From positions 1 through 45,131 of the forward strand of contig JAEORO010000217.1 of NCBI GenBank assembly GCA_016840855.1: a stretch of DNA of 45,131 nucleotides. Direction: 5' to 3'. This stretch comes from Candidatus Thorarchaeota archaeon. Its GTDB lineage: Archaea; Asgardarchaeota; Thorarchaeia; Thorarchaeales; Thorarchaeaceae. A program made the translations under genes and the position numbers. Below the pieces are notes generated by a model. That model worked only from the letters and a program-made list of their open reading frames with translations, was not told the DNA's origin and did not search any database. Below are positions 1 through 45,131 of this stretch, piece after piece. Each line of letters opens with the position of its first letter. The first letter of the stretch is position 1.

Positions 1-129
1 CACGTCTTCACCTTGGCTCAAATTGGTGACTTTAAGCAAGGATTATTGTATAAGGTAGTTGTGGAGTGAGTAAATTAGCGAGATTGCACTGAAAAATCCT
101 CGAAGTTAAGTCTGTGTAATAGAATGGTT

Positions 130-1308
130 CTATGATTGAGTTTGTTTCTCTCGCTCCTTTTCTAGTTCCTTTGTCCTTTTTCGGATATTATCTTCAGTCT
201 TTCCGATTCGTTTTTCAATATCCTTTATTCGCTTATCCCGGGATGCCAATTCATTTTCCATTCGTTTTTGTGCTGCTTGAAACACTTTACTGGCATCAGT
301 CCACTCTTGCTTTGCTAGCCGCATCTGTTCTTCGAGGCTCTCAAAATTGATTCTTTTAACCTCTGCTTGATTCCAGCAGTCACGCACCTCTGACTCTAAT
401 CTAGTTTGGACAGAATCAAGGTCTGATTTGAATTGCGCTAGCTCAGTGTACTGATTTGTTAGATCATTAAAAGAATCTTTAATGGTGGTGTCTTTGAGGA
501 AATCAGAGTCTGGAATCTCAGACATAAGTGTGTCAACTTGAGGTATCCGCGCTTTCGAAGTTAAGTCGCTCCTGCGAGACGGGGGTGGTGTTGGTTTGGT
601 TGAGATCACTGGTTTTGGCTCTGGTGTAGCTATGATTTCAGGTTTAGATAGAGGCTTATCTGGAGGCGCAGAGATAGGTTGTTGAGTAGGAGTGGGTTGT
701 GAAGTGAATTGCGCTGTTCCTGGAGGGCCCATGGGTTGTGATGATGACGCTGGCTTAGAAGGTGGTCCAGTAGTTCCAGGAGGCGTCATAGGTCGTGTTG
801 GTTGAGCCGACATAGAAGGTGGTCCTGGAGCTTCAGACGGAGCACTAGCTGAGGGCTGGACTGCTGAAGGCTGAGCAGCTGGTTTTGGTTCTACCGCCTG
901 CCGCTGGCTCTCTAAATCCCCCATTAGTTCTTGAACCTCACTAGCTCGAAGCATGCGTGTTTCTATGATGCCCTCGCCTGTTTCTTCAATACCCACTTCT
1001 TCTGCTCTTGCAAAAGCTTCCCTAGCTTTTTCCAACTCAGACTTAGGCTTTGAGAGTCCTGTGCTGGATCGGACACGGTCTCGAGCGACTGAACTTGGTT
1101 TGACCCATTGGTCATTGGTAGTGACTCTTACTTCGCTTACTGGAGCTGCAGGAGGCGGTGTCTTTTTCACTTCAGGTATCACCTCTGCTTCATCGGGCGA
1201 AGAAATCGTCTTTGGTTTCGGTTCTACAGAAAGAAGAAGTCCTCCGCATCGTATACAATACTTCCGAGTTGGCTGGTTTGCCCTACCGCATTTGGGACAG
1301 TTTTTCAC
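130..1308 (-). CDS. Hypothetical protein: N-terminal zinc ribbon, long Pro/Ser/Thr-rich disordered linker, C-terminal coiled coil
   Basis: CPKC-x10-CIRC at the N-terminus, a P/S/T/Q-rich middle and a heptad-rich E/K/Q/L C-terminus. Start moved to GTG at 1308 (VKNCPKC), preceded by a GGGGATG SD-like element; the ORF track starts at 1353. Confidence 0.75.
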   Translation of the reverse strand: MKNCPKCGRANQPTRKYCIRCGGLLLSVEPKPKTISSPDEAEVIPEVKKTPPPAAPVSEVRVTTNDQWVKPSSVARDRVRSSTGLSKPKSELEKAREAFARAEEVGIEETGEGIIETRMLRASEVQELMGDLESQRQAVEPKPAAQPSAVQPSASAPSEAPGPPSMSAQPTRPMTPPGTTGPPSKPASSSQPMGPPGTAQFTSQPTPTQQPISAPPDKPLSKPEIIATPEPKPVISTKPTPPPSRRSDLTSKARIPQVDTLMSEIPDSDFLKDTTIKDSFNDLTNQYTELAQFKSDLDSVQTRLESEVRDCWNQAEVKRINFESLEEQMRLAKQEWTDASKVFQAAQKRMENELASRDKRIKDIEKRIGKTEDNIRKRTKELEKEREKQTQS

Positions 1309-1454
1309 TGATTCATCATCCCCATCAAGCGAATCAGCTAAAAATACGTACATCTGTGCTGTAAAGGTTTTCTAAGATACAAGCTACCGCCTCTCTATAA
1401 CCAAGGTAAGCTAATATTCAATGGATACTCGAGGTTATCTACCGGTGATATGAC

Positions 1455-3041
1455 TTGATGAGTCATGCGATCGAAGCTTTGCTAATAACCGACAAAGGTG
1501 GCGCACCCAGATTCTATATGCAGCTCGATCCAAAGGCTCTGAACATGGACCCAGTGATGGCTTCAAGTTTTTTTGCGGCTATTAACATGTTTTCGAAGGA
1601 AGTTTTCGATGAGCGATCTCCGGTGGTCCAAGTAGACTATGGAGCTCGATTGTTTACTTTAATTAATGGTGTCAACACAAATATGATTGCAGTCAGTGTT
1701 CAACGCCTTAATCAGGAATCACTCGATATCTTAGACTCACTTTTAGCTGAGTTTGAACTTGATTGGCTTGAGGTGGTTGATCCTTTTGATTTCAGTTTCG
1801 AAACCTCATTTGTGGATGTCTATCTGGAGGCATTTGGAGAACGAGTCATGGAGAAGCTCTCCCTGCGCCTATTAGGTGAAACCTGGGTGCCATATTTCAC
1901 GACCAAGCTTCAATCACGTGAAGCAGTATCCAGTCTGTTGATGAACTACATCAATGGTTCTAGAAACGTCAATGAGATAATCGAAGTTAGTGGATTATCG
2001 CGGCGCGAAGTTGTACTTGATCTCTCGAAATTATGGGCACATCGTATCATAAGGTTTCGAAATATGTTTAACTTCAATGATTTCATGACAACCGGAACTC
2101 AATTTGTAAGATATGCTCAAGCTACATCATCTGAAACACAAGACTTGAGGACTCTACATCCTGATATGGCTGACGTGATCCCACATCTTGCAGGATTAAT
2201 AGATGGACGTCGAACGGTTAGAGAAATTCTTGCTGAACTTGGAGCTCGCTACGACGAAAGTGAACTCCTGAGAGCTTTAGATTTCCTTATCGAAGTAGGA
2301 GTGATTGAAGCACTAACTCCAGAAAAGCGACGTATTCTTCTAGCAAAAGAAGCGTTGGAGCTTGCGATTCGTGTTGCTGAAGGTAGTTACAATGTCACCG
2401 AAGCAACAAATGCATTACAATTTGTAATGAAAAATACTAAAGCTCCAGAAGCACTAAGTCAGTTACTACTAAAAGATGGCAAGTGGGTTGTAGATTTTGA
2501 TTTTAAGATACTTGAAGGATTAAATCAGCGGCGGCTCATGTTGCTTTTTGGAGAATGGATGAAGATTTTGGCACAGTTTGTCAATGCACTAAATCCAGCT
2601 AAGCTTGAACGATATATCAGTAACTTAACAACTGTCTTTTCTCAACGTATCATAAGACGTTATTCCGCATTCGATTTGAGAGGATTTGAAGAATTCGCCT
2701 ATTGGTTAGAGATATTGAGCACTCCAACAAAGCCGCATGTTGGACCTATTGAAACAAGTCACCTGCAAATAGTATGGTCCAGTGCACTAGAAGAACTTGC
2801 ATATATTCTTGTGACGCGAGGTCATATCATCTATAAATCAGAGAGTATCACTCAAATTCGCTCTGCGTCAGGAACCCCCCTGATTGACTTACTTCCGGCG
2901 GAATGGGTTGGCCGAGATCGAGTGGAAACATTTGAACGCATAATGGTAGAATACTCTAATCTGGGTCCTGCGGCAAAATTAACACTATTAATCCTTGCAA
3001 CGCAACGAGGTATATTGATACCAAAAGAAATCATAATTTAG
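1455..3041 (+). CDS. Longin domain + tandem winged-helix protein, NPRL2/NPR2-like
   Basis: Longin-type N-terminus (IEALLITDKGGAPRF...DPVMASSFFAAINMFSKE), then VPYF...YINGSRNVNEI and a second IDGRRTVREI wHTH repeat. GGTGA SD at 1444-1448. Start is TTG 1455 or ATG 1458. Confidence 0.7.
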   Translation: MMSHAIEALLITDKGGAPRFYMQLDPKALNMDPVMASSFFAAINMFSKEVFDERSPVVQVDYGARLFTLINGVNTNMIAVSVQRLNQESLDILDSLLAEFELDWLEVVDPFDFSFETSFVDVYLEAFGERVMEKLSLRLLGETWVPYFTTKLQSREAVSSLLMNYINGSRNVNEIIEVSGLSRREVVLDLSKLWAHRIIRFRNMFNFNDFMTTGTQFVRYAQATSSETQDLRTLHPDMADVIPHLAGLIDGRRTVREILAELGARYDESELLRALDFLIEVGVIEALTPEKRRILLAKEALELAIRVAEGSYNVTEATNALQFVMKNTKAPEALSQLLLKDGKWVVDFDFKILEGLNQRRLMLLFGEWMKILAQFVNALNPAKLERYISNLTTVFSQRIIRRYSAFDLRGFEEFAYWLEILSTPTKPHVGPIETSHLQIVWSSALEELAYILVTRGHIIYKSESITQIRSASGTPLIDLLPAEWVGRDRVETFERIMVEYSNLGPAAKLTLLILATQRGILIPKEIII

Positions 3042-3116
3042 TGAGGAGGCTAGAATATCTTCCATCTGAAGAACTATTATCTAAGAATTTTGAAGAAACA
3101 CAGTTGGTGACAGTAT

Positions 3117-3632
3117 ATGAGCCCGTCCTATCTATTAAAAATCGTTACAGTCGGATCTGCTTCTGTTGGAAAAACAAGCATCATAATCAGATATTCTACT
3201 GGAACCTTTCGTGAACACTACTCCCCAACATTAGGTGTAGGATTTGCATACAAGAAAATGGATGTTGACGACAACTCAGTAAACCTTCAAATCTGGGATT
3301 TGGGCTCTCAGGACTTTCTTGAACGCACGCGTGCGAACTATTACTTAGGAGCTCAAGGAGTAATCTTCATGTTTGATGTCACCTCTTGGGAATCCCTCAA
3401 TGAGGTAATTGAATGGAAAAATGAAGTTGATCGAAATCTAGAGGACTATCGAGCCATTCTTGTCGGAAACAAGACTGATCTTGCTATGGATCGGGTAGTT
3501 TCTACTGAGGAAGGCCTGAAAATAGCTTCGCAGATGGGGATAGACTACATTGAAACATCTGTTCGCCTTGATATGAATGTCAATAAATCATTCGAGATGA
3601 TTGCCAGAAGCATCATTGCCTCATTTCATTGA
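3117..3632 (+). CDS. Rab-like small GTPase (Ras superfamily)
   Basis: G1 GSASVGKTS, G2 PTLG, G3 WDLGSQ, G4 NKTD, G5 ETSV. RabF-like LGVGF, NLQIW, YYLGA and FMFDVT. No C-terminal Cys. GGTGA SD upstream. Confidence 0.95.
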   Translation: MSPSYLLKIVTVGSASVGKTSIIIRYSTGTFREHYSPTLGVGFAYKKMDVDDNSVNLQIWDLGSQDFLERTRANYYLGAQGVIFMFDVTSWESLNEVIEWKNEVDRNLEDYRAILVGNKTDLAMDRVVSTEEGLKIASQMGIDYIETSVRLDMNVNKSFEMIARSIIASFH

Positions 3633-3646
3633 TTTGAATCATCACA

Positions 3647-4411
3647 TCACACGAGTGCCATCAATTTTTTGTGAAGTATTGAATTACAAGCTAGAGATGA
3701 GGTCCCCATTGCATTGTCCATGCCATCAAGATCAGTGAATACACCCCCCGCTTCTGTGATTATTGGTTTTAATGGTGCAATGTCCCAGATGTTCATAATG
3801 GGATCTATCATTGCATCAACTCTACCAGTTGCCACAAGAAGATATCCGTATGCATCACCCCAAGCTCTACAAGAGTAAGAGCTAGTCAGAAGACGTTTGG
3901 CAAAATCTGGTCTGTGTCTTGATAAATCCGCATAGTCCGTAACTTGAATCCAGGCATCTCTCAGGCACTCTGTAGAACTTACATGGCACGGGGTGCCATT
4001 ATAGAATGCTCCCATCTTCGTCGCAGCTGAAACCATTTCTCCAATGAAAGGCGCATGAATTACTCCAAGTTGAGGTTCACCTTCATATTCAAGAGCGAGA
4101 AGGACAGCATATAGTGGTACTCCCCTGATAAATGACTGTGTTCCATCAATTGGATCAATTATCCATCTGTATGACGATGCACCCGAACTCTCCCCATCTT
4201 CTTCGCCAAGTATCGAGTGAGAGGGAAATCTAGCCTCAATTCTTCCTCGGATATACTCCTCTGTTTTTCTATCAGCTATAGTGACTGGTGTTTCATCCTG
4301 TTTTCTATCAATCTTGATGTCTTTCAGGAAATACTTCATAGTCACCTCTCCTGCTCCAGTTACGACCTCTTCTGCGAAGGAAAGTAAACTCCGTAAACTC
4401 TCTAAATTCAA
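3647..4411 (-). CDS. Inositol monophosphatase family protein (HisN-like histidinol-phosphatase/IMPase)
   Basis: PVTIAD, ILGEE, WIIDPIDGT, WGDAYGY and WDIAPL motifs; TTG start. Confidence 0.9.
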   Translation of the reverse strand: MNLESLRSLLSFAEEVVTGAGEVTMKYFLKDIKIDRKQDETPVTIADRKTEEYIRGRIEARFPSHSILGEEDGESSGASSYRWIIDPIDGTQSFIRGVPLYAVLLALEYEGEPQLGVIHAPFIGEMVSAATKMGAFYNGTPCHVSSTECLRDAWIQVTDYADLSRHRPDFAKRLLTSSYSCRAWGDAYGYLLVATGRVDAMIDPIMNIWDIAPLKPIITEAGGVFTDLDGMDNAMGTSSLACNSILHKKLMALV

Positions 4412-4559
4412 ATTTACTACTGTCCGATTATTCTATAAGTCACTCATGTGTGTCTGAGATATAAGAAGCGTGATAATTGACTCCCCTACTAAACTTCTGC
4501 TCGCGAAGTTGTTCATAACTGAGAATTATCGTGTTCTGATAGTACTCGGGTAAATCAAT

Positions 4560-5996
4560 CTATTTCGAAGTTTTTTCTCTTGCAATATCCAGTGGTGGCT
4601 TAACGCTCTCTGGAATAGGGCAAATGTACCTCCTGCCCTTCATCTTCTCTGCGTGTTCGTCTATTATTACCTTTAGAAGATCTGGTTTCGTCAAGAGATC
4701 GATTGCTGAGCCAGCCATGACCTTCGTAGCAAATATGAGTGCCTTGTGACCAATACTCATTCCACAGCAGGCTGTCCATTGCCAATCGTGACCCGCTGCC
4801 TCGAGAGTAGCTGAGGCTGTTCCAAATTCCATGGTTGGTGCAGTCCAGCTGACATCTCCTGTATCTGTTGAGCCCGGAAATACAATTCCTTCATCCCATG
4901 GATCATGAATCTCTCTATCAATATGCACCTCATCTTCCACTAGCTGTTCCCACCCCGGACGTTTGGATGCTCGTAATTGTTCGCTCTTTGCTTCTTTTGT
5001 TACTGTCTTTGCCATCTCCTTTGCGAACATCATCTCATCATTAGTGTATTCTGGTGCTCCAACTTCCCGCATATTAGATATGACAAGATCACTCAATCCC
5101 TTGCTTGGGAGTTCGTTGGATAACCCCTCAACGAATTCAACCCTTAGTCTAGTTTGCGTCATCAGTGCTGCCCCTTCAGCAATTTTGACCACCCAATCGT
5201 AGATGTGGTTCACCTGTTCACGCTCTGGCGCTCGGATGTAGTACCAGCTGCGAGCATAATCTGGTACAACATTTGGTTGCAAGCCTCCCGATTCTATAAC
5301 ATAATGGATTCTTGCTTCTTGAACAATATGTTCTCTCATGAAATTCACACCGATATTCATGAGCTCAATCGCATCAAGCGCACTTCTTCCAACATATGGA
5401 GTGGCTGCCGCATGCGCTGTTGTGCCATAGAAATGGAACTTTGCAGAATTCATCGCAAGACTACTACCTAAGCCTGCGATATTGAAATGACCTGGGTGAT
5501 GACTCAAAACAGCATCGACACCATCAAAGCAACCAGCTCTTACCATGAAGACCTTGCCACTGTAGGTTTCTTCTGCAGGTGTACCAAAGAATTTGATAGT
5601 TCCTTTCAGTCCATGTCTTTCCATTGTCACTTTTGTAGCAATAGCACTCATAACCCCAGTGACTCCATGGATATTGTGTCCACACCCATGTCCCGGAGCT
5701 CCTTCTTCAATAGGGTCCTTATAGGGGACGGGCTTTTGGGACAAACCGGGTAGTGCATCATACTCTCCCATGAATCCGATAGTGGGACTGTCTTTTCCAT
5801 ATGTAGCCACAAATGCCGTTGGCATACCCGCTACACCCATTTCGATATTGAATTCATGTTTGGCAAGCATCTTTGCAAGATACGCTACCGACTTCACTTC
5901 CAGAAGTCCTAGCTCCGCGAGGTTCCATATGGTATCGCTTGCTTCAATAATCATCCTTTCATTGTCCGATATCCAATCCCAAGCATCACTCTTCAT
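4560..5996 (-). CDS. M20 amidohydrolase, AbgB-like (p-aminobenzoyl-glutamate hydrolase subunit B family)
   Basis: GEYDALPGLSQ, GHGCGHN, GTPAEE, GRSALDAIELMN and GSTDTGDVSW motifs. Confidence 0.9.
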   Translation of the reverse strand: MKSDAWDWISDNERMIIEASDTIWNLAELGLLEVKSVAYLAKMLAKHEFNIEMGVAGMPTAFVATYGKDSPTIGFMGEYDALPGLSQKPVPYKDPIEEGAPGHGCGHNIHGVTGVMSAIATKVTMERHGLKGTIKFFGTPAEETYSGKVFMVRAGCFDGVDAVLSHHPGHFNIAGLGSSLAMNSAKFHFYGTTAHAAATPYVGRSALDAIELMNIGVNFMREHIVQEARIHYVIESGGLQPNVVPDYARSWYYIRAPEREQVNHIYDWVVKIAEGAALMTQTRLRVEFVEGLSNELPSKGLSDLVISNMREVGAPEYTNDEMMFAKEMAKTVTKEAKSEQLRASKRPGWEQLVEDEVHIDREIHDPWDEGIVFPGSTDTGDVSWTAPTMEFGTASATLEAAGHDWQWTACCGMSIGHKALIFATKVMAGSAIDLLTKPDLLKVIIDEHAEKMKGRRYICPIPESVKPPLDIAREKTSK

Positions 5997-6169
5997 ACTA
6001 TTGACCGGTCACCTGAACAAATTTCACGCTCTTAAATCTGGCCTGATAAGAGCAGCAGTCATTTTAGCAATAGATCATCATCGAAGTACTTGTTTGACCA
6101 GATCAAATTCTTGCTACGAACTGGCAATTGATATACAATCTTGATGATAAATTAAAGTGTGAAACAGAG

Positions 6170-7240
6170 ATGGTAGCTACGGATGAGCAACTTGAGGAGA
6201 AAGTCGTTTACAAGGTACTAGATGAACTCCTAGTTCTTCAAACCCGAATTCATGGAAAGGTAAATGATTTACCGGATGTATTTACAAAACTCAGGTCAGT
6301 TGCTGGTGGGACTACTGCTGGTAGTCCAATTGTTACGCATCACTGGGGAGTAAGTGATGATGTTGGGCATGACATGGACGTCAGTCTTCCTGTGAATAAA
6401 TCCTCCAAAGGAGATGGGGTCATATCAACAACTCTTCCTGCTGAAGAAGCAATGACTATTACGTACAGAGGACCATATGCTGAGATTGGGACTGCTTACA
6501 GGTTGGTTTCCAAGCACACCTACGAGAGAGGCCATCCAATTGCTGAGTCTACACGTGAGATCTTTCATCACTATGATACGAATCACCCTGAAGACACAGT
6601 GGTGGAGATTCAAGCAGTACTCCACGATTGGACACGAAGGTTCTCAAATAAGCTTGAAACTGTGCTTGGCGCAGAAACCAAAGCTGAAATCTTGGCACCG
6701 ATGAACAATCTCGATATTGATTCGCCTACAGCTGTCCGTCACCAATCACTTTGTAATGCACTCACTATCTTAGAGCAAAAGGCAAGTAATGAGGAACAGT
6801 ACGAGATTCTGTCACACTGTGCACATATATTTCCAGTCGAACTCATCCCACCAATGCGAGAGCTCTTCAAATCTACTGGTAATGTAGATGCAATCATCGA
6901 TGCTATGATTTCTAAGGGAGGATATTATCCTAAATTACTAAGGCGTGAGGAATCTATCATCTATGAAGAGAAAAGCCCAGCTAATCCAGCAGCGTATAAA
7001 GAAGCGAAAACAGATGCGGAGCGACGGAGAGCATATTGTTTCTGTCCACTGATAAGAGACCACCTCGATGAAACTCCGAAAACATTTTGCAATTGTTCTG
7101 CTGGATGGCCAAAACAACTTTGGGAAGGTATCCTTGAAAGACCCTTGAAGATACAGGTTGTCCGGTCTTTAATAAATGGGGACAATACATGTGAGTTTGC
7201 TATCCATTTACCAGATGGAATTCTGATTCCTAGGAAATGA
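6170..7240 (+). CDS. GyrI-like ligand-binding domain fused to a Cys-rich V4R/DUF6144-like domain
   Basis: YRGPYAEIGTAY...TREIFH (GyrI-like). C-terminal CAH, CFCP, CNCSAGW and GDNTCEF (V4R-like). ATG 6170 preferred over TTG 6128. Confidence 0.7.
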   Translation: MVATDEQLEEKVVYKVLDELLVLQTRIHGKVNDLPDVFTKLRSVAGGTTAGSPIVTHHWGVSDDVGHDMDVSLPVNKSSKGDGVISTTLPAEEAMTITYRGPYAEIGTAYRLVSKHTYERGHPIAESTREIFHHYDTNHPEDTVVEIQAVLHDWTRRFSNKLETVLGAETKAEILAPMNNLDIDSPTAVRHQSLCNALTILEQKASNEEQYEILSHCAHIFPVELIPPMRELFKSTGNVDAIIDAMISKGGYYPKLLRREESIIYEEKSPANPAAYKEAKTDAERRRAYCFCPLIRDHLDETPKTFCNCSAGWPKQLWEGILERPLKIQVVRSLINGDNTCEFAIHLPDGILIPRK

Positions 7241-7311
7241 ATCAACTTCTCTGGTGCCACCTTCATTGTCTGGATATAGACCATCTTCATTTGTCGTTAG
7301 ATACAAGTAAT

Positions 7312-8733
7312 TCATGACCTTTGCTCCAGTTCTCTTTCGAGCTCTTCTACACTAACCTTTGGTTCAATACTTTTTACAGCAAGTATATAGAGAATCACAA
7401 AGTTGAGTGCAAGGGCCATAAAGAGAAGCGGAACTCCTCTGAAAAGCTCATATATCACACCAGCTGGTATCTGCCCAATTGTTATGATTAAAAGCACAAA
7501 CACTGTGGTAAGACTTAGCATTTTTCCAAGATCTTGTCGAGGTAATGATTTTTGGATATAGGTGTTGATTACTGACATCCAGAGTACATCATTGATTGAC
7601 TTTATGGCTGTAGCAATAAATGCTAGTGAGAATAAGACACTCAAGCCAGAATAGATTGAATCCGCTGCGGCAACCCAAGATAGAGGTGCAATGTATGGTA
7701 TATTTTGAGCCACAACAAGAAGGCCAATAGCTATTGGCATTACCGAATAGACCGCGAGTGCAAGCTTTTTACCGCCATGCTTGTCAAAGAGTCTTCCGAG
7801 GTACAGTGTGAGGGGGATTGAGAATGTGAGAGTCAATAACAGCATCAGGTTGATGTCTGCAATTCCAAACCCCAGGGTCTCATTAACATAGTAGAGGTTA
7901 GCAAAACCATAGAATGTATCACTTAAAGCATCTATACAGAAGACCGCAATGAATACTGGAAAAACACGCGCCAATAGCTTGATGCTTCTGATATTTTCAT
8001 AAAAGAAGTCTCTGACCACATTGTCAGACTTCAAGGCGCGTCTACCGGGTTCTGTCGAATCAAGCCATTTTATTCTAATGAAGGCACAAATCATGTATAC
8101 AATCCCTGATAGTATAAACATAGTACTCATGACAGGTATAAATTCCATTCCCAAGTTCAATAGAATTCCCACTGCAAAGAGTGGGAAAAGACCGAAAACC
8201 GTACCCAATGTGAAAAGACTGATAGCGACCCCTCCATGACGACGGTCTATTTGTTCCATGATGTATGCAGTACCACCCTTACTGGTAAAGGATGCAATTC
8301 CAAACATCATGAAACCAATCGCCATGAATAGAATGTCACCTGAAAAAGCAATTATGAAGTAACCAATACCATTTACTGCCATTGTGATAGATGCTAATTT
8401 TCGACGGTCATAGTTATCTGCAAGATAACCTGATACAAACTCTCCAATGAGTGACACTCCCGTGAGCAGTGATATGAGTAGCGCTACTAGGATATATGTT
8501 AGACCAACATCTCTGAGGTATAGTGGAAAGTATCTATTAACGACTTGAATGCTTGAATAGATCCACGCAGTGAAAAGGAATATTGTGAAGTTCTTGTTTG
8601 ATAATGTCTGCTTGACAGCTTCAAACCATGAGGTTGATGCACCTTCAGCAACGATGAGTGACTTAGTATCAATCCCAGGTTCTTCTGCTTCATTAATTTC
8701 CTCAACTTCAATAACTTCATCGACATCAGCCAT
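7312..8733 (-). CDS. MFS transporter
   Basis: About 12 hydrophobic segments; motif A twice (GYLADNYDRRK, GRLFDKHGGKK). ATG 8733 follows a GGGTGA SD. Confidence 0.9.
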   Translation of the reverse strand: MADVDEVIEVEEINEAEEPGIDTKSLIVAEGASTSWFEAVKQTLSNKNFTIFLFTAWIYSSIQVVNRYFPLYLRDVGLTYILVALLISLLTGVSLIGEFVSGYLADNYDRRKLASITMAVNGIGYFIIAFSGDILFMAIGFMMFGIASFTSKGGTAYIMEQIDRRHGGVAISLFTLGTVFGLFPLFAVGILLNLGMEFIPVMSTMFILSGIVYMICAFIRIKWLDSTEPGRRALKSDNVVRDFFYENIRSIKLLARVFPVFIAVFCIDALSDTFYGFANLYYVNETLGFGIADINLMLLLTLTFSIPLTLYLGRLFDKHGGKKLALAVYSVMPIAIGLLVVAQNIPYIAPLSWVAAADSIYSGLSVLFSLAFIATAIKSINDVLWMSVINTYIQKSLPRQDLGKMLSLTTVFVLLIITIGQIPAGVIYELFRGVPLLFMALALNFVILYILAVKSIEPKVSVEELERELEQRS

Positions 8734-8894
8734 GGCAATCACCCGCCATCAAATCCTCTCTCTCCTCAAGTTTTAATGATAGGTTTTATTCTATACTAAA
8801 AGGACAATGTTCTCAGCAACTTTCCACACCTATTTTTCAGCAAGCTCATATAGTATAACTATCAATGCAAAAGCGCATTGGAGTAGTGTCTTTC

Positions 8895-10229
8895 ATGACC
8901 TCCTTAGAAACAATACCTCACATGGCGATTTTTTGGGATGTGGAAAATGTAACTGACGAATCTGCTACACACAGAACCATGACTGAGAGGATACATCAGG
9001 CTGGCACTGTTACTCGTGCGTATGCATTTGCAGATTGGGACCATAGACGCCAAATGGCTGAGGAACTCTATGCATTAGGGTATGATTTAATTCACATCCC
9101 TGACCAACGTGACAACGCTAGCGACTATAAGATGGCTGCATACATTCTTGATCACCTTATGCATTATCCTGAAACCACACGTTATGTTCTCATCACCGGT
9201 GATGGTGACTTCAAGCTAATTGCAGGTGCACTCAAAGAACATGGTGTGGAATTGTGGCTGATTAGCAATCCAATCATTACAGCTTCTGAGTTGCCTGAGC
9301 TAGCAACAATATATAGCGACATTTTTTCTTTTAGGCCTGCTCTAGATTGTGTTCGCCCAGAAGACTGCGACGAGTCAGTTCAAAGCATTGTTCAATTGCG
9401 ACATCTAGCTGCTGTTCAACTTCAGGAAGTAATTCGAATAATCACTAAGACTGGTAACAAACCCGGTGTCGGTCATACAAAACACGTGATGAAATCATTG
9501 AACCCTGACTTCAATGAATCTGCAATGGGTTTCAGTCACTGGAATGAGTTTGTGGAATGGGCCGAAGCGCAAAAATACATTGTCCGGGAAGGTGAAATGC
9601 CTAGAACAATTCTGGCACTACCAGACAAAATATCTCCTGAGTCAATTAAGAAATCAAAAGAGGTCGATGAGGCTTTCTCGTTCCTGGCGCAGGTGACTGA
9701 GGAGCGCCTTAATGAAAAGCCACCATTTACTCTAATGGAGCTCGGAGTTGAGCTCCGAGAACGCGGACTGGACCTTGAAAAAATCGGTTACAGACGGTTT
9801 TCAGATTTTGTACTCTCTGCGGAAAAGCGCAATCTGATTCGAATCATTGCTCCAGAAAAAGAGGGTGATTCTCCCGTTGTTCTCCCGGTATATGATGTCG
9901 ATCGAATACAAGCTTGGTTTGAAAAGAACGTTGAGCGTTTATTTGGTTCATCAGTAAATGTTCCTAAGACTGCATTTCTGAAGAAGATAGGTCAGACACT
10001 TCTTGAAACACACACAACTCTTGATGAGCTCGAGAATTTCCTAACAGCGCCACGAGTAAAGGAGGTCTATAATGACATTCTTGCTGTAAGTGAAATCCCA
10101 TTTCTTCCTCCTTTCCAGCAGTCGTTGGCTCACATTCTGATTGGCAAACGATTAGAGTGCGTCGCCGTTATAGAAAAAGTCAATCAAGAACTCAGTCCTC
10201 TTGGTATCAAGCTTCAATGTCCTAAATAA
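8895..10229 (+). CDS. NYN (LabA/DUF88 PIN-like) nuclease with two OST-HTH/LOTUS domains
   Basis: FWDVENV, ASDYKM and ITGDGDF acidic motifs. LOTUS-like PDFNESAMGFSHWNEFVE and DLEKIGYRRFSDFV. Start uncertain (8865, 8895 or later). Confidence 0.85.
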   Translation: MTSLETIPHMAIFWDVENVTDESATHRTMTERIHQAGTVTRAYAFADWDHRRQMAEELYALGYDLIHIPDQRDNASDYKMAAYILDHLMHYPETTRYVLITGDGDFKLIAGALKEHGVELWLISNPIITASELPELATIYSDIFSFRPALDCVRPEDCDESVQSIVQLRHLAAVQLQEVIRIITKTGNKPGVGHTKHVMKSLNPDFNESAMGFSHWNEFVEWAEAQKYIVREGEMPRTILALPDKISPESIKKSKEVDEAFSFLAQVTEERLNEKPPFTLMELGVELRERGLDLEKIGYRRFSDFVLSAEKRNLIRIIAPEKEGDSPVVLPVYDVDRIQAWFEKNVERLFGSSVNVPKTAFLKKIGQTLLETHTTLDELENFLTAPRVKEVYNDILAVSEIPFLPPFQQSLAHILIGKRLECVAVIEKVNQELSPLGIKLQCPK

Positions 10230-10272
10230 CAGAAGGGTTATCAGTGCTTCATACACTGCCAGAGGAAATGTG

Positions 10273-11367
10273 ATGACAATGAATCCATATGAGAAATTAG
10301 CTGCTGTGCTTGACAAGATACCAAATGGGTTTCCACCAGCTGCAGATGGGTCTCATCTCAGAGTACTCGAGTGGATTTTCACTCCCGAAGAAGCTGAAGT
10401 TGCTAGTCAGCTGAAACTTCGTGGTGAAACTTTAGAAGAGCTAAGCAATCGATTTAATCGTCCAAAAGACGAACTAGAGAAGTTTCTTGATGCGATGCAT
10501 AAGAAAGGTCAGATTAGCTCTTGGATCTCAAAGAGTGCGGGTGCTAGGAAGTACGGTTTACTGCCCTTTGCGGTTGGAATCTATGAGGAGCAACTTAACA
10601 GGATGGATGGAGAGTTTGCACAGCGTCTCGAACAGTACTTTCAACATGAAACTGGATTCAGAAGGGTTGTAGCAACTAAACCAGTCATTTTTCAGGTGAT
10701 TCCAGTTAATCAAAGTGTGAGCACAGAGTTAGAGATTCACAGTCTTGAGAAAGCTGAGCAAATGATTGAGTCTTCAGTTTCTTGGGGAGTTCGTGAATGT
10801 GTCTGTAGGAAGCAGAAGGACTTGATTGGTGAAGGTTGCGACTATCCTAGGTCAGTCTGCCTTGCACTTGCTCCAAACAAGGAGAATGCATACGATGATG
10901 ACGAGCTCACAAAAGCCATCACTAAAGAGGAATCACTCAGACTTCTCAGAGAATCTGAAGAGGCTGGGCTCATTCATTGCACTTATAATGTGCAATCTGG
11001 ACGAACTTTCATTTGCAATTGCTGCACTTGCTGCTGTGGTGTTCTCAGAGGTGTCGAGAATCTAGAACACCCTCGTGAGCACATTAAGACTGACTTCATT
11101 ATGACTGTGAATGCTGACCTATGCACAGCCTGTGAAACATGTGTTGATCGGTGCCAGTTTGACGCCCTTAGTGTTCCTGAGGATGTATGTGTTGTTGACA
11201 AGAATAGATGCATTGGATGTGGTGTATGTGCGATGGATTGTCCCGAAGGTGCCCTCAGTCTTGTTCGTGACGAATCTCCCAACAGACTTGAACAACCAAC
11301 CAATACTCTAGACTGGATGACAAAACGTGCTATCTCTCGAGGCGTCGATCCTTCAGATATATTGTAA
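10273..11367 (+). CDS. 4Fe-4S binding protein (N-terminal HTH-like region, Cys-rich core, C-terminal 2x[4Fe-4S] ferredoxin domain)
   Basis: CVCR, HC, ICNCCTCCC, CTACETCVDRC and CIGCGVCAMDCP. Start set at ATG 10273 to avoid overlap with the NYN gene. Confidence 0.85.
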   Translation: MTMNPYEKLAAVLDKIPNGFPPAADGSHLRVLEWIFTPEEAEVASQLKLRGETLEELSNRFNRPKDELEKFLDAMHKKGQISSWISKSAGARKYGLLPFAVGIYEEQLNRMDGEFAQRLEQYFQHETGFRRVVATKPVIFQVIPVNQSVSTELEIHSLEKAEQMIESSVSWGVRECVCRKQKDLIGEGCDYPRSVCLALAPNKENAYDDDELTKAITKEESLRLLRESEEAGLIHCTYNVQSGRTFICNCCTCCCGVLRGVENLEHPREHIKTDFIMTVNADLCTACETCVDRCQFDALSVPEDVCVVDKNRCIGCGVCAMDCPEGALSLVRDESPNRLEQPTNTLDWMTKRAISRGVDPSDIL

Positions 11368-11427
11368 ATTGATTGTAGCAAATACAAAAAATGACTAGTC
11401 TTAAGAAGAACCAACTAGTACATCATT

Positions 11428-12426
11428 GTGAATCTGCACATGACCTCCAATACTGATCAAGAAAAGAAGGTTGAAGAGAAGAAGGGACGCAGCAAACGGT
11501 ATATCCCTAACCTTGCAGAGTTCTATTTCAGACCCACATTTGATTGGACAAGAGAAGAAGCTGAAAGTCTGTATACTAGTGCTAAATCTCTCTCTTCAAA
11601 CCTCGAGTTAAATGTGGTCCGATTCGAAGACTGCGTCAATGGAATGAAGGAGCTCCCTGACAAGTCGGTTGACTTGGTCATTGCAGATCCTCCCTTTGGG
11701 ATCTCCTTTGATGGTAAGAGTGGTGTGTATAATCGCGATGAGCGTCTGGTCATTGAGGGATATGAGGAAACAGATGAGTCATATCATGAGTTCACTGTAA
11801 AATGGTTGGCTGAATTACCAAGAATCATGAAGTCGGAATCATCCGCCTATATCTTCAGCGGCTGGACAAATCTTGATGCCATTCTTCAAGGTGCTAGAGA
11901 GGCTGGTCTGGAAACCCTGAATCATCTAATTTGGCACTACCCATTTGGTGTGTATACAAAGAAACGGTTTGTCACCAGTCATTATCACATAGTTCTTCTT
12001 GTTAAGACACCAAGCAACTACTTCTTCAACAAAATTGAGAATTATCCTGAGGATGTCTGGTCTGTAAAACGTCAGTACCGCACAGGCCTTGCCAAAAATG
12101 CCACGACATTACCTCTTGATGTGGTTTCAAGATGCATCGATTTCTCTTCGAAACCCGGAGATATTGTGTTCGATCCCTTCATGGGAAATGGGACCACAGC
12201 AGTAAGCGCTAAAATGAATTTTCGTCATTTCATTGGTTTTGAGATTAATAGAAAACTTCGACCATTACTGGAGAAAGAACTTGCTAAGGCTACACCTGGC
12301 GAGTCATACATTCCATATACTGAACGTCTTCCAACAATCGAGAAGCTTGCAGAGATGTACCCCAAGGCATATCGTGAGTATCTCCAGAGGGAAAAGCAGC
12401 CGCCTCAGAAGAAAGTGAGAGCCTGA
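11428..12426 (+). CDS. Site-specific DNA methyltransferase, beta class (N6-adenine/N4-cytosine), apparently orphan
   Basis: Motif IV ADPPF precedes motif I FDPFMGNGTT, followed by FIGFEIN. Start GTG 11428 or ATG 11440. Confidence 0.9.
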   Translation: MNLHMTSNTDQEKKVEEKKGRSKRYIPNLAEFYFRPTFDWTREEAESLYTSAKSLSSNLELNVVRFEDCVNGMKELPDKSVDLVIADPPFGISFDGKSGVYNRDERLVIEGYEETDESYHEFTVKWLAELPRIMKSESSAYIFSGWTNLDAILQGAREAGLETLNHLIWHYPFGVYTKKRFVTSHYHIVLLVKTPSNYFFNKIENYPEDVWSVKRQYRTGLAKNATTLPLDVVSRCIDFSSKPGDIVFDPFMGNGTTAVSAKMNFRHFIGFEINRKLRPLLEKELAKATPGESYIPYTERLPTIEKLAEMYPKAYREYLQREKQPPQKKVRA

Positions 12427-12431
12427 TTCAG

Positions 12432-13871
12432 ATGGAGATAGAGGATCTGTATAAACGGCATGGGTCTGAGCGTGACCAGCTTGCAGATGCCACTAGTATT
12501 AGCGACGTCTATACAAGAGAGTATGGGACAGAGCTTACACTATGGGAATCTCAACTGCTCCGACAGTTTCAGGAGAAGGTATCAGCTCGTCGATATCGAT
12601 ATCGTGGATTTGTTCGTCATACACGGGACACAACACTTGTCCTTCTGACTCCGAGTCCTTGGTTGATGGATGGAGAATTCATCTTCTTTGAGAAAGACAG
12701 GGAGCTACCTCCTGATGGCGCCTATATTGAGGTCGTTGGCTCTAGTGTAGCTGCACCACGCCCTCTCGAAGAGTCTCAAACAATCATTCGCGCAATTGCA
12801 GCAGAAACTTGGACTCCACTATCAATTGACTTTATCTCAGAAATCCCACCACCAATGAATCTCAACGAGCTATCCAATCTTCTATTTGAGTATGTAGGAA
12901 TGGCTGAAGCTAGCAAGAGAGTGTTCACACGTCTTTTCGTTTCAAGTCCTCCCTTTCAGGACAGCATTGGGGGACTCACAATGGGAATTCAGGCTATTGC
13001 CTCCCAAACTCAAGTCCGAAGGCTACTTTCATTCATCAGGCAAGTGCTTCCTCCAACAATGAAAGGGCGCCAACACTCATTTAGGCACGTTCAAGGAATC
13101 AAAGTTAGGGCGCCTCGTTTCTGGCGATTTGATGTTGGATCATTCTCAATTAACAAGATGCAACAGATATGTGTACAACGTCGAGACCCTGCTGGTTATC
13201 AGGAGGTCTCTCTTGGTGCCCTAACAGAAACTGAAACAGCTTTTCTCCCTGATATACCACTAGCAATATCAACTGAAGATTTCTGGATAGAAACCCGAAA
13301 CCCATCACATCTACGGTTACCAATCTTGAAGTCAGCAATCACTTTTCAAATGCTAACTCCAGAGATTACCAAACGGAGCGTTGATGCGGGGACTGAACAT
13401 GTACTAACACGTTTGGATGCTCTGCGAGAGAGCTTTGGATTTGAAGAACGAGTACTTGCACGGGGACATTTACTCGATGCAGACGCTCTTGGTCGCCCAC
13501 TCAGTACTATAAAACTTGCACGCTCCACAGCCCGTGCGTATTGGAAGGAAACAGTCACTGCCAAGGATATAAGATACGCTTGGGACCGAGTACTCGAACC
13601 AGCTTTAAAAGAGTTCATTGAGCTCACCGAATTGAAAGAGAGTGCGGAGAAGGACTGGGGTAAAGAGAGTCGAATTGACAAGTTCAATACCAAGGTACTG
13701 AAGGCAATAAAGAAACTAGATACTGGAAAACGAGGGTCTCTTGGACCGACTCTGAATGAAATTGCAGAAGAAGCTGGTGTTGAGCGCCATGTAGCTGCAG
13801 AAACCCTTGCGCGGATGAAGGACAACAGCATCCTCTATGAACCACGCCCGGGTCACTACAGGTTAGTCTGA
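12432..13871 (+). CDS. Divergent, probably ATPase-inactive MCM-like protein (OB fold, degenerate AAA+, lid, C-terminal wHTH)
   Basis: LPPDGAYIEVVG (OB), GRPLSTIKLARSTARAYWKETVTAKDIRYA (MCM lid/sensor-2) and terminal LYEPRPGHYRLV (archaeal MCM wHTH end). No Walker A GKS/T, no Walker B DE. Confidence 0.65.
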   Translation: MEIEDLYKRHGSERDQLADATSISDVYTREYGTELTLWESQLLRQFQEKVSARRYRYRGFVRHTRDTTLVLLTPSPWLMDGEFIFFEKDRELPPDGAYIEVVGSSVAAPRPLEESQTIIRAIAAETWTPLSIDFISEIPPPMNLNELSNLLFEYVGMAEASKRVFTRLFVSSPPFQDSIGGLTMGIQAIASQTQVRRLLSFIRQVLPPTMKGRQHSFRHVQGIKVRAPRFWRFDVGSFSINKMQQICVQRRDPAGYQEVSLGALTETETAFLPDIPLAISTEDFWIETRNPSHLRLPILKSAITFQMLTPEITKRSVDAGTEHVLTRLDALRESFGFEERVLARGHLLDADALGRPLSTIKLARSTARAYWKETVTAKDIRYAWDRVLEPALKEFIELTELKESAEKDWGKESRIDKFNTKVLKAIKKLDTGKRGSLGPTLNEIAEEAGVERHVAAETLARMKDNSILYEPRPGHYRLV

Positions 13872-13875
13872 TAGT

Positions 13876-14472
13876 CTATGAGAACGATCTGAAGAACTCC
13901 TCAGGTTCTTGTCCTTCCTCAATAATTTCAATCTCTTGCACTCCGACACGCTCTGCGTCATATCTTCGTGCTAGGATAGTACCATCAAACTTCTCTCGGG
14001 CTGTTGCATCCTTACCACGCCACACAAAAATATCATCCCACGCATCCAGTAGGAAGACATCATCACTCTTCAAGGAGTCCTTACTGAGTTCGACTTCTGC
14101 AAAGAAGGTTTCATCCCCTTCGCGATGAACTCGCCAGAGTTTATGCTCATGACTTTCCATGTGGACCTTCTTCAATATGCCTTCAGTATCTTCATCGGTC
14201 AGTTGGAAGTCATCAAAGAGTGCTTTGAATTCAGCAGGTTCATTTCCTCCCTCAATTCGGTCAATGTCTGCTTTTCCTTCACGCGCTTGATCACTCATCA
14301 CTGCTGATGCGGCTGTGAGAAATTTCTCATCAACTTGTGAATTGGGACCAATCCACAAGTACAGCTTTAAACCAGCGTCAACAAGATAGCAGTCGCCAAG
14401 CCCGAAGTTTCCCGGGTTTTTCATTTTAACAAGGCGACCTTTCTGAATGTGGTATGTAGTTGGTTCTGGCAT
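13876..14472 (-). CDS. Two-domain gelsolin-like protein (Asgard 2DGel type)
   Basis: Two gelsolin repeats: GDCYLVDAGLKLYLWIGPNSQVDEK...GGNEPAEF and DDVFLLDAWDDIFVWRGKDATAREK...EGQEPEEF. Confidence 0.92.
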   Translation of the reverse strand: MPEPTTYHIQKGRLVKMKNPGNFGLGDCYLVDAGLKLYLWIGPNSQVDEKFLTAASAVMSDQAREGKADIDRIEGGNEPAEFKALFDDFQLTDEDTEGILKKVHMESHEHKLWRVHREGDETFFAEVELSKDSLKSDDVFLLDAWDDIFVWRGKDATAREKFDGTILARRYDAERVGVQEIEIIEEGQEPEEFFRSFS

Positions 14473-14560
14473 GATTTGCCTCTCCTACATGTCCATATTC
14501 GTATTCATGTATAAATAAAAGTCCGACATAATCGATTGATGGACTAAGCTAAATATTATT

Positions 14561-15211
14561 CTATGTAACAAGACTCATGGTCACATTATACCAGAAACTC
14601 TGAGACTGACTTTTGCGGAAGAGCAAGAATGAAGTAATATGTGGGACTCCAGTTTCTAAGTCTATGATGCCGTGCCACTCTCGTGCTTCATATGTTTCAT
14701 TCACGCTATAACCAAAGTAGAAGGAGTCTCCCTGAAATCTTGAGATATAGGATTCGTGCACTGATGATGGTCTATCAATCTGGTTTGGAAAGAAAAAGTC
14801 AAGATGTCCCCACCCACCAACAGGAAGAATGCATCGTGAAATGTGTCTATTGATTGTAAAACGGAACTCTGCTGGAATGTCTGTGCCATTTGAAAATCTA
14901 GATCTAGTCTTCACAGGTTCTACTATGTTCTCAAGAAAAGTGTCTGCATAGAATATGATTGTTACATTCGGAAGTGAGAGTATCTCAACGCTGATGTAGG
15001 TGTTATTCATCTCTATGAATGGTGGAGGACTTACTGAGGAATTTGTTATTGTAATCCCTGTGACTATAACAGCAAAAACGAACTCTTGACCTTCCTCAAT
15101 TGTCCACAAGAATGTCATTGACTCACGGATATTTTCCGTAACAAATCCGATTGAGAAAGTAACCACAAAGGTGAGAATAACTGCTGTAAGGATTCTCGTG
15201 CGATGGTCCAT
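14561..15211 (-). CDS. Hypothetical membrane-anchored/secreted protein
   Basis: N-terminal hydrophobic helix, beta-rich body and several NxS/T sequons. Confidence 0.7.
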   Translation of the reverse strand: MDHRTRILTAVILTFVVTFSIGFVTENIRESMTFLWTIEEGQEFVFAVIVTGITITNSSVSPPPFIEMNNTYISVEILSLPNVTIIFYADTFLENIVEPVKTRSRFSNGTDIPAEFRFTINRHISRCILPVGGWGHLDFFFPNQIDRPSSVHESYISRFQGDSFYFGYSVNETYEAREWHGIIDLETGVPHITSFLLFRKSQSQSFWYNVTMSLVT

Positions 15212-15332
15212 TTTTTCTGCACCACTTTCTACAATCTTTTCAATGCAGGCTTGGTCTTTTGGTCGTTTTGATTAATCGGTTGATGACAATCTTACCTTTA
15301 AAAGTGCATGAACACTTGTTCACGATGAACAG

Positions 15333-16136
15333 ATGCCAGAACTTCCAGAGCTTGAAATCATAGCTGAGCAATTGACTCGTCTTCTCAAAGGTCGGACAAT
15401 AAGGAGAACGGTTGTCCACAACCACATAGTAGTTCACGGTCTCCCTGCCCATGACTTTGAGTTAAAATCGGTAGGAGAAACTTTTGATTCAGCAGTTGCA
15501 GATGGAAAATTCTTGATTCTCTCGCTAGCTAATTGTGATATTGTACTGAATCTCATGTTAACAGGAAAACTTAGGGTTATTCCAAGGTTCAAAAAACCTA
15601 CAAGATATGATATGGTCTCTTTTCAGACAAAAGACTTGACACTCTGGTATTCAGATGCCAAAAAGATGGGACGAATATATCTCGTCGATAGAGGTGATTA
15701 CTCAACAGTTGCTGAATTTGAGGGGCGAGGACCCTCAGCGCTGGATCCATCTCTAACTCTAGATGTTTTCAGACAACGATTGAAACGTCACAATGGGCAG
15801 ATCAAGAATGTGTTACGGAATCAAAGATTTGTGAAGGGGATTGGAAACGCCTATGCAGATGAGATTCTATTGTATGCTGGTGTCTTACCATTCAGAAAAC
15901 GGTCCACTCTGACCAAGGAAGAAATCGAGAAACTCTACAAAGCCATGAGAAGAGTCCTGACTCGAATTCGTGAAATCCTTTCAGAACGGACTCTTGATGA
16001 GATTGCTAGCGAGAAGAGGGATTTCCTGATGGTTCACAATAGAGGTGGTGAGATTTGTCCTCTCTGTGGTAGCAGGGTTTCTGAAATAACCGCAAATCGA
16101 TTCAAGACCAGCTATTGTCAGACCTGCCAGAAGTAA
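15333..16136 (+). CDS. Fpg/Nei family DNA glycosylase/AP lyase
   Basis: N-terminal MPELPE, H2TH GIGNAYADEIL and C-terminal zinc finger CPLC...CQTCQ. Confidence 0.92.
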   Translation: MPELPELEIIAEQLTRLLKGRTIRRTVVHNHIVVHGLPAHDFELKSVGETFDSAVADGKFLILSLANCDIVLNLMLTGKLRVIPRFKKPTRYDMVSFQTKDLTLWYSDAKKMGRIYLVDRGDYSTVAEFEGRGPSALDPSLTLDVFRQRLKRHNGQIKNVLRNQRFVKGIGNAYADEILLYAGVLPFRKRSTLTKEEIEKLYKAMRRVLTRIREILSERTLDEIASEKRDFLMVHNRGGEICPLCGSRVSEITANRFKTSYCQTCQK

Positions 16137-16185
16137 TATGAGTGACATTAGCTCTACATCCACCACCCATTGGAGATGAGCTGAG

Positions 16186-17367
16186 ATGGATAAATGGGAA
16201 GAGCAATTCCTTCGAGAGATTGTTGAGCTGGATACAAACAGCGATGAGAAGAAGAACTATGCAGTCTGCGCTGAGGTTATCAAAAAGTACTGCCTAGAGG
16301 CAGGTCTTGATGTAGAAATTTTTGACTCGATGCACGATGGGATACCTCAACCTAACGTAGTTGCAACAATGGATGTTGGTGCAAAAACCACTGTTCTACT
16401 CTGTACGCACTATGATGTCGTACCTGCTGGAGATACAGAAGAATGGAAAAAACCTCCCTTCGAGTTGACGATTGAAAAAGGGAAAGCATATGGTCGTGGT
16501 GCTAGCGATAACAAGGGAAACATTGTCGCTGCTGTCTGCTCTGCTAAGGAACTCATTCAGAAGAGAACATCAAAGGTAAACTGGAAAATTCTGATTAGTC
16601 CAAATGAGGAAATCGGTGGTGTCTGGGGCATTGATTATCTAATGAATGGTCCTCCCAAGATACGCGGTGACTTTGGAATCGTTGTTGATTCCGGTCCTGA
16701 GTATGTTAGTAATGGTGCGAGCGGAGTCATTGCAGGTACTATGACAGTACGAGGGATTCAGGGACATGCTGGATATCCATTCAAATTTGCGAACGCAATC
16801 CATCTCTCGATTCCATTGATGCAGGTGATGTTAGACTATGTGGATGTTCGTCGAAAAGTCGAATCTAAACTTCCAGCGCCACCCGGTAGTCCTCATCAGA
16901 CGCTCTGGGGTCGTTTCTCAATGACCGTCTTCAATGCAGGAAGTAAGACTAATACAATCCCTGGTAAAGCTGACATATCATTTGACTGTCGAACGATTCC
17001 CGAAGAAGATGTAGAAGATGTCGTTAAGAACATCGAGGATTTCTTCGCAAGAGCAAAGGAAGAAACTGGTGTTGAGGCAACCCTCACGTTCAAAACCAAA
17101 CATGCCGGGTGGGGATCTGACCCCCAGAATAAGTATGTTCAGGCATTTCATAATGCGGTCAAGGAGGTTGTCGACCCAGAGATAAAAATTGCAGCAGATT
17201 TGGGAGGAAATGATGGCCATTACTTTACCTCTCATGGAATACCCACAGTATGTTATGGAACTCTTAGAGACGATAATAACTACCACGGACTGGATGAATT
17301 CATGCATTTGGATGACTATGAAAAAGTCAAGAAGGTCCTCAATCACTTCGCGGAGACGTGCAACTGA
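16186..17367 (+). CDS. M20 ArgE/DapE family metallo-deacylase
   Basis: HYDVVP, YGRGASDNKG, NEEIGG, GGND and YHGLDE motifs. Confidence 0.9.
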   Translation: MDKWEEQFLREIVELDTNSDEKKNYAVCAEVIKKYCLEAGLDVEIFDSMHDGIPQPNVVATMDVGAKTTVLLCTHYDVVPAGDTEEWKKPPFELTIEKGKAYGRGASDNKGNIVAAVCSAKELIQKRTSKVNWKILISPNEEIGGVWGIDYLMNGPPKIRGDFGIVVDSGPEYVSNGASGVIAGTMTVRGIQGHAGYPFKFANAIHLSIPLMQVMLDYVDVRRKVESKLPAPPGSPHQTLWGRFSMTVFNAGSKTNTIPGKADISFDCRTIPEEDVEDVVKNIEDFFARAKEETGVEATLTFKTKHAGWGSDPQNKYVQAFHNAVKEVVDPEIKIAADLGGNDGHYFTSHGIPTVCYGTLRDDNNYHGLDEFMHLDDYEKVKKVLNHFAETCN

Positions 17368-18492
17368 GTGGTCGATATACATGATGTCAAAATAGGTGCA
17401 CCAGGTCCCTTTCTACCCCCTTGGGACAACGCGCTGAAGAATGCAAAGCTCATTGACTCACTAGGATATGATAGTATGGCTTTCCCGGATCATTTTGCAG
17501 GATTTGTTCCTGAGAGTATCTGGACACCTGATATCACCCCCTTGGCTCTTTTCCAAAATTCGCCCCACACTTACTATGAACAATCCAGCATCATGAGTGC
17601 ATGTGCTGCAGTGACTGAGAATGTGCAGCTGATTGCCTCCGTGACAGAGCCTTTGAGGCGTCATCCTATTCTCATAGCACAGACTTTTCTCACCTTGGAC
17701 CACATAAGCAGAGGAAGAACAGTCCTTGGCATAGGGGCTGGAGAGATTGAGAATATTGAGCCCTATGGTTTGAATTATTCAGGTCAAGTTGGGAAGCTTC
17801 GAGAAGCTCTTGAAATCATTCGAATGGTCTGGCAGACACACGAGCCTTTCAGCTATGATGGTCGTTATTGGAAACTCGAAGATGCGGTCATGTCATTGAG
17901 ACCTGCGGAGGAAGGGAAACCTCCTCCAATCTGGATAGCCGCCCTTGGTCCCAAGATGCTGGAAGTTGCTGCGAAATACGGTGATGGTTGGATTCCAACA
18001 GGTCTCACTCCACATGGTTATGGTGAACGATTGAAGGTCATTCTCAACCATCGAAAGAAACTCGATAATCAAGGCGAGTTTACAGCGGCACTATGGAACT
18101 GGTGTATTCTAGACGAAGATGAATCAGAGTGCGAAAGGATGATGAATACTCCACTCGCCAAAGCCTATGCTTTACTACTTCCAGGTCCAGAATGGAAAAG
18201 ACTTGGTTTCTCCCATCCTTTCGGTGATGATTTTCATTCGTTGACTGACTATGTCCCAATGAGATACGATCGAGAAACCACATTGTCAGCTATGAACGAA
18301 GTACCTGAGGAAGTTCTTCGAGAATTCTATATGATTGGTAATACGGATTCATTCATCAAACTGCTAGAAGATTATGTGAAACAAGGACTCAATCACTGTA
18401 TTTTATGGAACAGTACTGGAATGTTCGACTTAGAAAAGACTCGATCTTCGTACAAAATAATGAAAGAGGTCATAGCCTATGTCAAGGGATAG
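17368..18492 (+). CDS. LLM-class (luciferase-like, probably F420-dependent) oxidoreductase
   Basis: FPDH, RRHPILIAQTFLTLDHISRGRTVLGIGAGE and PPIWIAALGPKMLEVAAKYGDGW; GTG start abuts the upstream TGA. Confidence 0.9.
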   Translation: MVDIHDVKIGAPGPFLPPWDNALKNAKLIDSLGYDSMAFPDHFAGFVPESIWTPDITPLALFQNSPHTYYEQSSIMSACAAVTENVQLIASVTEPLRRHPILIAQTFLTLDHISRGRTVLGIGAGEIENIEPYGLNYSGQVGKLREALEIIRMVWQTHEPFSYDGRYWKLEDAVMSLRPAEEGKPPPIWIAALGPKMLEVAAKYGDGWIPTGLTPHGYGERLKVILNHRKKLDNQGEFTAALWNWCILDEDESECERMMNTPLAKAYALLLPGPEWKRLGFSHPFGDDFHSLTDYVPMRYDRETTLSAMNEVPEEVLREFYMIGNTDSFIKLLEDYVKQGLNHCILWNSTGMFDLEKTRSSYKIMKEVIAYVKG

Positions 18493-19051
18493 GCTTGTCC
18501 TAGTAACACAAAATCAACACAAACTCAAGGAGCTTCGTCCTCTCTTCAAAAAATATGATGTAGATTTTGAAACCACCTCCATCGAGAAACATGAGATTCA
18601 GTCCGACAGCATCGAAGAGATTGCTCGAATAGCTGCGAAAACAGCTTTTGATACTCTTCAGCGACCAGTTGCGGTGGATGATACAGGTCTTTTCGTTGAT
18701 AGTCTCAATGGATTTCCCGGTCCATATGCTGCAATTGTACTCAAATCAATAGGGTATGAGGGAATTCTACAACTTATGAAAGGTAAGAAGGAACGTACAT
18801 CAAGGTTCATGACAGCTGTGGGATACTGTGATCAAAGGAACTTAGAATCCTTTGTAGGTTCAATGTCTGGAACTATTGCCTACGAACCTGCTGGACAAGA
18901 AGGTTTTGGATATGATCCAATCTTCGTACCTAATGGATTTTCGAATACTTATGCTGAATTGTCTCTCAATGAGAAGGTGAGTATTTCTCATAGAACCAGA
19001 GCGTTTGAAGAGTTCTTAAAATGGTACACTTCTTCACTTGGCAAGCCTTAA
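18479..19051 (+). CDS. rdgB: Non-canonical purine NTP pyrophosphatase (XTP/dITP diphosphatase, HAM1 family)
   Basis: TQNQHKLKE, DDTGL, GFPGPY, GFGYDPIF and SHR motifs. Confidence 0.93.
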   Translation: MSRDRLVLVTQNQHKLKELRPLFKKYDVDFETTSIEKHEIQSDSIEEIARIAAKTAFDTLQRPVAVDDTGLFVDSLNGFPGPYAAIVLKSIGYEGILQLMKGKKERTSRFMTAVGYCDQRNLESFVGSMSGTIAYEPAGQEGFGYDPIFVPNGFSNTYAELSLNEKVSISHRTRAFEEFLKWYTSSLGKP

Positions 19052-19079
19052 GACGGACGAAACTGTCCTCTATGGTTGA

Positions 19080-19838
19080 ATGATGATGTCAGTGAGCGAA
19101 GCAACTCTTAAGGCACTGAAGCAGCTTGGCCTTACGGAATACGAAACCCAAGCATATCTAGTACTTGTTGCTGGAGGACAGATGGGTGCTTCTGATGTTT
19201 CCACTAAATCCAAAGTCCCTTATTCAAGAATCTATGATGTGTTAGGGCGATTGGAAGAAAAGCAGTTTATCCAGGTTCGGAAAGGTAGACCTACTACATA
19301 CATTGCCAAAGCTCCAACAGAGGTCATGCGTCTTATTCGCCTTGATTGGGAGGAGCGACTCAAAGAATCCAGCAAAGTTGTAGTTGAAGAATTACAACCT
19401 TTATTCGAAAAGGAAACGAAGGCAACAGCGCGTGATGTTTGGGTTGTTCATGGTCGCGCTTCAATCCTTGCTAAAGCAATGGAGATGCTTGATAATGCCA
19501 AAGAAGAAGTTCTTCTCTCCCTTCCTTCTTTCGACCTCTCAGCTGAAGATGTGGACACGGTTGTTGAACGTGTTCTTCATGTCAAAGCCAAGGTACGAAT
19601 ACTGACCTCATCAATTACCGACGTTTTGAAAGAGATTATTCCCAAGAAGTTTGAAGTCAGAACACGAGACCGCGTCTTTGGAGCTGGCCTCGTAGTTGAT
19701 CACAAAGACACTTTGATTATGCTGGCTGGTGGAAACGAGAGTGATGAATTCCTCGGAATCTATTCTTCCCACGCTATCTTTGCAGCGATGAGTAGTAGTT
19801 ACTTTGAGTCTCTCTGGAATGATAGTAGACCACTTTGA
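19080..19838 (+). CDS. TrmB family transcriptional regulator/chromatin protein (TrmBL2-like)
   Basis: LGLTEYETQAY...VPYSRIYDVLGRLEEKQFI...GRP wHTH with a C-terminal PLD-like effector domain. Confidence 0.9.
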   Translation: MMMSVSEATLKALKQLGLTEYETQAYLVLVAGGQMGASDVSTKSKVPYSRIYDVLGRLEEKQFIQVRKGRPTTYIAKAPTEVMRLIRLDWEERLKESSKVVVEELQPLFEKETKATARDVWVVHGRASILAKAMEMLDNAKEEVLLSLPSFDLSAEDVDTVVERVLHVKAKVRILTSSITDVLKEIIPKKFEVRTRDRVFGAGLVVDHKDTLIMLAGGNESDEFLGIYSSHAIFAAMSSSYFESLWNDSRPL

Positions 19839-19915
19839 CGGCCTTTTATGCTCTCCTCAATACTTCTTAGCATAGGTATTACTCGCCTTTAGAACAGAGT
19901 CTGTGAGGGTTCATT

Positions 19916-21328
19916 GTGACTCAGCCAGAAATCAACACCCATAGTCAGGACGAAACGACAATGACTGAGGACCAAGGTCCAACTTTTGAAAGTAAACTCT
20001 CACCGAGTGCGACAGCGATATTACGGGTCGTTAAGACTTTTGAAGAAGGAGGGCAGCTACAGGTCTTTCAGACTGATGCAGAATTTGAATTGCTACACAC
20101 AATGGTCACGTCTTATAGAGGAAGTTTACATTCACTCTTAACACGAAGACTAGAAGAAGTAGTTAATCTCGGCGGTGTTTCTATCATCTCTCAAAGAGAT
20201 GTCATGAGTCTAATTGTTAATCTCTGGGAGGATAATATATCTCGTTTATCACGTACAGAACTTCCTTTTCTTGAAACCGCTATCAAGAATCCTGGAGCAC
20301 CATTGAATACTCTAGCCAAAAGCGCAGGGTTGAGCTATGCACAGACAAGGAGAGCTCAAAAAAGACTCAGTGAATCAGGTGTTCTAAGAACAGTCGGGAT
20401 GTTGAATACACATAAACTTGGACTTGAGCGTGTAATCATCATCTTCGAGTCTCCCTCCCTAGTTCTTTCAGGTCCCTATGTGCAGAAGACCCTCATGATT
20501 GATGGTTATTCTCCTTTGGTGCTTGTTGTTGCTACAATACCGCATCAAAAGAGATCAGAGCTTCTAGACACAATAAGGTCTTTCCGAGGGAGCACAGGTG
20601 GCGCATCTGTTTGGGCACTTTCTGATGGCAGACCTTTCTTCAGTGGCAGATATTTCAATCCTAACAATGGCTGGAATCTTGACCTTCTGCACTTTCGTCT
20701 AATGTTACGCAAGGGTGGCGATCCATTGTTACTCGCAGATGTAGCCACTCCCAGTCCACATATGCCTAATCGCTTCACCTACGCTGATGTTAAGATAATT
20801 GACGCTCTTGTTGGCGAATACAATAGCACAGGAAATGAGATAGTTAACACAACTGGATTGTCAGCTTCCACCGCATTCAGAAAACGGTCTCAGCTCATCA
20901 AGAACCGAGTAGTATTGCCAAGAGCGAGAGTGAACATTCCTCGTCTTAGTGACAGAGTAGTTTGCCTACTCAGTCCTGAATGCTCAGGCGACATCATCAC
21001 TGCATGGAATCATCTTCCAATCACCTATCAAAGTAGGATTCAAAATATTGAGGATCCTTCAGAAAAGAAGGTTTTACTTGTTTCAGCTTTGCCAGCTGGT
21101 TCTGGTCGAGATTTAATAGAGGTACTTGATGATGAAACTTCGAAAATTCATGACTACAGTGCTCATGTAGTAGCAGCTGGAACAGGGCAATCAACCAAAG
21201 TCGCTAATATGTATGATCGACAGAATGACAGCTGGAAATGGGATGTTTCGAAGTATTTTGATGCATTAACATATAGTGTGGTGCGAAGCGAAGCTTCTCC
21301 TTCTAATATCCCACTTGACTTGGCGTAG
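19916..21328 (+). CDS. Hypothetical regulator with two Lrp/AsnC-like wHTH units
   Basis: LAKSAGLSYAQTRRAQKRLSESGVL...KLGL and IVNTTGLSASTAFRKRSQLIKNRVV...RLS, each followed by an alpha/beta segment ending in W-x-L/W-D. Confidence 0.65.
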   Translation: MTQPEINTHSQDETTMTEDQGPTFESKLSPSATAILRVVKTFEEGGQLQVFQTDAEFELLHTMVTSYRGSLHSLLTRRLEEVVNLGGVSIISQRDVMSLIVNLWEDNISRLSRTELPFLETAIKNPGAPLNTLAKSAGLSYAQTRRAQKRLSESGVLRTVGMLNTHKLGLERVIIIFESPSLVLSGPYVQKTLMIDGYSPLVLVVATIPHQKRSELLDTIRSFRGSTGGASVWALSDGRPFFSGRYFNPNNGWNLDLLHFRLMLRKGGDPLLLADVATPSPHMPNRFTYADVKIIDALVGEYNSTGNEIVNTTGLSASTAFRKRSQLIKNRVVLPRARVNIPRLSDRVVCLLSPECSGDIITAWNHLPITYQSRIQNIEDPSEKKVLLVSALPAGSGRDLIEVLDDETSKIHDYSAHVVAAGTGQSTKVANMYDRQNDSWKWDVSKYFDALTYSVVRSEASPSNIPLDLA

Positions 21329-21396
21329 AACGTTCACTGATAGAACTTGTCGATACCCTAATCTTGTACGGTGACAATCGATATTTTGACTAACAC

Positions 21397-22341
21397 ATGA
21401 TTGAGATTGTCTTTCTGGGGTCTGGTGGATCAATTCCTACCGAAAAACGAAATCATCCAGCGATAGCTATTCGTTATGAGGGTTGGGTCCTCCTTTTTGA
21501 CGCTGGTGAAGATGTCCAGAGGCAATTTGAAAAAGCGCAGCTAGGCTTGAACAAGAAGATGGCCATCTTTGTATCCCATGTTCATGCAGATCATGTATTA
21601 GGTCTACCTGGCCTTTTGTTGAGATTCTCTCTTCTTGGCAGGATTAAACCATTGAGCATTTACGGTCCTGAAGAGCTAATTGAATATGTCAGAGTAAGCC
21701 AGTCTACGATTAACCTTGGGACAACCTTTGAAGCTGTTGTTCATGCAATTGGTCCTGGTGAAATCTTCAGCCAACAAGATTTGTCAGTCAGCGCGTTTGA
21801 AGTTGACCATCGAGGATTTGCGCTTGGGTATGAGATAAAATGGGCTCGCTCCACCGGGAAATTTCTACCCTCCAAAGCGGAGAAACTTGGTGTTCCCAAG
21901 GGTCCACTTTGGAAATTACTGGCATCTGGTGAATCAATTAAACTTGAAGATGGAACGGATATATCGCCTGCTGATGTGACTGAACCTGGTCCTGAGTCTT
22001 TGAAAATAATCTACTCTGGAGATAGTCGACCGTGTGACGAACTCAAGAAAGCAGCAAGGGACGCTAACATCCTAGTTTGCGAGGCAATGTACACATCCGA
22101 ACATTCTATCCTCGCTGAAGAAAGAGGCCACTCAACTGCGGCTGAGGCTGCGAATCTAGCAAAAGAAGCTGGTGTAAAATTGCTTGTGTTGACTCACTAT
22201 AGCCCCAGGTACTACGACGGAGAGGAAATTATTGGTGAAGCGCTGCCAAACTTTGCAAACTCGGTGCTGGCACGTGACCTTATGAGGATACAGCTTAGCA
22301 AGGATGGCTCAGTGGTTGTAATTCACCCGCCTGTTCAATGA
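21397..22341 (+). CDS. rnz: Ribonuclease Z
   Basis: FLGSGGSIPTEKRN, DAGE, SHVHADH, GVPKGP exosite, YSGDSRP, GHST and LTHYSPRY. Confidence 0.95.
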   Translation: MIEIVFLGSGGSIPTEKRNHPAIAIRYEGWVLLFDAGEDVQRQFEKAQLGLNKKMAIFVSHVHADHVLGLPGLLLRFSLLGRIKPLSIYGPEELIEYVRVSQSTINLGTTFEAVVHAIGPGEIFSQQDLSVSAFEVDHRGFALGYEIKWARSTGKFLPSKAEKLGVPKGPLWKLLASGESIKLEDGTDISPADVTEPGPESLKIIYSGDSRPCDELKKAARDANILVCEAMYTSEHSILAEERGHSTAAEAANLAKEAGVKLLVLTHYSPRYYDGEEIIGEALPNFANSVLARDLMRIQLSKDGSVVVIHPPVQ

Positions 22342-22342
22342 A

Positions 22343-23551
22343 TTATCTTTTGAATCCTAATCTAACTGATTTAAGCGGGTGCTTTGAGAGCATACGTTTA
22401 CCAATCCGAACCTTCATGTCTGAGAATGTTGCGACACGTGACACGATATCTGTCATATATTTCCTCATCACCAAATCCTCAGTGGCGATTTGAAAAAGAA
22501 GTTCTGTGTGCTTATCCGACTTGTGTAGAATTTCCGCAATCCATCGAGAGTCTTTGAGTTCTTTGCCAATCGACCTCTTAAGTTGGTCATCATATTTCGT
22601 TATATGCAGAGGTGATTTCATCTCAACTGCCTTGACAGCTACATCTGCCGCAAGTATGCCTGATTGGATTGCATAAGATACTCCCTCTCCAGTTAGCGGA
22701 GAAGCCAATCCTGCTGCATCTCCTATTATCATACTCCTTCGTGCAACAGAACGGTTCAGTCTGCCTCCAAGCGGAACTCTATATGACACCCTGTTTGAGG
22801 TATCAAGTTTTACTCCTTTCTCTTTTTCAACCAGCAATACGAGTTTCTCCCAACTTTGTTGAAGATTCTCTTGTTTATCCATTCTACAACCTATTCCGAT
22901 ACTAAACCCATCTTTTTTCGGAAAACACCAACCATATCCCCATGATACTAGGTTGAAGTACAACTCAATCGCTGGAAACCCGTCCGCTTCATCGGTAATC
23001 ATTAGTGACTCGACATCGCTTTGCTCCATTGGAACATCTGCAGAAATACATACTGCAATCTGTTCCGAACTCCACATTGAACGAATGCCAAGTTCTTTGG
23101 AGATGATGCCATTGACTCCATCTGCTCCCACTAAAAGATGCGATTTGTATGAATCTCCAACTGCTAGTGCTCTTACTCCTGAGCGGGTCTGTTCTAAGCC
23201 TACAATTTCAGTGTCCTGAATTACTTCGACGCCTGCATGCTCAGCCTTTTGAAGAAGTAGATAGTCAAACTTACTTCGGGTTACAAGATACCCTCTGAGG
23301 TCTTCATTGGTTAGCTTTACTTTATTTCCAGATGGTGTGTGTATCAAAGCAGCGTGGAAAGACCGTTCAACCACCGGCGAGATGTCCACGTCGAGGTTTC
23401 GAATCGTTTGCGGTCCGAGTGCGCCTCCACATGGCTTATCTCTAGGGTGATGTGCCTTTTCGAGAAGCACAACATCTAAACCTGATTCTGCTGCATGGCG
23501 TGCGCAGGTTGAGCCTGCTGGACCTCCACCAATGACAGTCAGGTCATACAA
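22343..23551 (-). CDS. Geranylgeranyl reductase family FAD-dependent oxidoreductase
   Basis: GGGPAG, RDKPCGG, GADG, YGWCFPK and GDAAGLASPLTGEG. Confidence 0.9.
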   Translation of the reverse strand: MYDLTVIGGGPAGSTCARHAAESGLDVVLLEKAHHPRDKPCGGALGPQTIRNLDVDISPVVERSFHAALIHTPSGNKVKLTNEDLRGYLVTRSKFDYLLLQKAEHAGVEVIQDTEIVGLEQTRSGVRALAVGDSYKSHLLVGADGVNGIISKELGIRSMWSSEQIAVCISADVPMEQSDVESLMITDEADGFPAIELYFNLVSWGYGWCFPKKDGFSIGIGCRMDKQENLQQSWEKLVLLVEKEKGVKLDTSNRVSYRVPLGGRLNRSVARRSMIIGDAAGLASPLTGEGVSYAIQSGILAADVAVKAVEMKSPLHITKYDDQLKRSIGKELKDSRWIAEILHKSDKHTELLFQIATEDLVMRKYMTDIVSRVATFSDMKVRIGKRMLSKHPLKSVRLGFKR

Positions 23552-23633
23552 CTTCAGTCACCCACTCCATTGTTTACTTATCGCAACATGGATAAATCTC
23601 CTTTCACGACATCTCTCTGGGTGTACTGTACAG

Positions 23634-24668
23634 ATGTCTGATGAAAACAATAAGGTCTGTCTTATCACAACAGGTGGAACAATCTCCAGCATCTATGACC
23701 CAAGTACTCACGCGTTGCGACCAGGTCTCTCTGTTGAAGAATTATTAAACCGATTACCAAAAGGGATGAGCAACATAGAAGTCATCCAAAGAGAGCTTTT
23801 CCAACTAGATTCAGCAAACGCACAACCACACCACTGGCAAGAAATTGCGAGTGCTATCAAAGACATTAATGAAGAGATACCCAATCTTCAAGGGATTGTT
23901 GTTACTCATGGAACTGATACAATGACCTATTCAGCTGCAGCTGTGAGTTATATGGTCCAAGATTTCGGTAGACCAATCGTGTTTACAGGAGCTCAGATTC
24001 CTGCATCTGTACCATGGAGTGATGGACCTAGAAACCTTCTGGATGCCATACGCGTTGCCGCCTTCGGGGACCTTGGTGAAACATGCATAGTGTTCAATGG
24101 TGAAATACATCGTGCTACGAGAGCCAAGAAAGTGCGAGTAAATTCATATGACGCCTTTGACTCAATGGATCCCTCCTCAATAGGCATTCTAGCTAGCGAC
24201 ATCATTCTATATGACAACCGGAAAAAGCGTGAACATGGTCTTGTGCCTAGATTTGATACACGTCTAGATGATCGTGTCTTTCTCTTGAAGGTATTTCCAG
24301 GATTTCCACCACAAGCCCTCGCTAGGATTGTAGACATGGGTTTCCATGGTATTATCATTGAAGGCTTTGGTTCAGGAAATGTACCTACTGATGAAAACGC
24401 TCTGACTGGTGGAATCCTTCAAGCCATTGATCAGGGCTGCTTTGTCGTTGTAAGTTCGCAATGCGCATTTGGGCAAGCGGACTTGTCAATATATGAAGTA
24501 GGCAGAGCTGCTCTTCAGGTTGGGGCTCTGAGTGCTTATGATATGACTTCCGAGGCGGCACTTGTGAAGCTTGCTTGGGTGCTAGGTCATACCCACGAAC
24601 CTGACAGAGTCAAGGAGATGATGAACATCAACTATGTTGGAGAGATGTCATATTCTAAACTCGCTTAA
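23634..24668 (+). CDS. ansA: Type I L-asparaginase family protein
   Basis: TTGGTI, LDSAN, THGTDTM, TGAQ, FGSGN, SQC and DMTSEAALVKL. No GatD N-terminal domain. Start ATG 23634. Confidence 0.85.
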   Translation: MSDENNKVCLITTGGTISSIYDPSTHALRPGLSVEELLNRLPKGMSNIEVIQRELFQLDSANAQPHHWQEIASAIKDINEEIPNLQGIVVTHGTDTMTYSAAAVSYMVQDFGRPIVFTGAQIPASVPWSDGPRNLLDAIRVAAFGDLGETCIVFNGEIHRATRAKKVRVNSYDAFDSMDPSSIGILASDIILYDNRKKREHGLVPRFDTRLDDRVFLLKVFPGFPPQALARIVDMGFHGIIIEGFGSGNVPTDENALTGGILQAIDQGCFVVVSSQCAFGQADLSIYEVGRAALQVGALSAYDMTSEAALVKLAWVLGHTHEPDRVKEMMNINYVGEMSYSKLA

Positions 24669-24789
24669 TAGATAGAATCTTAACTTTTGACTAAATGTAG
24701 GTGTTTTACCCTACTAGCCTTTTTCATCAAGTATATGCCCAGAATGGAACTTACATATTAAATTATGATGGGGCTTGGAGTGATATATC

Positions 24790-25698
24790 ATGAGCGCTAG
24801 TAGAATTCCACTATCAACAGAGTGTGTAGTATGCCTGACAAAAACAATAAGCAAAGTAGTTCCTATGTTGACTGATGTTTGGGAACAACAATCAGAATTA
24901 TACTCAATGGCTTTTCGTGCTCTCTCTGAAGGATTTGCTAACGATTTTGATGTGCCATCCACCATAATACCATTAATGATGGAACTCTATTCTGCCGTAG
25001 GAGCTAATGATCCATTCAATCTCATTAAACAGAAGAGCATCGACGCCACAATGAAAGCTTTGCCATTGGTTGAACAAAGTATCAACCGTTTTTCAGACTT
25101 TGAGAAATTCAGAACATCATTGTCTGCTGCAATTGCAGGAAATATAATCGATTATGCTCATGCTGGTGATGTTCCAGACTTGGAGAGTCTGGAGTGTGTA
25201 TTCGATTCGGTTCAGCGCGAGGGATTTGCCATAGACAATAGTAAAGAACTATGGCATCGATTAAAGTCATCAAGCGGAAAAGTTGTGATACTTGGTGATA
25301 ATGCTGGTGAAACGGTCTTTGACATTCCCCTTATTCGATTGATAAAGGAATTAAAATGGATGGTGGTATTTGTCGTCAAAGGATTACCATCAATAAATGA
25401 TGCTACTGAGAACGATGTCCTAGGCACAGGGATTGAAAATTTGGCAAAAATCTCCACTACTGGAGCTCGAGCGTATGGCACTCCGAAGAGATTTGTGAGT
25501 AAACAATTTCTTGATTTAATAGCAGGCTGTGATCTTATTATCTCTAAGGGGCAAGGTAATCTTGAAACTTTTCCAGAGATACAAAGAGAACTCAAAAAAG
25601 AGGCATACTATGTACTGAGAGTTAAATGTTCCAACATTGCTTCAATCCTTGGGTGCAAAAAGAACAATAACGTGGTTCTGCAACAGAAAAGTATGTGA
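24790..25698 (+). CDS. Damage-control phosphatase (ARMT1/DUF89 family)
   Basis: ECxxC, AGNIID, DNAGE, INDAT, SKGQGNLE and VKC motifs. Confidence 0.9.
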   Translation: MSASRIPLSTECVVCLTKTISKVVPMLTDVWEQQSELYSMAFRALSEGFANDFDVPSTIIPLMMELYSAVGANDPFNLIKQKSIDATMKALPLVEQSINRFSDFEKFRTSLSAAIAGNIIDYAHAGDVPDLESLECVFDSVQREGFAIDNSKELWHRLKSSSGKVVILGDNAGETVFDIPLIRLIKELKWMVVFVVKGLPSINDATENDVLGTGIENLAKISTTGARAYGTPKRFVSKQFLDLIAGCDLIISKGQGNLETFPEIQRELKKEAYYVLRVKCSNIASILGCKKNNNVVLQQKSM

Positions 25699-25830
25699 AA
25701 CCTTCGTGTTTGTATGATGAGGAAAGAGTTGAAGGTCTTTCCTGGACTACAAATACAGACGCTCGCTGAACTTGTGAACATGGGATGAGCTCTTGCTACA
25801 ACTAAGATTACCCAGACCCAATATCGTCAC

Positions 25831-25840
25831 CCTTAAATCT
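25831..25840 (+). promoter_or_regulatory. Putative TATA box for tRNA-Ser
   Basis: CCTTAAAT about 28-35 nt upstream of the mature tRNA 5' end. Confidence 0.35.
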
Positions 25841-25865
25841 ACACCTACTTTTCTGACCAAGTTGA

Positions 25866-25984
25866 GCCTGGGTAGCCAAGCGGCGACGGCGGCAGCCTGG
25901 AGCTGGCGGTTGTTAAACCACCTGCCGAACGGTTAGCTGCTCTCCCTTTGGGAGGCATGAGTTCAAATCTCATCCCAGGCGCCA
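25866..25984 (+). tRNA. tRNA-Ser(GGA) with a 32-nt intron at 37/38 (25903-25934) and encoded CCA
   Basis: Acceptor GCCTGGG/CCCAGGC, D arm GCC..GGC, anticodon stem GCAGC/GCTGC with CT-GGA-G|intron|A, long variable arm CTCCC-TTT-GGGAG, T arm ATGAG-TTCAAAT-CTCAT and discriminator G. Confidence 0.93.
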
Positions 25985-26051
25985 CCAAAATTCTTGCTGA
26001 GAACTATATGACTTTTAATTTAGTATAGGTGGGTATGTCTGGTGATTATAG

Positions 26052-26231
26052 TTGGTACTTAGACGAAATGGATTACTAATCCCTCTTGGTGGAATTTGCC
26101 TTGCTGTTGCACTTTTGATTGATAGGTTTGTGGGTAGTGGAACATTGGTGGACTTCTTCGTAGGCCTTTTCACAGGGCTCGCAATCGCTCTGAACCTTGT
26201 AGGGCTCTATAGATTAAGACAGCAGGCTTAA
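26052..26231 (+). CDS. Small two-TM membrane protein (59 aa), not in ORF track
   Basis: TTG start 5 nt after a GGTGAT SD. Translates as MVLRRNGLLIPLGGICLAVALLIDRFVGSGTLVDFFVGLFTGLAIALNLVGLYRLRQQA. Confidence 0.75.
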   Translation: MVLRRNGLLIPLGGICLAVALLIDRFVGSGTLVDFFVGLFTGLAIALNLVGLYRLRQQA

Positions 26232-26427
26232 GAAGTGTTTCAGATTACCACGATATCACCATAGTGATAATGCATGTGAAGTATCACTCAATATGGAATA
26301 CTTGATTCTCGTACACTCTTGTCAATGTCTCAAGCAGTACTGCCTCAGTTCTCATAAACGTTTGCGGTCGACGTGATACGGATTGTAGCCTGGTTTAGCT
26401 CAATACTGAAAAAATGGAAATAACTAT

Positions 26428-28077
26428 CTAATATGCAACTTCCAAATCCAGTTGCATGATATCGGTCAATACAAGGAAATCCAATTTACCACTTTTCATC
26501 TTTTCCCTTAGACATATTGACCTGCTGAGTTTGTTGTATACTACTATGATGATGGCTGCGGATAGCAACGAACCAAGAGGCAGAGTCAAGGGGAGCGTGG
26601 ATATCCACCAATTGTTATGAACATTGAAATACAGTATTTCTATGGTTTCGTCAACAGCATACGAACTATGAATTCCCCCCCAGGTGGCGTTAATCGTTAG
26701 TCTGCAGTTTCCATTCGCAATATGAAATGTGTTTATGTCTATTCTCCAACAGCTGTTGTTCACAATCTGAGCTTGTAATATAGTATCATGCAGTACCGGA
26801 TGGTCTGAATCTACCTTTTCCACGAGTTCTCCTGTCACAGAGATAAGATTGCATCGATAACCGTCTCGGAGAACATTTTCCGTCACATTGAAATTAATGT
26901 CGCAATAAGCCAACCCAGAAAGTGGTCCCATCGCCAAACCTCCATACTTTTCGTATAGTGCTGTTGTTGATTCCACAAAATCATAACCTGAAATGAGAGG
27001 TTCAGGATACGCCCATTGACTAATCTCTCCGGTGAGGCCAAACCTGATTGACGCGGCAAGGAACACACTGAAGAATTCATCAGATGATATTACATCGCTT
27101 GCCATTATCCCTGTATGTATGACCACTCCATCTCTGTACTTGTGCATATAAGCGGCTACGGGATATTCCGGGATTTCACTAGCGTTAACGAAATTCCAGT
27201 ACCCGATAACATCTGTTTCTGTTTGGTTTTGCAGAAGATTCTCTTCATGACCCCTATAGCTCGAGTAAATATTCTCACCCAACGTAGATCTGATAAAATC
27301 ACTGAGCACATTTGTTGTGTTGACTGTAATACCGTTATAATGGTTACCTGCCCAATATTTCCACAGGTTACTCCCAACCCAATTCATGTTGTCCTCATAC
27401 CATCTATGACGGACGGATTTCCATGCATGAGTCCCATTGAATTCCCACCTATGTCCCTTGGTCAGGCTCAGGTATCCATTAGAATATGTGACCTCAGCTA
27501 GAAAGGTACAAGCATCCATTATAATCAAAGTGCCACCAGATGCAACAAATTGCTTATAATAGAGATACTCCCGCTCCGTAACGTATTCGGTAAAACCGAG
27601 TATCACGACATCATATACTCTCTCACCATCATGAAAGAGCCCGCCTTGATCCACGTCTATTTCGTTGATGACCGTTACAGTGTTTCCAAGAACCAGATGG
27701 AGCGCACGAGCAGTATCACTCTCAAACCATGCACCAAGTCGCTCGCTCCAACCCCACTCATCAACAACTGTTCTGTTAAGAAGATTCAGGTCTGTTGTGA
27801 CGTACTCTCCTACAGGAACCGCGCTGTATTTGGAGTAGAATGTATAGAATGCATTTGAGTAGGCAGTCGCAGAAAAAATAGGCTTGACCACAGCTATTCT
27901 ATTCTCAGTCGAAGCAATGGTAGCTCTACTGAATGTGACCATTTCAGCAGAACCACTTGGGCTATAGGGAACCGCCGATAGACTAAAGGAAGCTATCGAT
28001 ACAATAAGTACTAGGAAGAAAGTAGGCCATCCGAATCTGGAATGTTTTCTGCCCCCTTGCCTCTGAGCAATGGTCAT
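26428..28077 (-). CDS. Cell-surface/secreted protein with N,N-dimethylformamidase beta-subunit-like (GATase-like) domain and C-terminal TM anchor
   Basis: N-terminal signal/TM, PIFSATAY, YDVVILGFTEYVT...FVASGGTLII, many NxS/T sequons and a C-terminal hydrophobic helix followed by basic residues. Confidence 0.65.
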   Translation of the reverse strand: MTIAQRQGGRKHSRFGWPTFFLVLIVSIASFSLSAVPYSPSGSAEMVTFSRATIASTENRIAVVKPIFSATAYSNAFYTFYSKYSAVPVGEYVTTDLNLLNRTVVDEWGWSERLGAWFESDTARALHLVLGNTVTVINEIDVDQGGLFHDGERVYDVVILGFTEYVTEREYLYYKQFVASGGTLIIMDACTFLAEVTYSNGYLSLTKGHRWEFNGTHAWKSVRHRWYEDNMNWVGSNLWKYWAGNHYNGITVNTTNVLSDFIRSTLGENIYSSYRGHEENLLQNQTETDVIGYWNFVNASEIPEYPVAAYMHKYRDGVVIHTGIMASDVISSDEFFSVFLAASIRFGLTGEISQWAYPEPLISGYDFVESTTALYEKYGGLAMGPLSGLAYCDINFNVTENVLRDGYRCNLISVTGELVEKVDSDHPVLHDTILQAQIVNNSCWRIDINTFHIANGNCRLTINATWGGIHSSYAVDETIEILYFNVHNNWWISTLPLTLPLGSLLSAAIIIVVYNKLSRSICLREKMKSGKLDFLVLTDIMQLDLEVAY

Positions 28078-28153
28078 ATTACAATTCCACCCTTCTAACT
28101 TTGATCTGCTAATCTCACGCGCTCAAATAAGCATACCTAGATGTCACGCGCCA

Positions 28154-28576
28154 CTATGAAACAGATCTAAATGACTGAAACTCATAATAGTTGGGATCAA
28201 TATAGACAAAACCTAGAATCAAATTACCACGTATCTCATCAAACTTGTACACGCCAAAAACTAACTCCTCGCCATGATTTCTCCATTTCAATTTGCCACA
28301 CGCTAGGTAGTTGCGGAATATGGCACGGCACTGCTTTCGGATTGTGCTGAACAGGTTCTTGTATCTTCGTCTCTGCGATGATCGAATCCCCCACCGGTCC
28401 AGAATGAATCGATTCGTTAAGCTGTTGCTTGAAACCAAGATGGATGCTCCTTTCTTTTGTAGCCTTTGTTGATTCTCTTGAAGCATGCTATACAGACACT
28501 CTGGAATGTTGGCTAGAATTGATGTTGTGACTCCCGGTTCTCGATATATCGAGTCTTTCTTTTCCAAGATACCCAT
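28154..28576 (-). CDS. Hypothetical basic protein, divergent from rps13
   Basis: 140-aa ORF with a GGTGAG SD upstream; Arg-rich helices followed by beta strands. Confidence 0.65.
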   Translation of the reverse strand: MGILEKKDSIYREPGVTTSILANIPECLYSMLQENQQRLQKKGASILVSSNSLTNRFILDRWGIRSSQRRRYKNLFSTIRKQCRAIFRNYLACGKLKWRNHGEELVFGVYKFDEIRGNLILGFVYIDPNYYEFQSFRSVS

Positions 28577-28660
28577 CTCTCACCTTAATCAGGTATTCTC
28601 TCATTTGAAGACCCCCAAGTTCGTAGGTTTCTCACATGAAAACCGCGGCTTGATGGTAAG

Positions 28661-28670
28661 TGTTATAAGG
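28661..28670 (+). promoter_or_regulatory. Putative TATA box of rps13 operon
   Basis: TTATAA about 55 nt upstream of the rps13 ATG in a divergent intergenic region. Confidence 0.35.
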
Positions 28671-28721
28671 CATCTTCAAGACGCGAACACGCCTCAGACC
28701 AGTCAGATGAGGTTATAGACC

Positions 28722-29171
28722 ATGTCCGAAGATTATAGACATATTGTCCGAATGTCGGGAAGCGACATTGATGGACAAGAAAACTTACTACAGGGGCTGA
28801 CTCGCATCAGAGGAGTTGGCATTAGGTTATCCAGATCAATAATTGCGCAGCTTGGAATGGACCCTTCACAGCGACTCGGCTTCCTAACTGACGCTGACAT
28901 TAAGAAAATTGAGAAGATAATCAAAGATCCTATAGCCTCTAATTTCCCTGACTGGTATGTTAATCGTCCACGAGATAGAATGAGCGGAAGAATGTTGCAC
29001 CTGACTGGTTCTGACCTTGACTTCGCTCAAAGAAATGACATTGACCGACTCCGTAGAATCAAATCCTGGAGAGGTGTTCGACACTCACTAGGTCTAAGAG
29101 TTAGAGGTCAGCATACTAGGACAACCGGGCGCGGTGGAGTGGCTGTAGGAGTTTCAAGGAAGAAATTATAG
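28722..29171 (+). CDS. rps13: 30S ribosomal protein uS13
   Basis: YRHIVR, LTRIRGVG and SWRGVRHSLGLRVRGQHTRTTGR. Confidence 0.98.
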   Translation: MSEDYRHIVRMSGSDIDGQENLLQGLTRIRGVGIRLSRSIIAQLGMDPSQRLGFLTDADIKKIEKIIKDPIASNFPDWYVNRPRDRMSGRMLHLTGSDLDFAQRNDIDRLRRIKSWRGVRHSLGLRVRGQHTRTTGRGGVAVGVSRKKL

Positions 29172-29186
29172 TTGAGGGAATGAATC

Positions 29187-29834
29187 ATGGGTGATCCGCG
29201 TTCACAGAAAAAGAAGTATGTTGCTCCTAAGACGCCTTTTGACAGTGATCGATTCGAACAGGAGCTTCAGATGGTTGGTATTTATGGACTGAGGAATAAG
29301 AAGGAGCTTTGGAAACATAGGACAGAGCTCTCAAACTATCGTAGACAGGCTCGAAATTTGCTTGCACTTCCTGTTTCTGAGAGGGCACTACAAGAACGTG
29401 AGCTGGTAGACAAACTTGCCCGTCTTGGTATTCTTACTGCTGAACCAACCCTTGATCATGTGCTTGACCTCACCATGGAGAATCTACTTGAGCGCCGTCT
29501 GCAGACACTTGTCTTTAGAAAAGGTCTTGCGAGCTCGATGCATCATGCTCGACAGCTTGTGACTCACGGTCATATAGCTCTTGATACAGCAAGAGTCGAT
29601 ACGCCTCAGCGAATTATCGCAGTCGCTGAAGAAAATCGAATCCAATACTCTTCAAAATCAGCTCTTAACGATGCATCTCATCCTGCAAGAATTGCTGCAT
29701 CTGATGCAGCCACACGTGCATCTGCTGCGCGTCTTGAGGAAGATGAAGATTTCGAACGCCCAAGGAGATCCGATGAAGCAGAGCCTGTAACTGATGATGA
29801 TATGGAATCAGAAGGAGATGAGCATATTGAGTAA
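29187..29834 (+). CDS. rps4: 30S ribosomal protein uS4 with acidic C-terminal tail
   Basis: [24 protein letters not shown] and [10 protein letters not shown]. Confidence 0.97.
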
Positions 29835-30225
29835 GGATGACAGAGACAAGTGGGGTGTTGCTCACATATTCGCCTCATACAATGACACCATTATCATGAT
29901 TACTGATATAACTGGTGCTGAAACACTCGCTAGATATTCTGGTGGAATGATGGTGAAGGCAGATAGGAATGAGTCATCTCCTCATGCGGCGATGCAAGCT
30001 GCTTTCCAAGCTGCACGCGAGGCCAAAGACAAGGGTATCTATGGTATACATATCCGGGTACGAGCCCCTGGTGGTCATGGTCCCAAGACACCTGGTCCTG
30101 GAGCACAGGCTGCTATCCGTGCACTCAGTAGAGCGGGATTACGAATTGGCATCATCGATGAAGTGACACCAATGCCACATGATGGGACAAGAAAGCCCGG
30201 TGGTCGTCGAGGTCGAAGAGTATAG
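29827..30225 (+). CDS. rps11: 30S ribosomal protein uS11
   Basis: [33 protein letters not shown] and GGRRGRRV. Start TTG 29827 (after GGAGATG) or ATG 29818. Confidence 0.97.
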
Positions 30226-30255
30226 TCGGTTCTAAGTCACTTACTATTCTTGGCG

Positions 30256-31590
30256 TTAGAAATCGTGCCATTTCGTAACTAGACCGTATGGTACACCACT
30301 ATTCGTTTTGTTAGCTCGTACAAGAGGTCTTGTTAGATGTCTCTGAGCTCTCACGGGTGGTAGATACAGCCCGATACTTAGGTCTCTTTTTCGATATGAT
30401 TCAGTCCTTTTAATTTCTGTATTTCTATACCCGCATTTTACGCACTTGTATCCCTTTCCAGTTCCTGCGCTTTTCATCCTCTTACCACATTGCGGGCAAA
30501 CCGGATTTGAAAAATCAAATATTTCTGCTAGTTCATCAACTTCTAAGCCCTCGAGGTTAAGGGTCCAACCATGGGTTCTAGAAGCTGGACGAACACTCGC
30601 GTGAATCTTGATCCGATCGCCTATTTTTAACTTCATTACAATATCTCGAAACTCACCTGAAGGTTCATAGGCTGCACAATCAATTCTGTTACTTTCATCC
30701 ACAATACGAAATATTGAATGTCCTCCTTCAATCATTTTGGGCTCAACATCTACTCTACCACTTACGATTGCCGCCATATATGGTCGTAGATCATTTATTG
30801 CAACATGATGTTTCAAGTGTTCTCCTGTCCCTTGATTAGACCTGAATACGACCCATCTGTCAACCTTCTGTTTGCTTTTTACCTGTTGGCCAGCTTTGAT
30901 GACTGATGCTGCAGTCTCTCCACGGACCCCGAAAAGAACTGGGTCGGGACCATGAGGCTCAATCAATATCCTATTGGTTGATGGGTCTAAATTTGAGAAA
31001 AGAAAATCTGTCATTGTTTTGTCCATTGTTAGTACTGAGTTGACATCGACTCCTCTTTCCTGATCACAATCTTTCAAAGCTCGATAGGCTATGTATTCGT
31101 AGGTATAATCTCCTTGGAGGTTGTTGGCAACTGCTGAGAGAGCTCCAATGAGTCCTCTTCCATTCCCGCGAGAATAATGAGGAATATTACAGGTTTCCAC
31201 AACTCTTTGAGCCAATTCAATGGGCACAACGCGCCATAGTGCGAGTCTAGAAAGATGTTGCACCTGTGAAGGCACTTCCTCTTCGAAAAAAACCACTCCT
31301 GGATTTGTATTTGGATACTCTTTTTCTACATAATCCTGTACGAGCTCTTGCACTATCGGAATAATAGAATCTACATCCTTAGAGCGCATTAAGAAACGGA
31401 GTGCTACTGCACCATTTCCTCTGGTTCTATATGGGATTCCAGGATTAAGGCGAATGAGATTTGGATAATCTGTCCATTCAACGTTCAACTCATTGAGCGT
31501 TTCAATGAGTATTGTAGCAAAATGAGTAGTACAGCCACCATCTGGACTATCGATGTCATCCATCCCGATCTGAATCAACTTTTCACTCAT
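30256..31590 (-). CDS. tiaS: tRNA(Ile2) 2-agmatinylcytidine synthetase
   Basis: IGMDDIDSPDGGCTT, RLNPGIPYRTRGNGA, PHGPDPVLFGVRG, OB fold, CPQC..CVKC and RHLTRP. Confidence 0.95.
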   Translation of the reverse strand: MSEKLIQIGMDDIDSPDGGCTTHFATILIETLNELNVEWTDYPNLIRLNPGIPYRTRGNGAVALRFLMRSKDVDSIIPIVQELVQDYVEKEYPNTNPGVVFFEEEVPSQVQHLSRLALWRVVPIELAQRVVETCNIPHYSRGNGRGLIGALSAVANNLQGDYTYEYIAYRALKDCDQERGVDVNSVLTMDKTMTDFLFSNLDPSTNRILIEPHGPDPVLFGVRGETAASVIKAGQQVKSKQKVDRWVVFRSNQGTGEHLKHHVAINDLRPYMAAIVSGRVDVEPKMIEGGHSIFRIVDESNRIDCAAYEPSGEFRDIVMKLKIGDRIKIHASVRPASRTHGWTLNLEGLEVDELAEIFDFSNPVCPQCGKRMKSAGTGKGYKCVKCGYRNTEIKRTESYRKRDLSIGLYLPPVRAQRHLTRPLVRANKTNSGVPYGLVTKWHDF

Positions 31591-31859
31591 TCGTCACTCT
31601 TCCGACAGCTGTTACATAATGTTGCCTCATTGATTTTCATTCCATGGTCTTCACATACCAATTTGCCACATTTGTTACAAGCTCTTGATGCTAGGAACTC
31701 TCCACAAATACTGCATTTGGCTTCGTGGCAATTGATGCAAGTTCCATCATTGATAACCAAGCAAGACTCACACACTCTCGCATTGCACATTTTGCATAAT
31801 ACGAAGGGTCTTTCCTCTTGACCACATATCTCGCATGAGTCGCCTGGCTTGTAGAACAT
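31587..31859 (-). CDS. Small multi-zinc-finger protein, translationally coupled to tiaS
   Basis: Eight CxxC/CxxH pairs in 90 aa; TGA overlaps the tiaS ATG. Start ATG 31859. Confidence 0.75.
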   Translation of the reverse strand: MFYKPGDSCEICGQEERPFVLCKMCNARVCESCLVINDGTCINCHEAKCSICGEFLASRACNKCGKLVCEDHGMKINEATLCNSCRKSDE

Positions 31860-31934
31860 AATGATTAATCCTCTATCAGATGACATATGGCAACACAGAA
31901 ATTCTTTGCTCTTTGATAGAAGACTGTTGGTGAG

Positions 31935-32474
31935 ATGTTCTTGGCTCCAATTCCAGAGATTGTAGTCTACCATGCAAATCAGTGTGCCCCCAAGAAATGC
32001 ACAGGTACTAGACTAGGTCGAATGAACAAGGTCAAGATCGTTAGAAACATGCGATATATTCCACGAGGTTCAGTGGTTCTTAATCCAGTTTCCGAGGTAG
32101 CTTTTTCTGCAGCTGATAAAGAAAATGTGTTGAAGTCAGGGCTTGTTGCACTTGACTGCTCTTGGAAACAAGCTGAAACAATATTCGCTGCATCAAGAGC
32201 TGGCGCACAACGAGCATTGCCCTATCTCCTTGCAGCCAATCCAATCAATACATACAAGCCAATTAAACTCTCTACTGTTGAAGCGTTAGCGGCTGCTCTA
32301 TATATACTTGATATGAAAGACCGAGCAGCTGACGTATTATCTGTTTTCAGGTGGGGAAATTCGTTCATTACATTGAATCGTGTGTGGCTTGATGCTTATG
32401 CAGAATGCAGCAACAGCAGTGAAGTCGTTGAGGTTCAACAAGAAATTATGAATGAACACAGTCGGGACTATTGA
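31935..32474 (+). CDS. tsr3: 16S rRNA aminocarboxypropyltransferase Tsr3
   Basis: CAPKKCTG, LDCSW, RALPYLLAANPIN, LSTVEA and FRWG..F..LN. Confidence 0.95.
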   Translation: MFLAPIPEIVVYHANQCAPKKCTGTRLGRMNKVKIVRNMRYIPRGSVVLNPVSEVAFSAADKENVLKSGLVALDCSWKQAETIFAASRAGAQRALPYLLAANPINTYKPIKLSTVEALAAALYILDMKDRAADVLSVFRWGNSFITLNRVWLDAYAECSNSSEVVEVQQEIMNEHSRDY

Positions 32475-32485
32475 AGAGGTGGGGT

Positions 32486-32838
32486 TGGCTCTGGTCCAGA
32501 GAGTAACCCCAATTCTGTTTACTCAAATCTGTTGCCAGAAATGAGCTTTGCGACATCAAACTAAGCTTCCTACCCTACACCTCGGGTCGATACTTCACTG
32601 GTGTATTCTTGGAATTGCTCAACCGGTGATGGGCCGTTTCAACCAGTCCGAATTGATCCTCAACAGATTAAAGCTCTGCATCATTGTCATATCCAATCCG
32701 GGGGTGCCGTTTCTGTTCCCAGAGCGAGGTTCTCACCTCCCTGGTAATCCAGGACCGGCATCGACATAGAGTCGGGAGTTTCCTCAGCTCTCACTCCGAA
32801 GAGTGAGTACCGTCAGTCGCACTTCTGCTCCAGAGCCA
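32486..32838 (-). ncRNA. rnpB: Ribonuclease P RNA (archaeal type A)
   Basis: Minus strand shows P1 TGGCTCTGG/CCAGAGCCA, CR-I GAGGAAACTCC, CR-II AACAGAAAC, CR-III TGAAAC, GAGCAA, P6 GTCGAT/ATCGAC and CR-V AACAGAATTGGGGTTA. Confidence 0.93.
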
Positions 32839-32877
32839 TGAATTATTGAACTTATTCGGATAAAAATATGGCTGAAC

Positions 32878-33885
32878 TCAATCCTGTGGTTTCTTTTTCC
32901 ACATCGAAGGATACCGTCCTCGTTCCATCAGCACCCGTTCAGTGATTGCCATAATTCCAGTTTTTGCCTTCGCTATCCTATCACTTGTGTCAGCACATTT
33001 TGCCACAGCAATTGCTTCACCTTTCTGTGTCTTCAAAACGACAAAGTCATCTTTTTTCATCCCACTACTCAGACTTACTATGCCACTTGCAGCAAGATTT
33101 GCTCCATGACAGATAGCGTCAACTGCAGAATCGCGAACATTGATGATGGGGAGATGTCCAAGACCAAACTCAATTGGTAGAAGATATTTCCTCAGCTCTG
33201 ATTCATCGCCTTCTTCCTTCCAAAACATAAACGCATCTTTCAAGTCATATAAGGTGCACAGATGTTCATCTTCTTTGAATGATCCCACACGAGTTCTTCG
33301 TAATTCTCGCATATGCCCTCCTACACCTAACGCCTCGCCTATGTCAAAACATAATTTTCTGATATATGTCCCAGCTTGACAACCAACTTTGAACAAAACT
33401 AGTCGTCCTTTGATTTCTAGAATCCTATTGTAGTAGATTTCCCGAACTCGAAGTACTCTTTTAACAGAAGATCTTAGAGGCGGCTTTTGGTATAGCTTTC
33501 CAACGAACTCGTCTATGACTCTTCTAATATCACTCTCAGCTGCTTTATTATGCAGCTCTAAGACACAAACATACTCTTTTCCTGCAGGTATTAATGCCTG
33601 CATCGCCTTTGTTGCATTTCCAATCCCAGTTGGTAAAATTCCAGTGACAGCAGGGTCCAGAGTACCTCCATGTCCAACGCGATCAACCCCAAGTATCTTC
33701 CTAACCCAAGTAGCTACTTCATGACTTGTGGGTCCTGAGGGTTTATCCAATGCTACTACGCTATTCTCTAGAAGATATTCAATCGGAAGATTATCAAGCG
33801 ATTGAAAACCATAATCAGGATTGGTGTTGTCTAAGGCTTTCAGTATTAGTTCACGAGGCGAATCTGCCGGTAATATGCCCGACAT
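32878..33885 (-). CDS. cbf5: H/ACA RNA-guided pseudouridine synthase Cbf5
   Basis: LDKPSGPTSHEV, GHGGTLDP, KEYVC, GTYIR, ELRRTRVG and a PUA domain. Start ATG 33885 after an AGGAGG SD. Confidence 0.96.
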   Translation of the reverse strand: MSGILPADSPRELILKALDNTNPDYGFQSLDNLPIEYLLENSVVALDKPSGPTSHEVATWVRKILGVDRVGHGGTLDPAVTGILPTGIGNATKAMQALIPAGKEYVCVLELHNKAAESDIRRVIDEFVGKLYQKPPLRSSVKRVLRVREIYYNRILEIKGRLVLFKVGCQAGTYIRKLCFDIGEALGVGGHMRELRRTRVGSFKEDEHLCTLYDLKDAFMFWKEEGDESELRKYLLPIEFGLGHLPIINVRDSAVDAICHGANLAASGIVSLSSGMKKDDFVVLKTQKGEAIAVAKCADTSDRIAKAKTGIMAITERVLMERGRYPSMWKKKPQD

Positions 33886-33917
33886 CTGACTAACCCTCCT
33901 GACCACGACCTCTATTT

Positions 33918-34199
33918 TCAAATCTCAAATCTAATCTTTGTTCTAAACTTCTCAAGTAGTCCTGCTTCTTCGATTGCTTTCTCAACAGTATTATCATCCG
34001 CATCTGGAGCTAGTTGAAGAATAGCTTCCAGAGGTTCAAGATGTCTAGTATTGCAGCTACGTCGTCGCACACCGCTCAGATTTTTGGGACCAGTAATAAC
34101 TACATAACTGTCATCTTTAACTTCAATTATAACACACAGACTTCCAGCCTCACGGCCCATAGTCTTCACACATACTCTTCCTGTTTCGTAGAGACCCAT
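33918..34199 (-). CDS. rpl14e: 50S ribosomal protein eL14
   Basis: GRVCVKTMGREAG...SGVRRRSCNTRHLEP. Confidence 0.95.
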   Translation of the reverse strand: MGLYETGRVCVKTMGREAGSLCVIIEVKDDSYVVITGPKNLSGVRRRSCNTRHLEPLEAILQLAPDADDNTVEKAIEEAGLLEKFRTKIRFEI

Positions 34200-34329
34200 G
34201 ATTATTACACCTCGCCTTGTCTTTAGTCAGCATTTGAGTCACCTCACTGCATCATTCATTCAGACTGGGAGAATGTGACGGTGACTCCCTGATGTCAATA
34301 AGAGCCTTACGCTTGATACTATTCACCCA

Positions 34330-34875
34330 TCATTTGTCAGACTTGTCAAAGTATTCTTCGATTGCAGTGAAAACTATCTTGACTACATCATCAAGGTCAT
34401 ACTTGTCTGTGTTTATGATAAGGTCGTAAATCGAGTGATCAGACACATCTACTCCATAGTACTCGAGATATCTCGCTTTTTCGCTACCTTCGCGAGTTAT
34501 CGTTTCTCGTCGAGCATACTCAAACTCTGTGCCATCTCTCTCTGAGATTCTTCGGATTCTATTTTCAACTGATGCAATCAGCAGAATCTTCAGGTCAGCA
34601 TTATCCCCCGCCATCCATGCAGCCAATTGGCCATCAATGACTGCATTTCCTTTCTTAGCCTCTTCTCTCAGCTTATCATCGATTAATCTATCAATATCTT
34701 CATTGCCCTCAGCGACTCTACTGAACTCTTCTAACGTGAGTTCTCGTTCCTTTGCAAGCTGCCGGAATATTACTCCAGCTGACATCCTCCGTAAATTGAA
34801 TCTCTTGGCAATAGCATCAGCTACAGAGCTCTTACCCGTCCCATGGAGTCCGCCAACTGTGATTACGCGTTTCAT
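34330..34875 (-). CDS. cmk: Cytidylate kinase (archaeal type)
   Basis: GLHGTGKS, SAGVIFR, RISERD, RYLEYYG and YDLIINT. Start ATG 34875. Confidence 0.93.
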   Translation of the reverse strand: MKRVITVGGLHGTGKSSVADAIAKRFNLRRMSAGVIFRQLAKERELTLEEFSRVAEGNEDIDRLIDDKLREEAKKGNAVIDGQLAAWMAGDNADLKILLIASVENRIRRISERDGTEFEYARRETITREGSEKARYLEYYGVDVSDHSIYDLIINTDKYDLDDVVKIVFTAIEEYFDKSDK

Positions 34876-34879
34876 TGCG

Positions 34880-35146
34880 TTACTCTCGAGCTGCTTTAAT
34901 GATTCCACGACGCAATGCCCTAGAGGAAATGACACCGCCATATGGTCGATTTGGACGCCTCGCGGAGCGGCTTGCCCCTCTTAAATTGTCATGCCGTCCT
35001 GATTTTGACAGCTGCAACTGTGAACCTGTTACGGCACAGGTTCCTCCTGCTCTATAGAACTTCTTTCTATGAACAAATCTCCTTCCGCCTGGTGTCTTGA
35101 CCATGCGGTTTGATTTTCCCTTAGTAAGTTCACCGGGTCGTGGCAT
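34880..35146 (-). CDS. rpl34e: 50S ribosomal protein eL34
   Basis: VKTPGGR...RPNRPYGG, in the conserved position before cmk. Confidence 0.92.
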   Translation of the reverse strand: MPRPGELTKGKSNRMVKTPGGRRFVHRKKFYRAGGTCAVTGSQLQLSKSGRHDNLRGASRSARRPNRPYGGVISSRALRRGIIKAARE

Positions 35147-35225
35147 ATTGTGACACCCTTGTATCTCTTTTGAGACCCCCCTTATCTGTCCTTTTAAGCA
35201 AAGCGGTACTACCAGAGCTTCAGGG

Positions 35226-35483
35226 CTAGTCTAACATAAAATCTGGCGGAAATCGAGTGAAATAGACAATGACAATAGCAAGGATAATTCCACCTAAGAT
35301 TAACCCCCGACCCGTTGTCTTTCCAACCTTGACTCCTACAAACAACATTATTGCTCCAATAAGAACAACAAGAAATGAGGATGCAGTTCCTATGAATAAT
35401 AGAAACTCCCAAATCTCTCTAAAATAACCTCCAATTAGTTTCGCGAATTCTTCCAAAGGACTCAGCAAGAAGTCGAAGATCAT
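35226..35483 (-). CDS. Small two-TM membrane protein
   Basis: 85-aa ORF with an amphipathic N-terminus and two hydrophobic helices separated by KVGKTTGRG. Confidence 0.7.
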   Translation of the reverse strand: MIFDFLLSPLEEFAKLIGGYFREIWEFLLFIGTASSFLVVLIGAIMLFVGVKVGKTTGRGLILGGIILAIVIVYFTRFPPDFMLD

Positions 35484-35618
35484 GGTTTTCCATACAATTA
35501 TCCATAGCTTCCATAATATACAGTCAATACTAAATGATGCTAATTCTGGCTACTTTTTTTGAAAACTCACTATCATCTTTTTGAATGGAAGGGCGCTCCT
35601 TGCCTTTCCGAACAGTTT

Positions 35619-36182
35619 CTATGTAGTGAGAACTTGTGTTCCCATGATTCGTTGAAGAATGCTTGACAATCCTAATCCAATAAGGAAATAGAAACCATAG
35701 AAACTCAGACCAAAACCTGCCGCAGTTGGTTGTCCGACCAATCCCACAAGGAATGGCAGAACTTTTTGGATGTTGAAGGGAAGGACAACTACAATATCAT
35801 CAATTCCGCCAGTGCTATAGAATCCTCTAAGAATCCCGAATAGAATAAAGAACGGAACCAAGAAGATCAAAGAAGGTTTGCATCTCGTGCTCATCTGTTC
35901 TCGTTGAATTCGATCAATGTAGGCTTTTCTTCTCTTCACCTTCTTCAGAAGCTTTTCATTTTGGGTCTTGTTCGCTTTTTGTTCCATTTCACGGAACTGC
36001 TTGATTTCTAGCTGGTATCGATTTAGCCTACGCATATCCGTGAAACGCTTCATTGCTAAATTACTAAGAGTAGAGATGGACAAGGAAATGAACAGGATAA
36101 ATATTCCTGCCATTGGGGGTTCACGAAAGACTGCGAATGTTGCTGCAAACCAAGCCATGAAATTTCCAATAATGTCCTGCAT
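35619..36182 (-). CDS. DUF106 / EMC3-TMCO1 (Oxa1 superfamily) membrane insertase
   Basis: TM1, cytosolic coiled coil, KP, TM2...TM3 topology, in the conserved position downstream of adk. Confidence 0.88.
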   Translation of the reverse strand: MQDIIGNFMAWFAATFAVFREPPMAGIFILFISLSISTLSNLAMKRFTDMRRLNRYQLEIKQFREMEQKANKTQNEKLLKKVKRRKAYIDRIQREQMSTRCKPSLIFLVPFFILFGILRGFYSTGGIDDIVVVLPFNIQKVLPFLVGLVGQPTAAGFGLSFYGFYFLIGLGLSSILQRIMGTQVLTT

Positions 36183-36188
36183 GTCTTT

Positions 36189-36779
36189 TTACTCCATTAA
36201 GGTGTCTGCAAGTTCTGAAGCTGCTTCTTCAACAAGACCTTCACGGTTCTTGATTATTCTGACGGTTGCTCCTGTGATCGTGCCTACTGCTACTGCAGCA
36301 GCTCTGCACATCTCTTGGTGAATCTGAATATCGATAACCGCCTGAGCGTCTCGTGTTCTAGTTTCATCTCCAACTCTGCGGCTTGCAATTTTCTCTGAGT
36401 CGGCCTCAACAAGAACTACAGTCTTTGGTTTGATAGCACTCGCTACCCATTCTGGAAGACCTATCAAGAACCCATTGTTAGTTTGGATAAGAGTATGAGT
36501 ATCTACAATGACTTTAGCTGTTTTTGCCTTCTTGGCAATAGCAACTCCAGCTTTCCTTTGATTCTCTCTTTGAATTGAAGTGGGTAATTTCCGCATCTCA
36601 TCACGGGTCTTTACTTGTCCCGCCTTTGTAGCGATCTCGAACATTTCTGTTCCTAAGTTTAAAACAAGAACTTCCTCGCCATGTTTCTCTTTGACCTGAT
36701 CAACTGCTGCATTGATAACAGTTGTTTTCCCAACTCCTGGGATTCCAGTCACAATAACAACATTCCGCGACTCAGTCAA
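36189..36779 (-). CDS. adkA: Adenylate kinase (archaeal type)
   Basis: TGIPGVGKTT, RDEMRKL, VDTH, GLP and RTRD; TTG start after GGTGA. Confidence 0.95.
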   Translation of the reverse strand: MTESRNVVIVTGIPGVGKTTVINAAVDQVKEKHGEEVLVLNLGTEMFEIATKAGQVKTRDEMRKLPTSIQRENQRKAGVAIAKKAKTAKVIVDTHTLIQTNNGFLIGLPEWVASAIKPKTVVLVEADSEKIASRRVGDETRTRDAQAVIDIQIHQEMCRAAAVAVGTITGATVRIIKNREGLVEEAASELADTLME

Positions 36780-36865
36780 GGTTGTTTCACCGTGTTCTGA
36801 AGATAGGCGCTGCGTTGGATGAACCAGTTATAATTCCTTCTGTACATCTGAGTTTTTTGGATTTC

Positions 36866-37840
36866 CTAGGAAAGTAAACGTTTCAATGTCCTACAAACAA
36901 CTAGATTCACCCAAAGGTTCTGGCTTCTGTCGCCGCCTCCTCGCACAAGCTTCAGGTTCCAGAGACCATGGGATTTTTGCTTCTCGATGAACCAATCCAC
37001 TCCCTCTTGTATCTGTGGATGCTCCACTGACAGACCCAACTTTGATAGAGTATCGAGAGCGGAAAGAAGGTCTGTAAACCAAAAGGGGAATGAGAACCGG
37101 GTCCAATACTCTGGAGCTTTTCTATCTGAGTAACTATCAGCCTTGAAGATGCTTGAAGCTAGTAGTTCGGCTGCTTTCCTCACATACAGCTGTTCTTTAT
37201 ATTTGGGATGAGCTGCGAAGGCACGAAGAACAACGCCAGTCACCATGTGTGAATACGGCTTATTCTTAATTGGCGGAACTGGTTCTGAATGGACCATACA
37301 CTCTTTGATACTAAGATTAAAAGACCTAAACGGGATAGCCCATGCTCCATCATCCTGACGGATTGACAGCAACCACTCAAGTCCCAATTTTATACGACTG
37401 TCCTTATGATATCCCGCTTTGATTAGCAGCTCCATGAACGCTGCTGAATAGTTTGGTGTGTATTGGTTCCAGTATACTCCCCGAAAATCTCCTTCTTCAG
37501 TCTGGCACTCAAACATGAATTCTGCCGCGCGCTCGATAGCTGGATGCGCTCTGTCTAAAAGATACTTCTCAACCAGTATGGCGAGGTTTCTGAAGGTTTC
37601 CACTTGATCATACCCCTTGCTTGACCTGATGTCTAATTTTGGATTTGGGTACCGCCAAGAACCATTTGCTTGTTGTTTACTGAGTAGTCTTTTAGCTTCC
37701 TTCAATTCCCATAGATGCTTTGCTGAACCTAGATTTTCATCAAAGAGATCACAAGAGACTTGGAATCTTATTGCTTCGTTTGATGCTGATCCTAGCAAGG
37801 GAATTGGGTCATATGTGAGCTTACTCCTCCAATTGTCCAT
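36866..37840 (-). CDS. Prenyltransferase/squalene-cyclase-repeat (alpha/alpha toroid) protein
   Basis: QW-like repeats QQANGSW, QTEEGDF, RQDDGAW and QKSHGLW. Start ATG 37840 after AAGGAG. Confidence 0.75.
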   Translation of the reverse strand: MDNWRSKLTYDPIPLLGSASNEAIRFQVSCDLFDENLGSAKHLWELKEAKRLLSKQQANGSWRYPNPKLDIRSSKGYDQVETFRNLAILVEKYLLDRAHPAIERAAEFMFECQTEEGDFRGVYWNQYTPNYSAAFMELLIKAGYHKDSRIKLGLEWLLSIRQDDGAWAIPFRSFNLSIKECMVHSEPVPPIKNKPYSHMVTGVVLRAFAAHPKYKEQLYVRKAAELLASSIFKADSYSDRKAPEYWTRFSFPFWFTDLLSALDTLSKLGLSVEHPQIQEGVDWFIEKQKSHGLWNLKLVRGGGDRSQNLWVNLVVCRTLKRLLS

Positions 37841-37942
37841 GATTGTTCTCTCCTTACTAACTCTCAGTTTTCTTTTCTCTAATAGAACTATGACTCCCAT
37901 CTTAAATTATGTTAGAAAAATATGCTGAGTGGAATAGAATAC

Positions 37943-37965
37943 GAAGGGAGTTGTTGGCTCCCTTC
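37943..37965 (-). terminator. Hairpin directly downstream of secY
   Basis: Perfect 8-bp inverted repeat GAAGGGAG-N7-CTCCCTTC about 10 nt after the stop, followed by T-rich sequence. Confidence 0.45.
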
Positions 37966-37974
37966 TATTTCTGC

Positions 37975-39480
37975 CTAAATTATTCCCAGGAGTCCAGCTA
38001 CACCCTCGCCGCCCATTCCTGCGAGTTGTTCTTTTGCAATTTGTTCATAGTACTGTTTAATGATTGAAACCATAAGCAAAATTCCGGTTCCACTTGCAAG
38101 CGCTCCCATGATGTCTGCGGCTGCAGCAAGTATTCCTATCAGGAAACCTCCTAGCCCAGCTACTATTGGAATATAACGTTCAAGCAGTCTTTCAAGCACT
38201 TTCTCACTGGTTCGAAATCCTGGAATGATGTACCCTGAGTTGAGCAATTGCCGTGACACGTCTCTCGGTGCAATACCTGAGATGTCCACCCAGATTTTAC
38301 TGAAACCCCAACAGAGTATAATCATTAATGCTGCGTAAATGAAGATATGCAACCATCCTTCCATGCCTTCTTCAATAAGACGGAATATCCCCTGAGGCGG
38401 CGTGATATATTTCGCCAGTCCTTGTGTAGCAATCATTCGTCCGCTCTGTGGATCGCGTTCAAAAACACCTATCCAGCTCAAGAAGGGATTATCTCCTTCA
38501 GGGTTGAATGCTCCAGAAATTATCTGACCAAAGAACAGGATGTTGGCATAAAGGGCTTGGGCTAAAATAACAGGGATATTTGAGGTGTAGAGTAGTTTGA
38601 TTGGATATCTCGCTTTCATTCCTCGATACTTGGCATACTGAAGTGGAATCTCCACTCTGACTGACTCCATCCATATCACTGCAAAGAAGATAACGAATGT
38701 GACAGACAGCGACAGTATACTGGGGTCGTACCCATTCCTTACCAAGAACCAGCCCCATTCTACAGGAGGTCCCTGTGTAGTGCCGATTCCAGCATATCTG
38801 AGGAGGTTGCTGAATAGAGCAGCGATGATTCCTTTTGGTAGTTTCGTTTCACCACCGGGGTAACCATCTGGCGCTGCAGCTTCAGCATCAATGAAGTTCA
38901 ATGAGTTGAATAGCACTTGACCTGCAACATTGGTCATGATGAAGAGTGACACACCAGAACCAAGACCCCAGCCTTTCTGTACCAGCTCATCCATCAGGAT
39001 TACGATGAGTCCTGCCATGAACAATTGTAGGAACACCAATACTGCTTCGTTGGGCTGTAGCTCACCATAAGCTTGTCCCATGATGTAAGCAATCGCCTGG
39101 AAGGCAGTCATGATCATAGCGATGGCTTTCTGTCCTCCAGTGAATAGTGCTCTGTCCTCTGGGTCTCCGAAATCTACATTGATGATCTTTGAACCTGAAA
39201 GTAGTTGCATGACCAGTCCTGCAGTGACAATAGGTCCGATACCAAGCTCCATCAAGGTACCACGCGTACTAGCAAGAATAACTCGCATCGCCCAGAGATA
39301 GTCTGTTCCCACTCCCTTGTCAACACCATAAAGTGGCATGTGCGACATGATCAGGAATATTATGAGTATAATCGCAGTCCAAACGAACTTCTCACGAAAC
39401 GAAACCTCTCTGTCAGGCGTTTTGACTTCAGGCATTATCCGTACAAGGGGGGATAATGCTTTGAGGAACCTACTGGTCAT
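37975..39480 (-). CDS. secY: Preprotein translocase subunit SecY/Sec61alpha
   Basis: GTLMELGIGPIVTAG, KGWGLGSGVSLFI, YPIKLLYTSNIP, IPGFR and GTGILL. Confidence 0.98.
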   Translation of the reverse strand: MTSRFLKALSPLVRIMPEVKTPDREVSFREKFVWTAIILIIFLIMSHMPLYGVDKGVGTDYLWAMRVILASTRGTLMELGIGPIVTAGLVMQLLSGSKIINVDFGDPEDRALFTGGQKAIAMIMTAFQAIAYIMGQAYGELQPNEAVLVFLQLFMAGLIVILMDELVQKGWGLGSGVSLFIMTNVAGQVLFNSLNFIDAEAAAPDGYPGGETKLPKGIIAALFSNLLRYAGIGTTQGPPVEWGWFLVRNGYDPSILSLSVTFVIFFAVIWMESVRVEIPLQYAKYRGMKARYPIKLLYTSNIPVILAQALYANILFFGQIISGAFNPEGDNPFLSWIGVFERDPQSGRMIATQGLAKYITPPQGIFRLIEEGMEGWLHIFIYAALMIILCWGFSKIWVDISGIAPRDVSRQLLNSGYIIPGFRTSEKVLERLLERYIPIVAGLGGFLIGILAAAADIMGALASGTGILLMVSIIKQYYEQIAKEQLAGMGGEGVAGLLGII

Positions 39481-39549
39481 TCACATTTGTCTCCTGCAGA
39501 GGTGTTTTGGGGTCCAATTGGAGTGTCCCTTTAAAGCTTTCCAGACAGA

Positions 39550-39999
39550 TTATTCCGCTGGAAGATCAATGGTACCTCCAACACCCGCGATTTTTTCCCG
39601 AGCCCTGGAAGTGATTGCTTTGACACCTACTAGATTCAGTTTTCTTGTCACTTTTCCAGAGCCCAAAATTCTATCAATACCAAGTTTTGACACATCAATA
39701 TTGTACTTCTTTCCAGTCATTGATGCGACACCTTGTTCAACGAGTCTGTCTGCAGCCTCATCAATATCCCCGATGTTAACTGCTACAAGGTTATCAACGA
39801 CTTTTTGAGGTCGCTTAAAGCCCCACTTTCCGAAGTATCTTGGATTTTCTTGCATGACCTTGATGTAGTGATGTTTCTCGGAGCCTGCCATACCCTTGCC
39901 CCCACGTTGACCTGCTGCTCTATGACCTTTTGTCCGTCCATATCCAGCAGATCGGACGCCTCTCATCTTGTTGATCCTTTTCGACTTTCTTTTCTGCAT
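39550..39999 (-). CDS. rpl15: 50S ribosomal protein uL15
   Basis: RGVRSAGYG...GQRGGKGMAG, FGKWGF, VNIG, ILGSG and AREKI. Confidence 0.96.
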   Translation of the reverse strand: MQKRKSKRINKMRGVRSAGYGRTKGHRAAGQRGGKGMAGSEKHHYIKVMQENPRYFGKWGFKRPQKVVDNLVAVNIGDIDEAADRLVEQGVASMTGKKYNIDVSKLGIDRILGSGKVTRKLNLVGVKAITSRAREKIAGVGGTIDLPAE

Positions 40000-40013
40000 C
40001 TTCTATCTTCCTT

Positions 40014-40547
40014 CTATTCCTTCTTGAGGCGCACTTCTAATACACCATTTCTAATTGCTGATTTTGCCTCTTCTTTCTTGACTTTCGTTGGAAGCTCGAT
40101 TACCTTGTGATATGGTCTCTGAGAATTATCTGCATGTATTGTAAGGGCGGTTCCCTTGATTCTTACTTTGATCTCATCTTTCTCAACGCCAGGCACTTCA
40201 GCGACTACAATTATCTCATCGTTCTCCTCGACAACATCCACAAGCGGCTCTAGACTCGAAGCTGACTCAGCTCCTTCATCTATTGGAGGATTACCAAAAC
40301 GCTGAATTATTGGCTTTCCATCGGGACCAACTTTCATTGAGAACCCGAATACAAATGGGTTTGTCCCTTCTGAGTTTCTGAGCATCTCTTCAAATGCCTC
40401 ACTATCGAACAAAGTCCCTTGATTCATATCATTCATCATTCGGTCCATCATCTCTTCGATTTGACGGAATAGCTCCTCTGGTAGGAAATCGCCTAACCAA
40501 CGCCTGAGTTTCCTTCGAGTCTCATCATCTCTATCGTCCCACGACAT
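40014..40547 (-). CDS. hsp20: Archaeal small heat shock protein Hsp20
   Basis: PFVFGFSMKVGPDGKPIIQRFGN, EPLVDV, AEVPGV and NGVLEVRL. ATG 40547 after a GAGGTGA SD. Confidence 0.93.
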   Translation of the reverse strand: MSWDDRDDETRRKLRRWLGDFLPEELFRQIEEMMDRMMNDMNQGTLFDSEAFEEMLRNSEGTNPFVFGFSMKVGPDGKPIIQRFGNPPIDEGAESASSLEPLVDVVEENDEIIVVAEVPGVEKDEIKVRIKGTALTIHADNSQRPYHKVIELPTKVKKEEAKSAIRNGVLEVRLKKE

Positions 40548-40557
40548 TTGTATCACC

Positions 40558-41040
40558 TCATATCATACGTAGCGCAAGACCGTTAATGTCTTCCCCACGG
40601 TATCCTGTTATACCTCCCATTCCAATACCAAGTTTCTTCTTTCCCTTGTATCCACCTGTGGGCGGAGTCAACCTGAATACCGGCTTTAGTCCATCTACGT
40701 CCCTTACATCTGCTTCACCAGACGTAATTGCTTTGGCTAGAGCTTTGACACTACTATACTTCGAATTCTTTTTCACATAACTGTCAGTTAATCTTTCATT
40801 TCCAGGCACTCTACCTCTCTTTGAAAGAAGCTTCTCGATGACCTCTCCAGTGGGCTCTCCCCAAATGATGTAATCCTTTGCTTTTGTGATCATGCCTTGA
40901 AGACTTGGAGAAACCTTCAGTAGCCTCGCTTGATGTAGTCTTCCAAGTAGGAGTTTATCTAGTGTGTCCTCAATCTCAGGTCTCACTCTGACTCCTCCTC
41001 TCACACGAATTGCCAGCATAATCTTGTCCGTTTCACTCAT
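40558..41040 (-). CDS. rpl30: 50S ribosomal protein uL30
   Basis: AIRVRG, KDYIIWGE, PVFRLTPPTGG and GYRGEDIN. Confidence 0.96.
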   Translation of the reverse strand: MSETDKIMLAIRVRGGVRVRPEIEDTLDKLLLGRLHQARLLKVSPSLQGMITKAKDYIIWGEPTGEVIEKLLSKRGRVPGNERLTDSYVKKNSKYSSVKALAKAITSGEADVRDVDGLKPVFRLTPPTGGYKGKKKLGIGMGGITGYRGEDINGLALRMI

Positions 41041-41714
41041 ATCTCAGCCACTCCTGTTGTACCCCACTCCTGAGGTGGAAGCATTCTGTAGGTCTGTATC
41101 AAAGCATCAACAAAGGCTTTTGCGAAGTTAGATGAGGTCCTGGACCGTCCCTTTGTAATTGACCAGACATCATTAAGTCCAGCAATTCTGAGGACTATCT
41201 TTCCAACATCAGCTGTGACAAGGCCTGTCCCTTTTGGTGCAGGTCTGAGAGTTACTGATACTGAACCTGAAGCTCCATTCACTTGGAACGGGATGCTATG
41301 AGGGTCATGGCACCTACATTCCCATGAACCACACCCTCTTCGGAACATTGTGATATTCAATTTGGCTCTTGATTCAGCGGCTCGCACAGCTGGAACAAAC
41401 TCTGGTGCTTTACCCACACCAATCCCAAGGACTCCTTCACCATTCCCAACTATTACCGTGATTCTAAAGCTCTTCTGCTGACCACTGTCTGACTGTCTTT
41501 GTACAAGAGTTACATCTACCACTTCTTGACGAAGATCTGGAAACAATGCATCAACAATCTCAGGCTCTCTAATCCGATAGTTGTTTTGCATAATCTCTTC
41601 TATAGAGTTGATATGCCCCTCTTTCACAAGCCTACCAAGTTTTGTCTTGGGGATCCATTCATCTAATGGATTGATTTCAGCACGTGGTTGTCTTCTTTTT
41701 CTTTGTTTACTCAT
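41037..41714 (-). CDS. rps5: 30S ribosomal protein uS5
   Basis: WIPKTKLGRLV, RRGCGSWEC, PAPKGTGLV and NFAKA. Confidence 0.97.
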   Translation of the reverse strand: MSKQRKRRQPRAEINPLDEWIPKTKLGRLVKEGHINSIEEIMQNNYRIREPEIVDALFPDLRQEVVDVTLVQRQSDSGQQKSFRITVIVGNGEGVLGIGVGKAPEFVPAVRAAESRAKLNITMFRRGCGSWECRCHDPHSIPFQVNGASGSVSVTLRPAPKGTGLVTADVGKIVLRIAGLNDVWSITKGRSRTSSNFAKAFVDALIQTYRMLPPQEWGTTGVAEI

Positions 41715-41727
41715 CACATATCATCCC

Positions 41728-42486
41728 CTATGTACTAGCCTTCTTACCTTTCTTGCCTTTTCCTCTAGCGATAAGCTTCTTTGGCTTCGGTTTTCGAGGT
41801 ATGGCTCGAGGAGGTTTGGCTTCGGACTTCTCTCTCTTAGGCTTCTTTGCCTTTGGTTTCTCAGCAGCTGCCTTCTTTGCAGGTGCTTTCGCCTTCTTTT
41901 TCTTCAGTTGTGCAGCTGGAATATCTTCGAGAGCTTTCTTGACTGTTGCCACTTTCTTGGGAATAGTCGTTACATTCGTCTTCTTCTTTCCCAAATCACT
42001 GAACATTGATGATTTATCACCAAAATGCTCGTAAGCTGACACGATGTGTTCACCAGTGATTCTTGCTTCCTCAGGTAGAACCTCAGAATTATGAGGCACA
42101 TCAAGACCAGCATCAAGTGCTCCTTTTAGTGCTGCATATATCCTGGAACCTTTGACTGGTGGATTCAGACCCACATCTAATACAGCTTCTTTCACACCTT
42201 GGCTCTTAGCTCGTAGACCTGCTAAGAACCCAGTCAGATAAGCTGCTGGGACATTACCTGTGCCAGCAGTCCATCCATGTTTTCCAAGCTCTGTTGAGAC
42301 CGCAGAAGCCACCGTTGAATCACCGACGACGGAGGCATTGACAATCTGAACTATTGTGTTGGTATTGGTCTTTCTTACGACCAGTCTTGGGTTTCTGGAG
42401 AGTAACAACCTTCTACGACGATAGTAGTTGGTTTTTCCTTCTCTTCTTCGTCGAAACTTTACTCTATATGTTGGACCCTGAGCCAT
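41728..42486 (-). CDS. rpl18: 50S ribosomal protein uL18 with Lys/Ala/Pro-rich C-terminal extension
   Basis: [25 protein letters not shown] and [10 protein letters not shown]. Confidence 0.96.
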
Positions 42487-42932
42487 TATTTGGACAGCCT
42501 CCGTTCTGAAATGTAAGTTCTAAGATGAGCAGTGTTTCGGAATGCGTTACCTTTTGCCTTAAGATACAGTTCTCTATAGACTCTTGGTGAAATCTTACCC
42601 TCACTCCGAAGTTTTCGAAGTTCCTTCCGCATAGGACGAATCTTCATCATCCATCGATCTTTACCACTCAACTTAGATGTTGACTTTCCTTTCTTAGTTC
42701 CTGAACCTACTCTCTGACCTTTCCGTTTCTGACGAAGATTATGTCGCGCACGACCCCTACTAACACCACGAATTGGTTTCTTCTGAATGGCACCTTCATC
42801 AACTAGACGTCTAATATCATCCCTAGTTATTGCTAGGCTAATCTCATCTTCGAACTGAGGGTCCATCCAGACGCGTGTTTCGCCACACTTCATAACATCT
42901 GCGGCTAGTCTTTTTTGAGTGCTAAGTTTCAT
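42486..42932 (-). CDS. rpl19e: 50S ribosomal protein eL19
   Basis: [26 protein letters not shown] and YLKAKG. Confidence 0.97.
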
Positions 42933-42934
42933 TA

Positions 42935-43741
42935 CTAATCCACCTCCAATTCAAGGTCTGTGAAGAGATCTTCCTCTTCAACTTCTTCTCCTCGTCCAGG
43001 ATTGAGAACTCTCAGGAGTTTTGCATCTGCTGCAGTAATGATTTCTTGACGTTTCCTGAATCCTACCGTAGAGGCAATTCGAATTGCATGCACTTCTGGG
43101 TCTAATTCTTCTAAGTCGGATGGCTTATGGACCCTCACCTCAATATAGAGAGATGGATGGAGGTCTCTCACAGCTTTTGGTGTTCGATAACCTGTAGAAA
43201 CCATCGCCACGCGTCCTTTCCGATTTTGGCGTGTTGCACTATCAATTCCTTTGGGCCTTCGCCAAGAGCTTCTTACTCTAGTCCATCTATGAGCAAGCTC
43301 ATGATCGAAACTAGGTTTGCGTTTCTTTTTCTCCCTAGCAATCTTTAGTATACGCTGGTCAGTGTTCTGTACTCTGAGAGGTGCCTCGTACTTTGGTTTC
43401 TTTTTGGGAGCGGCTTTCTTTTTCTTCGGTTTTTCCTCTTTAGCTTCCTTTGGTTTTTCTTTCTTAGGAGTAACTTTCTTTTCTGACTTTGGTTCAGCCT
43501 TCTTTGTTGGCTTTTTCTCTTTAACTGCCTTCTTCTTGGGAGCAGCATCTGGAAGCATCGCCTGTGCAGCTTCTATTATTTTTGCAGCGCTGTTTTCACT
43601 TAAACCATCTACTTTTTCGGCGAGTTTGTTAGCCTTTGCACGGGACATGCTCAACACCGTTTTGATACCCGCCTCTTTGAGCTTCTCCTCTAGTTTTGGT
43701 CCCACTCCTGGCAGGTCTTTCAGTTCTGGCTTCTTTGACAT
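42935..43741 (-). CDS. rpl32e: 50S ribosomal protein eL32 with N-terminal HhH domain and Lys-rich linker
   Basis: LPGVGPKLEEKLKEAGI (HhH); WRRPKGIDS, GYRTP, LHPS, ASTVG.RKR and VLN (eL32 core). Confidence 0.95.
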   Translation of the reverse strand: MSKKPELKDLPGVGPKLEEKLKEAGIKTVLSMSRAKANKLAEKVDGLSENSAAKIIEAAQAMLPDAAPKKKAVKEKKPTKKAEPKSEKKVTPKKEKPKEAKEEKPKKKKAAPKKKPKYEAPLRVQNTDQRILKIAREKKKRKPSFDHELAHRWTRVRSSWRRPKGIDSATRQNRKGRVAMVSTGYRTPKAVRDLHPSLYIEVRVHKPSDLEELDPEVHAIRIASTVGFRKRQEIITAADAKLLRVLNPGRGEEVEEEDLFTDLELEVD

Positions 43742-43754
43742 ATCATTGGCTCTC

Positions 43755-44321
43755 CTAAACTATTGATTTTGTTACCTCGCCTTTCCTCTTCCTGATTACA
43801 TAGATTCCATCTAGGAAGACTCTTCGATCTTTGTCACGGATTTTGCATGCTTGCTGAATGTTGGCTGCACTCTGTGACACATGGTCAATATTGACCCCAC
43901 TAATGAAGACTTCATCCTCTGTAGTCCTTACCTCAACATCCCCGACGAGACGCGCTTTTCTTACACCTCGCTCCCCGATGAAGTTCTTGATAACTACCAT
44001 ATTGTCCTTTATTTCCACAGTGATTGGAAAGTGACTGTATACGATTTTCATTTCGTATTCATAGCCATGTTGGACACCTAGAAGCATATTACGGACATGT
44101 GCTATCACTGTTCCAACCAGAGCTCTGGATCTTTTCCTATTGATATGTGTAGAAACGACTAACTCATTACCTTCAGTTTGAATCTTAGTTTGAGGCTCTG
44201 GAAAGGATCGTTCCAACGAGCCTTTTGGACCGCTGATTTTGATAGTCTTATCTTCCAAGGAAATCTGGCAATCACTAGGTATCTCAATCCGTTGCTCATA
44301 GACCGCATTTTCAGACATCAT
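43755..44321 (-). CDS. rpl6: 50S ribosomal protein uL6
   Basis: GPKG, HVRNM, YSHFPI, NFIGE and DRRVFLDGIY. Confidence 0.97.
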   Translation of the reverse strand: MMSENAVYEQRIEIPSDCQISLEDKTIKISGPKGSLERSFPEPQTKIQTEGNELVVSTHINRKRSRALVGTVIAHVRNMLLGVQHGYEYEMKIVYSHFPITVEIKDNMVVIKNFIGERGVRKARLVGDVEVRTTEDEVFISGVNIDHVSQSAANIQQACKIRDKDRRVFLDGIYVIRKRKGEVTKSIV

Positions 44322-44330
44322 TAGACCTCC

Positions 44331-44723
44331 TTAATACACATATGCTAGTAGTCTTCCTCCAATCCCGCGTGTCTTGGCATCCTCGTGCGTCATAACACCC
44401 TCTGGGGTCGTGACGATTAGAATACCATAATTGTAGGCTGGAAGAAACCTTTTTTCGAATTTCTCGAAACCATCCCGACGAACAGGGAATCTCGGCTTGA
44501 TTACACCACACTTGTTTGTACGGCCCATGAGTTGTATGCGAAACCTTCCTGCTTTTCCATCATCTATCCGTTCAAACTCTCCGATGTACCCCTTTGCTTG
44601 CATGACTTGCAATACTTTCTCTATCAAGCGTGATGCGGGAGCAATTACCACTTCAGGTTTGCCAACGATCTCGCTGTTGTAGATGTTAGACATTGCATCA
44701 GCCAATGGGTCTAGTAGTGTCAT
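44331..44723 (-). CDS. rps8: 30S ribosomal protein uS8
   Basis: [30 protein letters not shown] and GGRLLAYVY. True start ATG 44723. Confidence 0.97.
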
Positions 44724-44740
44724 TTTTTTGTTAAGCCTCC

Positions 44741-44911
44741 TTACTCGTACTTGCGGAAACCAAGTTTTTCCGCAGTTTCTCTGAAGCAGCGTCGACACAT
44801 GTTCAGACTATATGATCTAATTATAGCCTGGTGAGTTCCACAGCGGACGCATACTCTGCTGCCTTTGCCCATTTTCTTGCGCTGTTTGGTCCGTTCTTTC
44901 TTCGTACTCAT
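44741..44911 (-). CDS. rps14: 30S ribosomal protein uS14 (56 aa, Zn-binding), not in ORF track
   Basis: Manual translation [56 protein letters not shown]; GAGGTGA SD. Confidence 0.96.
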
Positions 44912-44922
44912 CGTTTATCACC

Positions 44923-45131
44923 TCAGAACAGATATGTCCGCTCACGCTCCTTTTCGAGTATCTCGATTCCAAACTTGTTCTTGACGAAGACCATGCTCTC
45001 TTCTGGAGTCAGGCGATGCCTGTATGGAACCTTCGTCTTTCTTCTTCTTCTGCGCTTCACTCTGAAGCCAGGTCGTTCAATACATACCGTGATGTTCATA
45101 CCCTGAATTCCAAGTTGCGGGTCATACTTCA
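44923..45131 (-). CDS. rpl5: 50S ribosomal protein uL5, 3' part (truncated by window edge)
   Basis: Manual translation KYDPQLGIQGMNITVCIERPGFRVKRRRRRKTKVPYRHRLTPEESMVFVKNKFGIEILEKERERTYLF*. Confidence 0.95.
   Translation of the reverse strand, partial: KYDPQLGIQGMNITVCIERPGFRVKRRRRRKTKVPYRHRLTPEESMVFVKNKFGIEILEKERERTYLF

Follow-up and report, generated by a model that had tools for sequence, protein, structure and literature searches.

NPRL2 forms a heterodimer with NPRL3 within GATOR1, and GATOR1/SEACIT is the GAP for RagA/Gtr1. More generally, platforms of the longin/roadblock type that adjoin GTPases are usually regulators. The catalytic arginine of human NPRL2, Arg78, is on a longin loop beside the GP motif. 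The GAP longins bearing this motif (FLCN, SMCR8, C9orf72 and NPRL2) have a near-invariant Gly and Pro before strand 2, with an arginine finger that neighbours the motif (Traffic 2025, PMC12290439); among Asgard longins, the authors of that study dealt mainly with Heimdallarchaeial proteins of the FLCN/SMCR8 type, and they left open the GTPase partners of GAP-type Asgard longins. Asgard genomes encode small GTPases and longin/roadblock proteins by the dozen, and these are, according to Tran et al. (PMC10933270), rarely found in operons, so that matching a GTPase to its regulator by genome layout is hard. In other prokaryotes, MglB-MglA and further roadblock/longin-GTPase pairs (PDB 3t12, 6h5b, 6izw) are examples of a platform whose gene accompanies that of a dedicated small Ras-like GTPase. 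For Asgard archaea, Liu et al. (bioRxiv 10.1101/2020.10.19.343400, Fig. 5c) have reported an "NPRL2-like" family that combines a longin with an NPRL2-specific C-terminal domain and occurs in most Thor and a few Loki genomes. Here, we describe an NPRL2-like protein encoded next to a Rab-like GTPase, a pair that is a candidate answer to the question of the partner of GAP-type Asgard longins.

The locus lies near one end of the window, i.e. the whole stretch of 45,131 nucleotides that was analysed. According to the list of open reading frames, the NPRL2-like gene spans positions 1455 to 3041 of the forward strand (528 amino acids as listed, stop codon at 3039-3041), and its translation includes the stretch WVPYFT ... 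LMNYINGSRNVNEIIEVSGLSRREVVLDLSKLWAHRIIRFRNMFNFNDFMTT quoted in the preliminary description of this DNA. The TTG at 1455 directly precedes an ATG at 1458, which is the likelier start (527 amino acids), because the database relatives have 527 amino acids and this ATG has a GGTGAT upstream. One of these relatives is a 527-amino-acid hypothetical protein of a Sifarchaeia/Thorarchaeota MAG (95% identity), and the sources named include Thor-, Sif- and a few Lokiarchaeota. The GTPase gene follows on the same strand (3117 to 3632, 171 amino acids) after the 75 bp reported initially (spacer 3042 to 3116), with a GGTGA before its ATG. No T-run terminator was seen by eye in this spacer, and a promoter/terminator consensus scan of the locus stayed at chance level, its models being bacterial and the host an archaeon.

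The downstream protein had been described as Rab-like rather than Rag-like, which is borne out by its match to Pfam Ras (E 1.5e-45) and by its PDB sequence matches, all 60 listed being Rabs, with Rab35 as the best (4e-36). Its motifs comprise G1 (GSASVGKT), the switch I T38, switch II (DLGSQ), NKTD and ETSV. The DLGSQ of switch II, which reads DTAGQ in Rabs, shows little or no variation among 16 linked GTPases and retains the switch II glutamine; the linked GTPases also share an invariant MSPSYL start. There is no C-terminal cysteine for prenylation, the GTPase being devoid of any cysteine and stopping right after the G domain. Another Thor Rab likewise has no C-terminal cysteine, as reported by Tran et al. 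(PMC10933270), according to whom Thor Rabs may need GAPs.

The NPRL2-like protein was modeled with AlphaFold2 in a template-free run (pLDDT 81, pTM 0.70), while a single-sequence model (pLDDT 41) was not used. The longin domain, the second winged helix and the helical region of about 240 amino acids put forward in the preliminary description all agree with this model. The longin domain (positions 1455 to 1874, forward strand as for all domains below; residues 1-140) is delimited by the model, VIA-align and conservation. It is predicted to contain strands 6-13 and 18-23, helix 33-50, strands 57-61, 66-71 and 75-81 and helices 87-103 and 118-134, an order that is that of longins, and its landmarks are a near-invariant G16-x-P18 before strand 2 and a turn made of Y62-G63-x-R65. 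The first winged helix (1887 to 2093, residues 145-213), assigned by the model and by profile alignment to NPRL2 174-~245, is entered through W144-V-P146 and bears an I-N-G-S-R motif. The second (2130 to 2318, residues 226-288), assigned in the same way by an alignment reaching NPRL2 residue 328, bears a D-G-R-R-T-V motif and gives sub-threshold PqqD matches at residues 244-284. A helical domain with a small hairpin follows (2319 to 2717, residues 289-421; pLDDT mostly >90), its last residue being the end of the ~420-residue core common to the whole family. The remainder, which we call C-ext (2718 to 3038, residues 422-528), is a module of ~105 amino acids, fused in this gene, with helices 444-471, 489-501 and 505-518; at E<=1 its Pfam matches did not rise above noise, and its best match among PDB sequences was no better than E 0.16.

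The NPRL2 resemblance of the upstream protein had been proposed by eye, and it exceeds chance: a family profile built from 33 sequences and run against 177,635 distinct PDB sequences picked human NPRL2 (6ces_N) as its top match over the same segment (E 2.1e-6). Profile positions 143-286 align on NPRL2 174-328, i.e. on both winged helices, and yeast Npr2 is a weak next match (E 0.25). The preliminary description had named generic PqqD/wHTH proteins as the best structural hits that would refute it; instead, when the AlphaFold2 model was compared with the PDB by Foldseek, 13 of 13 matches at E<=1e-3 were chains of GATOR1/SEACIT entries, aligned over 338-495 columns, with TM-scores that are low (0.18-0.27) because domain orientations differ. 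Rigid-body alignment by VIA-align paired residues 2-139 with roadblock/longin proteins at Z 10-12 (101-129 residues, rmsd 2.5-3.3), including the GTPase-regulating MglB, TRAPP subunits and LAMTORs. MglB ranks among the best, its match to residues 2-109 reaching Z 11.1-11.5. The best 50 are single longin/roadblock domains and NPRL2 chains are absent from them, as expected when a multi-domain model of 528 residues is superposed as a rigid body; VIA-align hardly probed this model beyond residue 139. The homology is remote, because the Pfam families NPR2, NPR3 and IML1 find nothing: NPR2 (PF06218) and NPR3 (PF03666) gave no match at E<=1 in the query protein or in the 33 family members, a six-frame search of the genome with NPR2 (E<=10) and NPR3 (E<=1) returned 0 matches for either, and IML1 (PF12257) had 0 matches at E<=1 in this 92%-complete genome. 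HTH_NPRL3 matched just four of the 33 members, each below its cut-off (best 2.4e-4), and matched the gene of the window weakly (E 0.7) at 1938-2012, in the first winged helix. No longer fusion protein (925-2640 amino acids) carrying the family was found at E<=1e-5, which is weak evidence. Taken together, sequence profiles and the model support the view that the protein is a remote relative of NPRL2/NPRL3, with a longin followed by two winged helices in a shared order.

Compared with NPRL2/NPRL3 (Npr2/Npr3; PDB 6ces, 7t3a/b, 8fw5, 8adl, 9o5a/d), the archaeal protein has the same domain order and a Gly/Pro motif before longin strand 2, but differs by its extra 130-residue helical domain and C-ext. 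The partner also differs, being a Rab-like protein of 171 amino acids, whereas the substrate of NPRL2/NPRL3 is Rag/Gtr, with a G domain plus a roadblock CTD. Within GATOR1, the companions of NPRL2 are an NPRL3-type paralogue and DEPDC5/Iml1; the archaeal genome has no match to DEPDC5/Iml1, and its full-length paralogue has a GTPase of its own. MglB is a single roadblock domain that dimerizes and has MglA as its partner, while the archaeal platform is of the longin type, extends over about 390 further residues and stands beside a Rab-like GTPase.

The two genes had been taken for a cognate pair, and a synteny survey found their adjacency to be conserved far beyond chance. In the host's family (86 genomes), 72 of the 77 members of the GTPase subfamily (cut-off at >=247 bits) follow an NPRL2-like core on the same strand, and 68 of these 72 start 374-551 bp after the core match. 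Where the locus is of the fused type, the GTPase lies 2-103 bp downstream in 25 of the 29 examined, the remaining four having too little flank (two), an N-run (one) or a rearrangement (one). Of the 3,983 ORFs of >=100 amino acids in the host genome, only 18 are small-GTPase-like. This genome contains a second module on contig C1, made of a core, a separate C-ext ORF and a GTPase, and both linked host GTPases are reciprocal best matches (3e-62; next 4e-27). Core and GTPase genes were co-duplicated and are linked nearly one to one; this linkage holds in 15 of 16 genera, whose cores share as little as about 40% identity, and it survived both the change between fused and split forms and the co-duplication. 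The NPRL2-like family as a whole was found in 105 of 400 Asgard genomes and in 67 of 85 genomes of the host's family. In a quick IQ-TREE tree, for which midpoint rooting alone was used, a single clade (SH-aLRT 100) unites the GTPase-linked genes; it is seen only in the host's family and lies among rows linked to ODP, which is known to sense oxygen (PMC7666581). In two genera, a distant branch (f17) has an NPRL2-like relative immediately upstream of two genes, a GTPase-like one that lacks the P-loop and a Rab-like GTPase.

At paralogous and distant loci, C-ext is a separate gene of ~100-116 amino acids, and it is fused or adjacent to the core in 51 of the 60 full-length loci that were inspected. 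As its third gene, the module has the GTPase in 31 loci and ODP in 16, and both together in none, in a sample partly hand-picked for diversity. Among 29 full-length relatives sampled outside the GTPase-linked clade, 16 have the gene of this di-iron sensor in their operon, and the fetched flanks of these 16 loci show no dedicated GTPase, although a separate GTPase-linked copy accompanies one of them (L048). The scaffold therefore does not need a GTPase. The initial suggestion that the pair bears on how longin GAPs acquired their specificity is weakened, since the single GTPase-linked clade is seen only in one Asgard family, and ODP is the partner in 16 of the 29 other full-length relatives sampled.

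We favour, with somewhat less than even confidence, the reading that the locus encodes a dedicated switch module, in which the NPRL2-like protein binds the Rab-like GTPase and controls its nucleotide cycle. The protein, with its longin platform, two winged helices, helical domain and fused C-ext, would bind the GTPase encoded 75 bp downstream and act on its nucleotide cycle. In favour of this reading are the homology and the gene linkage described above, the co-duplication, the gene order in the f17 branch, the position of G16-x-P18 and the glutamine kept in switch II; against it stand the missing Pfam matches, the lack of a longin Arg or Lys conserved in both linked clades and the ODP-linked relatives. 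Physical binding, the surface involved and the choice between GAP, GEF and neither are the parts of this reading that we infer. Judging from NPRL2 and other longin/roadblock regulators, we think a GAP-type activity most likely, and it would be exerted without an arginine finger placed as in NPRL2. The "proto-GATOR1" of the preliminary description goes further, in that an NPRL2-type GAP would insert a longin arginine finger, R19 or R65, into the active site of the GTPase. NPRL2 is indeed the best relative by sequence and fold, and G16 and P18, each conserved in >=90% of 81 sequences, stand where GAP longins have their GP motif. However, the archaeal motif has one residue in between (G-x-P instead of G-P), and the arginine finger paired with it in GAP longins is not evident here (compare PMC12290439): no Arg or Lys of the longin domain (residues 1-140) is conserved above the threshold in both clades with a linked GTPase. 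As for the two arginines named at the outset, R65 (YGARL) held up in that it is Arg in 17 of 19 GTPase-linked representatives versus 8 of 25 others, a contrast confounded by phylogeny, but the AlphaFold2 model places it on the beta3-beta4 turn, outside the loop bearing G-x-P; this turn should sit at the opposite end of the sheet from the beta1-beta2 loop. R19 (GAPRF) adjoins G-x-P, yet it is R or K in 13 of 13 sequences of the fused clade and in 0 of 6 of the split clade. The 92%-complete genome moreover yields no NPRL3, no DEPDC5/Iml1 and no clear Rag-type GTPase match, Gtr1_RagA giving genome-wide only weak matches (<=34.9 bits) confined to the G domain. We consequently regard a strict proto-GATOR1 as quite unlikely.

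The ODP-linked relatives raise a different possibility, doubtful but to be taken seriously, namely that core and C-ext form a transducer with interchangeable inputs, a scaffold reading the third gene, GTPase or ODP. The NPRL2-like protein would then be an effector of the GTP-bound GTPase, neither GAP nor GEF. The pairing of core and C-ext is the more constant one, the third gene is never both, the GTPase-linked clade lies among ODP-linked rows, and ODP is an established sensor. On the other side, the selection of loci and the midpoint-rooted quick tree limit this reading, the adjacency of ODP may have another cause, no output domain is recognisable, and longin/roadblock platforms beside GTPases are usually regulators. 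The winged helices could also bind DNA, with the longin sensing a ligand or the GTPase, as in an archaeal transcription factor. Weak matches of the family profile to MarR (E 0.032) and to the LexA DNA-binding domain (E 0.83), the basic first winged helix (pI 10.0) and, among ESM Atlas neighbours that are all Asgard clusters, one cluster carrying TrmB (score 0.86, a lead only) point in this direction; but the significant winged-helix matches are to NPRL2, whose winged helices make protein contacts (PMC8534245), and the second winged helix is acidic (pI 4.6), which makes this role very improbable. Least credible of all is that the genes are linked without direct contact of their products, through co-regulation or shared cassette ancestry only, given a linkage kept in nearly all genera at such divergence of the core and through both fusion/split change and co-duplication.

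With genes that are linked nearly one to one and were duplicated together, and with products of soluble size, the pair suits a direct bench test of whether an NPRL2-type protein already regulated a small GTPase in archaea, and of whether it acts on it as a GAP, a GEF or an effector. A second, testable hint, on the role of the scaffold before it served a GTPase, comes from the ODP-linked relatives. It is conceivable, though rather unlikely, that core and C-ext are an ancient Asgard scaffold with ODP inputs in several lineages, to which a Rab-like GTPase was recruited later in the host's family. If so, the link between NPRL2-type proteins and small GTPases arose by exchanging a sensor for a switch, and in the lineage leading to GATOR1-type hubs the sensing of oxygen or nutrients predates control by GTPases. 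The GTPase linkage itself looks lineage-specific and may thus not be ancestral to eukaryotes.

As the preliminary description had suspected, the protein family itself is already in print: the distribution reported by Liu et al. (10.1101/2020.10.19.343400) agrees with that found here, and both families combine a longin with an NPRL2-type C-terminal domain. That study is not known to mention a Rab-like GTPase neighbour, a separable C-ext or ODP-linked relatives. New here are the separable C-ext module, the swap with ODP and the distant branch with a pseudo-GTPase and a Rab-like GTPase. The host genome also encodes a shorter family in tandem (L003, L004), which could be the one described by Liu et al. 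instead.

The NPRL2-like gene (1455–3041, plus strand; 528 aa as the listed ORF) and the gene of the linked GTPase (3117–3632, plus strand; 171 aa) are separated by 75 bp, and this pair, its spacing and the residues quoted in the preliminary description were all found again on the ORFs of the window. The NPRL2-like ORF opens with a TTG at 1455 immediately followed by an ATG at 1458, with GGTGAT a few bases upstream; since the database relatives are 527 aa long, the start is probably the ATG at 1458. The window is ordinary chromosome, given the presence of a ribosomal-protein/SecY cluster and of housekeeping genes. Judging from the source names of near-identical proteins, it comes from an Asgard archaeon of the Thorarchaeota/Sifarchaeia type. 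Divergently upstream of the pair (130–1353, minus strand) lies a gene whose 407-aa product combines a zinc ribbon at the N-terminus (sub-threshold Pfam matches) with an extended middle part rich in Pro, Ser and Thr and a coiled coil at the C-terminus. About 10 kb from the pair, a gene at 13876–14472 (minus strand) has a product with gelsolin repeats (Pfam Gelsolin, 3.7e-30); genes of this type, too, are known among the eukaryote-like ones of Asgard archaea.

Pfam and NCBIfam gave nothing above threshold for the NPRL2-like protein, the PqqD and HTH matches being sub-threshold. Among 1.84 billion proteins its family comes to no more than 58 representatives at 50% identity, all of them from Asgard archaea; members were detected in 105 of 400 Asgard genomes (E ≤ 1e-20), among them 67 of the 85 from the host's own family. 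A typical member has about 410–420 aa and matches residues 1–421 of the window protein (the core), which is about 105 aa longer than most of the family. When the profile of 33 family members was compared with 177,635 distinct PDB sequences, the best match was human NPRL2 (E = 2.1e-6), with profile positions 143–286 aligned to NPRL2 174–328 and spanning both winged helices, and yeast Npr2 came next (E = 0.25). The likeness to NPRL2 claimed in the preliminary description thus holds as remote homology. The AlphaFold2 model (81 sequences, no templates; pLDDT 81, pTM 0.70) comprises a longin domain (residues 1–140), two winged helices (about 145–213 and about 226–288), a confident helical domain (289–421) and, after a low-confidence linker, three helices (444–518). 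Foldseek against the PDB agreed with the profile search: the 13 matches at E ≤ 1e-3 were all chains of GATOR1/SEACIT entries, aligned over 338–495 columns, and were followed by single longin/roadblock domains. Judging from chain length and from the chains found with the profile, these 13 are NPRL2/Npr2 and, probably, NPRL3. Their TM-scores are low (0.18–0.27), so that the domain order is common to both but the relative domain orientation is not. Rigid-body alignment covered residues 2–139 only, with Z of 10–12 to roadblock/longin proteins including MglB, synbindin, Sec22b, LAMTORs and AP sigma/mu. Pfam NPR2, NPR3 and IML1 had no match in the 92%-complete host genome, and HTH_NPRL3 matched only below its cut-off. 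Since profile and Foldseek searches lead to NPRL2 kin, yet the curated Pfam families are silent, the window protein is a remote relative of NPRL2/NPRL3 with extra C-terminal parts.

The linked GTPase is Rab-like, as had been proposed: it matches Pfam Ras (1.5e-45), and all 60 of its listed PDB matches are Rabs, the best being Rab35 (4e-36). It possesses G1, the switch I Thr, NKTD and ETSV, and has neither a cysteine nor a C-terminal tail. Its switch II reads DLGSQ, whereas Rabs have DTAGQ; compared with the usual DxxGQ, the conserved glycine has therefore moved by one position. In 16 linked orthologues and paralogues the MSPSYL start is invariant and the DLGSQDFL stretch is kept, with S64 present in at least 90% of them.

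On its contig C1 the host genome carries a second module, in which a core of 431 aa is followed by a free-standing ORF of 109 aa, a homologue of the C-terminal extension of the window protein (C-ext), and then by a GTPase. Among the 18 small-GTPase-like ORFs of this genome (out of 3,983 ORFs of at least 100 aa), the two linked GTPases are mutual best matches (3e-62; next 4e-27). This second module and the reciprocal match show that core and GTPase were duplicated together. Across 86 genomes of the host's family, a subfamily profile retrieved 77 GTPases at 247 bits or more, clearly apart from the other Rab-like paralogues near 160 bits. The adjacency is conserved: 72 of these 77 are preceded, on their own strand, by an NPRL2-like core; 68 start 374–551 bp after the core match, leaving room for the C-ext and a short spacer. 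For the other five, no core is listed on the contig, and some of them at least come from fragmented assemblies.

The surroundings of the core were compared in 60 full-length loci, a non-random sample of the 30 best-scoring ones and others picked for diversity. A fused core with the GTPase 2–103 bp downstream was found in 25 loci, and a core followed by a separate C-ext gene and then the GTPase in six. Four further fused cores had no GTPase seen adjoining (two with a flank that is too short, one where the gene ends in an N-run, and one rearranged, with a GTPase 975 bp away). In 12 loci the core is followed by an ODP-family gene and then the C-ext, in four the order is ODP, C-ext, core, and nine have none of these partners. 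The C-ext, of about 100 aa, is a separable partner with no match in Pfam or among PDB sequences; in 51 of the 60 loci it is either fused to the core or lies next to it. The ODP gene encodes a di-iron protein of metallo-beta-lactamase fold (L043, 4805–5536, plus strand; Pfam ODP, 1.2e-53), and lies between or before core and C-ext in this locus and 15 others, all of relatives without the GTPase; GTPase and ODP never occurred together in one module within the fetched flanks. In Treponema chemotaxis, ODP is described as an oxygen-binding di-iron sensor (PMC7666581). Free C-ext proteins of ODP-type loci (L039 5476–5802, L043 5527–5844, L062 2358–2702 and others) end in a polybasic/hydrophobic tail, e.g. 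KKKRKSRFRRML, a possible membrane-binding element that is absent from the fused C-ext of the window and from split GTPase-type copies. A quick IQ-TREE phylogeny of the cores placed all the GTPase-linked ones in one clade (SH-aLRT 100, 35 rows), all from the host's family; under the midpoint root, ODP-linked rows from this and other families branch around it.

What we observe is that the protein is remotely homologous to a GAP subunit, that it has a longin platform of a type known to control small GTPases, that it has a dedicated partner gene, and that the two genes duplicated together; any mechanism beyond this is inferred. Direct binding of the NPRL2-like protein to the linked GTPase appears likely, and a pair without direct contact is hardly to be expected. 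As the best single reading we tentatively propose that the protein would regulate the linked GTPase, more probably as a GAP than as a GEF. It is possible, if more doubtful, that it serves as a transducer or effector with swappable inputs, and quite improbable that it is a DNA-binding regulator.

The interpretation given in the preliminary description is supported in part: it holds for the remote NPRL2 kinship and for the conserved pairing with a Rab-like GTPase, but not for a proto-GATOR1, against which the silence of the NPR2, NPR3 and IML1 families speaks. A strict proto-GATOR1, with an arginine finger, is unlikely. Immediately ahead of strand 2, at the site of the "GP motif" of GAP longins, G16 and P18 hardly vary, but with one residue between G and P (G-x-P). 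In the longin domain, none of the basic positions is conserved above the threshold in each of the two linked clades. At R19, 13 of 13 fused representatives have R or K versus none of six split ones, and R65 is Arg in 11 of 13 fused, 6 of 6 split, 7 of 12 and 0 of 4 ODP-type and 1 of 9 other representatives. By the strand order of the model, R65 sits on the beta3-beta4 turn. The strand order of the longin sheet is 2-1-5-4-3, which presumably places this turn at the end of the sheet opposite to the G-x-P loop. On these grounds an NPRL2-type arginine finger is unproven.

The window protein belongs to the Asgard NPRL2-like family catalogued by Liu et al., as had been suspected; their passages on this family make no mention of a GTPase neighbour. 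"NPRL2-like longin domain" also appears as an asCOG label for Loki genomes in PMC9834061, and a 2025 paper in Traffic gives a definition of GAP longins by their GP motif and raises the question of which GTPases they serve in Asgard archaea. In the literature on Asgard NPRL2-like and longin proteins we found no description of the GTPase pair or of the ODP link. What this module adds to the catalogued family is its pairing with a special Rab-like GTPase, which is conserved and was duplicated as a unit, together with a C-ext that can stand apart and relatives linked to ODP; it is well suited to bench work but does not yet amount to evidence for an archaeal GATOR1.

Variant arrangements were also encountered. 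One genome (L033, 240–2760, minus strand) has a fused core, an extra partial copy of 265 aa matching core 275–421 and C-ext, then the GTPase, with a second small GTPase upstream, and a distant full-length relative (L046, 2623–5413) has small GTPases on both sides, on the opposite strand. In two genera, a relative from the distant Asgard family f17 is accompanied by two GTPase-type genes (L069 1566–3999 and L059 3486–5590, both plus strand). This 347–348-aa protein carries G-x-P, and its gene, in a row between cysS and leuS, directly precedes those of a 176-aa GTPase-like protein without P-loop, likely a pseudo-GTPase, and of a canonical Rab-like GTPase. Although the GTPase-linked clade was seen in the host's family only, linkage to a GTPase therefore also occurs among these distant relatives. 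Host contigs C44 and C229 hold tandem pairs of shorter proteins with a longin domain and two winged helices (L004 1492–3198 and L003 1510–2798, both minus strand), one 291 aa long and reading G-E-P ahead of strand 2, the other of 275–279 aa with G-E-S; that the proline is present in one copy and missing from the other is reminiscent of NPRL2 and NPRL3. These proteins, which are the best HTH_NPRL3 matches of the host genome (8.4e-4 and 6e-3), may be better heterodimer candidates, or the family of Liu et al. Two genes diverge from the pairs, one roadblock-like (130 aa) and one Cys-rich (276 aa).

Follow-up and report, generated by a model that had tools for sequence, protein, structure and literature searches.

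A single open reading frame on the forward strand, from an ATG at 12432 to a TGA at 13871 of the window (the whole stretch of DNA analysed, 45,131 nucleotides), encodes a protein of 479 amino acids with the architecture of a reduced MCM (Table 1). The gene is preceded on the same strand by an N6/N4 DNA methyltransferase gene, whose stop codon lies 5 nt ahead of the MCM-like start codon, and is followed by a convergent gene for a two-repeat gelsolin. This methyltransferase resembles type II or orphan enzymes, and no nuclease lies close by. Elsewhere, the window carries core chromosomal DNA, including a ribosomal protein operon and genes for SecY, a Cbf5-like pseudouridine synthase, TiaS and Fpg/Nei. 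A Ras-family GTPase is also encoded there; together with the gelsolin, and with named homologues of the MCM-like protein that come from Thorarchaeota MAGs, it agrees with the Asgard host named in a preliminary description of this DNA. The same description had proposed that the gene encodes a shortened, catalytically dead MCM paralogue. The 479-residue product is indeed a real, conserved, ATPase-dead MCM paralogue, as supported by its fold and by the homology of its lid and winged helix to those of MCM.

Table 1. Positions of the MCM-like gene, the segments of its product and the adjacent methyltransferase gene in the window
Feature	Positions	Strand	Basis or remark
N6/N4 DNA methyltransferase (neighbour)	11428..12426	+	PF01555, E 8.6e-35
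MCM-like ORF, ATPase-dead MCM paralogue	12432..13871	+	479 aa plus stop; model and fold searches
N-terminal segment, residues 1-46	12432..12569	+	Short helices, mostly low model confidence
OB-like beta barrel without zinc finger, residues 47-130	12570..12821	+	Model; fold searches
Linker, two helices and signature loop VSSPP...GG, residues 131-182	12822..12977	+	Model, family alignment
Reduced AAA+-like alpha/beta core, residues 183-290	12978..13301	+	Model, fold searches, motif counts
AAA-lid domain, MCM-lid homologue, residues 291-376	13302..13559	+	hhalign, PDB profile search
Long helix joining lid to winged helix, residues 377-412	13560..13667	+	Model, hhalign
MCM-type winged-helix domain, residues 413-479, C-terminus LYEPRPGHYRLV	13668..13868	+	Sequence and fold matches

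Predicted fold and missing ATPase and zinc motifs

The structure was predicted with AlphaFold from a family alignment of 51 rows (A5) that comprises Thorarchaeota sequences, distant matches and six Thermoproteota loci, and that includes L052 from a genome flagged unpublished (G400). The resulting model has a mean pLDDT of 85.4 and a pTM of 0.81; an earlier model built from a Thorarchaeota-only alignment had a pLDDT of 52, and only its OB barrel and winged helix were confident. A Foldseek search of the PDB gave at least 409 matches at E<=1e-3 (best 7.3e-13), and the best 40 are without exception chains of MCM2-7 or of archaeal MCM, with alignments of 401-592 columns. In the VIA fold search, the top 11 VIA-wide matches and the top 50 second-look matches are all MCM-family chains. 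The MCMs are followed by members of the helix-2-insert AAA+ clade, namely RavA (11.3), a MoxR-like ATPase (10.6), BchI (9.1) and BrxL (8.7).

In the model, an OB fold is followed by what is predicted to be an AAA+ core of the helix-2-insert clade, and then by an MCM AAA-lid and a C-terminal winged helix. This is the MCM order of domains given in the preliminary description, now resting on a confident model whose listed fold matches are all MCMs; a fold devoid of the OB plus AAA-lid arrangement, which had been named as the outcome that would speak against an MCM relative, is seen neither in the model nor in the Foldseek results. The nine sequence strings quoted there are all present in the protein and in the order given (residues 92-103, 153-172, 181-207, 271-279, 309-313, 331-333, 354-369, 375-383 and 468-479). 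The fold searches align the OB-like barrel to the MCM N-terminal tier, with model ranges that begin at residues 43-50. Residues 1-46 occupy the place of MCM subdomain A, and residues 1-22 have a pLDDT under 50.

The absence of Walker A, the arginine finger and the zinc finger, as first noticed in the single sequence, is confirmed by motif counts in the 51 family members and in 19 canonical MCMs. The Walker A motif G..G.[AG]K[ST] occurs in 0/51 members of the MCM-like family versus 18/19 canonical MCMs, and the SRFD arginine finger in 3/51 versus 17/19. The Walker B pattern hhhhD[DE] is present in all 19 canonical MCMs and in five of the 51 family members, where it falls at scattered, non-equivalent places. 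The CxxC motif of the zinc-binding subdomain B is found in 2/51 and 18/19, respectively; the MCM-like protein contains one Cys only and therefore has no zinc finger. In the model, just three residues (189-191) join strand 183-188 to helix 192-205 at the place of the P-loop. Compared with canonical archaeal MCM (PDB 8x7t, 4fdg and 6mii), the MCM-like protein is thus shown to lack subdomain A, the zinc finger, the P-loop (Walker A), Walker B and the SRFD arginine finger. It is a descendant of the MCM scaffold and not an MCM helicase; with its ATPase motifs missing, it cannot serve as a motor driven by ATP as canonical MCM does.

The family has a conserved signature of its own. P173, G180, G181, E258 and R368 are invariant (51/51), and D/N349 is found in every member; S260, P356 and S358 are each conserved in 49/51, D274 in 48/51 (with E in the other 3), K/R355 in 48/51 and P276 in 45/51. 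The lid carries the motif GRPLS..LRLA.S.ARA, and the winged helix is the best-conserved domain among Thorarchaeota members (majority frequency 0.85). The polar residues E258, S260, D274, K/R355 and R368 may belong to a ligand-binding or catalytic site that has escaped recognition. These core and lid residues, two of them without exception in the 51 members, are what favours an alternative in which a nucleotide or another ligand is bound at a remodelled site, so that the protein would be a switch or an unconventional enzyme. Such a function is very unlikely, however, given that the segment between strand 183-188 and helix 192-205 contains neither a glycine-rich loop nor a conserved Lys-Ser/Thr, that its three residues alone link these two elements, and that the family as a whole has not conserved an acidic Walker B pair.

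Sequence homology to MCM and comparison with known MCM relatives

Standard domain libraries barely recognise the protein. It has no Pfam match to PF00493 or to MCM_OB, and PF00493 is absent from the listed family matches of all 51 members. The Pfam families MCM_lid and MCM_C are both sub-threshold (E 0.2), and the NCBIfam MCM model NF040949 reaches 12.3 bits versus a cut-off of 940, over residues 359-478 only; all curated-library matches are sub-threshold and confined to the last 120 residues. A phmmer search of the PDB with the single sequence found one chain, the MCM 8x7t_D (E 2e-4, residues 358-479). The A5 profile matched the same chain at 1.4e-10, 4fdg_B at 5e-10 and the SsoMCM winged helix 2m45_A at 1.6e-8. 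In an hhalign comparison of A5 with the 19 canonical MCMs (probability 97.7, E 2e-12), residues 300-477 pair with MCM residues 514-687, that is, with the whole lid plus the winged helix. On this sequence evidence, the lid and the winged helix are homologous to those of MCM.

The preliminary description had paired motifs along the entire protein with those of MCM. These pairings hold for the lid and the winged helix, but not at a significant level for the N-terminal 300 residues, where they are plausible: hhalign gave E 0.45 for residues 1-299, 0.24 for residues 1-140 and 0.41 for residues 135-300. The best of these non-significant alignments pair the quoted motifs with the MCM pre-P-loop helix and P-loop region and are colinear with MCM, which is suggestive only. 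Because no significant sequence similarity is found in the N-terminal 299 residues, MCM ancestry of this part rests on the predicted structure.

Domain matches within the family bear on another explanation, according to which the protein regulates transcription or chromatin through its winged helix, reuses the MCM-derived scaffold only for oligomerisation or sensing, and plays no role in replication. Matches to regulator winged-helix domains do occur, but they are expected of any such domain, and the best winged-helix sequence matches are MCM's own (MCM_C in 15/51 members and MCM_WH_arc in 13/51). Replication and repair genes also adjoin the MCM-like gene in several lineages (see below), and a purely regulatory function of this kind appears rather unlikely.

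Database searches returned 211 close homologues, of which the best 120 share 57-94% identity and are nearly all 479 aa long; the named ones, among the matches listed, are from Thorarchaeota MAGs. An exhaustive phmmer search of 1.84 billion representatives gave 38 matches, including full-length relatives of 430-490 aa with 22-31% identity. Profile-based homologue searches, which were word pre-filtered, added no new distant members, and outside the family they matched only a pair of canonical MCMs (E 2.5e-5 and 4.4e-4). In the Protein Atlas language-model comparison, the best matches were unnamed archaeal clusters (0.96), and clusters of MCM, MCM-BP and MCMDC2 scored just 0.77-0.86, values that serve as leads and not as evidence. 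Unnamed clusters from Methanobacteriota were flagged in this comparison too.

Accounts of replication in archaea usually feature one homohexameric MCM, and non-catalytic MCM relatives such as MCM-BP and MCMDC2 are regarded as innovations of eukaryotes. MCMDC2 is an MCM-domain protein of animals that is regarded as lacking helicase activity and has a different N-terminal domain (PF26063). The preliminary description had likened the MCM-like protein to both, a kinship that survives as a concept only. PF09739, the MCM-BP family, has no match in the protein itself or in its own genome (both at E<=1), in 24 distant members (E<=0.1), or among the families listed for the 51 members, and the PDB searches returned no structure of MCM-BP. 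What remains are sub-threshold language-model leads (0.81-0.83): for residues 1-300, MCM_bind clusters come out on top (0.83), and MCMDC2 clusters appear at 0.77-0.81.

An archaeal parallel is MkMCM2 of Methanopyrus kandleri, which is inactive. Like it, the MCM-like protein combines an MCM fold without functional ATPase motifs with the presence of a canonical MCM in the same genome; the latter is 694 aa long (L001:673-2754), so that the MCM-like protein is 215 residues shorter. The solved structure of MkMCM2 (3F8T) is described as an MCM homologue with subdomains A, B and C (PMC4619765), whereas the MCM-like family retains the OB fold only and adds a well-conserved winged helix. MkMCM2 (3f8t) is not among the best 60 of the 79 PDB matches of the family profile. 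Multiple MCM paralogues are reported in several archaea (PMC3307487), and the winged helix of canonical MCM is described as a regulatory domain (PMC4357721). A survey of the Asgard replisome presents MCM as mostly single-copy and, in the portion of its text that was available, makes no mention of an MCM-like paralogue (PMC12680538). No description of the MCM-like family was found in the open-access literature that was searched.

Selection, distribution and phylogeny

The MCM-like gene is under strong purifying selection, with a dN/dS of 0.074 at a dS of 0.39 relative to its closest relative (L010, 94% identity). Seven further pairs gave dN/dS values of 0.045-0.099 at saturating dS, and two more were too diverged for the computation. 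A search with the family profile found a full-length copy in 85/85 genomes of the source's own Thorarchaeota family. Among the 100 Asgard genomes that are at least 95% complete, full-length copies are present in the source genome and in 17/17 others of its family, and in 0/82 genomes of other families (E<=1e-14). A few less complete Asgard genomes of other families do contain full-length copies (G006, G088, G306 and G042-G044), and one database cluster with an MCM-like relative is labelled Odinarchaeota. In other Asgard families, profile positions 357-474 match ORFs of about 690 aa that are canonical MCMs; considering other Asgard and Thermoproteota genomes together, the profile matches ORFs of about 680-700 aa at their C-termini, with E-values down to 1e-13.

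Outside Asgard, the distribution is patchy. Full-length copies were found in 7/301 sampled genomes of Thermoproteota. The class that includes G544 has a copy in 7/151 genomes, one of them a fragment with two stops, and its order has a copy in 4/81. The one named carrier outside Asgard is a Nitrosotalea MAG (flagged unpublished). Searches of genome contigs with profiles found a single locus (L051) with A4 and nothing with P0133.

The preliminary description had named a decaying mobile-element MCM as an outcome that would speak against its reading. These data bear on this and on the broader possibility that the gene is a remnant from a mobile element or defence island, either a decaying or domesticated viral helicase or, with the methyltransferase, a module resembling BREX or restriction-modification. 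The low dN/dS (0.07), the near-constant length of about 479 aa and the conservation at a syntenic core locus in all 85 genomes of the family argue against decay. Two scans of viral contigs (profiles A1 and A4) revealed no relatives, there is no PADLOC match, the PHROG match is weak and limited to a helicase C-terminus, and viral structures match worse than cellular MCMs. This explanation is largely refuted and is highly improbable.

A maximum-likelihood tree was built from the lid plus winged-helix region of 70 sequences, including all 19 canonical MCMs and leaving out family members with fewer than 120 residues in this region. All canonical MCMs are set apart from the MCM-like family (support 100/100), which forms a separate clade. 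The Thorarchaeota MCM-like clade (100/99) has P0124/P0159 as its sister (100/97) and lies apart from the Thorarchaeota MCM. This placement makes the MCM-like family an old, distinct lineage rather than a recent duplicate; being unrooted, the tree gives no order of events. An origin by recent duplication of the Thorarchaeota MCM was considered and rejected, since the family lies outside the canonical MCM clade. The earlier suggestion that the protein represents a step towards heteromeric MCM rings is likewise not borne out by this placement, by the absence of the gene from the 82 other near-complete Asgard genomes or by its presence in Thermoproteota.

Gene neighbourhood and possible roles

Upstream and downstream neighbours were tabulated for 44 distinct Thorarchaeota genomes, of which one has no upstream flank and 43 are informative. 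In 36 of the 43, the methyltransferase gene immediately precedes the MCM-like gene on the same strand, and in 2 more it is displaced by about 1.2-1.3 kb; gelsolin is the usual downstream neighbour. The remaining five genomes keep the MCM-like gene and have no methyltransferase in the 1.5-kb flank. None of the seven non-Thorarchaeota loci with long flanks (L051 and L090-L095) has an adjacent methyltransferase gene. In Thorarchaeota, this neighbour points away from a role with the helicase.

The pairing raises the possibility that the MCM-like protein is a DNA-targeting or regulatory partner of the upstream methyltransferase, for example one that links methylation with replication or recognises methylated DNA, and not a partner of the helicase. 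The frequent same-strand arrangement, the gap of 5 nt in the window and the type II or orphan character of an enzyme that has no nuclease close by all favour such a partnership. However, the five Thorarchaeota genomes and the seven other loci in which the MCM-like gene stands without a methyltransferase show that the MCM-like family is older and wider than the pairing, and a function tied to the methyltransferase seems fairly improbable.

In other lineages, the gene is found near genes for replication and repair. At L090, genes for the MCM-like protein, GINS (after a 3-nt gap), canonical MCM and a Hel308-like helicase follow each other on one strand, and the genes for the small and large RFC subunits are divergent, upstream of the MCM-like gene. 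L091 has the same layout, with identities to L090 of 89% (MCM-like) and 96.6% (MCM); being close relatives, the two loci count as one Thermoproteota lineage. A family-B DNA polymerase gene is the convergent neighbour at L094, a UvrD-like helicase gene lies directly downstream at L092, NurA is 2.6 kb away at L093, and PCNA is 3 kb away at L051 (genome flagged unpublished, G400). L095 has no related neighbour. The MCM-operon context is thus seen in two close relatives among the seven loci with long flanks and is absent from four loci with short flanks; a search of the order and class of G544 yielded no further genomes in which MCM-like, GINS and MCM genes are laid out together.

Considering the fold, the conservation and the gene neighbourhood in other lineages, the MCM-like protein probably, by a narrow balance, serves as a non-motor factor in chromosome replication or genome maintenance. 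In such a role, it would use the OB fold together with its MCM-like winged helix, which is highly conserved, to bind DNA or, alternatively, proteins that normally contact MCM (MCM itself, GINS or Orc1/Cdc6), and the MCM-like protein would act as a scaffold, as a loading or unloading cofactor, or as a competitor. The more specific proposal of the preliminary description, a regulator, chaperone or unloader of the replicative helicase, may apply, and the sole positive hint of it is the gene order in the one Thermoproteota lineage. A complex prediction with MCM residues 100-640 and MCM-like residues 40-479 scored 0.01, and the controls were not folded, so that this result speaks neither for nor against an interaction. 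In the source genome, GINS and MCM genes lie together on another contig, away from the MCM-like gene; this remote location counts against reading the protein as a helicase partner.

A still more specific version of the same idea makes the protein an archaeal counterpart, possibly a distant homologue, of MCM-BP, which would bind MCM or its partners and control the assembly, loading and removal of the helicase. Co-expression with the methyltransferase in Thorarchaeota would then tie helicase control to the methylation of newly replicated DNA. This combination is unlikely.

The family thus adds a compact, ATPase-dead MCM paralogue that has no Pfam family, is under strong selection and occurs in every sampled genome of one Thorarchaeota family. 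Binding of the MCM-like protein to the helicase or to its loaders, if real, would make it an experimentally tractable archaeal model for the regulation of live MCM copies by dead ones. Among the database matches listed, the named copies are all annotated as 'hypothetical protein', except for one that is mislabelled as MazF.

GINS and MCM gene order

In two Thermoproteota genomes carrying the MCM-like gene, G544 (L090:7968-14294) and G556 (L091), this gene forms a tight cluster on one strand with genes for GINS, the canonical MCM and a Hel308-like helicase; the genes encoding the small and large subunits of RFC lie upstream of the cluster and are divergent from it. Because the two genomes are closely related, the arrangement counts as one lineage. 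In the genome from which the window derives, a GINS (Sld5-domain) gene is located directly upstream of the canonical MCM gene (L001:673-2754). Thus, Thorarchaeota also possess a GINS-MCM pair, without the MCM-like gene.

Features identified in the window and in its genome
Feature	Position	Strand	E-value
GINS (Sld5 domain; L099)	G000:C236:19597-19917		
Ras-family small GTPase	window 3117-3632	+	1.5e-45
454-aa protein, N-terminal NYN nuclease domain	window 8865-10229	+	1.5e-18
Gelsolin, two-repeat	window 13876-14472	-	3.7e-30
Ribosomal protein L32e ORF, 268 aa	window 42935-43741	-	2.7e-12 (HHH_5)

An apparently decayed copy and long MCM ORFs

An apparently decayed copy of the MCM-like gene is found in a further Thermoproteota genome (L098, G784:C9:14148-14522); this fragment covers positions 220-341 of the family profile and is broken by two stops, a TAG and a TAA. 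The canonical MCM genes of three loci (L086, L087 and L088, in G161, G397 and G389, respectively) are ORFs of 1216-1261 aa in which the PF00493 match is split, a pattern consistent with intein insertions. Several ORFs of approximately 1100-2100 aa retrieved by the family-profile search of Asgard genomes display the same pattern.

Neighboring genes and other ORFs of the window

The gelsolin gene is a conserved neighbor downstream of the MCM-like gene in Thorarchaeota. On the other side, approximately 1.2 kb separate the N6/N4 DNA methyltransferase gene from the MCM-like gene in two Thorarchaeota genomes, G348 (L020/L036) and G349 (L023), which suggests that a gene has been inserted between them. 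The two-repeat gelsolin and the Ras-family small GTPase of the window are eukaryote-like proteins typical of Asgard archaea.

The L32e ORF carries a helix-hairpin-helix domain (HHH_5) N-terminal to the L32e domain, a fusion that is unusual among ribosomal proteins. Three ORFs of 407-528 aa (130-1353 on the minus strand; 1455-3041 and 19916-21328 on the plus strand) have no Pfam match at E≤1e-5, and the NYN protein has a weak OST-HTH/LOTUS match (E 0.005).
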